Shown: piece after piece, positions 1 through 64,000 of the stretch
Layout: each line of letters opens with the position of its first letter
How positions within the stretch are numbered: the first letter of the stretch is position 1
From: Nostoc sp. DedSLP01
GTDB taxonomy: Bacteria; Cyanobacteriota; Cyanobacteriia; Cyanobacteriales; Nostocaceae
Assembly: GCA_034530875.2 (NCBI GenBank)
Contig: JAVRCJ020000012.1
Location: forward strand, 32,001-96,000
Direction of reading: 5' to 3'
Length of the DNA: 64,000 nt
Notes under the pieces: model-generated
What the model was told of the DNA's origin: nothing
Seen by the model: the letters and a program-made list of their open reading frames with translations, nothing else
Databases searched by the model: none
Made by a program: the position numbers and the translations under genes

Positions 1-1
1 A

Positions 2-466
2 CAATATGAAAAAGAACGCAATGTATCTAGGGATACACATATTCATATTGAAAAGATAATATATGGCAACACAAAGTCAGGAGATAATATTTTGAACGTT
101 TCAACTTTTGAACGTGGAATAGCACTTGCTATGGCTCTAGCGGTCTTAGTGACCTTTATTTTTCTTGTACTCAACCCACGCGCAATGGAAGGTAGTACTT
201 TAGCAATAATTAGATTTTTAGCAGCTACATTTGCTGGAATATCAGCTTATTTTTTCACAGGTACTCTTGGTTTAGAAGCACACGTACCTTTGAATAAAAC
301 TAATATTAAAGCTGGAGGAGCATTTGCAGCGTTTGTCCTTGTATTACTTCTATTCTTTTATGGAGTTCCAGCATCGGAGAATCAAAATAACTCTAAACCT
401 GTTTCAGATGCCAACACAACCAGAACAACGATCGCTAGCCTCAATCAACACAGCGATCGCCTTTGA
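2..466 (+). CDS. 3' part of a membrane protein, truncated by the window start; C-terminal region has about three TM helices
   Basis: The frame of ORF 92..466 stays open back to position 2 (QYEKERNVSRDTHIHIEKIIYGNTKSGDNILNV...), so the TTG at 92 is probably not the start; hydrophobic segments follow. Confidence 0.6.
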   Translation, partial: QYEKERNVSRDTHIHIEKIIYGNTKSGDNILNVSTFERGIALAMALAVLVTFIFLVLNPRAMEGSTLAIIRFLAATFAGISAYFFTGTLGLEAHVPLNKTNIKAGGAFAAFVLVLLLFFYGVPASENQNNSKPVSDANTTRTTIASLNQHSDRL

Positions 467-469
467 TTC

Positions 470-498
470 AGGTGCGTTATGCTACTGCTAACGCACCT
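470..498. terminator. Hairpin between convergent genes
   Basis: AGGTGCGTTA-N9-TAACGCACCT, a perfect 10-bp stem between the stops at 466 and 512. Confidence 0.5.
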
Positions 499-511
499 AT
501 GCAACGCCAAA

Positions 512-1660
512 TTACTTATGTAAAACTTGCCGTAATGCTGCTATCAGTTGGTCAACACTTTCCTTACGACTATTAAAGCCCATCAGTCCGACGCGCCAGA
601 CTTGACCGGCGAGTTCGCCAAGACCGCCGCCAATTTCAATATTATGTTCGTTGAGTAACTGCCGAGCGATCGCTTTGCCATCTACTCCTGCGGGAATGCG
701 GACGGTGGTAAGAGTTGGCAGTCGATATTCGCGCTCAACGTGCATACTCAATCCTATGTCTTCCAAGCTTTCCCAAAGATATTCTACGTTCTTTTGATGG
801 CGCTGCCAGCAGCTTGCTAATCCTTCTTCGGCGACTAAACGCAGTGCTTCCCGCAATGCATAGTATAAGTTAATCGGTGCTGTGTGGTGATAAACGCGAT
901 CGCTCCCCCAATATTTACTCAGCAAAGACATATCTAAATACCAATTAGCAACTTTCGTGCGACGCTTTTGCAATTTCTCGAATGCACGCGGACTCATGGT
1001 AAAAGGCGAAGCACCAGGGGGGCAGCCCAACCCTTTTTGACTGCAACTATAAGCGAGGTCAACACCCCAAGCATCTAATAATACAGGAGTACCACCCAGA
1101 CTTGTCACGGTATCTACTAATAGCAAAGTGCCAAATTCACGACACAAATCAGCAACTCCTTCCAAAGGTTGCCGCGCGCCTGTGGAAGTTTCGGCATGAA
1201 CCAAAGCTAGAATCGCTGGGCGATGAGTTTTAAGTGCGGTTTCCAGTTCTTCCAAGCTGAAAACTTGTCCCCAAGGCTTAGTAATGGTTCGCACATCAGC
1301 GCCATAACGTCCAGCCATATCCACGAGGCGATTCCCGAAGTAACCTGCTACACCAATCAAAACCACATCGCCGGGTTCGACGCTATTGGCGATGGTTGCT
1401 TCCATTGCGGCCGTTCCCGTACCGCTGACTGCAATAGTCAGTGGGTTTTCTGTTTGCCATACGTAACGTAGCAAAGACTGGATTTCATCCATGAGTGCGA
1501 GAAAAGCCGGGTCAAGATGCCCGACGGGTGAAGTATTCATCGCTTGCAGCACTGTGGGATGGGCATTGGAAGGGCCTGGCCCCAACAGTAAACGAGATGG
1601 AATTTCTAAAGGTGAAAGTTGCAAGCGCCCAGAATCGTTAATTGAAATTGTTGGCGTCAT
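512..1660 (-). CDS. Alanine-glyoxylate / serine-pyruvate aminotransferase (class V PLP enzyme)
   Basis: [33 protein letters not shown] and the PLP lysine motif SCSQKGL. Confidence 0.93.
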
Positions 1661-1935
1661 AATCTGTCTTTGCTTATACGGTACTTACCGCATCATAAAG
1701 CGATCGCAGACAATGGGGAATAGGGTAAAGATTAACTGCTTATTCCTGAAGGTAATAGGTGATTTTTACCATAATCAAATAAAATTCTTTTATCGGGCAT
1801 CTTAAAACAAGAGGGACAATGGTGAGAAAACCTTTATCCTTTTCCCAAAACCAAATTTTGAGTTAAAAATTATTAACAGAGTAGTCTTGCTTAACTAATT
1901 ACTTTGGAATTATTCACTTAGTAAGAAACACAATT

Positions 1936-2325
1936 ATGATTTTTGCAGGTAAACGGCCGAATAATTTAGGTGTGAGTAATGGGAAATTGGCATCTTGTCC
2001 TAACTCTCCTAACTGCGTTTCTAGTTACAGTACAGATGAAGTCCATCAAATTGCACCGCTAGCTTTTAACTCTAGTCCAGAATCAGCATTAGCGAATTTA
2101 AAAACGATTATTGAGTCTTTACCAAGAACCAAAATAATTACCGAAAGCCAAGACTATATTTATGCAGAATTTAAAAGCGCTTTAATGGGATTTGTGGATG
2201 ATGTAGAATTCTTTCTAGACAGGAATGCTAATGTAATTCAAGTGCGTTCCGCTTCACGTTTGGGTTATGGCGATTTGGGCGTAAATCGCCAAAGAATAGA
2301 GACAATTAGAGCCAAACTCAAATAA
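1936..2325 (+). CDS. DUF1499 family protein
   Basis: CPNSPNCVSS, FVDDVEF and RSASRLGYGDLGVNRQRIE motifs. Confidence 0.88.
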   Translation: MIFAGKRPNNLGVSNGKLASCPNSPNCVSSYSTDEVHQIAPLAFNSSPESALANLKTIIESLPRTKIITESQDYIYAEFKSALMGFVDDVEFFLDRNANVIQVRSASRLGYGDLGVNRQRIETIRAKLK

Positions 2326-2523
2326 AAACTCTGCCTTTCCAGTTCTGATTCGGATGATTATATTGGCAGGATAATCTAACTCAACATATTAAACTATACT
2401 ACTCCCTCTTCTCAGAAAAGTCAGTCCAAAGTATGAGAATTTAGTCTCTATACTTACAGAAAGAGGAAATTGGACTTTAAGTTTTTTACCATGAACTTAC
2501 GTGAAGAGAATCGGAGTAAGTTT

Positions 2524-2769
2524 ATGCCAGATCAAACAACAAATCAATTACCTGAAGATATCAAACAACAATTGCCCGAACACGCACAGCAGATTTTTGC
2601 AGCAGCCTTCAGCGCTGCCCAAAAAGATGGTTTGAGCGAAGAAGGCGCTCGTGAAGTTGCTTGGAATAGCGTCAGAAATGAGTACGAACCAGGCAGCAAT
2701 GGTCAATGGCAGAGAAAGGGTGAAGATACTGCCATACATAATAAATCTGTTACCTCTGGTGGCAATTAA
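2524..2769 (+). CDS. chaB: ChaB family protein
   Basis: LPEDIKQQLPEHAQQIFAAAF...AREVAWNSV...W; the ATG at 2524 is the likely start. Confidence 0.8.
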   Translation: MPDQTTNQLPEDIKQQLPEHAQQIFAAAFSAAQKDGLSEEGAREVAWNSVRNEYEPGSNGQWQRKGEDTAIHNKSVTSGGN

Positions 2770-2805
2770 TTAAACATAATCCTTTCCAGTTCTAGCGTAA
2801 GACTT

Positions 2806-2857
2806 TAAGGGGAATTTTATTCTAACGAAGCAAGGATAAAATTCTCCTTTACTTTTT
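2806..2857 (+). terminator. Probable intrinsic terminator after chaB
   Basis: Imperfect stem TAAGGGGAATTTTATTCT...GGATAAAATTCTCCTTTA followed by a T-rich run. Confidence 0.5.
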
Positions 2858-2933
2858 TACCAGTTCTGCAACAAAATAGAGACTTAGAGAAAGTATAATA
2901 ATTCAATATTAGCGATAAAAAGTATAAATAAAA

Positions 2934-3512
2934 ATGTTAATTCAAAAAGACGAAATTACAATTCGTCTCATGCAAGATGAAATGTATGATTATGAGTTGA
3001 TGGCAAAATGGCTGACCGATAAAAAAGTATTGGAATTTTATGAAGGCAGAGATAATCCTTTTCCCTTAGAAAGAGTTATAGAAACATACAAACCGATAAC
3101 TCAAGGAGATGAGCCAATAATTGGCTGTCTATTTTCATATCAAAATATTGTCATTGGTTATTTACAGTATTGTGCCCTCAATGACTTACTAGAAACAGAT
3201 AGGCAATTATATCATTTAGAACAAACTGATGGCGTTTATGCCATTGACTTATTTATCGGGGAAAGCCAGTATTGGAATCAAGGAATTGGCACAAAAATCG
3301 TGTCGTTAATTGTCAACTATCTTTTTGAAGAACTAGAAGCAAAGAAAATTGTCATTGACCCCCACGTTGACAATTCCCGCGCTCTGCGCTGCTATGAAAA
3401 GTGTGGTTTTGTAAAGGTAAAGTTATTGCCTGACCACGAACTCCATGAGGGAGAATATTCTGATTGTTGGCTGATGGCAATCGAGCCAAAGAAATCATTA
3501 CACTTAAGTTAG
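2934..3512 (+). CDS. GNAT acetyltransferase resembling the AAC(6')-Ie domain
   Basis: KWLTDKKVLEFYEGRD, DLFIGESQYWNQGIGT, DPHVDNSRALRCYEKCGF, LPDHELHEG. Confidence 0.8.
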   Translation: MLIQKDEITIRLMQDEMYDYELMAKWLTDKKVLEFYEGRDNPFPLERVIETYKPITQGDEPIIGCLFSYQNIVIGYLQYCALNDLLETDRQLYHLEQTDGVYAIDLFIGESQYWNQGIGTKIVSLIVNYLFEELEAKKIVIDPHVDNSRALRCYEKCGFVKVKLLPDHELHEGEYSDCWLMAIEPKKSLHLS

Positions 3513-3546
3513 TTGCCCTGCTACCATTGACTGTCCCATAGAATCG

Positions 3547-4740
3547 ATGACTCAACAAACTTCTAGAATCTGCATCCTTGGTGGAGGCTTCGGTGGTCTC
3601 TACACAGCCTTGCGTTTAAGCCAGTTACCTTGGGAATCTACACAAAAACCCGAAATTGTTTTGGTAGATCGAAGCGATCGCTTTCTATTTTCTCCTTTAC
3701 TTTACGAATTACTCACTGGCGAACTGCAAACCTGGGAAATTGCCCCGCCTTTTGAAGAACTTTTACAAGGCACAGGAGTACGTTTTTATCAAGGAGCCGT
3801 ATCTGGAATTGACATCGACCAGCAACGGGTAAACTTACACGAAGGGCCAGAAATTGCTTACGACCGATTAGTGCTGGCGCTAGGAGGAGAGACACCGCTA
3901 GATTTAGTACCCGGTGCAGCAGCCTACGCCTACCCATTCCGGACAATCTCCGACGCCTATCGTTTGGAAGAACGCCTGCGATTTTTGGAAGAATCTGACG
4001 CTGATAAAATTCGAGTGGCGATCGTTGGGGCTGGCTACTCTGGTGTAGAGTTAGCTTGTAAGTTAGCCGACAGACTCGGCGAGAAAGGACGCTTTCGGCT
4101 GGTTGAAATCACCGACCAAATCTTACGAACTTCCCCAGAATTTAACCGTGAAGCAGCAAAGAAAGCTTTAGAAGCCCGCGGCGTATTTCTCGATTTAGAA
4201 ACCAAAGTAGAATTAATCGGGCCAGATACCATCTCCCTAGAGTATAAAAATCAGGTAGACGCAATTCCCGTGGAATTAGTCATTTGGACAGTAGGAACGC
4301 GAGTCGCACCAGTAGTAAAATCGCTTCCCCTCAAGCAAAATCAGCGCGGCCAAATTATCACCACATCGACTTTGCAAGTCTTTGAACATCCAGAAATCTT
4401 CGCCTTGGGAGATTTAGCAGAGTCTCATGATGCCGAAGGACAGCAAGTCCCCGCCACCGCCCAAGCAGCTTTCCAACAAGCTGATTACACCGCTTGGAAT
4501 ATCTGGGCTTCTTTAACGAATCGTCCCCTACTTCCCTTCCGCTATCAACACTTAGGAGAAATGATGGCACTGGGGAAAGACAACGCCACCCTTACCAGCT
4601 TAGGAATCAAGCTAGACGGACCTTTTGCATACATCGGTCGTCGTCTTGCTTATTTATACAGATTGCCGACTTTAGACCATCAGCTGAAAGTTGGTTTTAA
4701 TTGGCTAGTCCGTCCTATTATAGATACACTTTCTAAATAG
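3547..4740 (+). CDS. ndbB: Type II NAD(P)H dehydrogenase-family flavoprotein (NdbB / demethylphylloquinone reductase type)
   Basis: Two Rossmann motifs (GGGFGG, GAGYSGVE), FSPLLYELL, PATAQAAFQQ. Confidence 0.75.
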   Translation: MTQQTSRICILGGGFGGLYTALRLSQLPWESTQKPEIVLVDRSDRFLFSPLLYELLTGELQTWEIAPPFEELLQGTGVRFYQGAVSGIDIDQQRVNLHEGPEIAYDRLVLALGGETPLDLVPGAAAYAYPFRTISDAYRLEERLRFLEESDADKIRVAIVGAGYSGVELACKLADRLGEKGRFRLVEITDQILRTSPEFNREAAKKALEARGVFLDLETKVELIGPDTISLEYKNQVDAIPVELVIWTVGTRVAPVVKSLPLKQNQRGQIITTSTLQVFEHPEIFALGDLAESHDAEGQQVPATAQAAFQQADYTAWNIWASLTNRPLLPFRYQHLGEMMALGKDNATLTSLGIKLDGPFAYIGRRLAYLYRLPTLDHQLKVGFNWLVRPIIDTLSK

Positions 4741-4878
4741 GGACTGGGGACTGGATACTGGGTATTAGGAAGAGGCAAGGGTAGAGGAAATTCGGACAAA
4801 GTAAAAACACTGACTGTAACTTCTCCATTGCTACCCATTTCCCAGTCCCTAGTCCCCAGTCCCCAGTCCCCAGTCCCC
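4741..4878. repeat. STRR heptamer arrays (CCCCAGT type), two blocks in inverted orientation
   Basis: GGACTGGGGACTGG... at 4741 and CCCAGTCCCTAGTCCCCAGTCCCCAGTCCCCAGT at about 4842-4878. Confidence 0.85.
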
Positions 4879-4881
4879 ATT

Positions 4882-5529
4882 ATGGAACAACCGAAAGTTA
4901 TTTTTTTAGATGCTGTGGGCACACTGTTTGATGTTAAAGGCAGTGTGGGTGAAGTTTACAGTCAAATAGCTCAAGATTTTGGCGTTACAGTTTCTCCTGA
5001 GATCTTAAATAAAGCTTTCATCCAAAGCTTTAAAGCATCGCCGCCACCTATGTTTCCAGACGCAGAACTCCAAGATATTCCCCAACGCGAGTTTGATTGG
5101 TGGCGGATAATTGCCCTGAATACTTTTGAAAGTGCGGGCGTTCTCGACCAATTTTCTGACTTTTCGGCTTTTTTTAGTGAATTATATATCCACTTTGGTA
5201 CCGGCGAACCGTGGTTTGTTTATCCTGATGTCATGCCAGCTTTAATAAATTGGCGACAGTTAGGAATTACCTTAGGAGTGCTTTCTAATTTTGATTCGCG
5301 GATTTATTCAGTATTGCAAAGTTTGGGATTGAGAGATTTTTTTAGTTCTATCACGATTTCTACCCACGTGCGTGCAGCTAAACCCGATCCTCAAATTTTT
5401 GCTATTGCCTTAAACAAACATAAATGTTCCCCAGAAGCAGCATGGCATATTGGCGATAGCATTGTTGAAGATTACCACGGAGCGAAAGCTGCTGGCTTGA
5501 AAGCTGTTTGGATTAACCGTGGGAAATGA
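4882..5529 (+). CDS. HAD-IA family hydrolase
   Basis: FLDAVGTL, SNFDSR, KPDPQIF and HIGDS motifs; start at MEQPK, since the upstream extension is STRR-derived. Confidence 0.9.
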   Translation: MEQPKVIFLDAVGTLFDVKGSVGEVYSQIAQDFGVTVSPEILNKAFIQSFKASPPPMFPDAELQDIPQREFDWWRIIALNTFESAGVLDQFSDFSAFFSELYIHFGTGEPWFVYPDVMPALINWRQLGITLGVLSNFDSRIYSVLQSLGLRDFFSSITISTHVRAAKPDPQIFAIALNKHKCSPEAAWHIGDSIVEDYHGAKAAGLKAVWINRGK

Positions 5530-5608
5530 TGAGTGCTGACACGATTTGCTCGTCTGGCTTGGGTTTGAGTAATCTGCTGTCTCGTAAAGCTGGAAAATCG
5601 CTTAATCT

Positions 5609-6652
5609 ATGAGTAAGTTTTCACCTTATCGACCTGATTACACTTTTGTAGAAAAAGTTAATCGTACACGTGTATTAGTGGGAGCAAGCAGCAAGGCAAT
5701 TTGGAAATTAATCAGTCAAGGTTGTGGGTTTGCTGCTTCAGTTGAAATCACCGACCGTTGTAATGCAGGCTGTCACTACTGTTATGTGTATCCTTCCCAT
5801 TGGGATCAGCAGCAACGAATGGCTGGCTATCTCCAGTTAACTCCTCAAGAACATCGCAACAATGAACTACAAGTATTTGAGGTACTAGAAAAACTCCACA
5901 AAAAAGGAGTTGTGCATTTAACTCTTGTAGGTGGCGAACCTGCTTTAGCGCCGAAAGTTATCCAACATGCCGCACAGATATTTCCTATTGTTTGGGTTGT
6001 CAGCAATGGGGCTGCTAAATTACCCCCGCTACCCAATTCAGTTAGTGTATTTATCAGCCTTGATGGTCTCAAAGAGTATCACAACCGATCGAGAGATCCC
6101 AAGGGATATTTCGATAAGAACCATTATGGCAACTTGACGGGTATGAGTGCGGCGATCGCGCGAAATATTAATGAATCAGAACGAGGTGCATTTATTCATC
6201 TAACCCTTACCCCACCTGTAATTTCTCAGTTTTCTGAAATTGTTGATTGGCTAGTAGCAGATATTAAGAAGTTAAGAGGAATTGTTGTGTCGGGTGCAAC
6301 CGTACAAAATCATCTCGACCCTTTGGCTTTCAAATTAGAAGATAGGCAACGATTAAAACAATTGATTGCAAACAAAGCCCAAGAATACGGGTGGCAATTG
6401 TTTCCTTTTAACAAACCGAAAGTTAATCAATTTTTATTTGATGAGAAATACATTATTCGCAAAGCTTCAGATTGTGTAATTGCCCGCAGAATTGAGAGTT
6501 TAGATTTTAACGGCAACAGTGTTGGCAAGTGTATATTGCGAAACCAAGCAGTTTGTGAAACTTGTGTCTGCAACATGACAGGCTTACAAAGAGCGATAGA
6601 AAAGTTTGATATTTCTACTATCCGTGGGGTAATTTCTACGTTATTTAGTTGA
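5609..6652 (+). CDS. Radical SAM protein with a C-terminal Cys-rich (twitch/SPASM-like) region
   Basis: CNAGCHYC (CxxxCxxC), GGEP, SNG, SLDG; C-terminal C...CILRNQAVCETCVC. Confidence 0.88.
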   Translation: MSKFSPYRPDYTFVEKVNRTRVLVGASSKAIWKLISQGCGFAASVEITDRCNAGCHYCYVYPSHWDQQQRMAGYLQLTPQEHRNNELQVFEVLEKLHKKGVVHLTLVGGEPALAPKVIQHAAQIFPIVWVVSNGAAKLPPLPNSVSVFISLDGLKEYHNRSRDPKGYFDKNHYGNLTGMSAAIARNINESERGAFIHLTLTPPVISQFSEIVDWLVADIKKLRGIVVSGATVQNHLDPLAFKLEDRQRLKQLIANKAQEYGWQLFPFNKPKVNQFLFDEKYIIRKASDCVIARRIESLDFNGNSVGKCILRNQAVCETCVCNMTGLQRAIEKFDISTIRGVISTLFS

Positions 6653-6743
6653 TACCAAGTTGCAATCAAAGATAGTAACTTGGGCTGGCAGTAGAGAGTG
6701 GGGAGTGGGGAATAGGAATACTATTTCTGAACGCAACTTAGTA
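6653..6743. mobile_element. 91-bp MITE-like element inserted at the radical SAM stop codon
   Basis: Terminal inverted repeats TACCAAGTTGC / GCAACTTAGTA; TGA is duplicated on both sides (6650-6652 and 6744-6746). Confidence 0.6.
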
Positions 6744-7062
6744 TGAACTACAAAATTCAACTTTACTATTTGCTAAAACCCTACCTTATATCTTGCATCA
6801 AGCGATTAGAAATCGCGGCTACACAGACAAAACCCGCCTGCGCGGATTGAAAAAACTTGATTTTGTGTTAGTCCGCGTAGGCTACCCGCTGTATTTGCCG
6901 CATCCTTTTTTTAAATTTATCTTAGTACTTTAGTACTACTAAAAGTAAAGTATTAAGCAAATATTAAGCATATCTACTTATACGTCTTGAGAAAGTAGTT
7001 TAGAAATAAGGAGAGGTATATTGTATAGATATTATAAATTATTTTGACAAAAGAGAAAAAAT

Positions 7063-7227
7063 ATGAATAAAAGACCAGAAATCCCCAATAAAGCTTACAT
7101 TTGGGCAAATATTGATTTTGATAAAGTTAAAAATAGAATAAACGTGGTAACTTCTAAGATTGAGCATGTTATCGAGAAGTACCACTTTTCAAGTAAACCT
7201 CGTGACTCAGGCAAAAAAAACTCTTAG
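7063..7227 (+). CDS. Possible 54-aa small protein
   Basis: Hand-translated ORF MNKRPEIPNKAYIWANIDFDKVKNRINVVTSKIEHVIEKYHFSSKPRDSGKKNS, downstream of an AT-rich region; no family recognised. Confidence 0.3.
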   Translation: MNKRPEIPNKAYIWANIDFDKVKNRINVVTSKIEHVIEKYHFSSKPRDSGKKNS

Positions 7228-7263
7228 GTTGTCTTTAGGGCGATTGCAATTGAGATTTTTTGC

Positions 7264-8184
7264 TTAAGAACGCCTGACATTCAAGCAACACCATTCTTTG
7301 CGCTTCCACAAGGTAGCAACCACCCAACCATGTTTTTCTAAGGTGTCAGCGACAGCTTTAGATTGTTCGAGTAGAATACCGCTGAAAATAGCCCAAGTGT
7401 CAGGCTTAGCGATCGCACTTATTTCTGGAACCAACTCGATTATCACGTTCGCCAAAATATTGCAAACGATTCCATCGACTGGGCTTTCCAGCAGTTTTGT
7501 CAAAACGTCTACACTTCCTAGTGCGGGTATTAAACGTTCTGCACTAATCTCATTCAAGGTGCGATTGCTGATAGTTGATTGTACTGCCAATGGGTCATTA
7601 TCAACCGCGTAGACTTTCTCTGCCCCTAGTAGCAATGCTCCAATAGAAAGGATACCGGAACCGCAGCCAATATCTGCAATTACCGCATGTTCTTGTTTGG
7701 TGCTATTGCCCACAAATGATTGTGCTATTCCACCCAGACGCATTTCCAGGGATTCTAGACACAGCTGAGTCGTGGCATGGTTTCCCGTACCAAATGCTAC
7801 ACCAGGGTCGAGACGGATTACTAGCCGTTCGGTTGTTTCTGGTAATGGTAACCAAGCGGGGTTAATGAGAAAGCGATCGCCAATTTCTTGGGGTTGCCAG
7901 TATTGCTTCCAGCTAGTCGCCCAATCTTCTTCATCAATCAATTGCCAGCGCAGGGTAGGAGTTGCAAGTCCTACACACAGCGCATCTTGACGCAGCCGCA
8001 GCGATAGTGCTGCCAAATCTAGTAGTTGTGTTTGAATTGTCGGCAAGTAACCCCTGATTAAAGAGGAATTTCCTTTACTTTCACTGGCTGTGCCACGACA
8101 GCCAAAATCTTCCAGCCGCCAAAAGATAGAATCTTCTAGGTCTGGTTCGCATAAAATTTGTAATTCCCACCAGGTGTTTGCCAT
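7264..8184 (-). CDS. prmA: Ribosomal protein L11 methyltransferase
   Basis: [41 protein letters not shown]. Confidence 0.96.
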
Positions 8185-8212
8185 ATTTGAGTGCTGAGTG
8201 CAGAGTATGAGA

Positions 8213-8310
8213 GAGTTAGGAGTTAAGAGTTAGGAGTTAGGAGTTAAGAGTTAGGAGTTAAGAGTTTTAGTTTTTAACTTTTAACTTCTCACTACTCACT
8301 CCTAACTTTT
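8213..8310. repeat. STRR heptamer array (GAGTTAG/GAGTTAA) with a complementary block
   Basis: Tandem GAGTTAGGAGTTAAGAGTTAG... between serA and prmA. Confidence 0.8.
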
Positions 8311-8330
8311 TTCACTCAACACTCAGCACT

Positions 8331-9911
8331 TTACAGAGTTACTGTATACGCATCCCGAATGCCAGGGACTTTAATAATCTCATCTAAGATGCCCTCAGGT
8401 AAAGGGTCATCTATGCTCAGAGCCATGACTGCATCACCACGGACGATTTTTCGACCGACTTGCATACTGGCAATGTTCACATTAAAACTGCCGAGTAGCG
8501 AACCGAGTTTACCGATAATTCCCGGCATGTCGCGGTGGAGAGTAAACAGCATATATTTACTGGGTGGAACGTTAATCGGAAAGCCATCAACGTCGGTGAG
8601 ATGGATTTCTCTCTCGCCCAACAAAGCGCCTGTGACAGAATGAGTACCTAAAGTACCTGTAGCTTCTAGATGCAGCGTACCTGCATAATCTCTAATGGAA
8701 GTATCGCGGGTTTCAATTACCCGAATTCCGCGTTCTTTGGCTTCGATGCTGGCATTGACGTAATTTACACGTTCGCGCAAAGCTTGGTAAAGCAATCCTT
8801 TGAGGGCAGCTACTACCAAAGGCTGACTTTTGTTGGTTGCAAGTTCGCCTTGGAGTCGCACATTTAGGACTTCAACTCGTCCGCCAGCTAGCTGTCCGAC
8901 TAGATTACCTAGAGTTTCTGCTAGTTGCATGTAGGGTTTGAGTTCTTCCAAGACATCGGGGCCGAGTCCGGGGATGTTGACGGCTGAACGTGCGGGTAGC
9001 CCTAACAGTACATCCCGAATTTGTTCGGCGACATCAATGGCTACATTTACTTGCGCTTCCGTTGTCGATGCTCCCAAGTGGGGGGTGAGGATGACTTCCT
9101 TACCTAGCGATCGCAATTCCGATTCTCCCAGCGGTTCTGACTCGAATACATCTAAGGCTGCACCTGCGATTTTACCAGCTTTGATTGCTGCTGCCAAAGC
9201 TGTTTCCTCAATAATCCCACCACGAGCGCAGTTAACAATCCGGACTGTGGCTTTCATCTTTGCCAGAGTTACGGCATTGATTAAGTGGGTGGTTTCTGGG
9301 GTTTTTGGGATGTGTAGGGTGATATAATCTGCTTGCTGGAAGAGCAAGTCTAGTTCTACTAACTGACAGCCAATTTGTTCGGCCCGTTCTGTGGAGATAA
9401 AGGGGTCATAAGCGAGTAATTTCATCCCCATAGCCTTAGCCACAGCAGCTACATGGGAGCCAATTTTACCCAAACCGACAATACCGAGAGTTTTTTTGTA
9501 GACTTCTGCACCGATAAAGCTATTGCGATCCCATGCGCCACGTTTGACTGAAGCATTTGCATCGGGGATGTGGCGAGACAAAGCTAGAATCATGGCTATA
9601 GCATGTTCGGCAGCAGCGATGGTATTTCCTTCGGGAGAATTGACTACAACAATTCCTCGGCGTGTGGCGGCGGGAACATCCACATTATCCACACCTACCC
9701 CAGCGCGGCCGATGATTTTTAGCTGGGTACCAGCTTCAATAATTTCTTGGGTGACGCGCGTACCAGAACGAATCATTAGCGCGTCGTACTCACCAATAAT
9801 TTCTATCAATTCTGCTGGTTTTAGACCTGTTTTGACATCAACAGTTGCAACTTGGGAAAGAATGTCAATTCCAGCTTGGTCAATGGAATCAGAGACAAGA
9901 ACCTTAGACAT
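8331..9911 (-). CDS. serA: D-3-phosphoglycerate dehydrogenase
   Basis: RAGVGVDNVD, GLGKIG, NCARGG, TPHLGAST and a C-terminal ACT domain (HRDMPGIIG). Confidence 0.97.
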   Translation of the reverse strand: MSKVLVSDSIDQAGIDILSQVATVDVKTGLKPAELIEIIGEYDALMIRSGTRVTQEIIEAGTQLKIIGRAGVGVDNVDVPAATRRGIVVVNSPEGNTIAAAEHAIAMILALSRHIPDANASVKRGAWDRNSFIGAEVYKKTLGIVGLGKIGSHVAAVAKAMGMKLLAYDPFISTERAEQIGCQLVELDLLFQQADYITLHIPKTPETTHLINAVTLAKMKATVRIVNCARGGIIEETALAAAIKAGKIAGAALDVFESEPLGESELRSLGKEVILTPHLGASTTEAQVNVAIDVAEQIRDVLLGLPARSAVNIPGLGPDVLEELKPYMQLAETLGNLVGQLAGGRVEVLNVRLQGELATNKSQPLVVAALKGLLYQALRERVNYVNASIEAKERGIRVIETRDTSIRDYAGTLHLEATGTLGTHSVTGALLGEREIHLTDVDGFPINVPPSKYMLFTLHRDMPGIIGKLGSLLGSFNVNIASMQVGRKIVRGDAVMALSIDDPLPEGILDEIIKVPGIRDAYTVTL

Positions 9912-10444
9912 GATTACTTTATTTAAAGCTACAGGTTTTGCTGCACAAGACTTTTTAGTTTAGTCTTTATCTGCCGCAATTCAGCAAAAATTATTCGTTT
10001 GAATATCAACTTAACCTTGAGTTACAGTGCGTGCTGATAGTATGCGATCGCCAGTTGCTTGGTAGTAATGGCTGCTGCCTCCTAGTCCTTAAACATGAGT
10101 GGGTGTTTACACTACCCTGTCGCTAAATATAAAGCATGAATGGCATCCCACTCTATATATTTATCAATAGTTAAGAGTTACCAAAGAATTTTGTCGGCTT
10201 CAGCAACTTTGCGGAATATGGCAGATTGGTCAGCTAAACTAGCCGAGGCTTTTGTTTGCTTGCTGGAGGTATTTTAGACGAGGCTAAGCAATACGTTTTG
10301 GTTAAAAGGGAAAGGGTTTTTTCTTATCCCTTTCCCCTTTCCCCGACTTCTGCAAGAAGTCTAATATGTGTTCCACTAAAAATCGCTATAATTCTGGTGA
10401 CCCAAAAAAACCCAGTATTATTTGAGTTTTCGGGAAACCAAGCC

Positions 10445-11143
10445 ATGTTAGAGTACAACTTGCCAAGGTACTTGCCTTCAGCCGAAGAACTACCCGACTC
10501 TGATGAAACCCCTGTGGATAATGAGCTACAAGAATTAATACCAGGTTTGCTGAAGTCGATACTGCTGATACTCTGGGCAGAACGTATGGACTGGTTTTTT
10601 GGCATAGATATGGGTATTTATTATCACCCGGATAAACCTGCGATCGTGCCAGATGGGTTTTTAAGTTTAGGAGTAGAGCGATTTTATGATGAGGAACTAC
10701 GTCCCAGCTATGTGCTATGGGATGAAAACGTTCTACCAATTTTGGTACTAGAAGTTGTTTCCCAAAATTATCGCAAAGAATACACCACTAAATTGGATGA
10801 ATATGCAGCATTAGGCGTACTTTACTACGTGATTTATTCTTCTCGCCGCCGCCGCAAACCTCGATTAGAAGTGCATAAATTAGTTAATGGTAAATATGAA
10901 TTGCAACAAGGAAACCCCGTTTGGTTACCAGAAATTGGTTTAGGAATTGGTTGCGAAAGGGGAAACTATAGCGGCATAACACGAGAATGGATGTATTGGT
11001 ACGATGAGGCTGGAAAACGCTATACCACACCAGCAGAACAAATTAAACAAGAAGCACAACGCGCCGAGCTTGCAGAACAACGCGTTCAACAGTTGGCAGA
11101 ACAATTAAGAGCGCTGGGAATCGATCCAGATAATCTCGGTTAG
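10445..11143 (+). CDS. Uma2 family (PD-(D/E)xK-like) protein
   Basis: LPDSDETPVDNELQ, PDGFL, LEVVS and a C-terminal coiled coil ending LRALGIDP; start at MLEYN. Confidence 0.9.
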   Translation: MLEYNLPRYLPSAEELPDSDETPVDNELQELIPGLLKSILLILWAERMDWFFGIDMGIYYHPDKPAIVPDGFLSLGVERFYDEELRPSYVLWDENVLPILVLEVVSQNYRKEYTTKLDEYAALGVLYYVIYSSRRRRKPRLEVHKLVNGKYELQQGNPVWLPEIGLGIGCERGNYSGITREWMYWYDEAGKRYTTPAEQIKQEAQRAELAEQRVQQLAEQLRALGIDPDNLG

Positions 11144-11202
11144 CTAGTTTTCAATATTTTCACAAAGTTTTTGTTCTAAAAACTCTCAGAAAATAAAAAC
11201 TA

Positions 11203-12054
11203 TTACTTTTTAGGAATAACGTTTCTGATTCCACTTTTGGTAGAAACAGTATCCCCTTTGTAACGAGGAATAATATGAATACTGGCGTGCATAATATTTT
11301 GGCCTGCTTCTCGATTAATATTCATTCCTACATTAAAACCATCAGGTTCAAATTCCGCTTTGAGGATTTCTTGTACTTTATTTACCATAAACCAACAAGC
11401 GGATTGTTCTTTAAAGGGTAGTTCAAAATAATTGCTAACATGACGTTTAGGAATAACTAAAACATGTCCTTTACTGAGAGGATAGCCATCAAATATAGCG
11501 TAAGCTGTTGCCGATTCAGTTAAGAGAGTAAGATTTTTACGAGGATTACAAAATATACAATAATTGGATGAATTTTGCTGATAATTATAGTGAATATATT
11601 CATAAACTTCGCGGCTCTCATCTGAATATATTGAAGAAAAAGGAAGTTTGACAATACATTGATAGGTAGGTTTTTTGTGAACGTAATGTTCGCGAAAACC
11701 TTCTTTTTTAATGTCTCTTCTCACAGCATAATAAGCTTTACCTCCTGCTTTTAATAAATGTGATACTTGCATCAGAGTATTAGCTTGTTCTTGGGCAAAT
11801 AAAACATTTAAAACATAAAAGCAAATTATTGTATCAAATTTATTTTGAGGATATTCTGGAAAATAATAAGGGTCATATCCTGTAATATCACATCCTTTCT
11901 GGCGTAAAATTTTCACATCATTACCAAAGCCACAACCAAAGTCTAGTATTTTCCCTCGCAGCAGATTTTGATTTAATAAAAACTGTGCTGGAAATGATAG
12001 ATAAGTTCTTTCGATCGCAGTTAGATGGCTGTATTGATTTTTTTGCTGTTTCAT
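11203..12054 (-). CDS. Class I SAM methyltransferase-HIT family fusion
   Basis: LDFGCGFG...YDPYY, then CIFC...YPLSKGHVLVIPKRH...HASIHIIPRY; likely start at MKQQK. Confidence 0.85.
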   Translation of the reverse strand: MKQQKNQYSHLTAIERTYLSFPAQFLLNQNLLRGKILDFGCGFGNDVKILRQKGCDITGYDPYYFPEYPQNKFDTIICFYVLNVLFAQEQANTLMQVSHLLKAGGKAYYAVRRDIKKEGFREHYVHKKPTYQCIVKLPFSSIYSDESREVYEYIHYNYQQNSSNYCIFCNPRKNLTLLTESATAYAIFDGYPLSKGHVLVIPKRHVSNYFELPFKEQSACWFMVNKVQEILKAEFEPDGFNVGMNINREAGQNIMHASIHIIPRYKGDTVSTKSGIRNVIPKK

Positions 12055-12126
12055 AGAATTTTGGTGCAGATGTGCCAAAATTATTATTCCCAGCATTTTT
12101 TGAGGTTATGCGATGTCTACGGCAGG

Positions 12127-12422
12127 CTACGCCAATGCATCAGGGTCAACACCTAATTCTCGTAACTTAGCTGCTAATATATCAGCACGTTGACGTTCTT
12201 GTTCGGCACGTTGACTTTCTTGTTCTGCACGTTGGCGTTCCTGTTCGGCACGTTGGCGTTCCTGCTCAGCTTTTTCGCTACTCCACAACAGCAAATTTCC
12301 TTCTTTATCCCACCACCGCAGCCAATTTGTCGTTTGGCAAAGTCTTTCGCCATACCAAATTCCCAAGAATAAATCCAACTCAGGAATCCAAAAGCGTCCA
12401 TTATTATCTGCTTGCTGCAAAG
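12127..12422 (-). CDS. Uma2 family protein, exon 2 (3' of the group II intron)
   Basis: GRFWIPELDLFLGIW...WLRWWD...(AEQERQR)n...LRELGVDP; joins exon 1 in frame. Confidence 0.88.
12186..12270 (-). repeat. Four 21-bp coding tandem repeats (AEQERQR)
   Basis: Translation AEQERQRAEQERQRAEQESQRAEQERQR. Confidence 0.8.
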
Positions 12423-14892
12423 ATTAAACTCAACGAAGCTGTCACCAACTCCGTTGGTCTTCAAAACCGGACGTGAGACTTTCACCTCATCCGGCTCCTC
12501 AGTGATTTGGTGTTATTGTTAAACATACCTCATTACCCATTTATCCTGAATTTTTCAGTGTTTTTGGTGGGCTTAGGCTTGGCGCTATTGCATCCAGATT
12601 GGTTGCCTGACTGCTATCGTTAGCAGTTTTTGTATCGTGGCAATGTCTGTGAAGGAGTTGCCTGTTGTCGTATGAATCCTTTCCACCTTGCGATTTTGGG
12701 ATTCTATGGTCAACTTCCATCACGTCACCTTCTCGGAAAAACATTTTGCAGTGGTTACACTTCCCTTTTTGCTTTTTTAGAAGTTTTGAAACTCTAATCG
12801 GCATTTCTGGATTGTTTCCCATTCTTGTACTCCAGTAAACCAGGTTTCCGTCGTAAGGTGACGATTCGCTTTTAACCTTGATATGTCGCACTATAGGGGT
12901 GGTTGCATGGTCAAGTAACCTCAATTCTGTTACTTCTCCCTTTTTGGTTGTTGCGAATACCCAGTTATTACCGTTTATGGATTTCCAATACTTCTTGGCA
13001 ATCCATTTTCCACCTTTTGTTGAGTGGCGACGTTTTGCCCAAGCTTTTAGCTTTTGGTATATGAGGTTATCAATTTCTTTGTAAGCTTCCTTACTTACAA
13101 CGGTCGCATAGTAATTTGCCCATCCCCTAATAATTGGGTTAAGTCGGTTAATTAGTGCCGCTTGCGGTGCTGCCTTATGGGATTCAATAATACTGGCGAT
13201 TTCGTCGTAATGTACCTTTTGCTTTTCTTTGCTTGGGGTGATGATTGTTTTAAAACCTAGTAAATTCCCTTTTGTATCTTTACTCGACTGATTTTTTCCT
13301 TTCGGAAATTGTCGGATATTATAACCGAGGAAATTAAACCCTTCCTGTTCTTGCTCGTACTTATTTAAGGTATGAGTAAGTCTTGTTTTACTTGGTTTTA
13401 GTTCAAGACCCATGCCTTCTAACCATTCAGAGATGATGCTCTGGCATCTTTGGACTACGGACACATCTTTGTGGAGAATTACAAAGTCGTCGGCATAACG
13501 AATTAAGCTTATCGATCGGATGTTGTCTCTTTTATTGCCAGGTAGGGTTTCCGCGTACTGTTTAATTCGTTCTTCCATTCCGTGGAGGGCGATATTTGCC
13601 AATAATGGAGAAATTACCCCACCTTGTGGCGTACCCTCAGATGTCGGAAACAGTTGCTTACCATCCATCACCCCCGCTTTTAACCATGCTCGAACTTGTC
13701 GGCGGATGGTGGGGGATGTATTTAATTTTCTTAGCAGTGCTTCTTGGTTGATACGGTCAAAGCATTTGGCAATGTCTGCATCAAGCACGTATTTAGCTTT
13801 CTGCTTAATTGCGTTGAATATTGCTTGAATCGCATCATGGCATGAGCGTCCGGCTCTAAACCCGTATGAGTTGGGTTCAAATCGCGCTTCCCATTCTGGC
13901 TCTAGTGCCAGTTTTACCAGCGCTTGCAAGGCTCGGTCTTTCATTGTAGGTATGCCCAAAGGTCGCTTCTCTTCCATCCCAGGCTTGGGAATCCATACCC
14001 GCCTGGTTGGGCTGACCTTTGTACCCAAGTTTAATTTTCCAGTAAGCTCTAGACGTTGCTTTGGAGTTAGCGATTTAACGCCATCTACACCAGCCGTCTT
14101 TTTCCCCTGGTTATCCTGGGTGACTCTACGAACCGCTAAAGCTCTTGCTGACCATGACTTCATCAGCGTCTTTTGGAGTCTGCGATATGCTTTTACATCA
14201 CCACGGATAGAGGCTTGATAAATTCTCTTTTGGAGCTTATACACGCTACGCTCTAGCTTGCGCCAGTTAATAGAGTGCCATTCCACCATCAGTTGTTTAG
14301 ACTGTGTATTAGACATATATACTCACTACTTGGTACTTTATCTTCCAAATCACCGTAAGTCTGTTTGCATATTCTGGGCATTACCCCAGTCATTCGCTTT
14401 TGACTTAATCTCTCCTACTCGCTGCATCCGGTTAGCACCTACTCAGGGATTTGACCACCTGAGAGCATACGAGAGGTTACTTCGTTCCAAATGACCATAC
14501 TGTGCATCTTTAGAGTGACACTCTTCGCCGGGTTTATAGGAAGTGCATATTGGTCAAAATACAACTTGCCAACTCCTTATCCTGTGCCTTTTTGGCTCCA
14601 GCGCATTAAGCCTTTTTCGCTGGTCAACGCTAACGACGATTCTGATGTGTCTTCAAGCTTTTGCTTTACTCATGGATGCCTTGCTCGATGGATACCAGAT
14701 TAGGCTACCAGTAGTACCACCTTTTCACCCCGCTTTACGGATTGATGACTAGTCGCTACCGCAGGGGTGATGCTTTCAACACTGCACTTGCGTGGTAGGA
14801 TTCTCACCTACAAGGTCATTTAGTTGTCTGGCTAATGAAACCAGCTAACCGTCCCTAAGTATTTCTACTTATTTAGGCTAAACGAATCGCAC
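12423..14892 (-). mobile_element. Group II intron (2470 nt, probably chloroplast-like/IIB class)
   Basis: 5' end GTGCG at 14892; domain V GAGCCGGATGAGGTGAAAGTCTCACGTCCGGTT; domain VI ends ...GAGTTTAAT at 12423; removal restores the Uma2 frame. Confidence 0.95.
12541..14316 (-). CDS. ltrA: Group II intron reverse transcriptase/maturase with HNH endonuclease
   Basis: TAGVDG, RPLGIP, PQGGVISPLLANI, YADD, NPIIRGWANYY, DHRIPKSQGG...LLHRHCH. Confidence 0.95.
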   Translation of the reverse strand: MSNTQSKQLMVEWHSINWRKLERSVYKLQKRIYQASIRGDVKAYRRLQKTLMKSWSARALAVRRVTQDNQGKKTAGVDGVKSLTPKQRLELTGKLNLGTKVSPTRRVWIPKPGMEEKRPLGIPTMKDRALQALVKLALEPEWEARFEPNSYGFRAGRSCHDAIQAIFNAIKQKAKYVLDADIAKCFDRINQEALLRKLNTSPTIRRQVRAWLKAGVMDGKQLFPTSEGTPQGGVISPLLANIALHGMEERIKQYAETLPGNKRDNIRSISLIRYADDFVILHKDVSVVQRCQSIISEWLEGMGLELKPSKTRLTHTLNKYEQEQEGFNFLGYNIRQFPKGKNQSSKDTKGNLLGFKTIITPSKEKQKVHYDEIASIIESHKAAPQAALINRLNPIIRGWANYYATVVSKEAYKEIDNLIYQKLKAWAKRRHSTKGGKWIAKKYWKSINGNNWVFATTKKGEVTELRLLDHATTPIVRHIKVKSESSPYDGNLVYWSTRMGNNPEMPIRVSKLLKKQKGKCNHCKMFFREGDVMEVDHRIPKSQGGKDSYDNRQLLHRHCHDTKTANDSSQATNLDAIAPSLSPPKTLKNSG

Positions 14893-15385
14893 TATATCGT
14901 CCATTTTGCAAGCAGCGTACTTCTAAATTTGGTTCGTAGGGGTCATAAGTTACGTAAGTTGGAACTTTGAGAATTCGTTCGTAAAAATAGAGCTTACCAT
15001 AAGGTGGAGTTGAGCGAACCGAGAGTTCTCCACCTTCTGTATCTGAGAGAAATTCCATCACCACAGCAACAGCAGCACCTTCTAAATTCTGGGTATAGCT
15101 ACGCCGAATTACATCAGCCGCTACAGGGTGGACTTGAGGGACGTAAAACCAGTCTGGTGCTTTGACGACGATTTTTTTATTGACTGTGGCTACCAGTCCA
15201 AAATTAGAGCCAATTAACATCTGCGGTTGGATGCGTTCTGCGGTTCCCAAAGCATCGGTAAGCGCCGCAGCAAGAACGGGTTGTTGAATATTTTCCACTG
15301 GATCGTCAGGTAAAATGAAGTCAGCTGGGAGTGCTTCCCAAGTAACAATTGGTTCTTTTTGGGTGGGTTGAATTTGCAGAACCAT
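14893..15385 (-). CDS. Uma2 family protein, exon 1 (5' of the group II intron)
   Basis: LPDDPVENI, APDWFYV, VMEFLS; exon 1 (493 nt) plus exon 2 (296 nt) is 789 nt, or 262 aa. Confidence 0.88.
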
Positions 15386-15494
15386 AAAACGACTCCTAAT
15401 ATTAATTTCTAAGTTATCAGTTATTAGGGCTGTCTAATTCTTGAAGTTTGAGAGTTTTGATTCAATCTAGGTATTCTCATTTGGTGTGCTACTC

Positions 15495-17237
15495 ATGCTC
15501 AGACGCTTAGGCAGCCGTAAAATCTCTTCAGTAGTTATGCTTTGCCTTGTTATATGCTTTACTCTAATAAGCGTGCATTCATGTGGGCAAACAAATATGA
15601 TATCAGCGCCTCATTTGCTGACGGATCCATTTTTGCAGCTGCCAACTGAAAATTCAGTCCGAGTAGTTTGGTTTACTGAGTTTGCTGGTACTCAACACAC
15701 AGTGTCCTACGGTGAAAATCTCAAACAAACTGCTAAGGCAAATACTATCAAACTCAGTCGCACGCGTGAAGACCAGAAATCAAGAGTTGCAAACCAAACC
15801 CAAGACGGCCAAGTTTATCAAAAACCTGTTAGGCGGGACATTTGGAGACATGAAGCTGAGGTAACTGGGTTAACTCCTGGCGTGCGAGTAAACTATCGCG
15901 TCACAAGTGTGCGGGAAGATGGTGAAACCGTTAGCAGTGATGTTTTTAGCCTCGCAGCTACTCCAAAACCTGGTACACCTTTAAAAATTCTACTTACCTC
16001 AGATCATCAACTCAAGCCAATGACATCTGCAAATCTGCAAAAGGTAGTGGAGACTGTTGGACGAGTTGATGGGGTATGGTTTGCTGGCGATTTGGTCAAT
16101 GTTAGCGATCGCGCCTCAGAATGGTTTGATGATAATAGTGGTGGTGCGTTGTTTCCCGGTTTGCAAGGTCGTGCTAAATATGAAATCACTCACGATGGTG
16201 TAAAGACCACCTACACTGGCGGACAAATAATTCAACATGCACCCATGTTTACTTGTATTGGCAATCATGAAGTCATGGGGCGATATGCCAGAACTGAAAA
16301 TTTAAATGATGAATTTGATGATACCATTCCTCATGCAGTTGCCCAAAAATTTTATCCTGGCAAATCTCTAATAGATAATTCTTTTAATACTATTACCTAC
16401 GAAGAAATTTTGACTCTGCCAACCAGCCAAGAAGGTGGCAAAAAATATTATGCAGTGACTTTTGGTGATGTGCGTCTGGTAGTACTATACATTACGAATA
16501 TGTGGCGCACTCCCAAATTAGACGCACGTGCAAAAGGTAGATATAAAGAAGCAGAAAAGGATTTAAATAATCCAGAAAATTGGGGCTATGGACAGGTGAT
16601 TTACGAGCCAATTGCTAAAGGTAGCAAGCAGTATAATTGGCTAAAAACAGAACTCAACAGCCCTGAATTTCAACAGGCAAAATACAAAGTTGTCATGTTT
16701 CATCATCCTCCCCATACTCTGGGTGATAATATAGTTCCTGCTTATACAGATCCAGTACAAATAATCGAACGAGATGGTGACAATATTAAAGCAGTGCGTT
16801 ACGAGTACCCCAAAGACGCAGATTATATCATTTGCGATGTTTTACCTTTGCTGGAAGCAGCTAACGTGCAATTAGTATTTTATGGTCATTCCCATTTATG
16901 GAATCGCTTTGTTAGTCCCAATGGAATGCACTTTTTAGAAACATCTAATGTTGGTAATACTTATGGTGCTGCTTGGGGTAATAGAAAGCGAGAAGTACCA
17001 ATTGGCTATCGAGAAAATTACGTTCAGCTTGGCGACCCCAATGGTTTAGAACCAATGCGCCCAACAATTGCCCCTTTATTAGGTGAAGATGGTAAAGCGA
17101 TGCCTTATATTGCCAGTAACGACCTTACAGTTTTCAGTATCTTTGATACAGGCACAGGTATAGTAAGTAGTTATCGTTTTGATACTCGCAAGCCGAATTC
17201 AGAAGTTATGAAATTTGATGAATTCCAATTGCAATAG
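15495..17237 (+). CDS. Exported purple-acid-phosphatase-like metallophosphoesterase with an N-terminal Fn3-like domain
   Basis: Hydrophobic N-terminus ending in Cys; SDHQ, GDLV, GNHE, HHPP and GHSH motifs. Confidence 0.85.
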   Translation: MLRRLGSRKISSVVMLCLVICFTLISVHSCGQTNMISAPHLLTDPFLQLPTENSVRVVWFTEFAGTQHTVSYGENLKQTAKANTIKLSRTREDQKSRVANQTQDGQVYQKPVRRDIWRHEAEVTGLTPGVRVNYRVTSVREDGETVSSDVFSLAATPKPGTPLKILLTSDHQLKPMTSANLQKVVETVGRVDGVWFAGDLVNVSDRASEWFDDNSGGALFPGLQGRAKYEITHDGVKTTYTGGQIIQHAPMFTCIGNHEVMGRYARTENLNDEFDDTIPHAVAQKFYPGKSLIDNSFNTITYEEILTLPTSQEGGKKYYAVTFGDVRLVVLYITNMWRTPKLDARAKGRYKEAEKDLNNPENWGYGQVIYEPIAKGSKQYNWLKTELNSPEFQQAKYKVVMFHHPPHTLGDNIVPAYTDPVQIIERDGDNIKAVRYEYPKDADYIICDVLPLLEAANVQLVFYGHSHLWNRFVSPNGMHFLETSNVGNTYGAAWGNRKREVPIGYRENYVQLGDPNGLEPMRPTIAPLLGEDGKAMPYIASNDLTVFSIFDTGTGIVSSYRFDTRKPNSEVMKFDEFQLQ

Positions 17238-17686
17238 GTAGGCTTTATTACTAGTAATTAATAGTGAATTTATGCATAAAAAAACAGTTAATTTTTGTGC
17301 ATATTTTTTCAAAATACTCGATTTTAAAGTATGTGAGTGAGGTTACGAGATGTTGCTTCACAGGAAATATGCACACAGAGGTATGGAACAACTAGTTAAA
17401 GCTCCCAAATTTCATATTACTAATTAACTTTGTAGCCTTAACTGAATCGTATTGCCTTAAAAAAGATGGCTTTGATTTCGGTTTCCCCGGTTTCTTGGGG
17501 GTTAGGGGGGACTTACAAAACCCTATTTTCAAATTAGTTTAGGAGGTGGATTTTGCCTGTATAAATGAGACTTCCAGCCGCCTTAATTATTCTTTTTATA
17601 GAGTCATTAAGTAGCATTAAAATACTTGACAAGATTATTGGCTTGTAACATACTACCATTGTTTGTAGTATTTGGAAAAAATTATC

Positions 17687-18067
17687 ATGCCAAAAACAAA
17701 TTTTTCAACAGAAAAAGAATATTTTTCTGTTAACTCTGATGGCCTTAATGAAAATTCATTATCTGAATTAAGCTCGGATGAAGCCTCTGAAATTATGGGA
17801 GGTTTTACAATTAGGAATGATTCAGGAAGTACGAGAAGGTTTTTTATTTTTGGAGCATTCTTAGACCCAGAAGTTCAACTTTTACAACCTGGAGAAACCG
17901 GTGATTATGATGGAGAATATATTTTATATAATTCTTCAAGAACCTCATTTAGCCCAACATTATCATCGAGAATCAATCCAGATGACGCACTAAGGTTTGA
18001 ACGTCAGGGAAATAAAATAGCTATTGGGCCTGGATTTGCCTTCTCCCTTGCCAACGGGCCAGCCTAA
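17687..18067 (+). CDS. Small protein with a double-glycine-type leader
   Basis: ...LSELSSDEASEIMGG followed by a ~87-aa beta-rich region. Confidence 0.65.
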   Translation: MPKTNFSTEKEYFSVNSDGLNENSLSELSSDEASEIMGGFTIRNDSGSTRRFFIFGAFLDPEVQLLQPGETGDYDGEYILYNSSRTSFSPTLSSRINPDDALRFERQGNKIAIGPGFAFSLANGPA

Positions 18068-18532
18068 AAACTAAAACTGGTGTAGGTTAAGGAGCCAGGA
18101 CGAATAAAATTCGCGGCTACACAAACAAGAGCTACACCTTTGTGGGCTAAAATAAAATAAGCTTTTTGAAGCCCACATAGGCGGCTTTTGGGTGTGTAGA
18201 CGCGGTTTTTTTTAACCGCAGATTTAACGTTAAGTTGATACGTATGACAGTTGTACGCCGTTACAAGGTGGTCTATCTACCTAGATAATTATCACCTCTG
18301 CGTTAGGCAATCAAGCAATCATCACAGAATAACGAATTTGAACGCACTCCAGCTATAATCTCTGATTTAGTTGGGGTGCGTTCAAGTATTTTTAGGTGGG
18401 GACTGCGCGAAAAATTTTTCGTTAAAGCCAGTAGTTTAAATTTATATACATAAAATAAAGTAAAAATATCAACTAAATCTGAAAAAATTGATAGAAATTG
18501 TGATTTTTTAAGTACTTGTGAGGCTTGAACCT

Positions 18533-19885
18533 ATGACTCATGCTTGCTGCGGCCCTGGCTACGCTTCTCCAGAAGCAGCCATCAAAGCCGAAAGAGAAAA
18601 GGTGCTTTATGCGATCGCCCTTTATACTGGTACTGGTATCGAAGAACCAGATTATCTTGCCACGGTAGACGTTGACCCCAATTCGCCCACTTATTCCCAA
18701 GTGATTCATCGTCTGCCTATGCCTTATATTGGCGATGAGTTACATCACTTTGGCTGGAATGCTTGTAGTTCCTGCCACGGCGATACTAGTAAATCGCGGC
18801 GATTTATGGTGATACCCGGCCAACGTTCTAGCCGCATCTATATTGTTGATACCGCAGACGCCAAAGCCCCAAAATTGCATAAAGTCATCGAACCACAAGA
18901 AATTGTCGAAAAAACTAATTTAACTGCTCCCCACACAGTACACTGTCTAGCAGATGGTCATGTGATGATTTCCATGCTGGGCGACAGGAACGGAGATGGC
19001 CCTGGTGGGTTTTTGTTACTCGACGATAATTTTGATATTGCTGGACGTTGGGAACGCAATGCTAACACCATGCAGTTTAACTATGACTTTTGGTATCAGC
19101 CGCGTCATAACGTCATGGTGAGTAGTGAGTGGGGCGCACCCAAAACCTATTATCCTGGTTTTGACCTCAACGATGTAGCAGATGGTAAATACGGTCACCA
19201 CGTACATTTTTGGAATTGGTCAACACGGGAAATTATCCAAAGCTTTGATTTAAAAGAAGAAGGATTAATTCCCTTAGAAGTGCGTTTTCAGCATAACCCC
19301 GATAGCACTCATGGATTTGTCGCCGCAGCACTCAGCAGTAATGTTTGGCATTGGCACAAACCTAACGGCCATTGGCATATAGAGAAAGTAATTGATATAC
19401 CTTCAGTAGAACTGGATGGATGGCCGATACCAGTGCCATCATTGATTACTGATATCTTAATCTCAATGTGCGATCGCTATATTTACTTTTCCAATTGGTT
19501 GCATGGAGATATTCGCCAATATGATATCAGCGACCCAACTCATCCTCGACTCACCGGCCAAGTTTGGTGCGGTGGTTTGTTAGGTAACAGCGGTGAAGTT
19601 CAAGGTCATAAATTAGCTGGCGGCCCGCAAATGCTACAGCTGAGTTTAGATGGCAAACGGCTTTATGTGACCAATTCTCTATTTAGCACTTGGGATAATC
19701 AGTTTTATCCTGAGTTATCTAAAACCGGCTCATATTTATTACAAATTGATTGCGACACTGAAAATGGCGGATTAAAAATCAACGAAGACTTCTACGTTGA
19801 CTTTGGTAAAGAACCAAGAGGCCCCTCTCGCGCCCATGAGATGCGCTATCCTGGTGGTGATTGCACTTCAGATATCTGGATTTAA
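18533..19885 (+). CDS. Selenium-binding protein SBP56 / methanethiol oxidase family
   Basis: [57 protein letters not shown]. Confidence 0.92.
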
Positions 19886-20046
19886 TTTCAAAGCGAATAT
19901 TGCGCTTGAAAAGATGGAAACTTGTCAAGGCAGGGTGTAGGGTGGAGTGTTTTAAGACAATTGAATTTGAGTTCGCTATACAAAACAAAATTTTCTTAAT
20001 TCCCCACACCCTAGACCCTTTTTAACTGAAAATTGCTGTAATTTCT

Positions 20047-20367
20047 ATGAAAAGTTACCGAATAGAACTCGTTAATCGCAATAACTTGGTTGTAGAGGTG
20101 GCAGAAAGCCAATACATATTAGATGCTGTAGAAGCCACGGGTTTGCGTTTACCTGTGGGTTGCCGATACGGTGCTTGCATTACTTGTGCAGCGCGTCTAA
20201 TTGAGGGTAAAGTCGAGCAATCGGAAGCGATCGCACTCAAATCTGCACAACAAGCAATGGGTTTTGTTTTACTTTGTATTGCCTATCCCCGTTCGGATTG
20301 CAAGTTTGAGGTGGGTGTAGAGTGCCAAGAGCAACTTTATATCAATCCGTTCAAAGGTCGTCGCTGA
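20047..20367 (+). CDS. 2Fe-2S plant-type ferredoxin-like protein
   Basis: GCRYGACITC...LLCIAYPRSDC. Confidence 0.9.
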   Translation: MKSYRIELVNRNNLVVEVAESQYILDAVEATGLRLPVGCRYGACITCAARLIEGKVEQSEAIALKSAQQAMGFVLLCIAYPRSDCKFEVGVECQEQLYINPFKGRR

Positions 20368-21094
20368 TATTAATTTTAGAATTTACGCATTGACAAAAAA
20401 CTAAATACATGTACATATAATTTCGGATTATACTATTTCACCAAATTATTGATACAAATCATTCTTCTTGCTCCCCCTGCCTTCGTTAACTCAATTAAGC
20501 TGTAAAGCCCTTACAACGCGGTCTATTTACCTGAAAATTGCTGTAACACTAGGCTTGGTAACCTAGTTTGCATACTTCATTAACTTGAAAAATGCTGTGA
20601 TTTTAGATATTAATAGATTAAATTTTTTACCTTCAAATTTATTGAATATTTATATTATAAATATTGCTACTATCTAAAGATATAGTGCATAAAATTTTAT
20701 TTCCTCCTCATGGATGAATTTTGAGAATAAATAACATTCTATTTGGGTTAGAGAATATTAATTTCAGCCATATAATACCTGAAAATCGCCCGTCAAGAAA
20801 TATCGATGGATGAATTGATGAAACGTTTCATTACAAGCTGATACAGAGTCTGCGCAATTTCAAATACATCTATTTAAATTAAATGTAGTATACAAACTAG
20901 GCTCAAAACCTTTGCACAAAGCCTACTTCACTACTGATTTCTGAATTCAGACTCCTGACTTCTGACTTCTGAATTCAGACTCCTGACTCCTAAATTCCAC
21001 TTCTTTAACAGACTGATAATTTGTGCCATAATAACTTTTAAATATTATTGGCAATTTTTGCCACCGTCAGGAAAAAAGTAAGGAGAAAAGTGAC

Positions 21095-24000
21095 GTGAAC
21101 CGCCAACGTACAACCCTTAACGTATCACTGACTCCTGATTTTAACGATTTTATAACCTCGCTTTTAGGGTCAGGAAAGTATAAATCATCAAGCGAAGTTG
21201 TTCGCCAAGCATTGCGGCTACTTCAAGAAGAGATATCAACCTCAAAGCCCGAACAACAAATCAGTTCCCACCAGGAATATGTAATAGAAGATAAACAATT
21301 AGATCCGTTTCCTGGTTCTGGCGAAATGAGGGAACGCATACGCAATTTTGACTGGGCAAATACATCTGTTGGCTGTATAGAAACATGGCCGCAAAGCTTG
21401 AAATCAACGATACGCACTTTGTTGGGTTCGCGTTATCCGATGATTTTGTTATGGGGACAGGATTTAATCCAAATTTATAATGACGCATACACCAGCCTGA
21501 TTGGGGCGAAACATCCTCTGGCACTGGGTCGCTCGATTCGAGAAACGCAATCGGAATCATGGAATGTCATCGGGCCAATGATTACCGAAGTGATGACAAC
21601 TGGCGTTCCCAACTGGGTAGAAGACCAGATGTTAATGGTGAACCGAGCTAATTATAACGAGGAAGCGCACTTTAGTTTGTCTTACAGCGCTGTAGAAGAT
21701 GATGAAGGCGTAATTAAAGGGATGCTTTGCGTGTGTAGCGAAGTGACACAGCAGGTATTAGGAGAGCGTCGCTTGCGCTTGCAACGCGATTTGGCAGCAA
21801 AGGCCAGCGATACCCGTAGCGTAGACATTACTTGTAAAGATATTCTCTCTGCCATAGCCGAATATCCCCTAGATGTGCCGTTTGCGTTACTCTACTTGGG
21901 CGAATCAGATTGTAAGACAGTGCGATTATTTGGTAGTGTGGGTGTGAAGGAAAGCGATCGCATTGCACCAAATACTGTCCTGGTTGAAGAATTCACGGAT
22001 ATATGGCCATTTGCACAAGCGATGGCAGGCCAAACAGTTCTAGTTGAAAATCTCAACGAGTATATCAACATTGGTGGCGGCCCTTGGGGCGAAATTGTCC
22101 ATCGCGCCTTAGTCCTGCCCATTCCCTCATCAAATATTACCGCACCGCTTGGGGTATTAATTGCCGGAATCAGCCCCAACCGTGCCTTAGATGAAGCTTA
22201 TAAATCGTTTTACGAGCTGTTAGCCGGACAGGTTTCGGTTTCGCTGCGCAATGCTGGAGCTTATGAAGAAGAACGCAAAAAAGCCGAAGCCCTAGCCGAA
22301 CTCGATCGGGCGAAGACAGCATTTTTTAACAATGTTTCCCATGAATTCCGCACGCCTTTGACGTTGATGCTGGGGCCTTTGGAGGATTTTTTAAGTAAGG
22401 AAAACGGGTCATTAACAACAGAGGAACGGAGACAATTGCAACTAGTCCACCGCAATAGTCTGCGATTGCTCAAGTTAGTCAATACATTATTAGACTTTTC
22501 GCGGATTGAAGCAAGTCGGATACAAGCGGTTTACGAGCCAACAGACTTGGCTGTATTTACCAGCGAACTGGCCAGTGTGTTTCGTTCCGCAATTGAAAAA
22601 GCAGGTTTGCGTCTGGTTGTAGATTGTCCGCCTTTGCCACAACCAGTCTACGTAGACCGCGAAATGTGGGAAAAGATTGTCTTGAATTTGTTGAGCAATG
22701 CCTTTAAGTTCACCTTTGCCGGAGAAATTACCGTTACCTTGCGCTGGTATGCACAACGCGTAGAAATGGAAGTCCGAGATACAGGTACCGGAATTCCCGC
22801 AGCAGAGTTACCGCGCTTATTCGATCGCTTTTACCGCGTACAAGGCTCCCGCGGTCGGACTTACGAAGGCTCTGGTATTGGGCTATCCCTGGTACAGGAT
22901 CTCGTTCGACTCCACGGTGGCGAGGTTCGCGTCAGTAGCCAAGTAAACCAAGGAAGTTCATTCATAGTTGTACTACCCACTGGCACTGCTCATTTACCCG
23001 CAGACCGTATTGGCGCTAGCCGGAATTTGCCTTCGACAGCTTCCGGAGCAGCTGCTTTTGTTGAAGAAGCATGGCGCTGGCTACCGGAAGAAAGTGTGGG
23101 GAGTGTGGGGGGAGAGGGGAGTGTGGGGGGAAAGATTTCTTCCCCATCCTCCCACACCCCCCACACCTCCCACACCTCCCACCCCTCCCACACCCTCCAC
23201 ACCCCCCACTCCTCCCCCGCCCGCATCCTCCTGGCTGATGACAATGCAGATATGCGCGATTATCTCAAGCACCTACTCCAGCCGTATTATGAAATAGAAG
23301 CGGTGACGGATGGATTAGCGGCCTTAGCAGCAGTCCGCAGGCAAATACCGGATTTAGTACTTAGCGATATCATGATGCCGGGGATGGATGGCCTGCAATT
23401 GCTGCATGAGTTGAGAGCTGATTCAACTACAAAAGAGATACCGATTATTTTGCTGTCTGCTCGTGCAGGTGAGGAGTCTCGCGTTGAAGGGCTAGAAATG
23501 GGTGCAGACGATTACCTGATTAAACCTTTCTCGGCGCGAGAACTGCTGGCACGAGTACGAGCAAACTTAGAATTGTCTCAACTGCGTAAAGATGCCTTAG
23601 CTCAACGAGCCGAATGGATTAGAGAACAGGCGGCACGGGTTGAGGCTGAGGCCGCAAACCGGATGAAAGATGAATTCCTGCAAGTGCTTTCCCATGAAAT
23701 TCGCACGCCCCTCAATGGTATGTTGGGCTGGGTGAAGTTGCTCAGTCAAGGCAAACTCGACTCGGCTACGACTGTTCGCGCCCTACAAACTATCGAGCGT
23801 AATGCCAAAGCTCAAGCGAAATTAGTCGATGATTTGTTGGACGTGTCACGTATTATTCGGGGACAACTGCGCCTAGAGAAGCGTCCGGTTTCTCTAATCT
23901 CGGTGATTGCAGAAGCTATTGAAACTGTAAGACCGCAAGCTGAGGCTAAAGATATTACCATCGAGTCTGTGCTTGACCAAAACGCCAGTTGTGTTTCTGG

Positions 24001-24790
24001 AGATGATAGCCGTTTACAACAAGTAGTGTGGAATCTGCTGACTAATGCAGTGAAGTTCACACCATCGGGAGGACAGGTTAAAGTCTGTCTGCAAGTCGCA
24101 GGTACAGATGCGCTGCTCCTGGTTAAAGATACGGGTATTGGGATTAAGGCTGAGGTATTACCGTACATCTTTGACCGCTTCCGTCAAGCCGATGCAAGTA
24201 CGACTCGAACTTATGGAGGGCTGGGTTTGGGGCTGGCAATTGTTCGGCATTTAGTAGAAATGCATCATGGAACGGTACAGGCCGAAAGTGCAGGGCTGGG
24301 GCAAGGCTCGACCTTTAGCGTGCGGTTGCCTTTGATAAATCGCCCAAACATTTCTCCTGGTACAGAATCAATGTCTGCAAAGGCTAACGAGGGAGTTTTA
24401 CTCAACGGTTTACAAGTTTTAGTAGTCGATGATGAAGCTGATGGGCGCGACCTTGTGAGTTTTATCTTGCAGCAACATGGTGCTTTAGTAACGGAGGCAG
24501 TATCGGCAGCCCAAGCATGGAGAGTGTTAGAAAAAGGAATACCACACATACTGATTTCAGATTTGGGAATGCCAGACGAAGACGGTTACAGCCTGATTCG
24601 TCAAATTAGGGCATTACCACAAGATAAAGGAGGAAGAATTCCAGCGATCGCTCTTTCTGCTTATGCTAAGGAAGAAGACCGCAGGCGAGCGCTACTTACC
24701 GGCTTTCAAATGTACTTAACCAAACCATTCGATCCAGATGAATTATTAATTATGGTTGCAAGTTTGGCTGGTATATTTCAGCAGAGTTAA
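21095..24790 (+). CDS. Hybrid sensor kinase: RHH(ParD-like)-PAS-GAF-HisKA/HATPase-REC-HisKA/HATPase-REC
   Basis: AAGGAG before the GTG start; N-terminal LNVSLTP...SGKYKSSSEVVRQALRLL; H-boxes SHEFRTPL and SHEIRTPL; receivers DIMMP and DLGMP. Confidence 0.9.
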   Translation: MNRQRTTLNVSLTPDFNDFITSLLGSGKYKSSSEVVRQALRLLQEEISTSKPEQQISSHQEYVIEDKQLDPFPGSGEMRERIRNFDWANTSVGCIETWPQSLKSTIRTLLGSRYPMILLWGQDLIQIYNDAYTSLIGAKHPLALGRSIRETQSESWNVIGPMITEVMTTGVPNWVEDQMLMVNRANYNEEAHFSLSYSAVEDDEGVIKGMLCVCSEVTQQVLGERRLRLQRDLAAKASDTRSVDITCKDILSAIAEYPLDVPFALLYLGESDCKTVRLFGSVGVKESDRIAPNTVLVEEFTDIWPFAQAMAGQTVLVENLNEYINIGGGPWGEIVHRALVLPIPSSNITAPLGVLIAGISPNRALDEAYKSFYELLAGQVSVSLRNAGAYEEERKKAEALAELDRAKTAFFNNVSHEFRTPLTLMLGPLEDFLSKENGSLTTEERRQLQLVHRNSLRLLKLVNTLLDFSRIEASRIQAVYEPTDLAVFTSELASVFRSAIEKAGLRLVVDCPPLPQPVYVDREMWEKIVLNLLSNAFKFTFAGEITVTLRWYAQRVEMEVRDTGTGIPAAELPRLFDRFYRVQGSRGRTYEGSGIGLSLVQDLVRLHGGEVRVSSQVNQGSSFIVVLPTGTAHLPADRIGASRNLPSTASGAAAFVEEAWRWLPEESVGSVGGEGSVGGKISSPSSHTPHTSHTSHPSHTLHTPHSSPARILLADDNADMRDYLKHLLQPYYEIEAVTDGLAALAAVRRQIPDLVLSDIMMPGMDGLQLLHELRADSTTKEIPIILLSARAGEESRVEGLEMGADDYLIKPFSARELLARVRANLELSQLRKDALAQRAEWIREQAARVEAEAANRMKDEFLQVLSHEIRTPLNGMLGWVKLLSQGKLDSATTVRALQTIERNAKAQAKLVDDLLDVSRIIRGQLRLEKRPVSLISVIAEAIETVRPQAEAKDITIESVLDQNASCVSGDDSRLQQVVWNLLTNAVKFTPSGGQVKVCLQVAGTDALLLVKDTGIGIKAEVLPYIFDRFRQADASTTRTYGGLGLGLAIVRHLVEMHHGTVQAESAGLGQGSTFSVRLPLINRPNISPGTESMSAKANEGVLLNGLQVLVVDDEADGRDLVSFILQQHGALVTEAVSAAQAWRVLEKGIPHILISDLGMPDEDGYSLIRQIRALPQDKGGRIPAIALSAYAKEEDRRRALLTGFQMYLTKPFDPDELLIMVASLAGIFQQS
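23093..23218 (+). repeat. In-frame 9-bp repeat block (AGTGTGGGG / CCCACACCT) in the kinase-receiver linker
   Basis: Encodes SVGSVGGEGSVGG...SHTPHTSHTSHPSHTLHTPHS. Confidence 0.85.
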
Positions 24791-24952
24791 TCTGTTAATT
24801 CCTCATACCTAAGTTAGATTTTCAATAGAAAGACTAAAAGGTTCAAGTGCGATAAATAAACTCCTAACCTCCTGCCTCCTGCCCTCTGCCTCCTACCTTC
24901 TTTGGTAAGTAAAGGCTTTACAATATTAGCTACGACGTAGGAGCGTAAAGTA

Positions 24953-27900
24953 GTGAACCTAAAATTACCTGGATTTACCATTACTAGCTGGCTGCAAGAA
25001 GGTACAAAAACATTTACATGCCGTGCTATTAGAGATGTTGATGGTTGTCCTGTAATTGTTAAAGGGCTACGCTCAGAGCAATGTACTATTGGCAATATCG
25101 AGCAACTTAAGCATGAATATGCGATCGCCCAAAAGCTAAATCTGCCGGGAACTGTCCGTGTGCTTTCCTTAGAATTATATAGAGGAATGCCTTTTTTAAT
25201 TTTGGAAGACTTTGGCGGGCAATCTTTAGATCGGGTTTTAGACCGGTTTCAAGAAATTAGGCAGTTTCTCAAATTGGCGCTGCAAATTGTGGCAGCAATA
25301 GCTCAAATTCATCAAAATCATATTGTTCATAAAGATATTAAACCGCAAAACATTATTATTAATCTGGAAACAGAACAGGTAAAAATTGGTGATTTTGGGT
25401 TAGCAGCATTTATTCCCTATAACAGCCAGCTTGTCATTAGTTCTAATCGAATTGAAGGTAGTTTGCCTTATATTTCACCGGAACAAACCGGACGGATGAA
25501 TCGCGGGATCGATGGCCGCAGCGATTTATATTCTCTGGGAGTAACTTTTTATGAAATACTAACTGGGCAATTGCCTTTTGCTGGTAACGATCCTTTAGAG
25601 TGGATTCACTGTCATATTGCTAAAGAAGCGATCGCACCGAAAGAAATTAATCCTTATATTCCTCAGGCAGTCTCTGATATCATCATGAAGCTACTAGCAA
25701 AAGTGGCAGAAGCTAGATATCAAAGTGCGGCAGGTTTGCAGTTTGACTTAGAGCGATGCTGGCAATCTTTGGAAACAACAAGGCAAATTCAAGCATTTAA
25801 TCTTGGCGAACAAGATATCTCAGACAGGCTACAAATTCCCCAAAAACTCTACGGACGAGAGCAAGAAATCAATCAACTTCTGGGAGCATTTACTCGCGTT
25901 GTCACTCAAGGAACCCCAGAATTAATTCTTGTTTCTGGCTATTCTGGTATTGGTAAATCTTCTTTAGTCAATGAATTGCACAAACTAATTGTGCAAACAC
26001 GCAGCATTTTTCTTTCTGGTAAATTCGATCGATACAAGCGCGATATTCCTTACGCCACCATTATCCAAGGATTTCAACAATTAGTGCGGCAATTACTCAC
26101 CGAACCAGAAGATAAATTAGCAATTTGGCGACACCGCATCCAAGCATGTATCGGCAAAAATGGCAAGTTAATTACAGATGTAATCCCAGAAGTTGAGCTA
26201 ATTATCGGCCAGCAAGCGCCTGTACCGGAATTAGGCCCCGCAGAATCACAAAACCGCTTCAATTTAGTTTTTCAAAATTTTATCAGTGCCTTTGCTCAAA
26301 GCGAACATCCCCTAGCGATTTTTTTGGATGATATGCAATGGGCAGATAGTGCTACTTTAAATTTAATCGAAGCGATCGCCACTGGCTCAAATATTCAATA
26401 TTTGTGCTTTTTGCTTGCCTATCGGGATAACGAAGTCGATGCTTTCCATCCCTTCGGTCTGATGTTACAAAAACTGCATCAGCAAGGCATTCAAGCAACA
26501 GAAATTGTTTTGTCGCCACTGGCTCTAAGATATGTGAATGAATTGATTTCAGATACCCTCAGGTGTTCGTTATTCAAATCACAACCATTAGCACAGCTTG
26601 TTTTTGACAAAACTGCTGGAAATCCTTTTTTTGTCAATGAATTTCTCAAAACTTTGTATCAAGAAAATCTATTAAGTTTTGACTATTCCCAGAGAGCTTG
26701 GCAATGGGATTTAAAGCAAATAGAAGCGCAAGATATCACTGATAATGTAGTGAACCTGACGATTAAATGCTTGCAAAAACTACCATCAGTCACTCAAAAA
26801 GTACTCCAATTAGCATCTTGTATAGGCAATCACTTTGATTTAGAAAATTTAGCGATCGTTGCCGAAGAATCAGAAGCAAGTATTATAGATACTCTCAAAG
26901 AAGCAGTTTTGAGAGGTTTAATTGTCGCAATTGAGCAACCTCCAGAAACTCCAAAACATTATTACTTTGTTCACGATCGCATTCAACAAGCAGCCTACGC
27001 TTTGATTCCAAACGAGCAAAAACAAATTGTTCATTTGCAAATTGGTAGATTGCTGTTAAAAAATTTCAGTTCCCAGCAACTGCAAGAAGAACTATTTGAT
27101 GTTTTAAATCAATTGAATTTGGGGCGCGATGAAATTACAGAACAAAGCGAAAAAGACGAACTGGTACGATTAAATTTATTGGCAGGGAAACGAGCAAAAG
27201 CATCTACAGCTTACGCTCCTGCTTTAAAATATTTTCAGACAGCAGCTATTTTGTTATCATCGGATGCGTGGCATAAACAATATTGTCAAACTTTTGATTT
27301 GTTTATAGAACTCGCTGAATGCCAATATTTAACAGGAAATTTAGACTCAGCCGAAGTTTTATTTAAATTGTTACTTAATAAAGCTAGATCCAATTTGGAT
27401 AAAGCAAATATTTACATGCTGCAAGTCAGACTCTACCAAGTTGCAAGTAGATTTGCTCAGGCTTTTGAGGTGGGTTTAGAAGCGTTGAAATTATTTAACA
27501 TCGTGCTTCCTAAATCCGATGAAGAGGTAGAAGCAGCCATTGCGACTGAACGCAATCGGACAAAGATAAATTTAGGCGATCGCCAAATTGCCGATATAAT
27601 AAATGCGCCAATAATTCAAGACCCGTTCCTCAAGGTTCCCATTAGCTTGCTGACATCATTGGGGCCGCCGGCTTATTTAAGCAAGCCGAATCTTTTTCCC
27701 CTAATTGTCCTCAAAGCCCTCAATCATTCCCTACAGTTTGGTAATACAGAAGAATCCTGTTTTGCCTACAGTATGTATTCCATGCTGTTAGTGTCTATTT
27801 TTCGGGATATTCCAGGCGGTTATGCCTTTTCTGAGATGACAATTCGCTTGAATCAAAAATTAAACGATCCTAAATATAAAGGAACAGTTTTACATATTCA

Positions 27901-30900
27901 TGGCAGTCATATCAACGTTTGGTGTAATCATATAGCGACAGATTTACCATTTTTAGAACAAGGGTTTCTCGGTTGCATCGAAGCCGGAGATATCACAATG
28001 GCAAATTATAATGGTTTCCAAGGTTCCTGGCAGATGATTGAAGCCATTTTTCCCCTCACAGAAGCGTATCAAGCAACTCAAAAATATACTAGCTTTGCCC
28101 AACAGTCTAAACATCAAGCTGCCTATCAAACAATTCGCTTACAACAACAATTTATTCAAAATTTGCGGGGGCTAACTGATAATTATCGTACTTTAAATGA
28201 TGCTCATTTTGATGAATATTGGTCGGTAGAAATTATTGCCAATGCAGGATTTACGAGTGGAATTGTTTTTTATCATATTATTAAATTAATTATATTTTTT
28301 ACTTATGAATGCTATTTAGAGGCTTTTGATTCTGCATTAGCAGCACATAAGGTTTTAGGAGCAATACTATCATTACCAATTGAAGCAAATTATTTATTAC
28401 ATCATTCTCTGGTTTTGGCAGCACTTTATCCAAATCAATCGAGCCAAACCAAAGCGGAATTTTTAGCAACTCTACAGCAGCATCAACAGCAACTTCAATA
28501 TTGGGCAGAACATTGTGCCGCTAACTTTTTGCATAAATCATTATTAGTAGCAGCAGAAATTGCCAGAATTGAAGGGCGCGACTGGGAAGCAATGCGCCTA
28601 TACGAACAGTCAATAAATTCAGCCCGCGAACATCAGTTCGTGCAATATGAAGCATTATCCCACGAACTAGCAGCCAAGTTTTATTTAAGTAGAGATTTTG
28701 AAGCGATCGCCAAAACTTATTTACAAGAAGCCAAAAATTGTTATTTACGCTGGGGCGCAACCAGAAAAGCACGCCAGCTTGAAGAAAAATACTATAACTT
28801 GTTACCTGTTGAACAGCCAACAGTAAGTAAAAATAATTTCTCTTCTTCTAATGCAACATTTATCAGTAGCGGCGTCCAACTCGATATATTATCGGTGGTG
28901 AAAGCATCACAAACAATCTCCAGCGAAATTATTTTACCCGATTTATTGAAGACCTTAATGCAGATTGTCATCGAACAAGCTGGAGCCGAAATAGGCTATT
29001 TATTACTAAAACGTAATGGAAATTTAGTCATTGAAGTTGAAGCAAAAGCCAATCAAAAAACCGAACAACTCAGTATTAATCATTTTACTGCTAGCGTCCA
29101 AAGTTCTAAATTTGTTCCTCAATTGATTTTGAATTACGTCCAGCGGACGCAAGAAGTTGTGATTTTAGATAATGCTGCTAAACCAAACTTATTTTCCGAA
29201 GATGAGTATTTAATTCAAAATCAGCCCAAATCAATTTTGTGTTTACCTATTACTTATCAATCGAATTTAATTGGGATTTTATATCTCGAAAACAATTTAT
29301 TTACTAAAGCATTTACCCAAACCCAGCTTTCTGCTTTAGAAATTTTATCGACACAAATTGGTATCTCTTTAGAAAATGCTCGTCTTTATCAGGAACTTGC
29401 CGAAAGCCAAGAACAACTCAATTTGGCATTGCAAGCCGGACAAATTGGAATTTGGAGTTGGGATATTCTCAACGATCGCGTTGAGTGGGACGAGCAAATG
29501 TATCAGTTATTTGGAGTTTCTCCTGAGAGTTTCGATTGCACTTTAGAAGCTGTAGTTGCCTGTTTGCACCCAGACGATCGCGATTATTTCCAGCAACGCT
29601 TAAATCAAACTCTCACTCAAGGAGTAGAACACAATATAGAATATCGTGTCATCTTAAATAACGGCAATATTCGTCATATTGCAGCTCGCGGACGACTCTT
29701 TTTTAATGACGCACGCCAGCCAATTCGGATGCGGGGGATTGTCCTAGATATTACAGAGCGCCAACTCGCAGAACAACGGCAATTACAGTTAGTGCGGGAA
29801 CAGACTGCACGCGCCGAAGCCGAAGCCGCTAACCGCATAAAAGATGAATTTTTAGCGGTACTGTCTCACGAATTGCGATCGCCCCTGAATCCGATTTTGG
29901 GTTGGTCAAAGCTACTGCAAAGAGGTAAACTCAATCCTGCCAAGACTGCTGAAGCTTTAGCAACAATTGAACGCAACGCCAAACTGCAATCCGAACTCAT
30001 TGAAGACTTGCTAGATGTTTCTCGGATTTTGCAAGGAAAACTCAGTCTTAATATTGCGCCAGTTAATTTGGTTGCAACCATACAAGCAGCCAAAGAAACG
30101 GTACGTTTAGCAGCCGAAGCCAAATCAATTGAGATTATAACTAACCTCGATTCTCAAGCAGCACAAGTGTTAGGAGATGCAAATCGTCTACAGCAGGTAG
30201 TTTGGAATTTGCTCTCCAATGCAGTTAAATTTACTCCCATTGGCGGCCGCGTTGAGGTGCGATTAGAGCAGGTGGACTGGGAACCGGGAAAAATCAAAGA
30301 ATCGAAGACTCAAAAATCCATCGCTGCATCGCCTCATTTTTCAATCTCTGCTTCATCACTCACCTACGCTCAAATTACGGTGGCTGATAACGGCAAGGGT
30401 ATTGAGCCAGATTTTTTACCTCATGTGTTTGAGTATTTCCGCCAAGCAGACAGTGCAACTACGCGCAAATTTGGCGGACTAGGATTAGGGTTAGCAATCG
30501 TACATCATTTAGTTGAACTGCACGGAGGCACTATTTGGGCAGAGAGCGAGGGTGAAGGAATGGGAGCAACCTTTAGAGTTAGGCTACCGATGAGAGCTGC
30601 ACCCGCAACTAAATCCGATACCGAAATCTCTGAATCATCATTGAATTTAGAGGGAATTGAAATTCTTCTGATTGATGATGATAATGATACTCGCGAGTTT
30701 GTTGCCTTTGTCTTAGAACAAGCGGGAGCTAAAGTTATAGCTACCTCCTGCGCTACCGAAGCACTAACTGCATTAACTCAATCCCTACCAGATGTATTAG
30801 TGAGTGATATCGGAATGCCGGAAATAGACGGTTATATGTTGATTCGGCAAATCAGAGCTTTACCTCCCGAACAAGGAGGAGAAATTCCCGCGATCGCTCT

Positions 30901-31024
30901 TACCGCTTACGCTGGAGACATGAATCAACAGCAAGCCTTAGCCGCAGGATTCGAGCAGCACCTTTCCAAACCTATAGATCCTGAAAAGTTGATCTCGGCG
31001 ATTGTTAATTTAGTTCGGATCTGA
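24953..31024 (+). CDS. Ser/Thr kinase-AAA ATPase-GAF-PAS-histidine kinase-receiver hybrid (HstK-like)
   Basis: HKDIKPQN, DFG, SPEQTGR; P-loop GYSGIGKS; SHELRSPL; DIGMP. Confidence 0.92.
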   Translation: MNLKLPGFTITSWLQEGTKTFTCRAIRDVDGCPVIVKGLRSEQCTIGNIEQLKHEYAIAQKLNLPGTVRVLSLELYRGMPFLILEDFGGQSLDRVLDRFQEIRQFLKLALQIVAAIAQIHQNHIVHKDIKPQNIIINLETEQVKIGDFGLAAFIPYNSQLVISSNRIEGSLPYISPEQTGRMNRGIDGRSDLYSLGVTFYEILTGQLPFAGNDPLEWIHCHIAKEAIAPKEINPYIPQAVSDIIMKLLAKVAEARYQSAAGLQFDLERCWQSLETTRQIQAFNLGEQDISDRLQIPQKLYGREQEINQLLGAFTRVVTQGTPELILVSGYSGIGKSSLVNELHKLIVQTRSIFLSGKFDRYKRDIPYATIIQGFQQLVRQLLTEPEDKLAIWRHRIQACIGKNGKLITDVIPEVELIIGQQAPVPELGPAESQNRFNLVFQNFISAFAQSEHPLAIFLDDMQWADSATLNLIEAIATGSNIQYLCFLLAYRDNEVDAFHPFGLMLQKLHQQGIQATEIVLSPLALRYVNELISDTLRCSLFKSQPLAQLVFDKTAGNPFFVNEFLKTLYQENLLSFDYSQRAWQWDLKQIEAQDITDNVVNLTIKCLQKLPSVTQKVLQLASCIGNHFDLENLAIVAEESEASIIDTLKEAVLRGLIVAIEQPPETPKHYYFVHDRIQQAAYALIPNEQKQIVHLQIGRLLLKNFSSQQLQEELFDVLNQLNLGRDEITEQSEKDELVRLNLLAGKRAKASTAYAPALKYFQTAAILLSSDAWHKQYCQTFDLFIELAECQYLTGNLDSAEVLFKLLLNKARSNLDKANIYMLQVRLYQVASRFAQAFEVGLEALKLFNIVLPKSDEEVEAAIATERNRTKINLGDRQIADIINAPIIQDPFLKVPISLLTSLGPPAYLSKPNLFPLIVLKALNHSLQFGNTEESCFAYSMYSMLLVSIFRDIPGGYAFSEMTIRLNQKLNDPKYKGTVLHIHGSHINVWCNHIATDLPFLEQGFLGCIEAGDITMANYNGFQGSWQMIEAIFPLTEAYQATQKYTSFAQQSKHQAAYQTIRLQQQFIQNLRGLTDNYRTLNDAHFDEYWSVEIIANAGFTSGIVFYHIIKLIIFFTYECYLEAFDSALAAHKVLGAILSLPIEANYLLHHSLVLAALYPNQSSQTKAEFLATLQQHQQQLQYWAEHCAANFLHKSLLVAAEIARIEGRDWEAMRLYEQSINSAREHQFVQYEALSHELAAKFYLSRDFEAIAKTYLQEAKNCYLRWGATRKARQLEEKYYNLLPVEQPTVSKNNFSSSNATFISSGVQLDILSVVKASQTISSEIILPDLLKTLMQIVIEQAGAEIGYLLLKRNGNLVIEVEAKANQKTEQLSINHFTASVQSSKFVPQLILNYVQRTQEVVILDNAAKPNLFSEDEYLIQNQPKSILCLPITYQSNLIGILYLENNLFTKAFTQTQLSALEILSTQIGISLENARLYQELAESQEQLNLALQAGQIGIWSWDILNDRVEWDEQMYQLFGVSPESFDCTLEAVVACLHPDDRDYFQQRLNQTLTQGVEHNIEYRVILNNGNIRHIAARGRLFFNDARQPIRMRGIVLDITERQLAEQRQLQLVREQTARAEAEAANRIKDEFLAVLSHELRSPLNPILGWSKLLQRGKLNPAKTAEALATIERNAKLQSELIEDLLDVSRILQGKLSLNIAPVNLVATIQAAKETVRLAAEAKSIEIITNLDSQAAQVLGDANRLQQVVWNLLSNAVKFTPIGGRVEVRLEQVDWEPGKIKESKTQKSIAASPHFSISASSLTYAQITVADNGKGIEPDFLPHVFEYFRQADSATTRKFGGLGLGLAIVHHLVELHGGTIWAESEGEGMGATFRVRLPMRAAPATKSDTEISESSLNLEGIEILLIDDDNDTREFVAFVLEQAGAKVIATSCATEALTALTQSLPDVLVSDIGMPEIDGYMLIRQIRALPPEQGGEIPAIALTAYAGDMNQQQALAAGFEQHLSKPIDPEKLISAIVNLVRI

Positions 31025-31078
31025 ATGCTCTTCACCAGCCGTTGTGTAGATTGATACCGTTAATAAAATAAATTCCAT

Positions 31079-31223
31079 TATAGCGGTTCTCAATTGGGTA
31101 AAATACGCCGATTCGTAGGGGCTTTACAGCTGTCATACGTGTCAACTTAACGCAAAACGGGCGGTTTCTAACCGCAGGGTAGCAAGTGGCGCGCGAATTC
31201 TATTCGCCACGGCTTAAGTTAAC
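31079..31223. repeat. Left 55-bp inverted-repeat arm plus an inner GTCAACTTAA-type element
   Basis: 31079-31133 matches the reverse complement of 38686-38740 at 54/55 positions. Confidence 0.85.
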
Positions 31224-31747
31224 TTAGACCAAGATAACTATTTTGGAAAAATTTTTTCAAAAAGTGCTTTAACTGCTCGACAAATTTGCACAATTTAGGT
31301 TATAACCCAGCAGTTAAAACTATATTCATTGGCCTATTACTTAATTTACATAATGATACTAAATATCCTTTTTGACCGTTATCTAATCAGTAGCAAGCGG
31401 ACTAGATAAATTTGTCAAATATTGACAGAAGTTTATCGTCATGAGCGTTGGAATGATTGGTACATTTACCTATCGGCTAACAATACACAAATGTAATTAA
31501 AGTAAGTTAGCTCTGTTATTAGAGTTGTAATTTCCAAAAATCTTAGGCGCGTAAAAACTCGGATCTTTTACAAAAAACTTCTTCAATATTAATTTCAGCA
31601 GAGCATTTGGGAACAATTTATTGGATTCAGGTTTTTTCAGGTACTTAATACTTACTAAGCGCCTCAAAAAAGCAAACAAACCTGTTTTAAAACAGCCTGA
31701 GTTTCTCTAAAAGAAAATAAATTACCCAACTTGCAACATCTATAAAA

Positions 31748-33010
31748 ATGCTCAATTCTGAAATTGACAAAGACCTGCGGCATAACTTTACTGTCAATAT
31801 TATTGAGAGTGGATTTTTTGGTTTAGGGAGTGGTTTTGCTTCATTTATCACGATAATTCCTCTATTTGTCAGCACTTTCACTACTTCTGCACTACTCATC
31901 GGTTTGATCCCAGCCATTCCCCGCTTAGGCTGCCAACTACCGCAACTATTAATAGCTGATAAAATAGCTTCTCTACAGTGTTACAAACCAACTTTAATGT
32001 TGTTGACAATTCATCAAAAACTTCCTTTTTTGGGATTAGCAGTAGTGGCTTTGTTACAGCTACATCTCAATAGCCAAACAACATTAGAGTTGACATTTGG
32101 CCTACTCATTTGGCAAGGTCTAGGCGGCGGATTTAGCGCCACTGCTTGGCAAAGTATGGTTGCTAAAATTGTTCCCTCCACAAGGCTTGGCATTTTTTAC
32201 GGTGCCATAGCAGCATCCTCTAATCTGATGAGTATTTTTGGTGCTGTGATTGCTGGTTTACTGCTTAAGGAAATCGCCCAACCATTTAACTTTGCTGTGT
32301 GTTTTTTGTGTGCCAGTTTTGCAATGGCTTTATCTTGGTTTTTTATGTCTAGAACGCGGGAACCAGCAAACAACCTATCACCTGTCATCGAATCTAGAAG
32401 TGAGTTTTGGCACAATCTGAGTTTAATTCTCCGACGGGATAAAAATTTCCGTAGTTTTGTGAATGCGCGTATGTTCTCACAGTTAGCAATGATGCCGCTT
32501 CCGTTCTATACACTCTATGCAGTACATCAATATGGGATGGGAGAAGCAGCTGTTGGATTAATTACTAGTTTATTGATGATGACGCAAACTATTGCTGGAT
32601 TAGTTTTAGGTTGGTTAGGCGATCGCATTGGTTACAAGTCCATCTTGGAAATTGGTTGTCTAGTCTCTGCGTTTAGTTCGTTACTAGCTTGTGTAGCACC
32701 AGATGCGTCCTGGTTTTACTTAGTGTTTATCGGAGCAGGGATAGGTACGATCGCTATGCAAAATATTGCTTCTGTAATGACTTTAGAGTTTGGGAACCAG
32801 CGCCAAAAACCGGCCTATATCGGTCTTGGTAATACTCTGGTTGCTCCTGCCACTATCGTTACTTCCCTACTAGGTGGCTGGATGGTGGAGAATTTTGACT
32901 ATAAAACTACCTTCTTGGTAGCAGCGATGGGTGGATTAATTACAGCACTGGTTTTGTATGTAGGAGTACGCGAACCACGCTATCTAGACCAGAATTTTAG
33001 CAATGATTAA
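31748..33010 (+). CDS. MFS transporter
   Basis: About 12 hydrophobic segments; motif GWLGDRIGYK. Confidence 0.88.
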   Translation: MLNSEIDKDLRHNFTVNIIESGFFGLGSGFASFITIIPLFVSTFTTSALLIGLIPAIPRLGCQLPQLLIADKIASLQCYKPTLMLLTIHQKLPFLGLAVVALLQLHLNSQTTLELTFGLLIWQGLGGGFSATAWQSMVAKIVPSTRLGIFYGAIAASSNLMSIFGAVIAGLLLKEIAQPFNFAVCFLCASFAMALSWFFMSRTREPANNLSPVIESRSEFWHNLSLILRRDKNFRSFVNARMFSQLAMMPLPFYTLYAVHQYGMGEAAVGLITSLLMMTQTIAGLVLGWLGDRIGYKSILEIGCLVSAFSSLLACVAPDASWFYLVFIGAGIGTIAMQNIASVMTLEFGNQRQKPAYIGLGNTLVAPATIVTSLLGGWMVENFDYKTTFLVAAMGGLITALVLYVGVREPRYLDQNFSND

Positions 33011-33239
33011 GTTAATGTCTAGCTTGAGCGATATTGATTGGTAATGCTAGTGCGATCGCACTATCCTTCAGACAGGGCGTAGGGTGTTGGGAAAAACTTG
33101 TATATTCTGAGTGGTTATAAAAGTTAATTAATGTTAGTAAAATCAAGCTTTGACAAAAAAGACTATTATTTACTTAATTAACGTTTAATATCACCCAAAA
33201 AAACCTATTTCATCCCTACACCCTATACCCTACACATTT

Positions 33240-35375
33240 TTAATATAAAAGTGTCGCCTTATCCAATTGATTTGAGAGTAAGTATGGTAATTCAATAATG
33301 ACTTCTGTTTGCTTTTTTAATTGAGAAACAACTTTAATATTTCCTTGATGCTTTTGGATAATTTGATAGCAATCAGTTAAACCTAAACCTATACCTTGCC
33401 CCACAGATTTAGTAGTAAAAAATGGGTCAAAAATTTTCGATATATTTTGGCTATCTATACCTATACCATTATCAATAATTTTGATAGTAACGCTATTTTG
33501 ATTATTTTGAGTTTGAATAGTAATTTTTTTGTCAAACTGTTCTCGATGCAATTCCAGAGCATCGATCGCATTTATCAAAACTTGCATAAAAACTTGATTT
33601 ATTTGTCGAGAATAACACTCAATTAAAGGTAAATCTTCATACTGTTTAATTATTTTGATAACTGGAAAATCATCGTGAGGGTTGAGGCGATGCTGTAGTA
33701 GCAATAAAGCACTATCAATTCCTTGATGGATGTTAACTTTTTTAATTTCAGCTTCATCATGGCGAGAAAAATTTCTCAATGATAAAATAATATTTTGAAT
33801 TCGATTAGCACCTTTATCCATAGAAGCTATAATTTGCGGTAAATCTTTGATTAAGTAATCGAGTTCAATTTGTTCTGCATAACTTTGAATCTCAGGGTTA
33901 GAACAGCATTCCTGATAGCGATAAATGAGATTAAATAAATCTTGAGTATAATTATTAACGTGGGCAAGATTAGCGTAAATAAAATTAATTGGATTATTAA
34001 TTTCGTGAGCGATACCAGCAACTATATTACCTAATGCTGACATTTTTTCTGTTTGAATTAACTGCGATTCAGCCATTTTTAAATTATGTAGTGCTGTATG
34101 CAATTGTTCAGTTTTAATCTCTAGCTCCTGATTTTTTTCTAAAAGCTCTATTGTCCTCTTTTGCACTCGTTCTTCTAATGTTTGACGAGCTAGTTCTAAT
34201 TCTTGAGTGCGTTCTGCAACCCTGTACTCTAGGTTATTAATTAAGGTCGTCAGAGAGCTAGCCATTTCTTGATAAGCATTAGCTAACTGCCCAATTTCAC
34301 CACCATTTTTAATATTAGGAATTGGATTACTTAAATCACCTGCTGCTAAAGTTTTACTACGGTCTGCAAGTTGAATAATTGGTTTACTAATTTGTCGAGC
34401 AAGGAAATGAGCAATTAACACTGACAAGAGGACTGCTAAACTTAACCCAAGCCAAATTAAACGGCTCATAGTTAGCTTGGCCTCTTGAAAGTATTTGGCG
34501 ATAATTTGAATTTTGACAATAGCTATAGGCCGATCGCCAGAATATATAGGGGCATAAATTGTATGCAATCCTGTCTCTGGCTGAATACGATAGAATGAGC
34601 GTCTTTGAAAAATTTTTGGTAAAATTTTAGAAGCAAAATAAGATTTTTCCCAAGTATCAGGTTTGAAATCAGAACTACTAGAGACAGAAAAGTTACCATT
34701 TAAAGAAATTATTTTTAGTTTAGTTGTTGGTTGCGAATAATTTAAAAATTGTCGCAACCATAGTTTATCCAGTAACTGTCCTGTAATTAAAGTTCCGGAT
34801 GGATTTCCAGTTCCATCAGTTCGGTAAATTGGTGAGCTTACCAACAATAATAGTCCTTGCGCTCCTGTATCAATTAACTCCTGAGATAACTTATTATTCT
34901 GATTAAAATATTTAATTTTTGCTTGTACTGCTGGAAGACTTAATAGTTGACTTCCAGATTCACTAATAATTTTTCCATCTGGAGACTTAATTACTCTAAC
35001 TATATCGATATCAGTACTGAATAAAAGTTGTTGAGAAACTTCTTTTTCGATCCATATCCGATTCTGATTTTGAACTGCATTGTACAGATCTGTCCAGTTA
35101 GCATAACCAGAAATTAAATTTTGTAGCCCTTTTTCTGTAGCAGATTTGTAACCACCAAAAGCTAGAACTTGGTCGTCAAGTCGATTTTTTTCCAATTTAA
35201 TTAGTGGCTTCTCTACTAATTGCCAAACGACACTGCATAAAACGAAAACTGGTACTAACGATGCTCCAAATGTAAAAACTAAAATTTTTGTTTGAAGTTT
35301 TTGCAAAAATTTTAGTTTTTTAAGGTTTATCATCCAGAACTGCCTTTGACTAATTATCTTGGATTTTGAACGCAT
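33240..35375 (-). CDS. Membrane sensor histidine kinase (CHASE4-like-HAMP-HisKA-HATPase)
   Basis: TM, YANWTDLY (CHASE4-like), TM, HAMP (GEIGQLA), AHEINNP, DPFFTTK. Confidence 0.85.
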   Translation of the reverse strand: MRSKSKIISQRQFWMINLKKLKFLQKLQTKILVFTFGASLVPVFVLCSVVWQLVEKPLIKLEKNRLDDQVLAFGGYKSATEKGLQNLISGYANWTDLYNAVQNQNRIWIEKEVSQQLLFSTDIDIVRVIKSPDGKIISESGSQLLSLPAVQAKIKYFNQNNKLSQELIDTGAQGLLLLVSSPIYRTDGTGNPSGTLITGQLLDKLWLRQFLNYSQPTTKLKIISLNGNFSVSSSSDFKPDTWEKSYFASKILPKIFQRRSFYRIQPETGLHTIYAPIYSGDRPIAIVKIQIIAKYFQEAKLTMSRLIWLGLSLAVLLSVLIAHFLARQISKPIIQLADRSKTLAAGDLSNPIPNIKNGGEIGQLANAYQEMASSLTTLINNLEYRVAERTQELELARQTLEERVQKRTIELLEKNQELEIKTEQLHTALHNLKMAESQLIQTEKMSALGNIVAGIAHEINNPINFIYANLAHVNNYTQDLFNLIYRYQECCSNPEIQSYAEQIELDYLIKDLPQIIASMDKGANRIQNIILSLRNFSRHDEAEIKKVNIHQGIDSALLLLQHRLNPHDDFPVIKIIKQYEDLPLIECYSRQINQVFMQVLINAIDALELHREQFDKKITIQTQNNQNSVTIKIIDNGIGIDSQNISKIFDPFFTTKSVGQGIGLGLTDCYQIIQKHQGNIKVVSQLKKQTEVIIELPYLLSNQLDKATLLY

Positions 35376-35535
35376 TTAATTTCGGCAACACAGATGCCAC
35401 CTTAACTAACTTTTACTACCAACCAAGTGGATTAGTAGCATTCATCGCTTCGGCTTTGCGAGCAATTCGTAATCTCAACTCCCTGCTGAGTCGAAGTGTT
35501 AATCTATAATTCCCAAAATCTGCTTGCTTATAAAG

Positions 35536-35612
35536 CAATACCCTTGGGTTAAAAAACTTCCTGGGTGCAACGCAACAGAGGGAAGAAAAATAGGCTTATC
35601 TGAACTGTATTA
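35536..35612. mobile_element. Short MITE, CAATAC...GTATT family
   Basis: Ends CAATACCCTTGGGTTAA / TTATCTGAACTGTATTA; flanks GCTTATAAAG / GCTTATAAAC. Confidence 0.55.
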
Positions 35613-35787
35613 GCTTATAAACTTTAGTCCCCAGTTGCATGATTAGCGACTGAAGACATGAATTGTCGCGCTATGGGGAAATGTTGTAGACGTGGAGATC
35701 GGGAGTTGGAGCGATCGCCTCGCACCGAAGTATCATTTTTAGCTCTACTTGCCATCTATATCAATCTTAAGATAAAGCCCTATAAGG

Positions 35788-35885
35788 TAATACCGTTGAG
35801 TTAAGCTTTTTTCTCTCCCCTGCCTCCTCTGCCTCCTCTGCCCCCCTGCCTGCCCGAACAAATAAATTCCTTAACCCAAGCGTTG
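35788..35885. mobile_element. Short MITE of the same family, with a 10-bp target duplication
   Basis: TAATACCGTTGAGTTAAG...CTTAACCCAAGCGTTG flanked by CCCTATAAGG at 35778-35787 and 35886-35895. Confidence 0.6.
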
Positions 35886-36271
35886 CCCTATAAGGGTGTA
35901 GCCGAAAAACTTATTAAAATCTCAATCTCAGCACTTGTGTCTATTTATTTAAGCTAAAAGCAAAGTGTTTTGGGGCGAAAAGCCCGAACATTTGAATTTA
36001 ATTGATTAAGTCATCAATCTTTAGATAGAAATATTTTTAAATTTATTTTTTTAATAAAACTTCAATGTTTTATTAAATGTTCGTTATCGATGATAGGCAG
36101 GAGTTAGATGAATTTTAGATTAATTTTTATATTTTTTCTTGAGTGAAATTAAATTATTTTGATTTCAAAGATTACTAATAATACTTCTAAAGAAGAATAG
36201 TCTTATTTTTGATGCTTGAGTATAAATAATAATGTTGCCTATTTTCCATATTAAATTTTCAATTTACTCAA

Positions 36272-38377
36272 ATGCTGAGTCTGCTCTTAATCGATGATAA
36301 CGAACAAGATAGAGCTTTAGTCATCCGCAAACTGAAGTCAGAATTTTCTGAAATTCAAATTGAACAGGTTGCAACAGCAAAACAATTTCAGCAAGCAATA
36401 GAAGCAGGTAACTTTGAGTTTGTCATCACTGACTATAGTCTACGTTGGAGTGATGGATTGACTATCTTACATGAAATTAAATCTCGCTACCCCAATTGTC
36501 CAGTCATTATGTTTACTGGTAGCGGCTCTCAAGAGATTGCTGTCGAAGCGATGAAAGCGGGGCTAGATGACTATATTATCAAATCAATAAAACATTATGT
36601 CCGTCTGCCAGTAGCTATTCGTTCAATTTTGCAAAGATTAGAGCAAAAGCAAGCAGCTGAAAACACTCTTGCCGAACAAGCTCAATTGTTAGACCTGGTG
36701 GATGAAGCTATTTTTGTCCGTAATGCCAGCAATGCAATTACATATTGGAATCGTAGTGCCGAACAACTGTACGGTTGGACAAGTAAAGAAGCACTAGGAA
36801 AGATGCCTCATGTTTTATTACAAACAGAATTTCCATCAACGTGTCCTAATATCGATAAAATCTTGTGCGAGCAAAATAATTGGTCAGGCGAACTGACACA
36901 AACGCAACGAGATGGAACCCAAATTATTGTTGAAAGCCGTCAGGTTTTAATGCGAGATCCACAAGGTTGGCCAAAAGGAGTTTTGGAAGTCAATCGTAAT
37001 ATTACCCAACGCAAACAAGCTGAAAAACAATTATTCCAAAGTGCGTTTTACGATGCACTTACAGGTTTAGCAAACCGAGCCTTATTTATGGAGCGTTTAA
37101 AACATGCGCTCCTACAAACCAAACGGCAGGAAAATTATTTGTTTGCAGTGCTGTTTTTAGATCTAGATCGGTTTAAAGCGATCAATGATAGTCTGGGACA
37201 CATCAAAGGCGATCGATTTTTGATTGTAACTGCAAACAGACTATCGAAATGTATCCGGTCAACAGATACAGCAGCACGGCTGGGTGGAGATGAATTTACA
37301 ATCTTGGTGGATGGAATTCAAGATGTGTCAGACGCCATTAAAGTAGCAGGACGGATTCAAGAGGAACTGGCATTACCTTTCAATTTGGACTCTCAAGAAG
37401 TTTTCACAACGGCAAGTATTGGTATTGCTTTAAGTTCGACAGTAAACTACGAGCAACCAGAAGAAATACTCAGAGATGCTGACACAGCCATGTACAAAGC
37501 CAAGGCATTGGGTAAGGCACGCTTTGAATTATTCAACTCTGATATGTATGCTTCAGCTCTGGCAAGATTGCAGTTAGAAAGGGATATGCGTCGAGCAATT
37601 GAACGCAATGAGTTTGTAGTTTATTACCAACCAATTGTTTCCCTCAATACTGGTTGTATTTTGGGTTTTGAGGCACTGCTGCGCTGGCAGCATCCAGAAC
37701 GTGGTTTGCTCAATCCTACTGATTTTATTACCTTAGCTGAAGAAACTGGACTAATTATCCAAATTGGTTACTGGGTACTGTATCAAGCGTGTTGCCAAAT
37801 GCAACATTGGCGAGATAAGTATTGTATTACTTCCCTAGAAAAAATTAGCGTTAATCTTTCTATTAAACAATTTTCCCAGCCAGATTTAATTGACCGTATT
37901 TCTCAAATATTGGCTGCAACTGGTCTTGATGCTAAGAGTTTAATACTAGAGATTACTGAAAGCGCAATTGTCAAAAATTCTCAGGCAATAGCCACACTTT
38001 CCCAATTTCGAGATTTAGGAATTGAATTCTCAATTGATGACTTTGGTATCGGCTATTTTTCTTTAGAACATCTTTATACACTTCCAATTAGTATATTAAA
38101 AATTGACCGTTATTTTATTAATGCGATCGCTCGAGATAAAAGGAGTTTAGAAATTGTTGAAATTATCATTTCTTTGGCACATAAGCTAGGTGTAAGTGTG
38201 ACTGTTGAAGGAGTAGAAACACAAGAACAATTAGGAGTTATCAAAAATTTGAATTGTGAGTATGCCCAAGGCTATTTTTTCTCAGAACCATTGGATAATT
38301 TAGCTGCAATAGAATTAATTAATCTTCAAAAAAATCATTTTTTAGCGTCCCAGTATAGTTATACTATTTCTCCATGA
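36272..38377 (+). CDS. REC-PAS-GGDEF-EAL diguanylate cyclase/phosphodiesterase
   Basis: Receiver (DY, AMKAGLDDY), PAS, RLGGDEF, EALLRW, DDFGIGY, EGVE. Confidence 0.93.
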   Translation: MLSLLLIDDNEQDRALVIRKLKSEFSEIQIEQVATAKQFQQAIEAGNFEFVITDYSLRWSDGLTILHEIKSRYPNCPVIMFTGSGSQEIAVEAMKAGLDDYIIKSIKHYVRLPVAIRSILQRLEQKQAAENTLAEQAQLLDLVDEAIFVRNASNAITYWNRSAEQLYGWTSKEALGKMPHVLLQTEFPSTCPNIDKILCEQNNWSGELTQTQRDGTQIIVESRQVLMRDPQGWPKGVLEVNRNITQRKQAEKQLFQSAFYDALTGLANRALFMERLKHALLQTKRQENYLFAVLFLDLDRFKAINDSLGHIKGDRFLIVTANRLSKCIRSTDTAARLGGDEFTILVDGIQDVSDAIKVAGRIQEELALPFNLDSQEVFTTASIGIALSSTVNYEQPEEILRDADTAMYKAKALGKARFELFNSDMYASALARLQLERDMRRAIERNEFVVYYQPIVSLNTGCILGFEALLRWQHPERGLLNPTDFITLAEETGLIIQIGYWVLYQACCQMQHWRDKYCITSLEKISVNLSIKQFSQPDLIDRISQILAATGLDAKSLILEITESAIVKNSQAIATLSQFRDLGIEFSIDDFGIGYFSLEHLYTLPISILKIDRYFINAIARDKRSLEIVEIIISLAHKLGVSVTVEGVETQEQLGVIKNLNCEYAQGYFFSEPLDNLAAIELINLQKNHFLASQYSYTISP

Positions 38378-38403
38378 AGTAAATCTTAATTAAGTTGCTT
38401 TAA

Positions 38404-38740
38404 GTCAACTTAACGCAAAAGGGGCGGTTAGAAACCGCACGCCAGTTGCTACCCTGCGGGAACGCTTTCAGCGAACAAGTCGGCAGAGCCGACGACAGTC
38501 GCCTCAAGTCGGGAAACCCGCCCACGGCGCTGTCTCCCCAACGCACTGGCTCGTCTACACAAACTATCACCCACCTGCGTGGGTTTCAAAACCTTAATTT
38601 TCCCTTAGTCCGCGTGGTGCGCCAAGCCGCAGGGTAGGGTAGCAAGTGGCGCGCGAATTCTATTCGCTTAAGTTGACACCAATGCACAGCTGTAAAGCCC
38701 CTACGAATCGGCGTATTTTACCGAATTGAGAACCGCTATA
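38404..38740. repeat. Inner GTCAACTTAA element with nested short dispersed repeats, plus the right 55-bp inverted-repeat arm
   Basis: Shares GTCAACTTAACGCAAAA and GGGTAGCAAGTGGCGCGCGAATTCTATTCGC with 31141-31207; right arm is 38686-38740. Confidence 0.85.
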
Positions 38741-39139
38741 TTTTAAGCTTGCCAGGCCAGTACGGCATCAATTAACGATTAGGTACATTAGGCTATGTTG
38801 TAAAAGGTGTCTGTACGCTTTCGCACGTTAAACAATTTGAATTATTCTAAATAGATTTTTATTATTTAAATCTTTAAAATTCCAATAAATATTTAGATGA
38901 AAAATAATCTTTCTCAGTAATTTCCACATTGTTAAGAAACGTTAAACGTTTTACCTTTTCAAAAGGAAACAAAACGTCAAAGTTTATTTTGTAATTTATA
39001 GCAGGAGGCAGGAGGCAGGAGGGAAAGTCTTACTATTCCCAGCATTCAAGCTTTGAAAATGTCCTAACATATCTGGCTACAGCTATATTGTTAATTTTTT
39101 TGTTTCTGCAATCTAATATAGTAAATTATCTGAAACTAT

Positions 39140-39526
39140 ATGCGAACTGCTTTAATAATTAGTAGCGACTTAAATAATGTAGAAAAATTAAGCCATTACT
39201 TGGAGGAAAATGGTTATCTCGCCAGCCATTTTTTTAACGATGATACAATACAAGAAATAATAAATTTATCAAAACCTAATTTGATTTTTATAGATATAAT
39301 TTTACAAAAAAGAAGTGGTTTTGAGGTCTGTCGTAAATTAAAAAGCAATCCTAAGGCCAGAAAAATACCAGTTGTAATTATTTCATCGGGAGATAATAAT
39401 ATTGGGCAGACATGGGGGACAATGTTAGAGGCTGAAGCTTATTTACTTAAGCCAATAGATAAAGAGCAGGTAGCAGCAGTATTACAACAATTAACGCTTA
39501 AAAAAGTTGAAACATCAGCTAACTAG
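39140..39526 (+). CDS. Single-domain response regulator (PilH/CheY-like, divergent N-terminal acidic pocket)
   Basis: PNLIFIDIIL...GFEVCRKLK...YLLKP. Confidence 0.8.
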   Translation: MRTALIISSDLNNVEKLSHYLEENGYLASHFFNDDTIQEIINLSKPNLIFIDIILQKRSGFEVCRKLKSNPKARKIPVVIISSGDNNIGQTWGTMLEAEAYLLKPIDKEQVAAVLQQLTLKKVETSAN

Positions 39527-39974
39527 GTTCCAATCGAGGGGGACGGTTAAACATCACCCAAAATAAACCAAGGGAGCGCGCCATTTCTAATAAGGTGTTT
39601 GTGTCGGGTGGTTTGACTAAATAAGAGTTGGCTCCTAAAGAATAAGCGCGATCGATATCAATTTGTTGCTCAGATGATGTCAATACTACTACTGGCAGAT
39701 GTTTGATGTTTGACTCATTTCTGAGCCAAGTTAAAACCTCGAAGCCAGAATAGCGTGGCAGTTTGAGGTCGAGCAGTATGAGAATCGGAATCGGATAGCG
39801 ATCGCGGTCTTGATAAATGCTTTGTCCGCTAAGATAGTGAATCGCTTGTTCGCCATCGCTAACTACTTCTAAAGCGCTGGTTGCATTTGCTTTTTGAAAG
39901 GCTCTTTGAATTCTAAACACATCAGCGCGTTCGTCTTCTACCAGCAAAATGGTCGCATTGTAATAACTGTTCAT
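39519..39974 (-). CDS. Rcp1-type single-domain response regulator
   Basis: LLVED, LLDLKLPR, VVLTSS, GANSYLVKP; overlaps the upstream kinase stop (ATGA). Confidence 0.9.
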   Translation of the reverse strand: MNSYYNATILLVEDERADVFRIQRAFQKANATSALEVVSDGEQAIHYLSGQSIYQDRDRYPIPILILLDLKLPRYSGFEVLTWLRNESNIKHLPVVVLTSSEQQIDIDRAYSLGANSYLVKPPDTNTLLEMARSLGLFWVMFNRPPRLEPS

Positions 39975-42900
39975 TCGATCCCCTGCAATTCAATCCAAAA
40001 TCGACTTCCCTGACCAGAAGCAGACTCTACGCCTGCTTGTCCTCCCAGACGTTCTGCTCCTTTACGCACAATTGCCAATCCAATTCCCGTACCCGGGTAA
40101 GCCTCAATGCCGTGCAGACGCTCAAAAACGCCAAATATCTGCTGTTGATGGGCTACTTGAATACCAATACCATTGTCTTCTACCCACAAACGCACCCAAT
40201 TTTCGTGGGTTTGAAACCAAATTTTTATCTGTGGTTGAATGCCTGGGGCGACAAACTTCATAGCATTTGACAATAAATTGACAACCATTTGTACCAGAAC
40301 CGAACGCTGTCCCAAGACTACGGGTAAATCTGTTGCAACGGTGATTTCCGCTTGGGAATCCCGTATGTCTGCTTCTAGTTGGGCTTGCGCTTCTGTCAAA
40401 ATCTGAGTTAAGCGCACGGGGGTTAGCCGAATCTGCTCGCGGCTGAGGCGGCTATATGCCAGCAGATCGCTAATTAGTTCGTTCATGCGCTCGATGCCTT
40501 GAACGATGTAATCAATGTACTCTTGAGCAGTTTCATCGAGGCGTTCGCCATAATCGTCAACCAAAGCTTCAGCAAAGCCTTGAATTCCTCGCAACGGTGC
40601 CCGCAAATCGTGAGCTACAGTGTAGGAAAAAGCTTCTAAATCTTTGTTGGCTTCCCGAAGTTGGGCAGTGCGTTCTTCAACTCGTTGTTCCAGGGTGGTG
40701 TTTAGTTGCAAAAGCTCGGCTTCTGCTGTTTTGCGGTTAGTGATGTCGGAACGCACAGCGATGTACTGATAGGGTTTACCTGTGGCATCTAGAAATGGCA
40801 CGATTGTGGTGGCAACCCAATAAAATGTACCATCCTTGGCGCGATTTTTAATTTCTCCTTGCCATACTTCTCCGTTGCTAATGGTTTTCCATAACTGCCG
40901 GAAAAATTCTTTGGGGTGGTAGCCGGAGTTAATAATCCGATGGTTTTGCCCAATTAATTCTTCTTTGGAGTACTGGGAAAGCTCGCAGAATTTATCGTTG
41001 ACATAAGTAATAGTTCCTTGGGTATCGGTAATGGCAACAATCGAGGAGCGATCGAGGGCAAACTTAAAGTCTGCCAGGTCTTTCAATGAGTTCTGTAATG
41101 CCATTTCTGAGCGTTTGCGCTCGGTAATATCCAAAAACACGCCAATGCTGCCTCTGGTTTGTCTGCGTTCGTCAAACAAAGGGGCAGCGTACTCTAAGAG
41201 TGTGAGTGTTGTGCCATCATTCCAAACCACATCGATTTCAAAATCTCGAACTTCAATTCCTTGTGCGGCTGCAAGTTGCAAAGGCAAATCTTCGGGAGCA
41301 AGTTGGCGATGATTTTGATAAATTTGAAAGTTTGTTGGGCGATCGCCTTCTGGAGCGCTTAAAGAAGCATTGGCATTTGGCGAAATAGCTAACATTTGAG
41401 CAAAGGCTGAGTTAACCCGAATCTTTTCACATTGCGGATCTTCAGCAATGCCAATACCAATGGGAATAACTTCTAATAGTGTTTGAGATTCTGCCAACTG
41501 CCTTTCGAGTTCTTGGTTTAAGTTCAAAATTTCTTGCTCGGCTTGTTTGCGATCGCTAATATCAACTAAGTTGACAATTCGGTAAGGTAAATTAGGCTCA
41601 TCGTCAACCATTGTAATATCCAGCAAGACTGGAAAGACGCTTCCATCTTTACGAATGTGAAATGACTCAAGCGTTAGATGTTCCACCTGATTGAGTTGTT
41701 GGATAAACTCCATTGTCTGTGTATGAATTTCTGGTGGAAATAAATCGAGGATCTGAGTGCCTGTCAGTTCTTCTACTGAGTAACCGTGTATCCGGGCAAA
41801 GGCAGGATTCACCCTCTCTAATACTGCTCCCCGGCTAATCGCTAACCCATGTTGGGCAAATTGAAAAATGTCTTTGTACTTCTGTAAATCAGCTTCGGCT
41901 TGTTTGCGCTCGGTGATATCTCGATTCACTTCTAAAAAACCACAGGGATTGCCTTGCTCGTCTCGGATTAGCACCTGACGGCTGTCAACAATAATTTGTT
42001 GACCATGTTTGCAGGTGTGGGTTAATTCTCCTTGCCACCGTTCCTGTTCTAAGAGTATCCGGTCAAGATTGCTGGCTAACTCTGGGGGTTGGGTTTGGAG
42101 GAATGTGTGGGTGATATGTCCCATCGCTTCTGGGGGCGTCCAGCCATATTTAGCTTCTGCGCCCCGGTTCCAATAGGTAATTGCACCTCGTTCGTCTCGG
42201 ACAAAGATGGCCTCGCTAGTCAATTCCAGCAAATCAGCTTGTCGCTGTACAAGTTTCGTTTGTTTTGCTAGCTCGTCTTCGGCTTGCTTGGGAACTGTAA
42301 CATCTCGCGCCACGGCATATATTAAGTCGTTCTCAGAAACTGCAACCGATTTCCAAGATAACCACTTGTATGACCCATCTTTGCAGCGATAGCGATTTTC
42401 AAAAATTGCTGAGGCATTATTATCCGCCGCATAACGTTCGACCTCTTGGCGAGTTCTTTCTAAATCTTCAGGATGCACGAAGCTGTAAAAGGGTTGGGCT
42501 AAAATTTCTGCCTGAGTGTAGCCGAGAACTTTTTCCCAAGCAGGGTTGACTTGTTTGAAATAACCATCGATGCCAGCGACGCACATCATATCCAGAGAAA
42601 GCACAAAGAAGCGATCGCGTTCTTCTTGAGCAACTTTGCTGTCTGTGATGTCAAACAGAATGCCGCGACAACAAACCGCTTCTCCAACTTCGTTGTAAAA
42701 GAAACGCCCAATGGATTTGAGCCATCTTAATTGGTCGTTGTTAGGGTCGATAATGCGATATTCAAAACTCAAAATTTGGCGATCGCGTTTGGCTCGTTCT
42801 TCGATTTGCCTGACTTGCTCTAAATCCTCTGGATAAATTCGGTTACGCCACATCTTGATGGTTGCTTCCCCGCTAGAAACTAGGTCATACCCCATCAAGT

Positions 42901-43960
42901 TGAAATGTTGGGCTGACCACATCCCTTTTCCGGTTTGCAAATCCATATCCCAAGTTGCCATACCCGCCCCTTCAATGGCTAAGTTTAAACGTTCGTTGGC
43001 AGCTTGCAACTCTGCTGTTCGCTCTTGAATTCGGGCTTCTAACTCTTGATTGGCTTGAGATAATGCCCTCGCCGCTGTCTGTTTTTGCAAATCAAGGCGA
43101 TGTAGCTGTTGCCCATTCCAGATGACGAGTCCTGCAAAAGTGATGATATCCAATATGACTAAGATAGAAGTCCCAAAGGCTGATTCAAACAGTCCAATCC
43201 GCGCTGTAGCAATTCGCAACCACCCCAGAATCGACGGAATAGCGATCGCTGCCGGTAGCAGCCGACGGGTAGTGATTCCACCTGCGCTATTTGCGGCGAT
43301 AATCCTCATCAACCCCTGGTCTGGATTAGCCAGCAAAATCCCAATGGCTAGGACGACAAAACAGACTGCCGAATGCACGGCCATCTGGGTGTAGGGGTGA
43401 AAAGCAATTATCGGTTGAACCTGATAAAGATAAGCAACAATGACTTGAAGGGCGATTAAGCTTGTGAGGATGGCTAATGTTTCCACCCAACGAGTTGGCT
43501 TTGAACTTGGCGATGGTCTTGCACTCAGCCATAAAGCACTGCCAACAAAAGTAAAACAGATGGCTGCTAGGGGTGACATTCGCCCTGGCGTTAACGTACC
43601 GACAGCTTGGGTATCATCAACAAAAAGTAATTCGTCAATGCCCAAATTCCATCCAAATAGGTATTCACTAAGGGTAGCTAAAGCGATCGCTACCACACCA
43701 AAGCTACAAATTTGACCAATCCAGCGTTTCTTAGAGGATTGAGGCTCGGCAAGGGCAAATAAAGAAGTTCCCGCCAGAACAAAGCCTAATGCAGTGTTTG
43801 GCTTCATCGTCACTAAATTTGGCAGCACGCTCTTGAGAACGCTGATATCTAGAATCCAGCCAATCAGAACAAGGCAGCCAACACTAGCAACAAACGCTGC
43901 TGCTACTTTAGCCATCCTTGTTACCGAGGACAGTGACCATAGCTGAGATTGATAATTCAC
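39971..43960 (-). CDS. Membrane-bound multi-PAS histidine kinase
   Basis: N-terminal TM region, several PAS/PAC repeats, AHDLRAPLR, FERLH...GTGIGLAIV. Confidence 0.9.
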   Translation of the reverse strand: MNYQSQLWSLSSVTRMAKVAAAFVASVGCLVLIGWILDISVLKSVLPNLVTMKPNTALGFVLAGTSLFALAEPQSSKKRWIGQICSFGVVAIALATLSEYLFGWNLGIDELLFVDDTQAVGTLTPGRMSPLAAICFTFVGSALWLSARPSPSSKPTRWVETLAILTSLIALQVIVAYLYQVQPIIAFHPYTQMAVHSAVCFVVLAIGILLANPDQGLMRIIAANSAGGITTRRLLPAAIAIPSILGWLRIATARIGLFESAFGTSILVILDIITFAGLVIWNGQQLHRLDLQKQTAARALSQANQELEARIQERTAELQAANERLNLAIEGAGMATWDMDLQTGKGMWSAQHFNLMGYDLVSSGEATIKMWRNRIYPEDLEQVRQIEERAKRDRQILSFEYRIIDPNNDQLRWLKSIGRFFYNEVGEAVCCRGILFDITDSKVAQEERDRFFVLSLDMMCVAGIDGYFKQVNPAWEKVLGYTQAEILAQPFYSFVHPEDLERTRQEVERYAADNNASAIFENRYRCKDGSYKWLSWKSVAVSENDLIYAVARDVTVPKQAEDELAKQTKLVQRQADLLELTSEAIFVRDERGAITYWNRGAEAKYGWTPPEAMGHITHTFLQTQPPELASNLDRILLEQERWQGELTHTCKHGQQIIVDSRQVLIRDEQGNPCGFLEVNRDITERKQAEADLQKYKDIFQFAQHGLAISRGAVLERVNPAFARIHGYSVEELTGTQILDLFPPEIHTQTMEFIQQLNQVEHLTLESFHIRKDGSVFPVLLDITMVDDEPNLPYRIVNLVDISDRKQAEQEILNLNQELERQLAESQTLLEVIPIGIGIAEDPQCEKIRVNSAFAQMLAISPNANASLSAPEGDRPTNFQIYQNHRQLAPEDLPLQLAAAQGIEVRDFEIDVVWNDGTTLTLLEYAAPLFDERRQTRGSIGVFLDITERKRSEMALQNSLKDLADFKFALDRSSIVAITDTQGTITYVNDKFCELSQYSKEELIGQNHRIINSGYHPKEFFRQLWKTISNGEVWQGEIKNRAKDGTFYWVATTIVPFLDATGKPYQYIAVRSDITNRKTAEAELLQLNTTLEQRVEERTAQLREANKDLEAFSYTVAHDLRAPLRGIQGFAEALVDDYGERLDETAQEYIDYIVQGIERMNELISDLLAYSRLSREQIRLTPVRLTQILTEAQAQLEADIRDSQAEITVATDLPVVLGQRSVLVQMVVNLLSNAMKFVAPGIQPQIKIWFQTHENWVRLWVEDNGIGIQVAHQQQIFGVFERLHGIEAYPGTGIGLAIVRKGAERLGGQAGVESASGQGSRFWIELQGIE

Positions 43961-44480
43961 GGCGGCCTTTTAACCTTTGTAAAACTTTATTTTGTAGGGT
44001 TGAATTAGCAGCATTCAGTTAATTAAACTTTTAGAGTACTTGTCTAAAGATGCATAGAGCTTAAGTTTCTTATTAACAGGTGATTTTTCAAAACCTTTAG
44101 CTATTGAAATCATGTCAGATTTCAAACAACAGTATTTTAACTTTAATTTAGTCTGTATTAACTCGTATAAATATACTGTAATACACTGAGAGAACATCCG
44201 CGAGAAATTTTAGAAACAGCGATCGCTACAATTGCTATTGCTTAGTTTTTCCGGTTTTATTTCTAATTCTACTTTCTCTTAAGTAATACAAGAACAACGA
44301 AAGATTTTAGTTATCTTTGGAAATTGACTTTCCAAAATTGGCAAACTATTTTCCTAAGTTAACGATGTGCGACTAATCAAATTTAGCTATTGTAAAACCG
44401 TGCAGTCAAAGCGAACACCTAAAACGCCAGCACTGCACGGACTCAACTTATCTCCACTAACTAAAAAAGGAGAAAAACTT

Positions 44481-44867
44481 ATGTCGAATATTGACAATCT
44501 CACTTTTACGTCTGACTATTCAGCTTTTGGTGACCAACAATTCTTCACCGAATTAACTCTCGAAGAAGGAGCCGTAATCGAAGGTGGCCTCCTGTTTAAT
44601 CTCGGAAATAAATCGGGTATTGGGGTCAACTATAATATTAACGGCATCAAGGGCTTTTTGAATCCGGATGAGGAAAAGACATATTCCTTCTTCTTCAGAC
44701 CAACTGTTAAGTTCGACTCAAAGATTGGTGCTGGCTTTGTTTTAAGGACAGTCAGACTATCTCCAGGTAACAATAATTTCGATCGCATCGGCAGTACTTT
44801 AATCTTAGGTACTGGTGATGATAATAATCCTACACCTAACATAGTACCGAATTCTGCTCAAGTTTGA
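44481..44867 (+). CDS. Small protein with a double-glycine-type leader
   Basis: AAGGAG RBS before ATG 44481; ...FFTELTLEEGAVIEGG followed by a ~92-aa region. Confidence 0.7.
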   Translation: MSNIDNLTFTSDYSAFGDQQFFTELTLEEGAVIEGGLLFNLGNKSGIGVNYNINGIKGFLNPDEEKTYSFFFRPTVKFDSKIGAGFVLRTVRLSPGNNNFDRIGSTLILGTGDDNNPTPNIVPNSAQV

Positions 44868-45046
44868 CGGAAGAATAGACTTTTAACCTTCTTTTTTGCG
44901 ACTGAAATTATGACCGCAAGCGTAGACGCTGCATCGGCTTGTCCCAGACATCGCTCTATTCGTCTATCCAGAGTAGAAGCTCAAGGTCATTTGTGTGATT
45001 GGTTTTAAATATTAACCAGTGCTACAAAACATCGCTTGCGCGACCA

Positions 45047-45092
45047 TTCGCGAAAAAAGCCCACCAGTATATCTGCGGGCTTTTTTTGCGAA
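45047..45092. terminator. Bidirectional intrinsic terminator
   Basis: TTCGCGAAAAAAGCCC...GGGCTTTTTTTGCGAA between convergent genes. Confidence 0.65.
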
Positions 45093-45145
45093 CGCAATAG
45101 CTTGGTCTTTTTTCGAGGTAATGAGATATTTCTCAACTCACAAAC

Positions 45146-45544
45146 TTAGTAAGACGTGTATCGAGCAAATGATGTAAGTTGCGACTCAACACCACTGAGA
45201 TAGGCTGAATTATTCAAAGCTTCAGGTGATACTTTGTTAGCCTTGATAGCAGCTTTAACTACATCTAAGGTGGATAGATTTCCTGTTTGGTATTGAGTTA
45301 TCAAAGCACTTCCACTGGGAATACCTTGGTCTTCCAAACCACCTTGATAAGCCAGAAACGCAGCATTAAAAGGTTTGAGATAACTAGTTTTCGTCAAATG
45401 GTTTGGTAAATTTTTGGAATTGATAGCTGTATTGATTGGTTGATTGTTGTCGTTATTCGTTGCTGTTTGAGCGCCAGCTATTCCATGTATGAAAGCAATA
45501 GAAGCTACAATAAATGCAGAATTGATGAGAGTAACGAGTTTCAT
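45146..45544 (-). CDS. Exported hypothetical protein
   Basis: Signal peptide MKLVTLINSAFIVASIAFIHGIAGA; PFNAAFLAYQG...GIPS motif. Confidence 0.7.
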   Translation of the reverse strand: MKLVTLINSAFIVASIAFIHGIAGAQTATNNDNNQPINTAINSKNLPNHLTKTSYLKPFNAAFLAYQGGLEDQGIPSGSALITQYQTGNLSTLDVVKAAIKANKVSPEALNNSAYLSGVESQLTSFARYTSY

Positions 45545-45812
45545 AGATTTTCCCAAGCAAGAATAAAATTTATTTAGCCTTCTTTAGTAATAGGATCTTC
45601 TATTTTCTCTGTCTCAACCTCATGCTATTAGCTCACCATAACGGGTGATTTCGGCCTCATCCATTCGGATGAGTTAACTTGCTTCACACTATAATGAATT
45701 CTCACAAATACTTACAATACTCTACAAATCATTCTTGAGAGTGAAAGCTGAATAGTTCTAACTATGCTATGAACCTAAAAGCAGTTAACAAGGTATTGCA
45801 AGGTTTAGGCTT

Positions 45813-46937
45813 ATGATATTCATGCCTCATAATTTATTACTTGTATGGCTGGTTCAACTGCTTTCTGTTGGGGTACTTGGCGGGGGAATTTACATTCTCT
45901 ATGAATGGTACGAAGGAGAACTTGTAGGAAAATCTTACTTGGTGGCTGGACTAGTAATGGTTCTGTGGTCTTTTGGCGGTCGTTTTATTAGTTTGCCACT
46001 GCTGCGCCGTCCTGGAGATGAGGAACCCAAGTTTATGCGCAGCAAAACCGTGCAGCGTTTGCCACGACCGGATGGAAGCGTGTTGCAAGTAGAGTTTTTT
46101 GGCCCTGAGGACGGTCAACCGATTATTTTGTCGCACGGTTGGGGGCCGAACAGTACTATATGGTATTATGCCAAGCGACAATTAAGCGATCGCTTCCGCA
46201 TAATTGTTTGGGATCTACCAGGACTAGGAAAATCCTCGAAACCGAAAAACAACGACCATTCTATAGAAAAATATGCCCGTGATTTGGAAGCTGTAATTGC
46301 TATAGCAGGGGATAAACCTGCGATCTTGGTAGGACACAGCATGGGTGGAATGATTAATCTGACATTCTGTCGCTTGTTTCCAGAACAATTAGGGAGTCGG
46401 GTGGCTGGCTTAATTCTTGTAGACACTACTTATACAAATCCGGTAAAAACTTGTATATTTAGCGGTCTAGTACGTAAATTGCAAAAACCCCTACTCGAAC
46501 CGATTTTGTACCTGACTATCGTGCTGTGGCCGATTTTTTGGTTGATGACTTGGCTTTCATATTTAAATGGTTCGCTGTACATCACCGTCGAACTCTCTGG
46601 ATTTACGGGTAAAGAAACACGCGGTCAACTAAGTTTTGCAGGTTTATTATCAGCATTGGGTTCGCCTGGGGTTCTGGCTCGTGGGACGCTGGGAATGTTC
46701 AAATTTGATGAAACACAGACGCTGGCAAGCATTAACGTACCTGTGTTGGTTATTTGTGGTGCTTCAGATATAGCGACTAAACCTGTGGCAAGCGATCGCA
46801 TGAAAGCAGAATTGCCTTATTCTCAAAGAGTCACCATCAAACCAGGCGGACACATGGCATTGATGGAACAAAACCAACAGTTTGCCACAGCTGTAAGTGC
46901 GTTTTGTGCTGGCTACTCGTCAATAATGTTGAGTTAA
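45813..46937 (+). CDS. Membrane-anchored alpha/beta hydrolase
   Basis: Two N-terminal TM segments, HGWG, DLPGLG, GHSMGG, GHM. Confidence 0.88.
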   Translation: MIFMPHNLLLVWLVQLLSVGVLGGGIYILYEWYEGELVGKSYLVAGLVMVLWSFGGRFISLPLLRRPGDEEPKFMRSKTVQRLPRPDGSVLQVEFFGPEDGQPIILSHGWGPNSTIWYYAKRQLSDRFRIIVWDLPGLGKSSKPKNNDHSIEKYARDLEAVIAIAGDKPAILVGHSMGGMINLTFCRLFPEQLGSRVAGLILVDTTYTNPVKTCIFSGLVRKLQKPLLEPILYLTIVLWPIFWLMTWLSYLNGSLYITVELSGFTGKETRGQLSFAGLLSALGSPGVLARGTLGMFKFDETQTLASINVPVLVICGASDIATKPVASDRMKAELPYSQRVTIKPGGHMALMEQNQQFATAVSAFCAGYSSIMLS

Positions 46938-46975
46938 GAGAATTACCGTTGCTCAATTACGGTATGAATCTAGAT

Positions 46976-47002
46976 GTAGAGACGTTGCATTGCAACGTCT
47001 CT
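46976..47002. repeat. GTAG-type REP-like palindrome
   Basis: GTAGAGACGTTGCA-T-TGCAACGTCTCT. Confidence 0.7.
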
Positions 47003-47243
47003 GAAATCATGTGTTTATTTAAACTTCTTGCAGAAGTAGGGAAAAGGGAAAAGGTTTGGTATTTTCCTTTCCCCCTTTCCCTTTTCCCACAAGAGTGCAA
47101 AAAACACTTTTGTACTCTTACTCCATGAGTTGCACTCACAAGGAACAATCAAAATTTATTTTCCCTATTCCCTAATCCCCATTCCCTACTCCCTATTTTC
47201 AAGGCAGGTCTAGTTAACGGGTGTCTTGTTTTTAGCCAACAAT

Positions 47244-48854
47244 TCATGAGGCAGCGCGTTGCGTGGGTTCCTCCCGTTGTAGCGACTGCCGTTTCACCGC
47301 CAAGGAAAGCGGCTGTGGCGGGAGCATTCTTGTTGTTTTTAGTAACCTTTCCTTAACTCCAAAGTAGAGGTCGCTCAATTCTTCTATAGAAACATCGGTG
47401 TAGGATTGTGGACTCAGGAAGAACGGATGGATAGGAAGAAGTTCAGTGCGAGGGCGAGTGTCTGGTGAAGACAGAATCTCCTTGAGCAAACTCAGGTAGT
47501 TTTCAGCAGTAGATTCCCAAGTGTAGTTTTTCAGTACCCTTTGCTGACCAGCCTGGGCAAAATACTCCCACTCGTCAGGATTACATAACAATCGCTCCAA
47601 GCCCCGTGCAATATCAGCCGGATCTTCTGGGTCAACAAGTACGCCATATTCTTTATTTCCCTGCCGGAAGCTCTCGCTAGGGCCGCCGTTTTTGGTTGCT
47701 ACCACCGGCAAACCTGCGACTGCTGCTTCTAAGGGAGCCAGCCCAAAGGGTTCGTAAAGTGCCGTCAGTGCGAACACCGAGCGCCGTTTAACCATAAACC
47801 GATATGCTGCGCCCAATGACTGTTGAGATTGATCTGACAAGCCAAATGCAGAGATTTTTCCCCACAAGTTGTTTTCTTTGACGACTTCCCGAATCGGAGC
47901 TAATACTTCTTCAGTGATGCTGTCGCTAGCCTCTTGGCGCAAAGGATCGTCTAGTCCCCCTGTGAGTAACACTAAGTTCGCTCTCTCCTGGAGTGTTGGA
48001 CTCATAGCGAAGGCTCGCACCAACCCTAATATATTTTTTTTCGGTTCTAATCGACTGGATGCTAAGATGGCGGGCAAATCTCGACGCGATTCAGCAATAT
48101 CTCGTGCTAGTCGTTCCTGAACGAACTCTTGGGTGGCCTCTTCGTTTTCAGAACGCACATTTGCACCGAAAATCGAGAAATCTGCTCCCGGCGGAATCAC
48201 CACAAAGCGGTTGTCATCGTATACATCCACTCCACCGTTATATACTCGATGAGAATACTGTTCAAAGCGTTCCTGCCGCGTACTGGTGATATTCATAGCA
48301 GAGCGATTCATACTCAAGCGTTCCGCTAAGATGCGATATTTGAAGTGGAATTGCTCGTCTATTTCTGGAATGTTCTCCCGCGTGACCTCCAGTTTGTCCA
48401 TCTTTTGAGCGCCAAGAGAATGAGCTGTGAAGGTAAAAGGTATGCCTGTCTGTTGCTCGATTAAAACAGCGCACAGTCCTCCATCACCGTAGTGGGCAGT
48501 CATCGTATCGGGCAAGTCACCCTCTTGTCGATAAAATTTTAGGATGTTGGGTACCCAATCATTAATCAGATGAGGCCACAACAATTCTTTTGGCAAAAAT
48601 TCTTTTGGCCCGGCTGGTAAGCGGATAATGCGGACGTTATCGACCCCTGGATAAGTTTCAATTACCTGGGCAAACTCTGGCCACTCTGGGTCAATGATTT
48701 GACGGGTGAGAATATCAACTTTGTGTCCTTTTTCAGCTAAGGCTATGGCAACTTGCTTAACATAGATTAGCTGACCCCCAAAATCTGGGTGTTTTGTTAT
48801 ATGACTATTGCTTGAATCAAAATTGCCTTGAGGGTTGAGAAATCCAATGTGCAT
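47244..48854 (-). CDS. GT4 glycosyltransferase, sucrose-phosphate-synthase-like
   Basis: FLNPQGNFD...HPDFGGQLIYVK, HYGDGG, TAHSLG, SSRLEPKKN, YEPFGLAPLEA. Confidence 0.8.
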   Translation of the reverse strand: MHIGFLNPQGNFDSSNSHITKHPDFGGQLIYVKQVAIALAEKGHKVDILTRQIIDPEWPEFAQVIETYPGVDNVRIIRLPAGPKEFLPKELLWPHLINDWVPNILKFYRQEGDLPDTMTAHYGDGGLCAVLIEQQTGIPFTFTAHSLGAQKMDKLEVTRENIPEIDEQFHFKYRILAERLSMNRSAMNITSTRQERFEQYSHRVYNGGVDVYDDNRFVVIPPGADFSIFGANVRSENEEATQEFVQERLARDIAESRRDLPAILASSRLEPKKNILGLVRAFAMSPTLQERANLVLLTGGLDDPLRQEASDSITEEVLAPIREVVKENNLWGKISAFGLSDQSQQSLGAAYRFMVKRRSVFALTALYEPFGLAPLEAAVAGLPVVATKNGGPSESFRQGNKEYGVLVDPEDPADIARGLERLLCNPDEWEYFAQAGQQRVLKNYTWESTAENYLSLLKEILSSPDTRPRTELLPIHPFFLSPQSYTDVSIEELSDLYFGVKERLLKTTRMLPPQPLSLAVKRQSLQREEPTQRAAS

Positions 48855-49532
48855 AGCCCACTTCCTTATAGAGGGTGATTTCCACTAGAAATTGTTGCCT
48901 AAAACCGCAGCAGAAGACCTTAGCGAGCTTATTAAAAACTCCCAAGACTAAAAAGACAAGCACTGAGGTTGTAAATAAATCCCATCAAAAAGCGAGCTAA
49001 AGGGCTTCTATATGCTTCCCCTTAACTTTTGACTTTTCACCGGACTCGAAAACCTCTTTCCTAACCTCTCTCTTCTAAAGAAGAGAAGCTTTGAATTCTC
49101 TCCCTTCTCAGCTAGAGAAGGGGGCTGGGGGGGTTAGGTTTGGCGTTAGCTTTTCCACATAAGGTGAAAAATCAATTAAGCTTTAACCCAGCCAATTCTC
49201 TTATTTTCCTGATATTTAATTTAATCATTCTTGCCACTGATGCACATGTACCGGACGATATAAACCGCGTAGCAATCCCGAACTTAGGAGTTTCTCAAAG
49301 TTCTATTTCTTTTCGCCTAGTTCTCGTAGCTTCAGTTTTATCGACACCTTTTTCTATCCAAAATCTTATTGCAATATATTTTTTAGGTTGTTTAACAGTT
49401 AGGGCGATGTAGTAATAAGAAGAAAATATTGTATTTTCTGTAGCCCATAAACTCTTGGGTTAAGATTTGCTGCACTTGTATCTCGCATTCTTGGCTCTCC
49501 AAATTCCGGTAGGTATACTATACCAAGAGGTA

Positions 49533-49648
49533 TATAGGAATCCGGTTTGATTACTGAAATTATTTGTGTAGGTAGGGAGTAGGGAGTGGGAAAGAAGCCT
49601 TGTTTGGGTGTACTGATTTTTTTCACCAAATCAAATATGATTCCTATA
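49533..49648. mobile_element. MITE-like element with TA ends
   Basis: Inverted ends TATAGGAATCCGGTTTGATT...AAATCAAATATGATTCCTATA with an STRR-like interior. Confidence 0.55.
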
Positions 49649-49833
49649 GTTGCAGAATTAGGTTGCAAAAGGCAGCGTCTAGTAGAGTGTAGTTTTGATA
49701 TACTAAGTACTGAATCATCAAAATTATTCAATTAGTAAATGTTCAAATAAAACTAGCTTTATTGTACGCAAAGTTAATCTAAAAATCAGAATTGATATTG
49801 AGTAAAAAACTTTATATTGCCTGAAATGACAAC

Positions 49834-51834
49834 ATGTTAAACATTGCTGAAACTCTATTTAGACGCAAAATTATCAGAACTATTGGCTTACCAATTTTAT
49901 TATTGTTGTCATTGTCAGGAATTTCAATTTGGCAAATCTATCGCCTGCTTTCGGTGATGAGTTGGGTAGAGCATACCGACCAAGTGATTGCTCAAGCTTA
50001 TTTGACTCAAAAATTATTACTAGATTTGGAAACTGGAGTCCGTGGTTATCAACTTACAGGAAATTGGGAATTTCTTCAGCCTTATCGACAATCTAGCTCT
50101 CAAATTAATACTGCTTTTGATAAACTAGCCAATTTAGTTGTAGATAATCCTATACAAACTCAACGTTTAAAGGTAATTCGATTCCACGAGACAAATTGGA
50201 ATAATTTAATTTCCCAAGCCCTCGCCCGTAAAGAACGTGGGGAAGTAGAACCCATCGGAGGGTTTAAAATTCGCAAACGCATTATGGACGAAATGCGAAC
50301 CGAAATTGCTAAATTGATCGATACTGAAGAGCAACTACGCACTCAGCGTACTCAAGCAGTGCAAGCAACAACAATGCAAGTTATTGCCATCAGTATCATT
50401 TTAGCAATAGTATTTGGTATTTTTTTAGCTTACTTTATTAGCCGACAAGTTTTTCAAGTATCTCAAACTTATCAAAGTGCATTGATAACCGCACAACAGG
50501 AAGCAGAAAATGCCCAACAGCAAGCACAACAGGCTCAACGTGCTGCTCAACGACTTGCTGCTTTGCATAATATCGATCGCGCAATTTTAAGAAGTGAATC
50601 CATTGAATCTCTTATTAGTAATGCTCTAACTGAAATGCGTCAAATTTTACCTTACCAGCAAGCATTTGTAGCTGTGTTTGATTTTGAAACATCAACCAGC
50701 AAAATTATCGCTGGTAGCATTAATAACGGAGAATTACAACCGCCGATTGGCACTCAAATGTCATTCACTGAGTTTGCGACTAACACAACTGAGTTAGAAA
50801 ACATTCGTTATACACCCGATCTGGCAATAGCACAATCTTATCCGCCGATTCTGGCACAACTGCATTCTCAAGGAATGCGCTGTAGTCTTGCTATCCCTAT
50901 GTTTGCCGAAGAAACGCTATTTGGAGAACTTAACTTATCTACAACTGTTGCTGATGCTTTTAATCAGGAAGCCCACAATATTGCTTTTGAAGTTACGGCT
51001 CAGTTAGCGATCGCTATTCAACAATCTCTGCTACGCGAACAACTCCAAAGTTACGCCAATGAATTAGAAGAGCGTGTTGTCGAACGCACTGCACAACTGC
51101 AAGAAACAAACCAAGAGTTAGAAGCTTTTACTTATACTATATCGCACGATTTACGCGCACCATTACGTACTATGCAAGGCTTTGCTCAAGCATTAGAAGA
51201 AGACTACACAGACAAATTCGACTCAGTTGGGCAACAATACATTCAATTTATTACAGAGGGTGCAATCCAAATGGACACCCTCATTGCCGATCTTTTGGCA
51301 TACAGTCGTCTCAGTCGCGCCCAAATTCAAATGCAAAAAGTTGATTTAACTAGTGTTGTTGAAGAAGCTTTAAAACAACTAACTGCGCAACTACAGGAAC
51401 AGCAAGCTCAAGTCACAGTCAAAAAACCTTTACCCTTGGTAATGGCTCACCGTCCTACTCTCGTCCAGGTACTAATCAATTTACTCAACAATGCAATTAA
51501 ATTTGTGCGGTCTGGAATACAGCCAAAAATCCAAATCTATGCCCAGGAGCACCAGAATTCGATACAATTATCGATCGTAGACAACGGCATCGGCATTGCG
51601 CCACAACATCAAGAGCGCATATTTCGTGTCTTTGAACGACTGCATGGCGTTGAAATCTATCCAGGTACTGGTATTGGTTTAGCCATCGTCCGCAAAGGAC
51701 TAGAACGAATGAACGGTCGAGCCGGAGTAGAATCGCAACTAGGTGCTGGTAGTCGCTTTTGGATTGCTTTGCCAAAAGCCGTTCTTCATAGTAACGATAG
51801 TGATGACGCAAGTACTCCGGATTTTGATAATTGA
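49834..51834 (+). CDS. CHASE3-GAF histidine kinase
   Basis: WVEHT...DLETGVRGY (CHASE3), GAF, SHDLRAPLR, GTGIGLAIV. Confidence 0.9.
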   Translation: MLNIAETLFRRKIIRTIGLPILLLLSLSGISIWQIYRLLSVMSWVEHTDQVIAQAYLTQKLLLDLETGVRGYQLTGNWEFLQPYRQSSSQINTAFDKLANLVVDNPIQTQRLKVIRFHETNWNNLISQALARKERGEVEPIGGFKIRKRIMDEMRTEIAKLIDTEEQLRTQRTQAVQATTMQVIAISIILAIVFGIFLAYFISRQVFQVSQTYQSALITAQQEAENAQQQAQQAQRAAQRLAALHNIDRAILRSESIESLISNALTEMRQILPYQQAFVAVFDFETSTSKIIAGSINNGELQPPIGTQMSFTEFATNTTELENIRYTPDLAIAQSYPPILAQLHSQGMRCSLAIPMFAEETLFGELNLSTTVADAFNQEAHNIAFEVTAQLAIAIQQSLLREQLQSYANELEERVVERTAQLQETNQELEAFTYTISHDLRAPLRTMQGFAQALEEDYTDKFDSVGQQYIQFITEGAIQMDTLIADLLAYSRLSRAQIQMQKVDLTSVVEEALKQLTAQLQEQQAQVTVKKPLPLVMAHRPTLVQVLINLLNNAIKFVRSGIQPKIQIYAQEHQNSIQLSIVDNGIGIAPQHQERIFRVFERLHGVEIYPGTGIGLAIVRKGLERMNGRAGVESQLGAGSRFWIALPKAVLHSNDSDDASTPDFDN

Positions 51835-53344
51835 TGATAACCCAGGCGATCGCGCTTTAGTTATCCGAGAACTAAGGCGAGAATTTCCGCAACTTCAAGC
51901 TCAAGAAATTCGCGAAGCTGCTAGCTTTGCTAGAGCAGTAGTAGCAGATGAATTCGATTTAGTTATTACCGATTATCAACTTGGCTGGAGTACTGGACTA
52001 GAAGTTTTACATACCATTAAGCAGCAGTATCCCAACTGTCCAGTGATTATGTTCACTAACACGGGTAGCGAAGAAATTGCTGTAGAGGCAATGAAATCTG
52101 GGTTAGATGATTATGTCCTTAAATTACCCAACCGCTACATTCGCGTAGCCACTGCTGTGCGATTTGCACTAGAACGAAGACAAATCAAACAACGAGCTAC
52201 CTTACTCGAAATTCGTCTCCAAGGATTACTTAATCAATTAAAATTAGGTATATTTCGTACTTATCCAAATGGCAATTTTATTGAGTCTAACCCAGCATTT
52301 CTAGAATTATTGGGACTTGATTCATTATCACAAGCTTCAACAACAAATCTATTAAATATCCCTGCATACTACTCAAGACTCCAACAACTGCCGCCACCCC
52401 AACACCAAGAAGAAGAGATTCAATTACAACGAGCAGATGGAAGGCTCATTTGGCTAGAATTAAGCATCGCTCTCAATACAGTTGAGGAACAACAAGTACT
52501 AGATGGCTTAATAGAAGATATTACGTTACGCAAACAGGCTGAAATTGAAGTTCAGCAACTCAATCTCACTTTAGAAGAGCGAGTCACGGAGCGTACTGCT
52601 GAATTAGAAATAGCAAATCGAGATTTAGCACAAACAAATCAGCTTTTAGCGATGGCTAATCAAGATTTAGAAGCATTTACTTATTCAATTTCCCACGATT
52701 TGCGAGAACCACTACGAGCTATTCAAGGATTTGGTTCCATCCTCCTAGAGAACCAAAATACTCAATCCGATTTACAGAACCAACAAAATTATTTGCAACG
52801 CATTATTGCAAGCGCACAGCAAGCAGACAGGCTTGTTCAAGATTTATTGGAATACAGTCACCTCAGCCGTACTGAAGTACCATTACGAGCTATTAACTTA
52901 TCTTTATTGATGAGACAAATACTCAAACAGCTAGAACTAGAATTAACACAGCGACAGGCAAGAGTGCAAATTGAAGAACCTTTAGCTGAAGTGATGGGAA
53001 ATCCTACAATTTTAATTCAAGTAATTAGCAATTTGTTAACAAATGCGATTAAATTTGTTGCTCAAGGAGTCCAACCTGAGTTACGAATATGGACACAGAA
53101 GCATAATAAATTCATTCGCTTATGGGTACAAGACAACGGCATTGGTATAGAGGAAAGATATCAAAAACGCATTTTCAATGTTTTTGAGCGTCTACACAGC
53201 TATGAAACTTATCCTGGCAGCGGTATTGGCTTAGCAATTGTCCGCAAAGGAGTCGAACGTATGGGTGGGGAGGTTGGTGTAGAATCGCAACTTGGGCAGG
53301 GAAGCCGATTTTGGATAGATTTACCTGTAGTTAATGATTTGTAA
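51803..53344 (+). CDS. REC-PAS-histidine kinase
   Basis: Start at MTQVLRILIIDD, overlapping the previous gene; SHDLREPLR. Confidence 0.9.
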   Translation: MTQVLRILIIDDNPGDRALVIRELRREFPQLQAQEIREAASFARAVVADEFDLVITDYQLGWSTGLEVLHTIKQQYPNCPVIMFTNTGSEEIAVEAMKSGLDDYVLKLPNRYIRVATAVRFALERRQIKQRATLLEIRLQGLLNQLKLGIFRTYPNGNFIESNPAFLELLGLDSLSQASTTNLLNIPAYYSRLQQLPPPQHQEEEIQLQRADGRLIWLELSIALNTVEEQQVLDGLIEDITLRKQAEIEVQQLNLTLEERVTERTAELEIANRDLAQTNQLLAMANQDLEAFTYSISHDLREPLRAIQGFGSILLENQNTQSDLQNQQNYLQRIIASAQQADRLVQDLLEYSHLSRTEVPLRAINLSLLMRQILKQLELELTQRQARVQIEEPLAEVMGNPTILIQVISNLLTNAIKFVAQGVQPELRIWTQKHNKFIRLWVQDNGIGIEERYQKRIFNVFERLHSYETYPGSGIGLAIVRKGVERMGGEVGVESQLGQGSRFWIDLPVVNDL

Positions 53345-53473
53345 GCAATAAAGCTTTAAAATTACTGTTTTTCGTTTTGCCTTTCCCGTTTACAGCAATT
53401 TCCAGGTAAATAGACCACGTTGTAGGAGAGCACAGCTGTACTGCCTACCGAAAATTGTGGTTCAAAGGTTTCA

Positions 53474-53587
53474 CAATACTTGTCGGTTAAGGGGAAAAGG
53501 GGGAAAGAAAAAACCTTTAACCTTTACCCTTTAACCTTTTCCCTAAACCCAATGCCGAGTTAAAAATGCAAAACCCGAGCAGTATTA
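53474..53587. mobile_element. 114-bp MITE with a perfect 10-bp target duplication
   Basis: CAATACTTGTCGGTT...AACCCGAGCAGTATTA flanked by AAAGGTTTCA at 53464-53473 and 53588-53597. Confidence 0.7.
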
Positions 53588-53705
53588 AAAGGTTTCAAGC
53601 TTTAGTGCGTAAGTTCTGTAAAGATTTGATGACTAAATAGCTAGAGACTATTGTGCTTGTAGAGGATAATCACAAAGATATGTTTGCGGCAAAAACAAAA
53701 ATTTT

Positions 53706-54149
53706 ATGAGTAAAGAGCAAGATACTATTTTGCTTGTAGAAGATAATCACAAAGATGTCCTTCTAATGCAACGAGCGCTGCGCAAGGCTAACATTTTAAA
53801 CCCACTTCAGGTTGTAAATGATGGCGATACTGCGGTGTTGTATCTGTCTGGAGAGGAACAATATAGCGATCGCACACGTTATCCTTTGCCTGTACTCATC
53901 CTACTAGATCTGAAACTACCCCGCAAATCTGGAATTGAGGTTTTGATGTGGTTACGCCAGCAACCAAAACTCAAGCGCTTACCAGTCGTAGTTCTTACCT
54001 CATCTAAGGAAGATACAGATATTAATGATGTCTACGACATAGGTGTAAACGCTTACATAGTTAAGCCAGTTATTTTTAACGATTTAGTAGAAATTGTTAT
54101 TACCCTGAATCTCCACTGGATTATTTTTAACGAAAAACCACAAATTTAA
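53706..54149 (+). CDS. Rcp1-type single-domain response regulator
   Basis: LLVED, LLDLKLPR, VVLTSS, GVNAYIVKP. Confidence 0.9.
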   Translation: MSKEQDTILLVEDNHKDVLLMQRALRKANILNPLQVVNDGDTAVLYLSGEEQYSDRTRYPLPVLILLDLKLPRKSGIEVLMWLRQQPKLKRLPVVVLTSSKEDTDINDVYDIGVNAYIVKPVIFNDLVEIVITLNLHWIIFNEKPQI

Positions 54150-54227
54150 ACTGTTTGAAGATTTTTGAGTTTGAGAATTTGAACTAAAGCATTGAAGAAG
54201 AATTCAGAATTCAGGAGTCAGGAGTCA

Positions 54228-54360
54228 TATCAAGTTCGCTTAATTACTTATAAATCCTGAAACACCCCACCCGCCTTACGGCACCCTGCCCTTAGCAAGG
54301 GGAGGGTTGGGGAGGGGTAACGCGAGGACTGCAATCATAACTAATCATCCGAACATGATA
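54228..54360. mobile_element. 133-bp MITE nested inside an STRR-ended dispersed repeat (about 54199-54503)
   Basis: TIRs TATCAAGTTCG / CGAACATGATA; TCA duplicated at 54225-54227 and 54361-54363. Confidence 0.65.
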
Positions 54361-54502
54361 TCAGAACAAGAAAGCCGGGGATTCAGACCTGCGACAGATT
54401 GTTTTGCACCAAATCTATAATTGGGTGGGGGTCTTAAACCCAGTTATTCAGACGCTTGCGGACTCCAATTCATACTGAATTCTGACAACTGACTCCTGAA
54501 TT

Positions 54503-55939
54503 CTATCTTGATGATTTTGTATGTTGTTGAAAATAAGCTTGATAGAGTTGGCAACGCGGTACAATACGTTCGCCTTCAAACTTAATCAGTCCTAAACTTT
54601 CAAGCTGAGATACTGCAACAGGATCTAAAACAATATTTTCCTTATTTATCGCAATATCAGCATAAGCCCTAGCTAAATTCGGTTTTTTTTGTAGTTTTAT
54701 CCAGTGCTTCCATAAATGATCGCGATAAATTCCACCATTAGCAATTGCTTCTTTTATCAAGTCTTGGAGATTGATGGTTTCGCAGCAAATATGATACAGC
54801 GCAATCCGAATTAAAGCTGGATGGCCTCCCACAAGCGACATCAACGCGGCAGATTCTTTACCAGTACTCCAGTCTAATCCATGCCGCCTAGCCAATTCTT
54901 CTACCTGTTCTTGGGTAAATTCTGGCAACCGAACGGGTAAACCAATATTAAAAGGCGAACGATTGATGTCGAATGTTATGTAATTTTCAGTTGAGTAAAC
55001 CATTACTAATCGCAGCTTTTGCCAATTTTGATTTTGTCGTGCTTCCTCACACCAAGAACGCAATAAACCTAAAAAATCCTCAGCAATGTCAGGATATTCA
55101 AAAAAGCGATCTACTTCATTCAACACAATCACCACTGGAGTTTGACTGTGTTTGAGCAGATACTTTTGAAAGTAAAAACTGCAATTCAACTTAGAATCTA
55201 TTTGTTTATCCCATTGTCGATTGAGATTGGGAGCAAGACCTAATTGAGTTGCTACTTGCCAACAGAGAAAATACAAAAGTTCGTTTAAGTTAGCCAGACA
55301 ATTTTGTTCTATTTGATAGCAATTAATAGTTACTGTTTGGTAATTTTGTTGCTGTGCATAGGCTAGCATTCTTAATACTAGAGAACTCTTACCCATCTGT
55401 CTGGGTGATTGAATCTGAATCGCGCAGCCATTTTGAGTTATTTCATGATAAACAACTTTTTCCAGAGGTGGACGTTCGATATAAAGAGGAGAACCCAAAC
55501 TCACAGGGCCGTCTGGATATGAATCACAACATTTAACCTTGCAGGGCTGTTTCTTTGCTACATAACTTTTGGCTATTGAAGATAACGGAGATTTAGATTT
55601 TTGCTTATCTTCTAAAGTTTGCAGCCAGTTTTCTCTAGTTCGATCTTCATTTACTTCACTAGCAATGGTGTAATCTCCTGTAGATAATTCCAAACCAAAA
55701 GTGTTAAAGCATAGTCTCAGCGTTCGTTGATCTACAGTTGCATTCAAAGACCATAACCTACTCAAGGTTTTCGCAGATATATCCATACGGCTGCTTAATT
55801 CTTCCAAGGTAAAACGATTACCGTTGTTTTGAGTTATCTCTAGTATTTGAATTGCAGACTTTAAGCGTATTAGTCCAGCAGAGGTCAATAAAACTCCTCG
55901 TTTGCGTCTGCTTCTAAACTGTTCCATTTCACTAACCAT
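54503..55939 (-). CDS. HTH plus AAA-like (AAA_35-type) P-loop protein, probable regulator
   Basis: RRKRGVLLT...TLEELSSRMDISAKTLSR; YIERPP, SPRQMGKSS, SPFNIG, GGHPAL. Confidence 0.8.
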   Translation of the reverse strand: MVSEMEQFRSRRKRGVLLTSAGLIRLKSAIQILEITQNNGNRFTLEELSSRMDISAKTLSRLWSLNATVDQRTLRLCFNTFGLELSTGDYTIASEVNEDRTRENWLQTLEDKQKSKSPLSSIAKSYVAKKQPCKVKCCDSYPDGPVSLGSPLYIERPPLEKVVYHEITQNGCAIQIQSPRQMGKSSLVLRMLAYAQQQNYQTVTINCYQIEQNCLANLNELLYFLCWQVATQLGLAPNLNRQWDKQIDSKLNCSFYFQKYLLKHSQTPVVIVLNEVDRFFEYPDIAEDFLGLLRSWCEEARQNQNWQKLRLVMVYSTENYITFDINRSPFNIGLPVRLPEFTQEQVEELARRHGLDWSTGKESAALMSLVGGHPALIRIALYHICCETINLQDLIKEAIANGGIYRDHLWKHWIKLQKKPNLARAYADIAINKENIVLDPVAVSQLESLGLIKFEGERIVPRCQLYQAYFQQHTKSSR

Positions 55940-56487
55940 AGAATTTGCCCCAAATACAATTCTGTCTTTTTATCTCTAGAGTTATCCGCAAGCAGCCAAT
56001 TTTGGATTTATCGCTTTATTTCTTACGTCTTTTCATCGCTATTAAAATTAATGATTATTAACTCTGAAAATTCGATTTGATAAAATTTAAATTGTCTCAA
56101 TTTAACTGAAGCAAAGTTATTCATAATATGAAATACAAAATCGATTTTTTATGAAAAAAATAAAAAAATAATCTTTCTCAATATATAAATATCTACGGAG
56201 AAATATCTTTGTTTGCGTTTGATAGCAATCAAAGTAAGTATATTAATGAAATTTTATTAAGAGAATTAGTAATACTAATTCTCTATCAAGCTAGGCACAG
56301 TGAAAAAATTCTCTTTCCCAGCTTGTGTAGTAAACATATCAAGGAAAAATAAGAAACTTATAGGGATGCCAAAATTTGTTTTCAATCGGCTCTTACTTAA
56401 TCGTATTCACAGTTAAACCATAGTTGAGGGCATCAACTCAGTGGAAAACACAAACAATAATAGGCTTTCAATAGTGCTGGCTATTGC

Positions 56488-56904
56488 CTATTGCCTGTTC
56501 GCTGTTATAAATTGCTCTTCAGTCGGCAAACTCCATCCAAGAATACAAGCGATCGCTGAATGCAAGGTCACTGGATTAAAAGGCTTGGCAATTGCTTTCA
56601 CCACCCCAAGCTGCTGAAGTTTTTGTGACGTAAACCAACTCGCTTTCACACTCAACAAGATGACTGGGATAGCTTTGGTTAAAGGATTTTCTTGCAATCT
56701 ATGCAGAAATGTGGTAGAGTCCATACCTGGCATTAAAACATCAAGCAAAATAGCATCAGGAGGTTCTATGGCTAGCTGTTTTAGTCCAGCTTGAGCCGAG
56801 GGAACCGCCACAACTCTCCATCCGGCTAAATCGCTTAAACACGCTTGCACAAGTTCTCGAATAGTCGGTTCGTCATCAATTAGCAATATTGTTTTGACTG
56901 TCAT
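56488..56904 (-). CDS. Single-domain response regulator
   Basis: LLIDDE, ILLDVLMPGMD, IAKPF. Confidence 0.9.
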   Translation of the reverse strand: MTVKTILLIDDEPTIRELVQACLSDLAGWRVVAVPSAQAGLKQLAIEPPDAILLDVLMPGMDSTTFLHRLQENPLTKAIPVILLSVKASWFTSQKLQQLGVVKAIAKPFNPVTLHSAIACILGWSLPTEEQFITANRQ

Positions 56905-57248
56905 AATTAAAACGAGTTTTCCAAAAGGGAACGGGGAACAGGGAACATTGGGAATACAACTTGATTCTCAAAAAAACTAGCGGTTTTACAAGAGAATTTC
57001 CACTTTGTTCTGTGCTGTAAATTCAGCTTAGATCGAGAAAATAAGAAACTTATAGGGTGTTTGAGAGGCTATTCTCAAGGCAAAACTTGCTACAGACCGT
57101 GCCAAACCTGGGTCGCAACAGCAAATGGTTAAGGCTACGATGTACACACAAGTCGAATTTCTCTTGAAAAAACTTGTGTGTATCCCGTAGCCCTGCCTAC
57201 ACAGCAATGGAATTATTAAGCCTATCAAGCGATCGCGAACTAAAAAAT

Positions 57249-58097
57249 CTAACCAAGGGTCATCAAAAATTTGCGGACAGATTGCTCAAACTCAGTAGGA
57301 GTTTCAAGGTGAGGAGAATGTCCTGCATTAAATGTTTCAACTTGAGCATTTGGAAATTTGTTAATTGCAGGTAAGCACCGCCGGAGTTGAACAAAGGGAT
57401 CGCGTAATGCCCAAGTAAAAAGTACGGGACACGAAATACTCGAAATCAGTTCTCTCAGGTCTGAGGTTGGTTCGGCAAAACTTTGCCATGCCTGAACTAA
57501 ATAAGGTGCCATTTCCCAAGAAGATGCTAATATTTTCTTTCTTTGACTGCGAGCAGCTTGCTTGGGAAGTATCACTCGATAAAAATCAGCAATAGCTTTA
57601 GGATACCACCAAGCTTTTGCCATTCCTCCTGAAAAAATTCGTACCATTAATTTGATAAATACTTGTGCCGAACTATCCATTGGATCGAGTCCACCAGGAT
57701 TTGCTAAAATTAGACCCAGCACGCGTTCCGGGTGGATATAAGCATATTTGATTGCCGTAGCTCCACCAATAGAATTTCCAATAATAACTACTTTATCTAA
57801 CCTCAATTTATCTAGGAATAGTGCCAGTAATTCAGAATATCTACTTGCACTAACAGGTTGCATATCATTGTCTGAATTCCCATGACCCGGAAAATCAATA
57901 GCAATAACTCGGTATTGGTTGCAAAGGTTTTCTCTTAAATACAAATAGTCACTTGCTCCATGTCCAATTGCATGAAGGCAAATGATAGGTAAGCCGATAC
58001 CATCATCATTATAAGCTAGATTTATTCCGTCTACTTCAAGCGTTTTCCACGGTTCAGTTGCCCCTAATGCTGCCCTTAGTCGAGTGTTATTTCCCAT
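57249..58097 (-). CDS. Alpha/beta hydrolase, last gene of the biosynthetic operon
   Basis: HAIGHG, DFPGHG, GNSIGG, GHSPHLE. Confidence 0.88.
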   Translation of the reverse strand: MGNNTRLRAALGATEPWKTLEVDGINLAYNDDGIGLPIICLHAIGHGASDYLYLRENLCNQYRVIAIDFPGHGNSDNDMQPVSASRYSELLALFLDKLRLDKVVIIGNSIGGATAIKYAYIHPERVLGLILANPGGLDPMDSSAQVFIKLMVRIFSGGMAKAWWYPKAIADFYRVILPKQAARSQRKKILASSWEMAPYLVQAWQSFAEPTSDLRELISSISCPVLFTWALRDPFVQLRRCLPAINKFPNAQVETFNAGHSPHLETPTEFEQSVRKFLMTLG

Positions 58098-58121
58098 TGG
58101 CTTATACAAATTATTTTAGTA

Positions 58122-59282
58122 CTAGAAAATATCAGCAGGATCGGCTTCTTGTAACTTTTGTACTGCGAAGGCTCCGGCGATAAAGCACATTAAAATTGTC
58201 AGACACAAGACGAATACAGCACGAACAAATTCCATTTCTGTTGGCAGCCGGACAATGCGAACAACTAAATCATACAATAATACAGAAAAAGCAAATCCTG
58301 GAATATAACCTAAAACTGATAAAAATAATGATTCTTGAAAAACTACTTTTAAAAGATATTTATGACTATAACCAATAGCTTTCAGAGTTGCATACTCAGC
58401 TAAATGGTCGGAGACTTCACTATAGAGAACTTGATAGACAATAACTGAACCCACAATGAATCCCATTACTGTCCCTATAGTGAATATAGAACCAATGGGT
58501 GAACCTTGTCGCCAGTAATCTTTTTCCCGAGTCATATAACTCTCAAGGGTGAGTATTTTTACACCATTGGGAAGCTTAGCTGTTAAATTTTTAAGTACTT
58601 TTTGAATATTAGCATTAGGCTTGAGTTTAACTAAACCTACGCTCACCTTTTCCAAGGGTCTTTGAAGTAAACGTGAAAAATTCAAATCGCTAGTTATTAA
58701 AATTCCATCAGCAGAAAAAATCGAACCTCCTAAGCTGAATAAACCGCCAATTTTGATTTTGCGATCGTTTACTTCAGTTGCGATATTTTTTCCTTGTTTA
58801 AATTCGGTAGCAATGGGGCCAAAAACAGGCTTAGATAATCGGTCAAAAAGAACTACATCATCATATTTAAGTTTATTTAGATTCTGATTAACTTCAGGCA
58901 AATTAAAACATGGTTTTTCCGGATTACAGCCAAAAATTAATATTTGACGATTGCGCGGCTCTACAGGATTTTTCCAGTGGCCAAAACCCACATATAGAGG
59001 ATATGCTGTTTCTATACCATCAACCTCTAAACTTTTAGTTAAGTAACGCTTGGTAAAAGTCCGATACAATCCTACATCATATAAATTTTCAGCTCTGGGG
59101 TCGATCAAAATCAAGTCTGCACGCATATTCTGGTGTATATCTACAGCAGTTTTATATAAAGCGCCTTGGAAACCTAATTGCATAAACATTAAAAGGGTAG
59201 CAAAAGCAATTCCAGCCAAAGCTACTATAAACCGAGCCTTATTATGCGTTAATTGTAACCAGGATACGGGTACTTTTTGCAT
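58122..59282 (-). CDS. DevC-type ABC exporter permease
   Basis: SWLQL...FMQLGF, YQVLYSEV...EYATLKAIGY, ADPADIF. Confidence 0.9.
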   Translation of the reverse strand: MQKVPVSWLQLTHNKARFIVALAGIAFATLLMFMQLGFQGALYKTAVDIHQNMRADLILIDPRAENLYDVGLYRTFTKRYLTKSLEVDGIETAYPLYVGFGHWKNPVEPRNRQILIFGCNPEKPCFNLPEVNQNLNKLKYDDVVLFDRLSKPVFGPIATEFKQGKNIATEVNDRKIKIGGLFSLGGSIFSADGILITSDLNFSRLLQRPLEKVSVGLVKLKPNANIQKVLKNLTAKLPNGVKILTLESYMTREKDYWRQGSPIGSIFTIGTVMGFIVGSVIVYQVLYSEVSDHLAEYATLKAIGYSHKYLLKVVFQESLFLSVLGYIPGFAFSVLLYDLVVRIVRLPTEMEFVRAVFVLCLTILMCFIAGAFAVQKLQEADPADIF

Positions 59283-59388
59283 AATGAATTTGTATTTACC
59301 CATGAGAGCCAAATTTCATGTATTAACGACTTTGACGCTTGAAAAATTTTGATTCTTCCAATTAAGCTAGAAGAAATTTACGAAGAAA

Positions 59389-60618
59389 TTAAATATGAAT
59401 TGCTACATTCACTTTCAAGTTGGTTAAGCTTCTTACTTGTTGGCTACTCGCGGAGTCCAGCCTGATTTTGACTTCTACTACTCTAGCGTCTACAGCCACC
59501 ACTGGATCGTCGTTCAAAACATCTTTTTTACCAATTTGCCAACCAATTTGGTCTACATGACCTTGTAGTTTGTTGGTAAAAGTTTCACTAGTAATTACAG
59601 CTTTTTGACCGTTATTTATCTTAGTAATATCACTTTCATAAACTTCTGCGACTACATACATCTGGTCTGTTTGACCGATATCGGCAATTCCTTGGGTATC
59701 AATATTTTCTCCAGCGTGAGTATAGATTTTTAAAATTCGCCCAGCTATTGGCGATCGCACATAAGCTAGCTTGAGGTCGGCTTGAGCTTGTTTTACAGAG
59801 GCGATCGCACTTTCTAAGTCTGCTTGAGCCTCGTTGATATTTACCGGACGAATTTCAGCAATACGATTTAAAGTTGCTCTTGCTTCATTAATCTGTTCTT
59901 GGAGAGTTTTGACAGTACCATTAAAAGTAGCTTGTGCCTCATTTATCTGCTCTTGAATAGTTTCCATTGTCAAACGTTTACTATCTAAAAGCGAAATGGC
60001 GATCGCACCATCTTTATAGAGCTTCTCATAACGCGAATACTCTATTTGAGCGTTACTTAATTGAGTTGAAAGTTTAGCAATATTTGCTTTTTGAGCAATG
60101 CTTTCCTCGCTTAACTGTGCCTTTAATCGAGCAATCACCGCTTGTTGAGCAGATATTTCTCCTACTTGAGCGCCAGCTTTAACTTTGTCAAGACGCGCTT
60201 GAGCAACTTTGACTTGTGTTTGAGCCTTTTCTAAAGCAGCTTGACGAGTATCAAGGATATCCAGAATTGCAACTACCTGTCCGGGCCGAACTTGCTCTCC
60301 TTCCTTAACAAGTAGCTTCGCAATTCGCTTTTGCGTCTCTAGCATGGTTGGTGAAGACAGCTTAATAACTTCTCCTAGCGGTTCTAAGCGTCCATCCGCA
60401 GCAACAATATTGTCAGTAGAATTACCTCCTGGAGTGGCGGCGATGTCTGCATTATTCTGCTGAATAGCATGAGAACGAAAATACACAATAGCGTACACAG
60501 AAGCTCCACCAAAAGCTAAAGCTGTCACAATTGCCAAAATAATGACTCTCCAACTTTGGAGACCTGCATTCTTTAAAAACTGCTGATTGGTATTAGACGC
60601 TGGATAATCTTCTTGCAT
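59389..60618 (-). CDS. DevB-type membrane fusion protein (HlyD family)
   Basis: N-terminal TM, GRLEPLGEV, coiled coils, VVAEVYESDI, DARVVEVKI. Confidence 0.9.
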   Translation of the reverse strand: MQEDYPASNTNQQFLKNAGLQSWRVIILAIVTALAFGGASVYAIVYFRSHAIQQNNADIAATPGGNSTDNIVAADGRLEPLGEVIKLSSPTMLETQKRIAKLLVKEGEQVRPGQVVAILDILDTRQAALEKAQTQVKVAQARLDKVKAGAQVGEISAQQAVIARLKAQLSEESIAQKANIAKLSTQLSNAQIEYSRYEKLYKDGAIAISLLDSKRLTMETIQEQINEAQATFNGTVKTLQEQINEARATLNRIAEIRPVNINEAQADLESAIASVKQAQADLKLAYVRSPIAGRILKIYTHAGENIDTQGIADIGQTDQMYVVAEVYESDITKINNGQKAVITSETFTNKLQGHVDQIGWQIGKKDVLNDDPVVAVDARVVEVKIRLDSASSQQVRSLTNLKVNVAIHI

Positions 60619-60625
60619 AAAAAGT

Positions 60626-60859
60626 TTAATTTTTAACGCGATTTACAAATAACTGAGTCAAGTCTCCTACAGTTTTAATATCTTGCAAATCTTCTTGTAA
60701 AAAACATACACGATACTCTTCTTGCAGTTCAATAATCATTTCAATTAAAACGAAAGATTCAGCAATAACATCGGTTAGTAAAGCTTCATCTTGCAGTTTA
60801 GAAATGGGTATTTTAGTAAAATCGGATATTTTTTCTTTTACAGTACTTTGAACTAACAT
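60626..60859 (-). CDS. Acyl/peptidyl carrier protein 2
   Basis: 77 aa, acidic, AESFVLIEMIIELQEE (candidate Ppant Ser), IKTVGDL; GAAGGAG RBS. Confidence 0.8.
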   Translation of the reverse strand: MLVQSTVKEKISDFTKIPISKLQDEALLTDVIAESFVLIEMIIELQEEYRVCFLQEDLQDIKTVGDLTQLFVNRVKN

Positions 60860-61012
60860 AGTATTTTCTCCTTCGTCATTTTTTGTTACTGTACTTCTAC
60901 ACCAAAAACAAGCAAATATTTTTAATAAAGCATAGAATTAATGGTTCCTTTGAATCCCCCACTAATTAATTCTGACTTCTGAATTCTGAATTCTGAGTTC
61001 TTCTTCAATGAT

Positions 61013-61573
61013 TTATCTTTTGATTAGATATTTGACTCTTTCCTCATGTTCGTTCATAGTTTGACGATAAACTTCTCGATCCGACTCTCCAAAACGTTTG
61101 AGAGTTGCTTGAATGTAATCTCTACCATAATCAGATTCCATATCCTTAAGAGCTTTTCCAACCCAAGTAGTATGCCACTTTTCATCTTTCATGATTTTCT
61201 CAAGAGTCTCTTTCACTTCTGGCTGAAGATTGAGAATCTGACTGTGAAGAGCATATTGCGTAATAACCCGTTTTTCAAAGACTTGAGTGATTGCTAGAAC
61301 CTCCATCAAATTCACAGGCATACCAGCTGCTGCTATATATTGATCTTGATAAGCATCAGTAAGTTTGAGCGCTTGAGCACCTAATTTTTCAATACATGCT
61401 GTCCAGTACCAAGCATGAAGACTTTCATCAGAAAAATGATTAGTCATATCACGCTGGATAGGGCCTGGTTTCATTGATTTGGCCAATCTGCCGAAAAAAA
61501 GTGCCCCACTGATTTCAGAAGTACGATAAAAGCTTAGAAGCCACAATTCATTTTCACTAAGTTTCTCAGACAT
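61013..61573 (-). CDS. Ferritin-like diiron protein
   Basis: E(ISG)...DESLH...E(KRV)...DEKWH carboxylate/His pattern; AGGAG RBS. Confidence 0.8.
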   Translation of the reverse strand: MSEKLSENELWLLSFYRTSEISGALFFGRLAKSMKPGPIQRDMTNHFSDESLHAWYWTACIEKLGAQALKLTDAYQDQYIAAAGMPVNLMEVLAITQVFEKRVITQYALHSQILNLQPEVKETLEKIMKDEKWHTTWVGKALKDMESDYGRDYIQATLKRFGESDREVYRQTMNEHEERVKYLIKR

Positions 61574-61615
61574 GAGAATACTCCTAACTTTTGGGTTAAT
61601 TCAATTTATCAAGAT

Positions 61616-61776
61616 AGAATTCAGGAGTCAGGAGTCAGAATTCAGTATGAATTAGAGTCCGACTGGCGTCTGAATAATTGGGTTTAAGACCCAACAAAAT
61701 CGTAGATTTGGTAGTCTTGAATTAGTCGCGGTTCAGAATCACTAACTGATTGATTCTGACTCCTGAATTCTGAATT
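61616..61776. repeat. STRR-ended dispersed repeat, an inverted homologue of about 54361-54503
   Basis: Shared CAGAATTCAGTATGAATT.GAGTCCG...GCGTCTGAATAA.TGGGTTTAAGACCC...TAGATTTGGT. Confidence 0.75.
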
Positions 61777-61795
61777 ATTTTTCAATAAAAACACT

Positions 61796-62890
61796 TTATA
61801 CTTGTTTAGCCCATTTTTGTTTCAAAAGGTATTGGCAAGTATTTTCAATTAAAGTTTGGGGATTTTCAGCTTGATAGTTATCAAAAGCTGAAACTAGTTT
61901 TTGATTATTGATTTCTTTGTCAATGAACAGTTGCTTAGAAAAAGGAGATACACTAGAAACTGCTTCATTAACAATATTTCCGCCAAAGCCTTTTACAGCA
62001 TCTACAAGAAAATTAAAAGATTCTGGATCGGCATAAAGTGGCTTCAGAACTCGCCGCACTTTAAATTCTGGCGTTTGAGTAAAAGTTGTAAATGCAATAT
62101 CTATGATATCGCCCAAGCATGGTGATTCTGCTTTTGTATGGGCAATATGATAAATTTCTTGATTGCAAGAGCGACTCATCAACTTGAAAATTGCATCAGT
62201 GACAAAATCTCCTGTGACGAAATATAGTGGCGTTTCTGGTTTACCTGGAATTAAAGAAAGCAGACCATAATAAAGTAGCTTTAATGTATTATGGAAAGCA
62301 TTTTGTTGAGTCACATATCCTTGTATGTTATCCGCAATGACTGTTGCTACTCGAAATATGCTCCAAGGAAGATGAGAAAATTGGTTAATTAGTAAATTTT
62401 CAGATTCCCATTTTGACCACTCATAATAATTGGCAAAGCCATCTCGGTCGTCTAATGCAATTTCTGCAATTAAACCTGATTTTATCCCAGATGCATAAAC
62501 CGTACTTAATAAGCCAAATCCTTCTAAAGAGTGGCAGGTATTAGCAAAATTGAGCAGCTTTTCTGTTCCCTCAATATTAACTTGCCGAGCAGTTTCTCGG
62601 TCGACATTAAAGCGAGTTACTGAGGCAGAATGAACGATTAGTTTAATTTCTCCTGGGTCAATTAAATTAAATGGTTGTGCTTGTCTTAAATCACCCCAGG
62701 AATAGCTAACGCGTTCAGAGTAATTGTCTAGATAAAGATTGAGTTTTTCTACCTTGTTTTGAAACTCATGTTCGTCATTTGCCCTTACCCAAAGTAGTAT
62801 AGGTTCCTGTGTTACTTGCAAATATTTTCTGGCTATGCGAGAACCAATATAGCCATCGCCACCTGTAATTAAAATTTGTTTTTTAGACAT
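61796..62890 (-). CDS. Extended SDR of the thioester reductase / fatty acyl reductase (NAD_binding_4) type
   Basis: TGGDGYIG, HSAS, NIEGT, STVY, YEWSKWESE. Confidence 0.85.
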   Translation of the reverse strand: MSKKQILITGGDGYIGSRIARKYLQVTQEPILLWVRANDEHEFQNKVEKLNLYLDNYSERVSYSWGDLRQAQPFNLIDPGEIKLIVHSASVTRFNVDRETARQVNIEGTEKLLNFANTCHSLEGFGLLSTVYASGIKSGLIAEIALDDRDGFANYYEWSKWESENLLINQFSHLPWSIFRVATVIADNIQGYVTQQNAFHNTLKLLYYGLLSLIPGKPETPLYFVTGDFVTDAIFKLMSRSCNQEIYHIAHTKAESPCLGDIIDIAFTTFTQTPEFKVRRVLKPLYADPESFNFLVDAVKGFGGNIVNEAVSSVSPFSKQLFIDKEINNQKLVSAFDNYQAENPQTLIENTCQYLLKQKWAKQV

Positions 62891-63773
62891 TTGCTACCTT
62901 CTCTAACTGTAAATGCGGCCAATTAGTTTCATCAGTTCCAAATTGTGTTAAAAAAGCAAATATCCATCGTTCGATTCCGAAGGCTACACAGCCAGAGAAA
63001 GCATCTTGACCGTCTCGCTGAATTTGAAATGTTTCTCCAAAATAATTTCGATGGAAATTGACTGAGCCAATAGCCAGACTATTTTGAAATACCATTTCTG
63101 TTTTTACTGGTGCTAGCTTTTGCGCTAAATATTTAGGATTTTGCAAAGGATTAAAAAATGGATCTGTTGCTTCATCCCAGTCAATTGGCAGGTTAATTGT
63201 AGTAAATAAATGTTCTAATTTTTGTCGATAGTTATCCAAAAATACTTTCACTTCATCTGCTGTGCCAATACATACAATTTCTCGCATAGAAAAATTCCAT
63301 TGGCGTTCGAGGGGTCGATAATATGACTCTCGTCGAAAACAATTTCCTCTAGTTGTCAAGTACTTTGGTCTATTGAGATTCTGTCCTTGAAATTGAATGT
63401 AAAAGTGATAGCAGGCTGCTGGTGTGAGAACATCCCGAATTGGCCCTGGTGCTGTCAATTGGACTTCTCCGGCTGCTGAAATAGGTTGTCCCTCAGCAAA
63501 AGTCTTTAAATTCTTTTCCTCTGGATTTAGGAAAACTGGAAATGTGACTAAATGAGGAAAAGAACGAAAATATTCTAGGCGTTCTAGTTCGCGTGCAGAA
63601 ATAAAAGTTGGAAACAGATGTTCTTGAGCAGTACATTCTCTAGCCAAGCTGATAAAAAACTGGTCGAGTTTGTGATAAAGCTTGAGCAAATTACCGCTAA
63701 ATGCTGATTGACCATTGGGAAACCAACGATAATCTGCTAGGTTTTCAAAGTTAATTTTAGTGTTATTTTCCAT
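62883..63773 (-). CDS. Seryl-tRNA-synthetase-like amino acid:carrier protein ligase (class II catalytic core only)
   Basis: YFRSFPH, PAACYHFY, motif 2 CFRRE...FSMREIVCIG, SVNFHRNYFG, motif 3 SGCVAFGIERW; 296 aa with no tRNA-binding domain. Confidence 0.85.
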   Translation of the reverse strand: MENNTKINFENLADYRWFPNGQSAFSGNLLKLYHKLDQFFISLARECTAQEHLFPTFISARELERLEYFRSFPHLVTFPVFLNPEEKNLKTFAEGQPISAAGEVQLTAPGPIRDVLTPAACYHFYIQFQGQNLNRPKYLTTRGNCFRRESYYRPLERQWNFSMREIVCIGTADEVKVFLDNYRQKLEHLFTTINLPIDWDEATDPFFNPLQNPKYLAQKLAPVKTEMVFQNSLAIGSVNFHRNYFGETFQIQRDGQDAFSGCVAFGIERWIFAFLTQFGTDETNWPHLQLEKVANV

Positions 63774-64000
63774 TGGTTACCTCTTGAAAAAAATTGTGGT
63801 GTATGGCGTTAATATCTCGAAAAACCTTGTGTTTGATATTAGAGAAGTTAATGGGGCGATCGCTTAATTGTTCGATAAACAAAAGTAGTTCCATTACTTG
63901 CAGTGAAGAAATAATTCTACGTTCAATAATGGGTGTATCATCCTTGAGTTCATCGCTTTGAATCTTGCCATTTGTATTCACTATCCATTCATGCAATGCC
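63763..64000 (-). CDS. Carrier protein 1, 5'-truncated by the window end
   Basis: Frame open to the edge (...ALHEWIV); DDTPIIERRIISSLQVMELLLFIE resembles the Ppant-Ser helix; stop overlaps the ligase start. Confidence 0.72.
   Translation of the reverse strand, partial: ALHEWIVNTNGKIQSDELKDDTPIIERRIISSLQVMELLLFIEQLSDRPINFSNIKHKVFRDINAIHHNFFQEVTNGK

Follow-up and report, generated by a model that had tools for sequence, protein, structure and literature searches.

The window, i.e. the whole stretch of 64,000 nucleotides from Nostoc sp. DedSLP01 that was analysed, ends with eight genes at positions 57249-64000, all co-oriented on the minus strand. A preliminary description had given their order, their domains and two overlaps of 11 nt and 8 nt, all of which are borne out by the ORF listing and the domain searches. 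From the window edge inwards, the features are:

63763..64000, minus strand: CP1, the dedicated carrier of the ligase, 87 aa, start beyond the window (ORF and alignment)
62883..63773, minus strand: amino acid:[carrier protein] ligase homologue, 296 aa (PF00587, NF005479, PDB 3mey)
61796..62890, minus strand: stand-alone thioester-reductase-type SDR, 364 aa (NAD_binding_4)
61600..61776, no strand assigned: dispersed MITE-like small repeat with inverted ends, in the reductase/ferritin-like spacer
61013..61573, minus strand: ferritin-like diiron oxygenase, 186 aa, from a small, unnamed family (Rubrerythrin)
60626..60859, minus strand: ACP2, the second carrier of the core, 77 aa (PP-binding, ACP models)
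59389..60618, minus strand: DevB-family membrane fusion protein, 409 aa (TIGR02971)
58122..59312, minus strand: DevC ABC-exporter permease, 396 aa (TIGR01185)
57249..58109, minus strand: alpha/beta hydrolase of 286 aa, with which the operon ends in the DedSLP01 genome (Abhydrolase_1)

The operon was said to continue past 64000, and the sequence retrieved beyond the edge indeed carries six further co-oriented genes. In the ORF listing of this extended locus (L002), the operon comprises 14 co-oriented genes separated by small gaps or overlaps. The six additional genes are given in L002 positions, to which 63000 is added to obtain the extrapolated window position:

L002 1023-1883, minus strand: AurF-like diiron oxygenase, 286 aa (PF11583)
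L002 1887-2837, minus strand: KAS III-like enzyme, 316 aa (ACP_syn_III_C)
L002 2840-3412, minus strand: ICMT-like methyltransferase, 190 aa (PF04140 and NF040696, both sub-cut-off)
L002 3417-5105, minus strand: acyl-CoA-ligase-like AMP-binding enzyme, 562 aa (AMP-binding)
L002 5136-6932, minus strand: FAAL, 598 aa (AMP-binding and fatty-acid--AMP ligase models)
L002 7161-7655, minus strand: ACP0, ORF of 164 aa with the ACP domain at residues 91-163 (TIGR00517)

The true start of CP1 (MKTELEIK...) lies 26 nt past the window end, at L002 position 1026, where its ATG overlaps the AurF-like stop codon as ATGA. From the ORF coordinates, CP1 overlaps the ligase gene by 11 nt and the latter overlaps the reductase gene by 8 nt; only 7 nt separate ACP2 from DevB, and 12 nt DevC from the hydrolase. 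Inspection of the ferritin-like gene revealed a clear AGGAG 8 nt upstream of its start. A promoter and terminator scan returned nothing above shuffles and carries no information on transcription units. The spacer between the reductase and ferritin-like genes measures 178 nt in the window versus 10 nt in the Stigonema copy (L003), where the repeat is absent. The repeat has 51 matches in G000.

The ligase matches PF00587 at 2.7e-7 and NF005479 ('amino acid--[acyl-carrier-protein] ligase') at 3e-41, and its 141 bits against an equivalog cut-off of 357 point to a divergent subfamily. It aligns with Bll0957 (PDB 3mey) at 7.3e-33 and with a further structure of the Bll0957/Atu2573 ligases (PDB 4h2w) at 2.3e-30, and the methanogen-type SerRS matches it only across SerRS residues 324-507. 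Judged from these alignments, the ligase consists of a class II catalytic core of SerRS type and has no tRNA-binding domain. Residues C121, E149 and C262, aligned to the CYP, RRE and GCV motifs of Bll0957, are invariant in 16 sequences. Domain searches gave no Pfam or NCBIfam match for CP1; its Ser31, in the motif 'RIISSLQ', is invariant in CP1 and 21 orthologues (n = 22). ACP2 matches PP-binding at 6.7e-4 (20.3 bits, just below the 20.8 cut-off) and NCBIfam ACP models at 1.2e-7 and weaker, with Ser35 invariant in 22 sequences. ACP0 exceeds the TIGR00517 cut-off (81 bits over 70.45). The reductase matches NAD_binding_4 at 4.6e-32 and, below cut-off, TIGR01746 at 1.1e-21; at least 95% of 37 sequences retain its TGxxGYxG and Y155-x3-K159 motifs.

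The AurF-like protein matches PF11583 at 7.1e-37 (127.5 bits, cut-off 29.6). Across 28 sequences its residues E79, E109, H112, E157, H183, E187 and H190 do not vary; they comprise the six FDO ligands complete, plus a His four residues ahead of the last Glu. The latter is described in part of a published account as characteristic of FDO N-oxygenases (PMC12154687), a rule that is a correlation and is compatible with hydroxylase, desaturase or halogenase chemistry. The AurF-like model (pLDDT 94.8) finds CmlI (1.5e-4) and AurF (4.3e-4) as best folds in a structure search. The ferritin-like protein, the most conserved of the core, matches Rubrerythrin at 1.2e-5, and its residues E20, E50, H53, E100, E131 and H134 recur unchanged in all of 30 sequences. 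The folds nearest to its model (pLDDT 92) are PaaA, ADO and MiaE, each with an E value weaker than 1e-3. Its family is small: out of 1.84 billion, 342 representatives reach E 0.001. The KAS III-like enzyme matches ACP_syn_III_C at 1.2e-13, with Cys128, Gln241, His272 and Asp277, aligned to FabH 2ebd, invariant in 22 sequences. The methyltransferase scores 23 bits with PF04140, just below the cut-off of 24, and 56 bits (3.9e-15) with NF040696, whose cut-off is 160; at least 95% of 38 sequences share its C-terminal motif, and it has two strongly hydrophobic windows. AMP-binding is matched by the acyl-CoA-ligase-like enzyme at 2.1e-83 and by the FAAL at 3.2e-64, the latter also reaching about 1e-126, below cut-off, with fatty-acid--AMP ligase models.

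The eight window genes form the end of a cyanobacterial operon of 14 genes, nine of which make up a core that recurs in bacteria of many phyla. The core order is AMP-ligase, methyltransferase, KAS III-like, AurF-like, carrier, amino acid:carrier ligase, reductase, ferritin-like oxygenase and ACP. The conserved synteny that the preliminary description had proposed to look for is present: of 65 loci spread over many phyla, most keep this order unchanged. The number of loci is a biased lower bound as the loci were retrieved by two ligase peptide patterns and several are broken at contig ends. With tblastn at E 1e-5 or better, the AMP-ligase is found in 55 of the 65 loci (orthologues at 33% identity or more in 40), the methyltransferase in 52, the KAS III-like enzyme in 56, the AurF-like protein in 61, CP1 and the reductase in 59 each, the ferritin-like protein in 55 (44-96% identity) and ACP2 in 52. 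FAAL orthologues at 36% identity or more occur in 13 loci, and an ACP0 orthologue in L003 only. In 21 loci a PPTase gene (family F8) lies between the reductase and ferritin-like genes, which fits a carrier-dependent pathway. The AurF-like protein, CP1 and the ligase form a functional unit, as indicated by three loci (L032, L039, L054) where the trio occurs without the remaining core.

The genes that follow the core vary. DevB and DevC score well above their family cut-offs (371 bits versus 129 for TIGR02971; 461 versus 290 for TIGR01185) and are joined to the core in three cyanobacterial copies: the window, L003 and G390; the Abhydrolase_1 match of the hydrolase is at 1.4e-24. Identities of DevB, DevC and the hydrolase are 87%, 89% and 90% in L003, with which homology stops at window position 57211, and 39%, 66% and 60% in G390. 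The devA ATPase gene is absent at the DedSLP01 locus and present in the two other cyanobacterial copies. The DedSLP01 copy might be impaired, with no devA and a repeat inserted inside the operon. In Bdellovibrionota the core is followed by an ABC ATPase, two FtsX permeases and a LolA-like protein (a family present in 9 loci), and 6 loci from gammaproteobacteria and Woeseiaceae carry MMPL. Lipid-type exporters are swapped by lineage between DevBC, LolCDE/LolA-like and MMPL.

The preliminary description had seen in these genes an assembly line for an exported, amino-acid-derived and possibly lipidated molecule, with no NRPS or PKS module. Each part is supported by what the extended locus carries. 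A Bll0957-type ligase homologue with its own adjoining carrier would account for the amino acid, the FAAL, acyl-CoA-ligase-like enzyme and two more ACPs for a putative lipid moiety, and DevBC for export; Pfam domain searches found no NRPS or PKS module across the whole 14-gene operon. On balance, with a modest lean in its favour, the operon is best read as an NRPS/PKS-free carrier-protein pathway for the synthesis and export of a lipid whose head group derives from an amino acid and is N-oxygenated. From the observed gene content, gene order, catalytic residues and exporter associations, we infer each of the following chemical steps. The ligase, by homology, would adenylate a small amino acid, glycine being the likeliest candidate, and load it onto phosphopantetheinylated CP1. 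The AurF-like enzyme may then oxidise the tethered amino group to the hydroxylamine, nitroso, nitro or nitronate level, as suggested by its N-oxygenase ligand signature and by the trio travelling together. The FAAL and/or the acyl-CoA-ligase-like enzyme would charge ACP2 (ACP0 too in cyanobacteria) with a fatty acid, and the small ferritin-like oxygenase would modify a carrier-bound intermediate. The KAS III-like enzyme lacks the FabH His-Asn pair and so probably couples the acyl chain non-decarboxylatively to the unit held on CP1, through a C-C, C-N or C-O bond. By analogy, the ICMT-like membrane methyltransferase may O-methylate an acidic oxygen, nitronate or carboxylate. The reductase would free the thioester as aldehyde or alcohol, and DevBC would export the product with an ATPase that would need to be encoded elsewhere in the genome.

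No description of the cassette was found in the literature searched, in keeping with the preliminary description, which did not recognise the gene combination as a characterised cyanobacterial pathway. The closest known system, as far as the consulted sections of the sources describe it, is the glycine-derived nitronate pathway of enteromycin carboxamide, akazaoxime/A-76356 and the althiomycin oxime, which they attribute to He & Ryan (Nat Chem 2021) and in which carrier-bound glycine is oxidised to a nitronate by a diiron oxygenase, then O-methylated (PMC9967187, PMC11035981, PMC12154687). Compared with this account, the operon would likewise use an AurF-family diiron oxygenase on a carrier-tethered amino acid and has a putative O-methyltransferase in the same cluster, with AurF-like enzyme, carrier and loading enzyme as one unit; the methyltransferases are tentatively likened by cluster role. 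For akazaoxime, the same sections have glycine loaded by an NRPS A-PCP and passed to NRPS/PKS modules, whereas the present operon has a SerRS-derived ligase and none of these modules. It also encodes enzymes to activate fatty acids, a further ACP, a KAS III-like enzyme for the joining step, another diiron protein, a reductase that stands alone and lipid exporters. The Bll0957/Atu2573 ligases, whose biological role is stated as unknown in the section consulted of a 2022 review (PMC9437257), share the fold and catalytic core, the lack of tRNA-binding domain and the adjoining dedicated carrier. However, the Rhizobium-type loci L056 and L058 contain a carrier, a ligase, a PPTase and two large unrelated proteins, with no other core genes. 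The DevBCA exporters of filamentous cyanobacteria carry heterocyst glycolipid; here the cargo would be the cassette product. Nocuolin A (noc) was considered as a candidate: according to the available part of its paper, it has in common with the operon a FAAL accompanied by an ACP, a ketosynthase of non-decarboxylative type and diiron proteins distant from AurF. The noc cluster was rejected on gene content and bidirectional transcription: it spans 37.7-41.6 kb and contains PKS and NRPS genes, an aminotransferase and dioxygenases; in that part of the text, with 0 occurrences of 'seryl', a look for a seryl-tRNA-synthetase-like gene came up empty.

Acyl chains bound to a carrier are common substrates of soluble diiron proteins acting as desaturases or hydroxylases. 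This lends some weight to a lesser possibility, that no N-oxidation takes place and that the pathway yields an amino aldehyde or alcohol acylated at N or C, possibly a sphingoid-like base whose synthesis needs no PLP. The KAS III-like enzyme, whose altered triad fits non-decarboxylative acyl transfer, would then acylate aminoacyl-CP1 at nitrogen or glycyl-CP1 at the alpha-carbon, the reductase would take the thioester to aldehyde or alcohol, and both diiron proteins would hydroxylate or desaturate the acyl chain. An acyl-ACP desaturase cluster is among the weaker atlas neighbours of the AurF-like protein (score 0.93), the ferritin-like protein resembles PaaA, ADO and MiaE, which oxidise carbon, not nitrogen, and lipid exporters fit a membrane aminolipid. 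Nevertheless, this scheme leaves the ICMT-type O-methyltransferase without obvious role, and the AurF-like protein has the N-oxygenase-typical seventh His, resembles the N-oxygenases CmlI and AurF most closely in structure and accompanies CP1 and the ligase even in loci that lack acyl-activating genes (L032, L039, L054).

It is improbable that the operon makes a small diffusible signal or antibiotic of Pvf/Ham type (an N-oxide, a diazeniumdiolate or a reductively released oxime) and no structural lipid, with the exporters acting as general efflux. In Pvf/Ham, the PvfB N-oxygenase reportedly acts with the A-T-R protein PvfC on a tethered amino acid. The two have in common adenylation, carrier, thioester reductase and AurF-like N-oxygenase, but in the operon these functions sit on separate proteins, the loader is of aaRS type, and fatty-acid modules and exporters are added. 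The distribution is patchy: the ferritin-like protein occurs in 5 of 401 genomes of the cyanobacterial phylum and in none of 8 same-genus genomes, and the tree, where the cyanobacterial copies are a single clade nested among other phyla, indicates horizontal spread, a typical trait of specialised metabolites. However, the conserved core includes a fatty-acid-activating enzyme and a second ACP, the LolA-like and MMPL partners point to lipid handling, and a specialised-metabolite cluster, which evolves fast, would not be expected to keep protein identities as high as the 50-75% seen across phyla. That the genes adjoin by chance, or belong to two unrelated units (the core versus devBC and hydrolase), is very improbable and already disfavoured: of the 65 loci, L003 alone has close relatives of DevB, DevC and the hydrolase (other matches at 25-28% identity) and the promoter and terminator scan is silent, but G390, of a different genus and with core proteins 36-59% identical, repeats core, DevB, DevC, hydrolase, ABC ATPase and FAAL, and the gaps at ACP2-DevB and DevC-hydrolase are tiny.

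The favoured lipid pathway with an N-oxygenated head group would involve a putative AurF-like N-oxygenase, a KAS III-like enzyme and a methyltransferase that lie beyond 64000 and were outside the view of the preliminary description. The core that contains them is a cassette common to many phyla and no cyanobacterial speciality.

All eight minus-strand ORFs that the preliminary description had placed at 57249-64000 were recovered at the same positions in an ORF listing, and their domain assignments were upheld by Pfam and NCBIfam searches of the window proteins. The short overlaps reported for them are borne out by the ORF coordinates (11 nt for CP1/ligase, CP1 being the carrier protein of the ligase, and 8 nt for ligase/reductase). 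DevB matches TIGR02971 with 371 bits (cut-off 129) and DevC matches TIGR01185 with 461 bits (cut-off 290), and the last gene of the operon codes for an alpha/beta hydrolase. It had also been proposed that the operon runs on past position 64000. The sequence beyond the window was fetched and carries, in the next 7.7 kb, six more genes on the same strand, with spacers of 2-30 nt and of 228 nt ahead of the last one listed:

Beyond the window end, minus strand: AurF-family diiron oxygenase (AurF-like; PF11583, 7.1e-37)
Beyond the window end, minus strand: KAS III-like protein
Beyond the window end, minus strand: ICMT-like methyltransferase
Beyond the window end, minus strand: acyl-CoA-ligase-like AMP-binding enzyme
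Beyond the window end, minus strand: fatty acyl-AMP ligase (FAAL)
7161-7655 of L002, the locus extending past the window end, minus strand: canonical ACP (ACP0), ORF of 164 aa

CP1 truly starts at MKTELEIK, with an ATG that shares nucleotides with the AurF-like stop codon. With the six additional genes, the unit comprises 14 genes, with three carrier proteins (CP1, the second core carrier ACP2, and ACP0) and without NRPS or PKS module. The absence of such modules, previously noted for the window alone, thus extends to the whole operon, as domain searches of the 14 genes detected no condensation, KS-AT or NRPS adenylation module. The initial interpretation, an assembly line making and exporting an amino-acid-derived small molecule, is supported and can be extended. 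In the ACP0 ORF, the match to the ACP model is confined to residues 91-163 and the orthologous ORF of Stigonema has 138 aa; the true start of ACP0 is probably internal to the 164-aa ORF. A promoter and terminator scan was uninformative (16 promoter-like and 5 terminator-like sites versus 21.8 and 5.7 in shuffles).

Two ligase peptide motifs were scanned over one genome per prokaryotic species, and 65 loci were retrieved. Since these were found through ligase motifs, their number is a lower bound and is skewed to conserved ligases. They belong to Acidobacteriota, Nitrospirota, Bdellovibrionota, Melainabacteria, Pseudomonadota, Myxococcota, Planctomycetota, Omnitrophota, Chloroflexota and others, and the sole cyanobacterium among them is a Stigonema MAG (L003), 91% identical. 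The 14 operon proteins were then compared with these loci by tblastn.

Operon proteins with a tblastn match in the 65 loci (E 1e-5 or better; contig ends explain several misses)
AMP-ligase: 55/65
Methyltransferase: 52/65
KAS III-like: 56/65
AurF-like: 61/65
CP1: 59/65
Reductase: 59/65
Ferritin-like: 55/65
ACP2: 52/65
DevB: 5/65 (close only in L003, the rest 25-28% identical)
DevC: 2/65
Hydrolase: 2/65
ACP0: 1/65

Most loci share the gene order AMP-ligase, methyltransferase, KAS III-like, AurF-like, CP1, ligase, reductase, ferritin-like, ACP2, referred to here as the core. An AMP-ligase of the acyl-CoA-ligase type (at least 33% identity) is present in 40 of the 65 loci, as counted from the tblastn table. 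In 13 loci there is instead a FAAL orthologue (at least 36% identity), usually located downstream of ACP2; both types occur together only in L003 and in Nostoc sp. DedSLP01. Three loci (L032, L039, L054) carry the AurF-like, CP1 and ligase genes without the remaining core, which indicates that this trio is a unit of its own.

The genes accompanying the core differ between lineages. To define accessory families, the ORFs of the loci were clustered, and one or two members of each family were searched with Pfam. A PPTase family (F8) is encoded between the reductase and ferritin-like genes in 21 loci and a second one (F12) occurs in nine. In Bdellovibrionota, the core is followed downstream by an ABC ATPase, two FtsX permeases and a LolA-like protein, the LolA-like family being found in nine loci, and an MMPL transporter is present in six gammaproteobacterial or Woeseiaceae loci. 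Three unrelated lipid-type exporters (DevBC, LolCDE/LolA-like and MMPL) are therefore associated with one core, which argues for an exported and lipophilic product. TPR proteins adjoin the core in Obscuribacterales: in L042, L047, L049 and L051, a TPR-repeat protein of ~322 aa is encoded between ligase and reductase and another of ~490 aa on the opposite strand after ACP2. In four Blastocatellia loci (L007, L008, L010, L016), the gene immediately upstream of the core codes for a MarR-family regulator, and in three of them a gene for a Cys/Met-metabolism PLP enzyme is found upstream too.

Of the 401 genomes in a sample of the cyanobacterial phylum, five (Nostoc sp. DedSLP01 counted) have the ferritin-like protein; it occurs in none of eight genomes of the same genus and in one of 45 of the same family. 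That family member, G390, has core proteins only 36-59% identical to those of the Nostoc operon and yet the same layout of core, DevB, DevC, hydrolase, ABC ATPase and FAAL, so that the tie between exporter, hydrolase and core is conserved among cyanobacterial copies. A tree was built from five concatenated core proteins (51 rows, 1400 columns, LG+G4, quick search), leaving out 17 of 67 examined loci that lacked at least one of the five at 80% coverage. The Nostoc, Stigonema and G390 copies form one clade (SH-aLRT 99), nested in a 13-row clade (SH-aLRT 95) with copies from Nitrospirota, Blastocatellia and Myxococcota, and Melainabacteria and Pseudomonadota each appear at several separate places. 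This topology indicates that the cassette has spread horizontally.

In the Nostoc genome, homology to the Stigonema locus stops at 57211, straight after the hydrolase gene (57249). In both L003 and G390 this gene is followed by a gene for an ABC ATPase (DevA-like); in the window, a stand-alone response-regulator gene (56488-56904) is found in its place, and no devA or remnant of it was detected after the hydrolase or elsewhere in the window. The seven best DevA-like genes of the genome (59-71% identity to that of L003) are all on other contigs. The spacer between the reductase and ferritin-like genes holds, at 61600-61776, a MITE-like dispersed repeat of 177 nt with inverted ends, which L003 lacks at the corresponding position. 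Its matches in the genome number 51, another copy lying at ~54408-54512, and it could influence how the genes downstream of it are transcribed. The ~2 kb upstream of the first gene in the operon (L002 7656-9654) contain no ORF of at least 70 aa on either strand and gave no match in Rfam. On the far side of this stretch, a gene for an RTX-repeat/bluetail-domain protein (L002 9655-10305) points away. Elsewhere in the window, a 478-aa protein encoded on the minus strand at 54503-55939, between two receiver-domain genes, has a full-length AAA_35 domain (PF14516, 5.9e-141) and a faint match to the anti-phage protein model NF053860 (E 0.0025, far below cut-off).

The ligase (296 aa) consists of a class II aminoacyl-tRNA synthetase catalytic core (PF00587 above cut-off); it aligns with the 518-position SerRS model only from 214 to 506 and with the SerRS structure 2cim only over residues 324-507. 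By alignment, it lacks the N-terminal tRNA-binding domain and its match to methanogen-type SerRS is limited to the catalytic core. Its E-value is 7.3e-33 against Bll0957 (3mey) and ~1e-10 against two SerRS structures, 2cim and 3w3s. The model NF005479, 'amino acid--[acyl-carrier-protein] ligase', is matched at 3e-41 with 141.4 bits, below the 357-bit equivalog cut-off, which places the protein, as judged by similarity, in a divergent subfamily of the ligases for amino acid and carrier protein (aa:CP ligases); in NCBI records this subfamily is named 'aminoacyl--tRNA ligase-related protein'. Of 2132 candidates, 1447 are relatives with an E-value of 1e-10 or better, the non-cyanobacterial ones reaching 60-69% identity. 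Residues C121, E149 and C262, presumably zinc ligands, do not vary among 16 sequences, and Bll0957 has the same residues at the aligned positions. The aa:CP ligases are zinc-dependent according to the available text of PMC9437257. CP1 has no Pfam or NCBIfam match; it aligns with 21 orthologues round an invariant serine, Ser31, the putative Ppant site (22 sequences), and ACP2 likewise has an invariant serine. The Nostoc genome contains one ligase gene and, on another contig, one PPTase gene. The portion of Aravind 2010 available (PMC2922099) describes other neighbourhoods of the SerRS paralogue, with ACP, Rossmann-fold enzyme, glycosidase and liposaccharide genes. A different context was also observed at L056 and L058 (Alphaproteobacteria/Rhizobium MAG contigs), where a ligase at 48% identity is accompanied by a carrier, a PPTase and two large proteins (~923 and ~606 aa) and by no other core gene; this may be the classical Bll0957-type neighbourhood.

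Two diiron enzymes are encoded in the core. The AurF-like protein matches PF11583 with 127.5 bits (cut-off 29.6), and across 28 sequences there is no variation at E79, E109, H112, E157, H183, E187 and H190. According to PMC12154687 (text available in part), six ligands are common to all FDOs, and N-oxygenases are distinguished by a seventh one, a His placed four residues ahead of the final Glu. The six ligands correspond to E79, E109, H112, E157, E187 and H190, and H183 occupies the position of the seventh His. The structural model (pLDDT 94.8) retrieved CmlI (1.5e-4) and AurF (4.3e-4) by Foldseek, with TM ~0.6, followed by R2lox. In its ligands, family and fold the protein thus agrees with FDO N-oxygenases, and amine N-oxygenation is predicted.

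The ferritin-like protein, which is ferritin/rubrerythrin-like and 186 aa long, is the most conserved core protein, with 56-76% identity in most loci and 44-48% in one gammaproteobacterial group, and its site is complete (E, ExxH, E, ExxH). The fold neighbours of its model (pLDDT 92) are all weak, none reaching E 1e-3, and comprise PaaA, an unknown Arthrobacter protein, ADO, MiaE and bacterioferritins. When 1.84 billion representatives were searched with a profile, just 342 sequences matched with an E-value of 0.001 or better (183 with 1e-10, 48 with 1e-30); the family is small and unnamed. A sequence search of solved structures gave nothing significant for either diiron protein, and the protein atlas only the generic names 'diiron oxygenase' and 'hypothetical protein'. 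Prediction of a complex between the ferritin-like protein and ACP2, supplied with the alignments of this analysis, scored 0.57 (best of three controls 0.01), with at least 95% of contacts shared between runs and a partner pLDDT of at least 88. Of 157 solved complexes, 116 pass the mark used, as do two of 215 mismatches; at scores up to 0.60, only 18 of the 157 solved complexes passed, plus both passing mismatches, and the prediction was taken as weak support and given little weight.

The KAS III-like enzyme keeps the nucleophilic Cys128. Aligned to FabH, it does not keep the Cys-His-Asn triad: an invariant Gln241 stands at the FabH His and an invariant His272 at the FabH Asn, Asp277 being also invariant. 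These replacements make decarboxylative condensation unlikely for this enzyme, whose triad we take to resemble the CerJ/DpsC acyltransferase type. The reductase is a thioester-reductase-type SDR (NAD_binding_4) with TGxxGYxG and YxxxK kept. The methyltransferase has hydrophobic segments and a conserved C-terminal motif, RHPFY...EE..L..FG.eY..Y...GRF.P, presumably of the ICMT type.

From the demonstrated gene content, gene order, residue conservation and exporter associations, we infer every chemical step of an eight-step pathway. The ligase would load a small amino acid onto CP1, glycine being our guess from the Bll0957 precedent, and the AurF-like enzyme would oxidise the nitrogen of the tethered amino acid. 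A fatty acid would undergo activation and transfer to ACP2 (in cyanobacteria also to ACP0), the small ferritin-like oxygenase would alter a carrier-bound intermediate, and the KAS III-like enzyme would link both halves without decarboxylation. The membrane methyltransferase would cap an acidic oxygen, the reductase would free an aldehyde or alcohol, and a lineage-specific exporter would carry the product outward. Taken as a whole, this scheme of carrier-bound amino-acid oxidation, acylation and export is favoured slightly over its being wrong. More tentatively, the core might be a widespread NRPS- and PLP-independent pathway to an unknown class of exported envelope lipids, with an N-oxygenated (nitro, nitronate or oxime) C2 unit from carrier-bound glycine as head group. 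An un-oxidised acyl-amino aldehyde or alcohol, possibly sphingoid-like, would share the acylation and reductive release of the eight-step scheme and dispense with the N-oxygenation predicted for the AurF-like enzyme; such a product is unlikely. A small Pvf/Ham-like signal, set beside the lipid-type exporters, is slightly less likely still, and an assembly of unrelated neighbouring units very unlikely.

Among the systems described in the texts available, the glycine-derived nitronate pathway belonging to the enteromycin class comes closest to the eight-step scheme: there, a diiron oxygenase oxidises carrier-bound glycine and the nitronate is then O-methylated or denitrified (PMC9967187, PMC11035981, PMC12154687, each available in part). 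As far as these texts go, the loader is an NRPS A-PCP in the published pathway and of the aminoacyl-tRNA synthetase type in the cassette, and the published pathway passes to NRPS/PKS modules, in contrast with the 14 genes of the cassette. The cassette in turn adds fatty-acid modules, a second diiron enzyme, a stand-alone reductase and lipid exporters. Its ICMT-like methyltransferase (52/65 loci) is set beside the nitronate O-methyltransferase by role alone, the family of the published enzyme not being given in the available parts of the citing papers. Compared with a DevBCA exporter, the Nostoc operon has DevB and DevC family members without an operon-encoded DevA. Other candidates were rejected. 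The nocuolin A (noc) cluster, a ~40 kb bidirectional hybrid PKS/NRPS cluster (nocA-T; PMC5333925), is ruled out by gene content as far as described in the accessible parts of PMC5333925 and PMC9486936. The AAR/ADO-type alkane pathway would pair a reductase with a ferritin-like protein, but ADO (E ~1e-2) is just one among several fold neighbours, all weak, and the cassette has an amino-acid module. OleABCD-type logic (thiolase, AMP-ligase, SDR, hydrolase) does not fit the carriers and the ligase. Full-text literature searches yielded no description of the gene set of the cassette, although subscription papers or supplements may contain one; the pathway variant is real, conserved and apparently undescribed.

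The structures of aa:CP ligases have been solved and their biological role is unknown according to the available text of a 2022 review (PMC9437257); an order-conserved cassette found in many phyla offers them a concrete, testable pathway. With it, the N-oxygenation of carrier-bound amino acids, which until now has been known from assembly lines for antibiotics, would reach into apparent lipid/envelope biochemistry, and it defines a small, tightly conserved family of ferritin-like oxygenases without named relative. The taxa carrying it include predatory Bdellovibrionota, Melainabacteria, Acidobacteriota, Nitrospirota and a few cyanobacteria; in Bdellovibrio sp. HCB337 (L031), apparently a cultured isolate with a complete genome, genetics would be feasible. 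If the envelope-lipid reading is true, the cassette would give a first physiological role to the aa:CP ligases, orphan enzymes since 2010, and would bring to light a new family of small diiron oxygenases acting on a carrier-bound intermediate.

Follow-up and report, generated by a model that had tools for sequence, protein, structure and literature searches.

A predicted glycine:carrier-protein ligase in a conserved and uncharacterised operon of Nostoc sp. DedSLP01, with a possible route to an exported N-oxidised lipid

Organization of the operon

The window, i.e., the whole stretch of 64,000 nucleotides that was analysed, corresponds to G000:C12:32001-96000 of the Nostoc sp. DedSLP01 assembly; the operon described here extends beyond its end. 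In the order of transcription, the genes are as follows (window positions, except where contig C12 is indicated):

C12 102161-102655, minus strand, outside the window: ACP (ACP1)
C12 100136-101932, minus strand, outside the window: FAAL
C12 98417-100105, minus strand, outside the window: acyl-CoA-ligase-like protein
C12 97840-98412, minus strand, outside the window: ICMT-like protein
C12 96887-97837, minus strand, outside the window: KAS III
C12 96023-96883, minus strand, outside the window: AurF-family di-iron oxygenase
63763..64000, minus strand, cut by the window end (full gene G000:C12:95763-96026): CP, predicted cognate carrier of the ligase, 87 aa, invariant Ser41
62883..63773, minus strand: aa:CP ligase (amino acid:carrier-protein ligase), predicted to be glycine-specific, 296 aa, zinc triad C121/E165/C262, A264, carrier-recognition segment around 203-226
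61796..62890, minus strand: thioester-reductase-like extended SDR, 364 aa, best Pfam match NAD_binding_4
61013..61573, minus strand: small ferritin-like di-iron protein, 186 aa, ligands E20/E50/H53/E100/E131/H134, no seventh His
60626..60859, minus strand: second carrier ACP2, 77 aa, invariant Ser35, probable acyl carrier
59389..60618, minus strand: DevB-family membrane fusion protein of an ABC exporter, TIGR02971 over cut-off
58122..59312, minus strand: DevC-family ABC permease, TIGR01185 over cut-off
57249..58109, minus strand: alpha/beta hydrolase, accessory, found alongside DevBC in L003, L063, L083 and G390

The ORFs of the AurF-like gene and CP overlap by 4 nt, those of CP and the ligase by 11 nt, and those of the ligase and the SDR by 8 nt. 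The likely ATG of CP lies 26 bases beyond the window end, which results in a carrier of 87 aa. The ligase ORF starts with the ATG at 63773, situated 11 nt inside the CP ORF (CP stop at 63765-63763) and preceded by the motif AGAGG; this overlap agrees with the first-pass annotation, in which the ligase was described as translationally coupled to a carrier protein. The reading of the pathway is set by the AurF-like, KAS III, ICMT-like and acyl-ligase genes, which are located just past the window and were thus not visible to that annotation.

For comparison among species, seven genome loci and the best 80 of 394 metagenome matches were considered; counts of gene presence refer to loci with enough flanking sequence, and a tblastn match anywhere in the locus was scored. 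A gene for a phosphopantetheinyl transferase is absent from the operon copy in Nostoc (one is found on contig C21); among the 44 loci that hold both an SDR and a small di-iron gene, such a gene separates the two in 24. None of the acyl-CoA dehydrogenase, DUF1839 and GH2 neighbours of the classical aa:CP operon was found among the operon genes scanned. A scan for promoters and terminators remained at chance level (42 sites versus 48.8 expected, and 14 versus 11.7, respectively).

The ligase, its substrate and its carrier

Concerning the ligase, its 296 aa passed the cut-off of the Pfam model tRNA-synt_2b (E 2.7e-7, 31.3 bits, cut-off 29.3), and in a 31-row alignment the class II motifs 1 (P55), 2 (R147) and 3 (R269) were found, the latter two in accordance with the stand-alone SerRS-like core seen in the first-pass annotation. 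Its motifs PAACY (C121), MRE (E165) and SGCVAFG (C262), pointed out there as well, align with the equivalent motifs of Bll0957. These three residues, the predicted Cys-Glu-Cys zinc ligands, are invariant in 31/31 rows and also in 87/87 rows of a larger alignment, the invariance of C121 being partly built in, as the pattern of the metagenome scan selected for it.

The closest PDB sequence match is Bll0957 (E 7e-33), and methanogenic (type-2) SerRS matches with E 2e-10. Bll0957 entries occupy all six top places among the fold matches of the AlphaFold model (mean pLDDT 83), with 270-279 residues aligned at Z 24.9-25.2 and rmsd 2.8-3.3, type-2 SerRS reaching Z 22.4-23.7. When superposed, residue 1 of the model comes to lie at residue 178 of the M. 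barkeri and residue 189 of the M. kandleri SerRS, such that the whole N-terminal domain is absent from the ligase. The lack of an N-terminal tRNA-binding coiled coil noted earlier therefore holds as far as the missing domain is concerned, but what methanogenic SerRS possesses in addition is a mixed alpha/beta domain and not a coiled coil.

Identity to characterised aa:CP ligases amounts to only around 30%, and with the classical aa:CP ligase equivalog NF005479 the score is 141.4 bits, under the cut-off of 357 (control: Azospirillum ligase, 520.9 bits). The model for type-2 SerRS, TIGR00415, gives 62 bits at a cut-off of 490. The wider ligase family comprises 1447 clusters at E 1e-10 or better. 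By its structural features, the ORF is assigned as the bare class II core of a Bll0957-type aa:CP ligase, which very probably acts on the upstream 87-aa carrier. This assignment, which upholds the earlier proposal of an enzyme charging a protein, is supported by sequence, fold, a separate canonical SerRS, carrier synteny and natural carrier-ligase fusions. The ligase is a known kind of enzyme in a separate clade and, taken alone, no surprise to a specialist.

A phylogeny had been suggested as a check: in a tree of 33 rows, one branch (100/98) contains every one of the 18 AurF-linked ligases, and the three classical-locus ligases form, together with the P. megaterium ligase, a separate branch (100/100) that was used as root. 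A quick 73-row tree rooted on SerRS and ThrRS agrees with the AurF-linked branch (97 SH-aLRT). The trees were calculated without Bll0957 and the type-2 SerRS sequences, and omit the split Agrobacterium vitis copy (L098) and the Priestia koreensis copy (L103). The S. clavuligerus ligase is situated inside the AurF-linked branch, yet AurF was not found in its 16.7-kb locus.

The first-pass annotation had regarded the substrate as not readable from the sequence and had treated the two carriers alike as possible partners; both views call for revision. Concerning the substrate, the residue aligned with A264 of the ligase is Ala in Bll0957 (motif GCVAFG), an enzyme bearing the PDB title of a glycine:carrier ligase, whereas both type-2 SerRS exhibit Gly. 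When a 20-residue tag is taken into account, A264 corresponds to Ala281 of Bll0957. We take this position to be the glycine determinant of Bll0957, and the exchange A281G reportedly opens that enzyme to Ala and Ser. Among the close homologues listed, Ala is kept at position 264 in 119/120 (one possesses Gly), and it is found in 87/87 aligned rows; among 150 more distant representatives, 103 exhibit Ala, 24 Gly, and 23 are without a motif match. Gly is also found at the equivalent position in four ligases, from the classical loci and Priestia megaterium, which are linked to acyl-CoA dehydrogenase. Since A264 is shared with the glycine-specific Bll0957 and differs from the Gly of the serine enzymes, glycine is predicted from sequence with good confidence as the substrate.

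Loading of alanine, serine or several small amino acids is, by comparison, quite unlikely. The family is described in the available part of PMC9437257 as charging Gly, Ala or Ser (for aa:CP ligases cf. also the available part of PMC5370406), identity to the glycine enzyme is low, as given above, and the one close homologue with Gly points in the same direction; however, the Ala shared with Bll0957, the Gly in the serine enzymes and in the four classical and P. megaterium ligases, and the use of glycine by the N-oxygenase precedents argue against it. That the ligase is a tRNA-charging SerRS paralogue (VlmL-like or a resistance copy), possibly with a separate tRNA-binding subunit, is highly improbable: it is homologous to type-2 SerRS (NF002120, E 2e-23, far under cut-off) and some source databases name its homologues seryl-tRNA synthetase, but it has no N-terminal domain, fusions to a carrier exist, no MprF/VlmA-type acceptor was found among the operon genes scanned, and the genome (99.8% complete) encodes a canonical SerRS elsewhere, which is one of its four PF00587 matches and exceeds the TIGR00414 cut-off.

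Concerning the carriers, the CP gene was found in 78/78 ligase loci with enough flank, and Ser41 is invariant in 49/49 rows. CP itself matches no Pfam model, and 5/49 of its relatives weakly match PP-binding; the CP profile matches a Streptomyces protein annotated as ACP (E 2e-13), and its comparison with the ACP2 profile is weak (probability 14%). Among the 42 ligase homologues of at least 330 aa that were tested, two (P0067 and P0126) are clear natural N-terminal CP-ligase fusions, P0067 being 63% identical to the ligase and 52% to CP, and three further ones contain weaker CP-like stretches; the ACP2 profile found no match among these 42. Because CP-ligase fusions exist and no match to the ACP2 profile was obtained among the homologues tested, CP is taken as the predicted cognate carrier of the ligase, to which ACP2 is not equivalent.

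Conservation of the operon and its partner enzymes

The gene order is nearly fixed across loci, and most partners are present in nearly all loci with enough flank: AurF in 48/50, KAS in 35/37, ICMT in 29/32, SDR in 53/54, some AMP-binding enzyme in 25/26, the small di-iron gene in 33/34, and ACP2 in 29/33. The sampled ligase loci are not all independent, since the query and 86 near-full-length ligases collapse to 70 clusters at 90% identity. The hosts, by title or source name, include Stigonema, Gammaproteobacteria, Eisenbacteria, Acidobacteria, Nitrospiraceae and Opitutaceae. Within its own phylum the operon is patchy, being found in 7 of 401 genomes searched (including the Nostoc one) and in none of eight others of the same genus. 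No description of it was found in the literature searched, which returned reviews and other clusters and did not extend to supplements and He and Ryan 2021. The operon is a conserved, widespread and uncharacterised bacterial pathway.

A six-gene form (AurF-CP-ligase-ICMT-KAS-SDR) exists in G055 and G136, two genomes (99% and 87% complete, respectively) in which a search for the small di-iron gene was negative (positive control G390). In L015, the small di-iron gene and ACP2 move together. Given this joint movement, and the six-gene form in which the small di-iron gene was not found, the two look like a separable acyl-chain module. Exporters of DevBC, FtsX/LolA-like and MMPL types recur beside the operon. 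The trio AurF-CP-ligase also recurs without the KAS or SDR of the operon in Tistrella, where it is followed by a gene of the PF03060 nitronate-monooxygenase family (a family-level name only, the one NCBIfam match being the FabK model, under cut-off) and a SAM methyltransferase; furthermore, it is found in Streptomyces NBC_00335 beside ketosynthase genes and in L079 beside an MBOAT gene. A link to biotin was considered for a BioB-like gene situated after ACP2 in L005 and rejected, as this arrangement occurs in only 1/87 loci.

The AurF-like protein matches PF11583 (E 7e-37). Its residues E79, E109, H112, E187, H190 and H183 are invariant in 44/44 rows, and E157 is found in 42/44. H183 sits four residues before the last ExxH glutamate; a seventh histidine at that position is given in the available part of PMC12154687 as characteristic of N-oxygenases, and the ligand pattern matches the N-oxygenase pattern reported there. 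A profile comparison with the solved AurF is weak (E 0.026), and direct PDB sequence searches with the AurF-like and the small di-iron protein yielded nothing significant.

The KAS III possesses C128 and D277, with Q241 in place of the FabH His and H272 in place of the FabH Asn, and shares the GHxxxxD motif common to DpsC and ChlB3; its best profile match is FabH (2ebd), the assignment to the ChlB3/DpsC clade being made by motifs and not by a tree. For KAS III of the ChlB3/DpsC type, to which CerJ is also counted, acyl transfer without malonyl decarboxylation is expected. The ICMT-like protein stays under the curated cut-offs, and it could be a reductase, since its look-alikes include DUF1295 and steroid-reductase-like clusters.

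The model of the small di-iron protein is a ferritin-like bundle (pLDDT 91). Its best fold matches are the uncharacterised 3ez0 (Z 18.0) and the aldehyde-deformylating oxygenase 5ux2 (Z 17.9, rmsd 2.7, 176 aligned), a PaaC-like protein coming next (Z 16.7); four of the six top matches are aldehyde-deformylating oxygenases, and identities among the fold matches are 11-16%. At the seventh-His position, Ile is found in 32/32 rows. There is no match to the Pfam ADO model, and the ESM Atlas contained automatically named ferritin-like clusters only.

Proposed pathway and comparison with known systems

The best explanation of the locus, which we favour with moderate confidence, is a zinc-dependent glycine:carrier-protein ligase feeding an NRPS-free route to an exported N-oxidised glycine-headed lipid. 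The ligase would replace an NRPS adenylation domain: as strong homology suggests, it would make Gly-AMP and transfer the glycine to the phosphopantetheine on Ser41 of CP. Homology and synteny point to a carrier-loading ligase and its carrier, whereas glycine as the substrate and the subsequent steps are what we infer. The adjacent AurF-type enzyme may oxidise the amine held on the carrier, giving a nitronate, an oxime or a hydroxylamine; the acyl ligase or FAAL may load a fatty acid on ACP2, with a possible modification by the small di-iron protein; KAS III would join the acyl group to the N-oxidised glycine without decarboxylation; and the SDR would act on the thioester and set free an aldehyde or an alcohol, the ICMT-like enzyme O-methylating the acidic N-O oxygen and the lipid being exported. 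Oxygenation of the glycine nitrogen is probable within this scheme, whereas the exact order of steps and the class of the product are tentative.

The bond made by KAS III may be N-, O- or C-acyl. In an unlikely version, which notes that the KAS III has no decarboxylating His-Asn pair, a carrier-bound nitroacetyl group would act as a malonyl mimic and be C-acylated at C2 by KAS III, and the reductase and methylase would lead to a 2-nitro or O-methyl-nitronate long-chain alcohol. If true, this would be a nitro counterpart of sphingoid-base assembly that works independently of PLP, and the exported lipids, made in bacteria of several phyla, would form a class not described so far.

It is rather unlikely that glycine is loaded and its nitrogen not oxidised, in which case KAS III would form an N-acyl-glycyl carrier, the SDR would release an N-acylethanolamine-type lipid methylated by the ICMT-like enzyme, and both di-iron enzymes would act on the acyl chain. 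The KAS motif of the acyl-transfer type, the thioester reductase in 53/54 loci and the AurF-less clade member of S. clavuligerus are in line with such a route, and ferritin-like di-iron enzymes also perform C-H oxygenation and desaturation (PMC12154687, available part). However, AurF goes with CP and the ligase and not with ACP2, even in loci without the operon's KAS or SDR, and the N-oxygenase-type seventh His is constant in the AurF-like protein, whereas the small di-iron protein has Ile there.

Compatible with loading and N-oxidation as proposed above, and itself improbable, is a reading in which the SDR and the small di-iron protein form an AAR/ADO-like pair, such that the aldehyde is deformylated and glycine C1 is lost, leaving a one-carbon N-oxidised head. 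The aldehyde-deformylating oxygenases among the fold matches (best 5ux2) and the presence of the small di-iron gene in 33/34 loci would fit; on the other side stand the tie with 3ez0, the PaaC-like match and the low identities, the joint move with ACP2 in L015, and the fact that the gene was not found in G055, which keeps AurF-CP-ligase-ICMT-KAS-SDR. An Ole-type olefin or beta-lactone route was rejected, as the KAS III is without the OleA His/Asn and the hydrolase is accessory. A likeness to nocuolin was rejected as well, NocA/NocB being homologues of MtnB/MtnD and not ICMT-like, and NocG keeping His/Asn.

The front end of the favoured glycine-to-lipid route consists of three small soluble proteins, and is compact and reconstitutable in vitro. 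The role of aa:CP ligases is described as still unknown in the available part of PMC9437257; if right, the proposed pathway would provide this ligase family with a definite function and indicate that environmental bacteria widely contain an N-oxidised lipid not known so far.

The ligase is most similar to Bll0957 and the other aa:CP ligases (PDB 3MEY, 3MF1, 4H2S, 4H2W; NF005479), with which it shares the bare type-2 SerRS core, the zinc triad, the Ala at the specificity position and a carrier gene in the same operon. The segment differing between 3MEY and the engineered 4H2W, however, has another sequence in the Nostoc ligase, and the classical aa:CP loci consist of ACP, acyl-CoA dehydrogenase, ligase, DUF1839 and GH2 (a neighbourhood discussed in the available part of PMC2922099), unlike the Nostoc operon. 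With type-2 SerRS (2CIM, 3W3S; TIGR00415), the ligase has the catalytic core fold and the zinc triad motifs in common, whereas around 180 N-terminal residues are missing from it and SerRS possesses Gly in place of Ala264. The KAS III is located beside an acyl ligase, as NocG is beside NocH, but NocG and OleA, which condense without decarboxylation, keep His/Asn (H275/N304 and H285/N315, respectively), whereas Gln241/His272 are found here (PMC9486936, available part).

Concerning the predicted early steps, the operon resembles the glycine nitronate/oxime cassettes (enteromycin carboxamide; akazaoxime/A-76356; althiomycin Alb2/Alb3), in which glycine on a carrier is likewise combined with a di-iron oxygenase: the AurF-type gene with the seventh His adjoins the predicted glycine carrier gene, as in these cassettes. 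The candidate counterpart of their O-methyltransferase is the ICMT-like gene, which lies under the curated cut-offs. The available part of PMC9967187 describes N-oxidation of carrier-bound glycine together with O-methylation in the case of akazaoxime and enteromycin, and the available part of PMC3445576 proposes it in the case of althiomycin. Despite this similarity, glycine loading depends on an NRPS A domain, and extension on NRPS/PKS modules, in the case of akazaoxime and althiomycin, whereas the Nostoc operon possesses a synthetase-derived ligase, a KAS III, a thioester reductase and a membrane ICMT-like enzyme, and no NRPS.

Variant loci around the AurF-CP-ligase trio

The trio comprises AurF (a di-iron oxygenase), the carrier protein CP and the predicted glycine:carrier-protein ligase. 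Extra genes are inserted on the upstream side of the CP gene at two loci:

L032, 6334-9711: inserted genes, here separating AurF from CP
L039, 96-3273: inserted genes

These insertions include a GNAT-like protein and a radical SAM/SPASM protein. At a further locus (L079, 594-14426), the trio is accompanied by an MBOAT gene, ACP-like genes and an NRPS-like ORF, as well as by a second, divergent ligase (31% identical). In Streptomyces NBC_00335, a protein of 363 aa is encoded upstream of AurF (L095, 6712-7803); it has no match in Pfam or NCBIfam, and by eye we take it to resemble a transglutaminase-like amide-forming enzyme. At one locus only, a gene identified by eye as biotin-synthase-like follows immediately after the second carrier gene, ACP2 (L005, 13480-14481).

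Ligase homologues of other architecture

A second group of ligase homologues, around 380-410 aa in length, exhibits an unassigned N-terminal extension of around 100 aa:

proteins P0182, P0188, P0189 and P0197
L099, 5683-6876
L100, 5644-6828

The gene context is known for two of the extended homologues, from Streptomyces and Bacillus, and in both cases the surrounding cluster looks biosynthetic. The ligase homologue carried by an Agrobacterium vitis plasmid is broken into two reading frames (L098, 5001-5785).

Repeats and regulators

In the window, short heptamer-like repeats of the TTCTGAA/TTCTGAC type, with copies in both direct and inverted orientation, lie on both sides of the small di-iron gene:

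60935-61009: repeat set
61605-61789: repeat set

One of these sets occupies the position at which the phosphopantetheinyl transferase gene is situated in many other loci. Concerning regulators, a MarR-family gene is found upstream of the operon at five loci (437-1054 in L020, and four others). Downstream of the window operon, a response regulator and two sensor kinase-like ORFs were identified by eye on the plus strand (49834-54149).

Exporter genes

The window operon contains DevB and DevC (within 57249-60618), but its hydrolase gene has no ORF for an ABC ATPase after it, unlike the Stigonema locus (L003). This ATPase may be encoded at another site in the genome.
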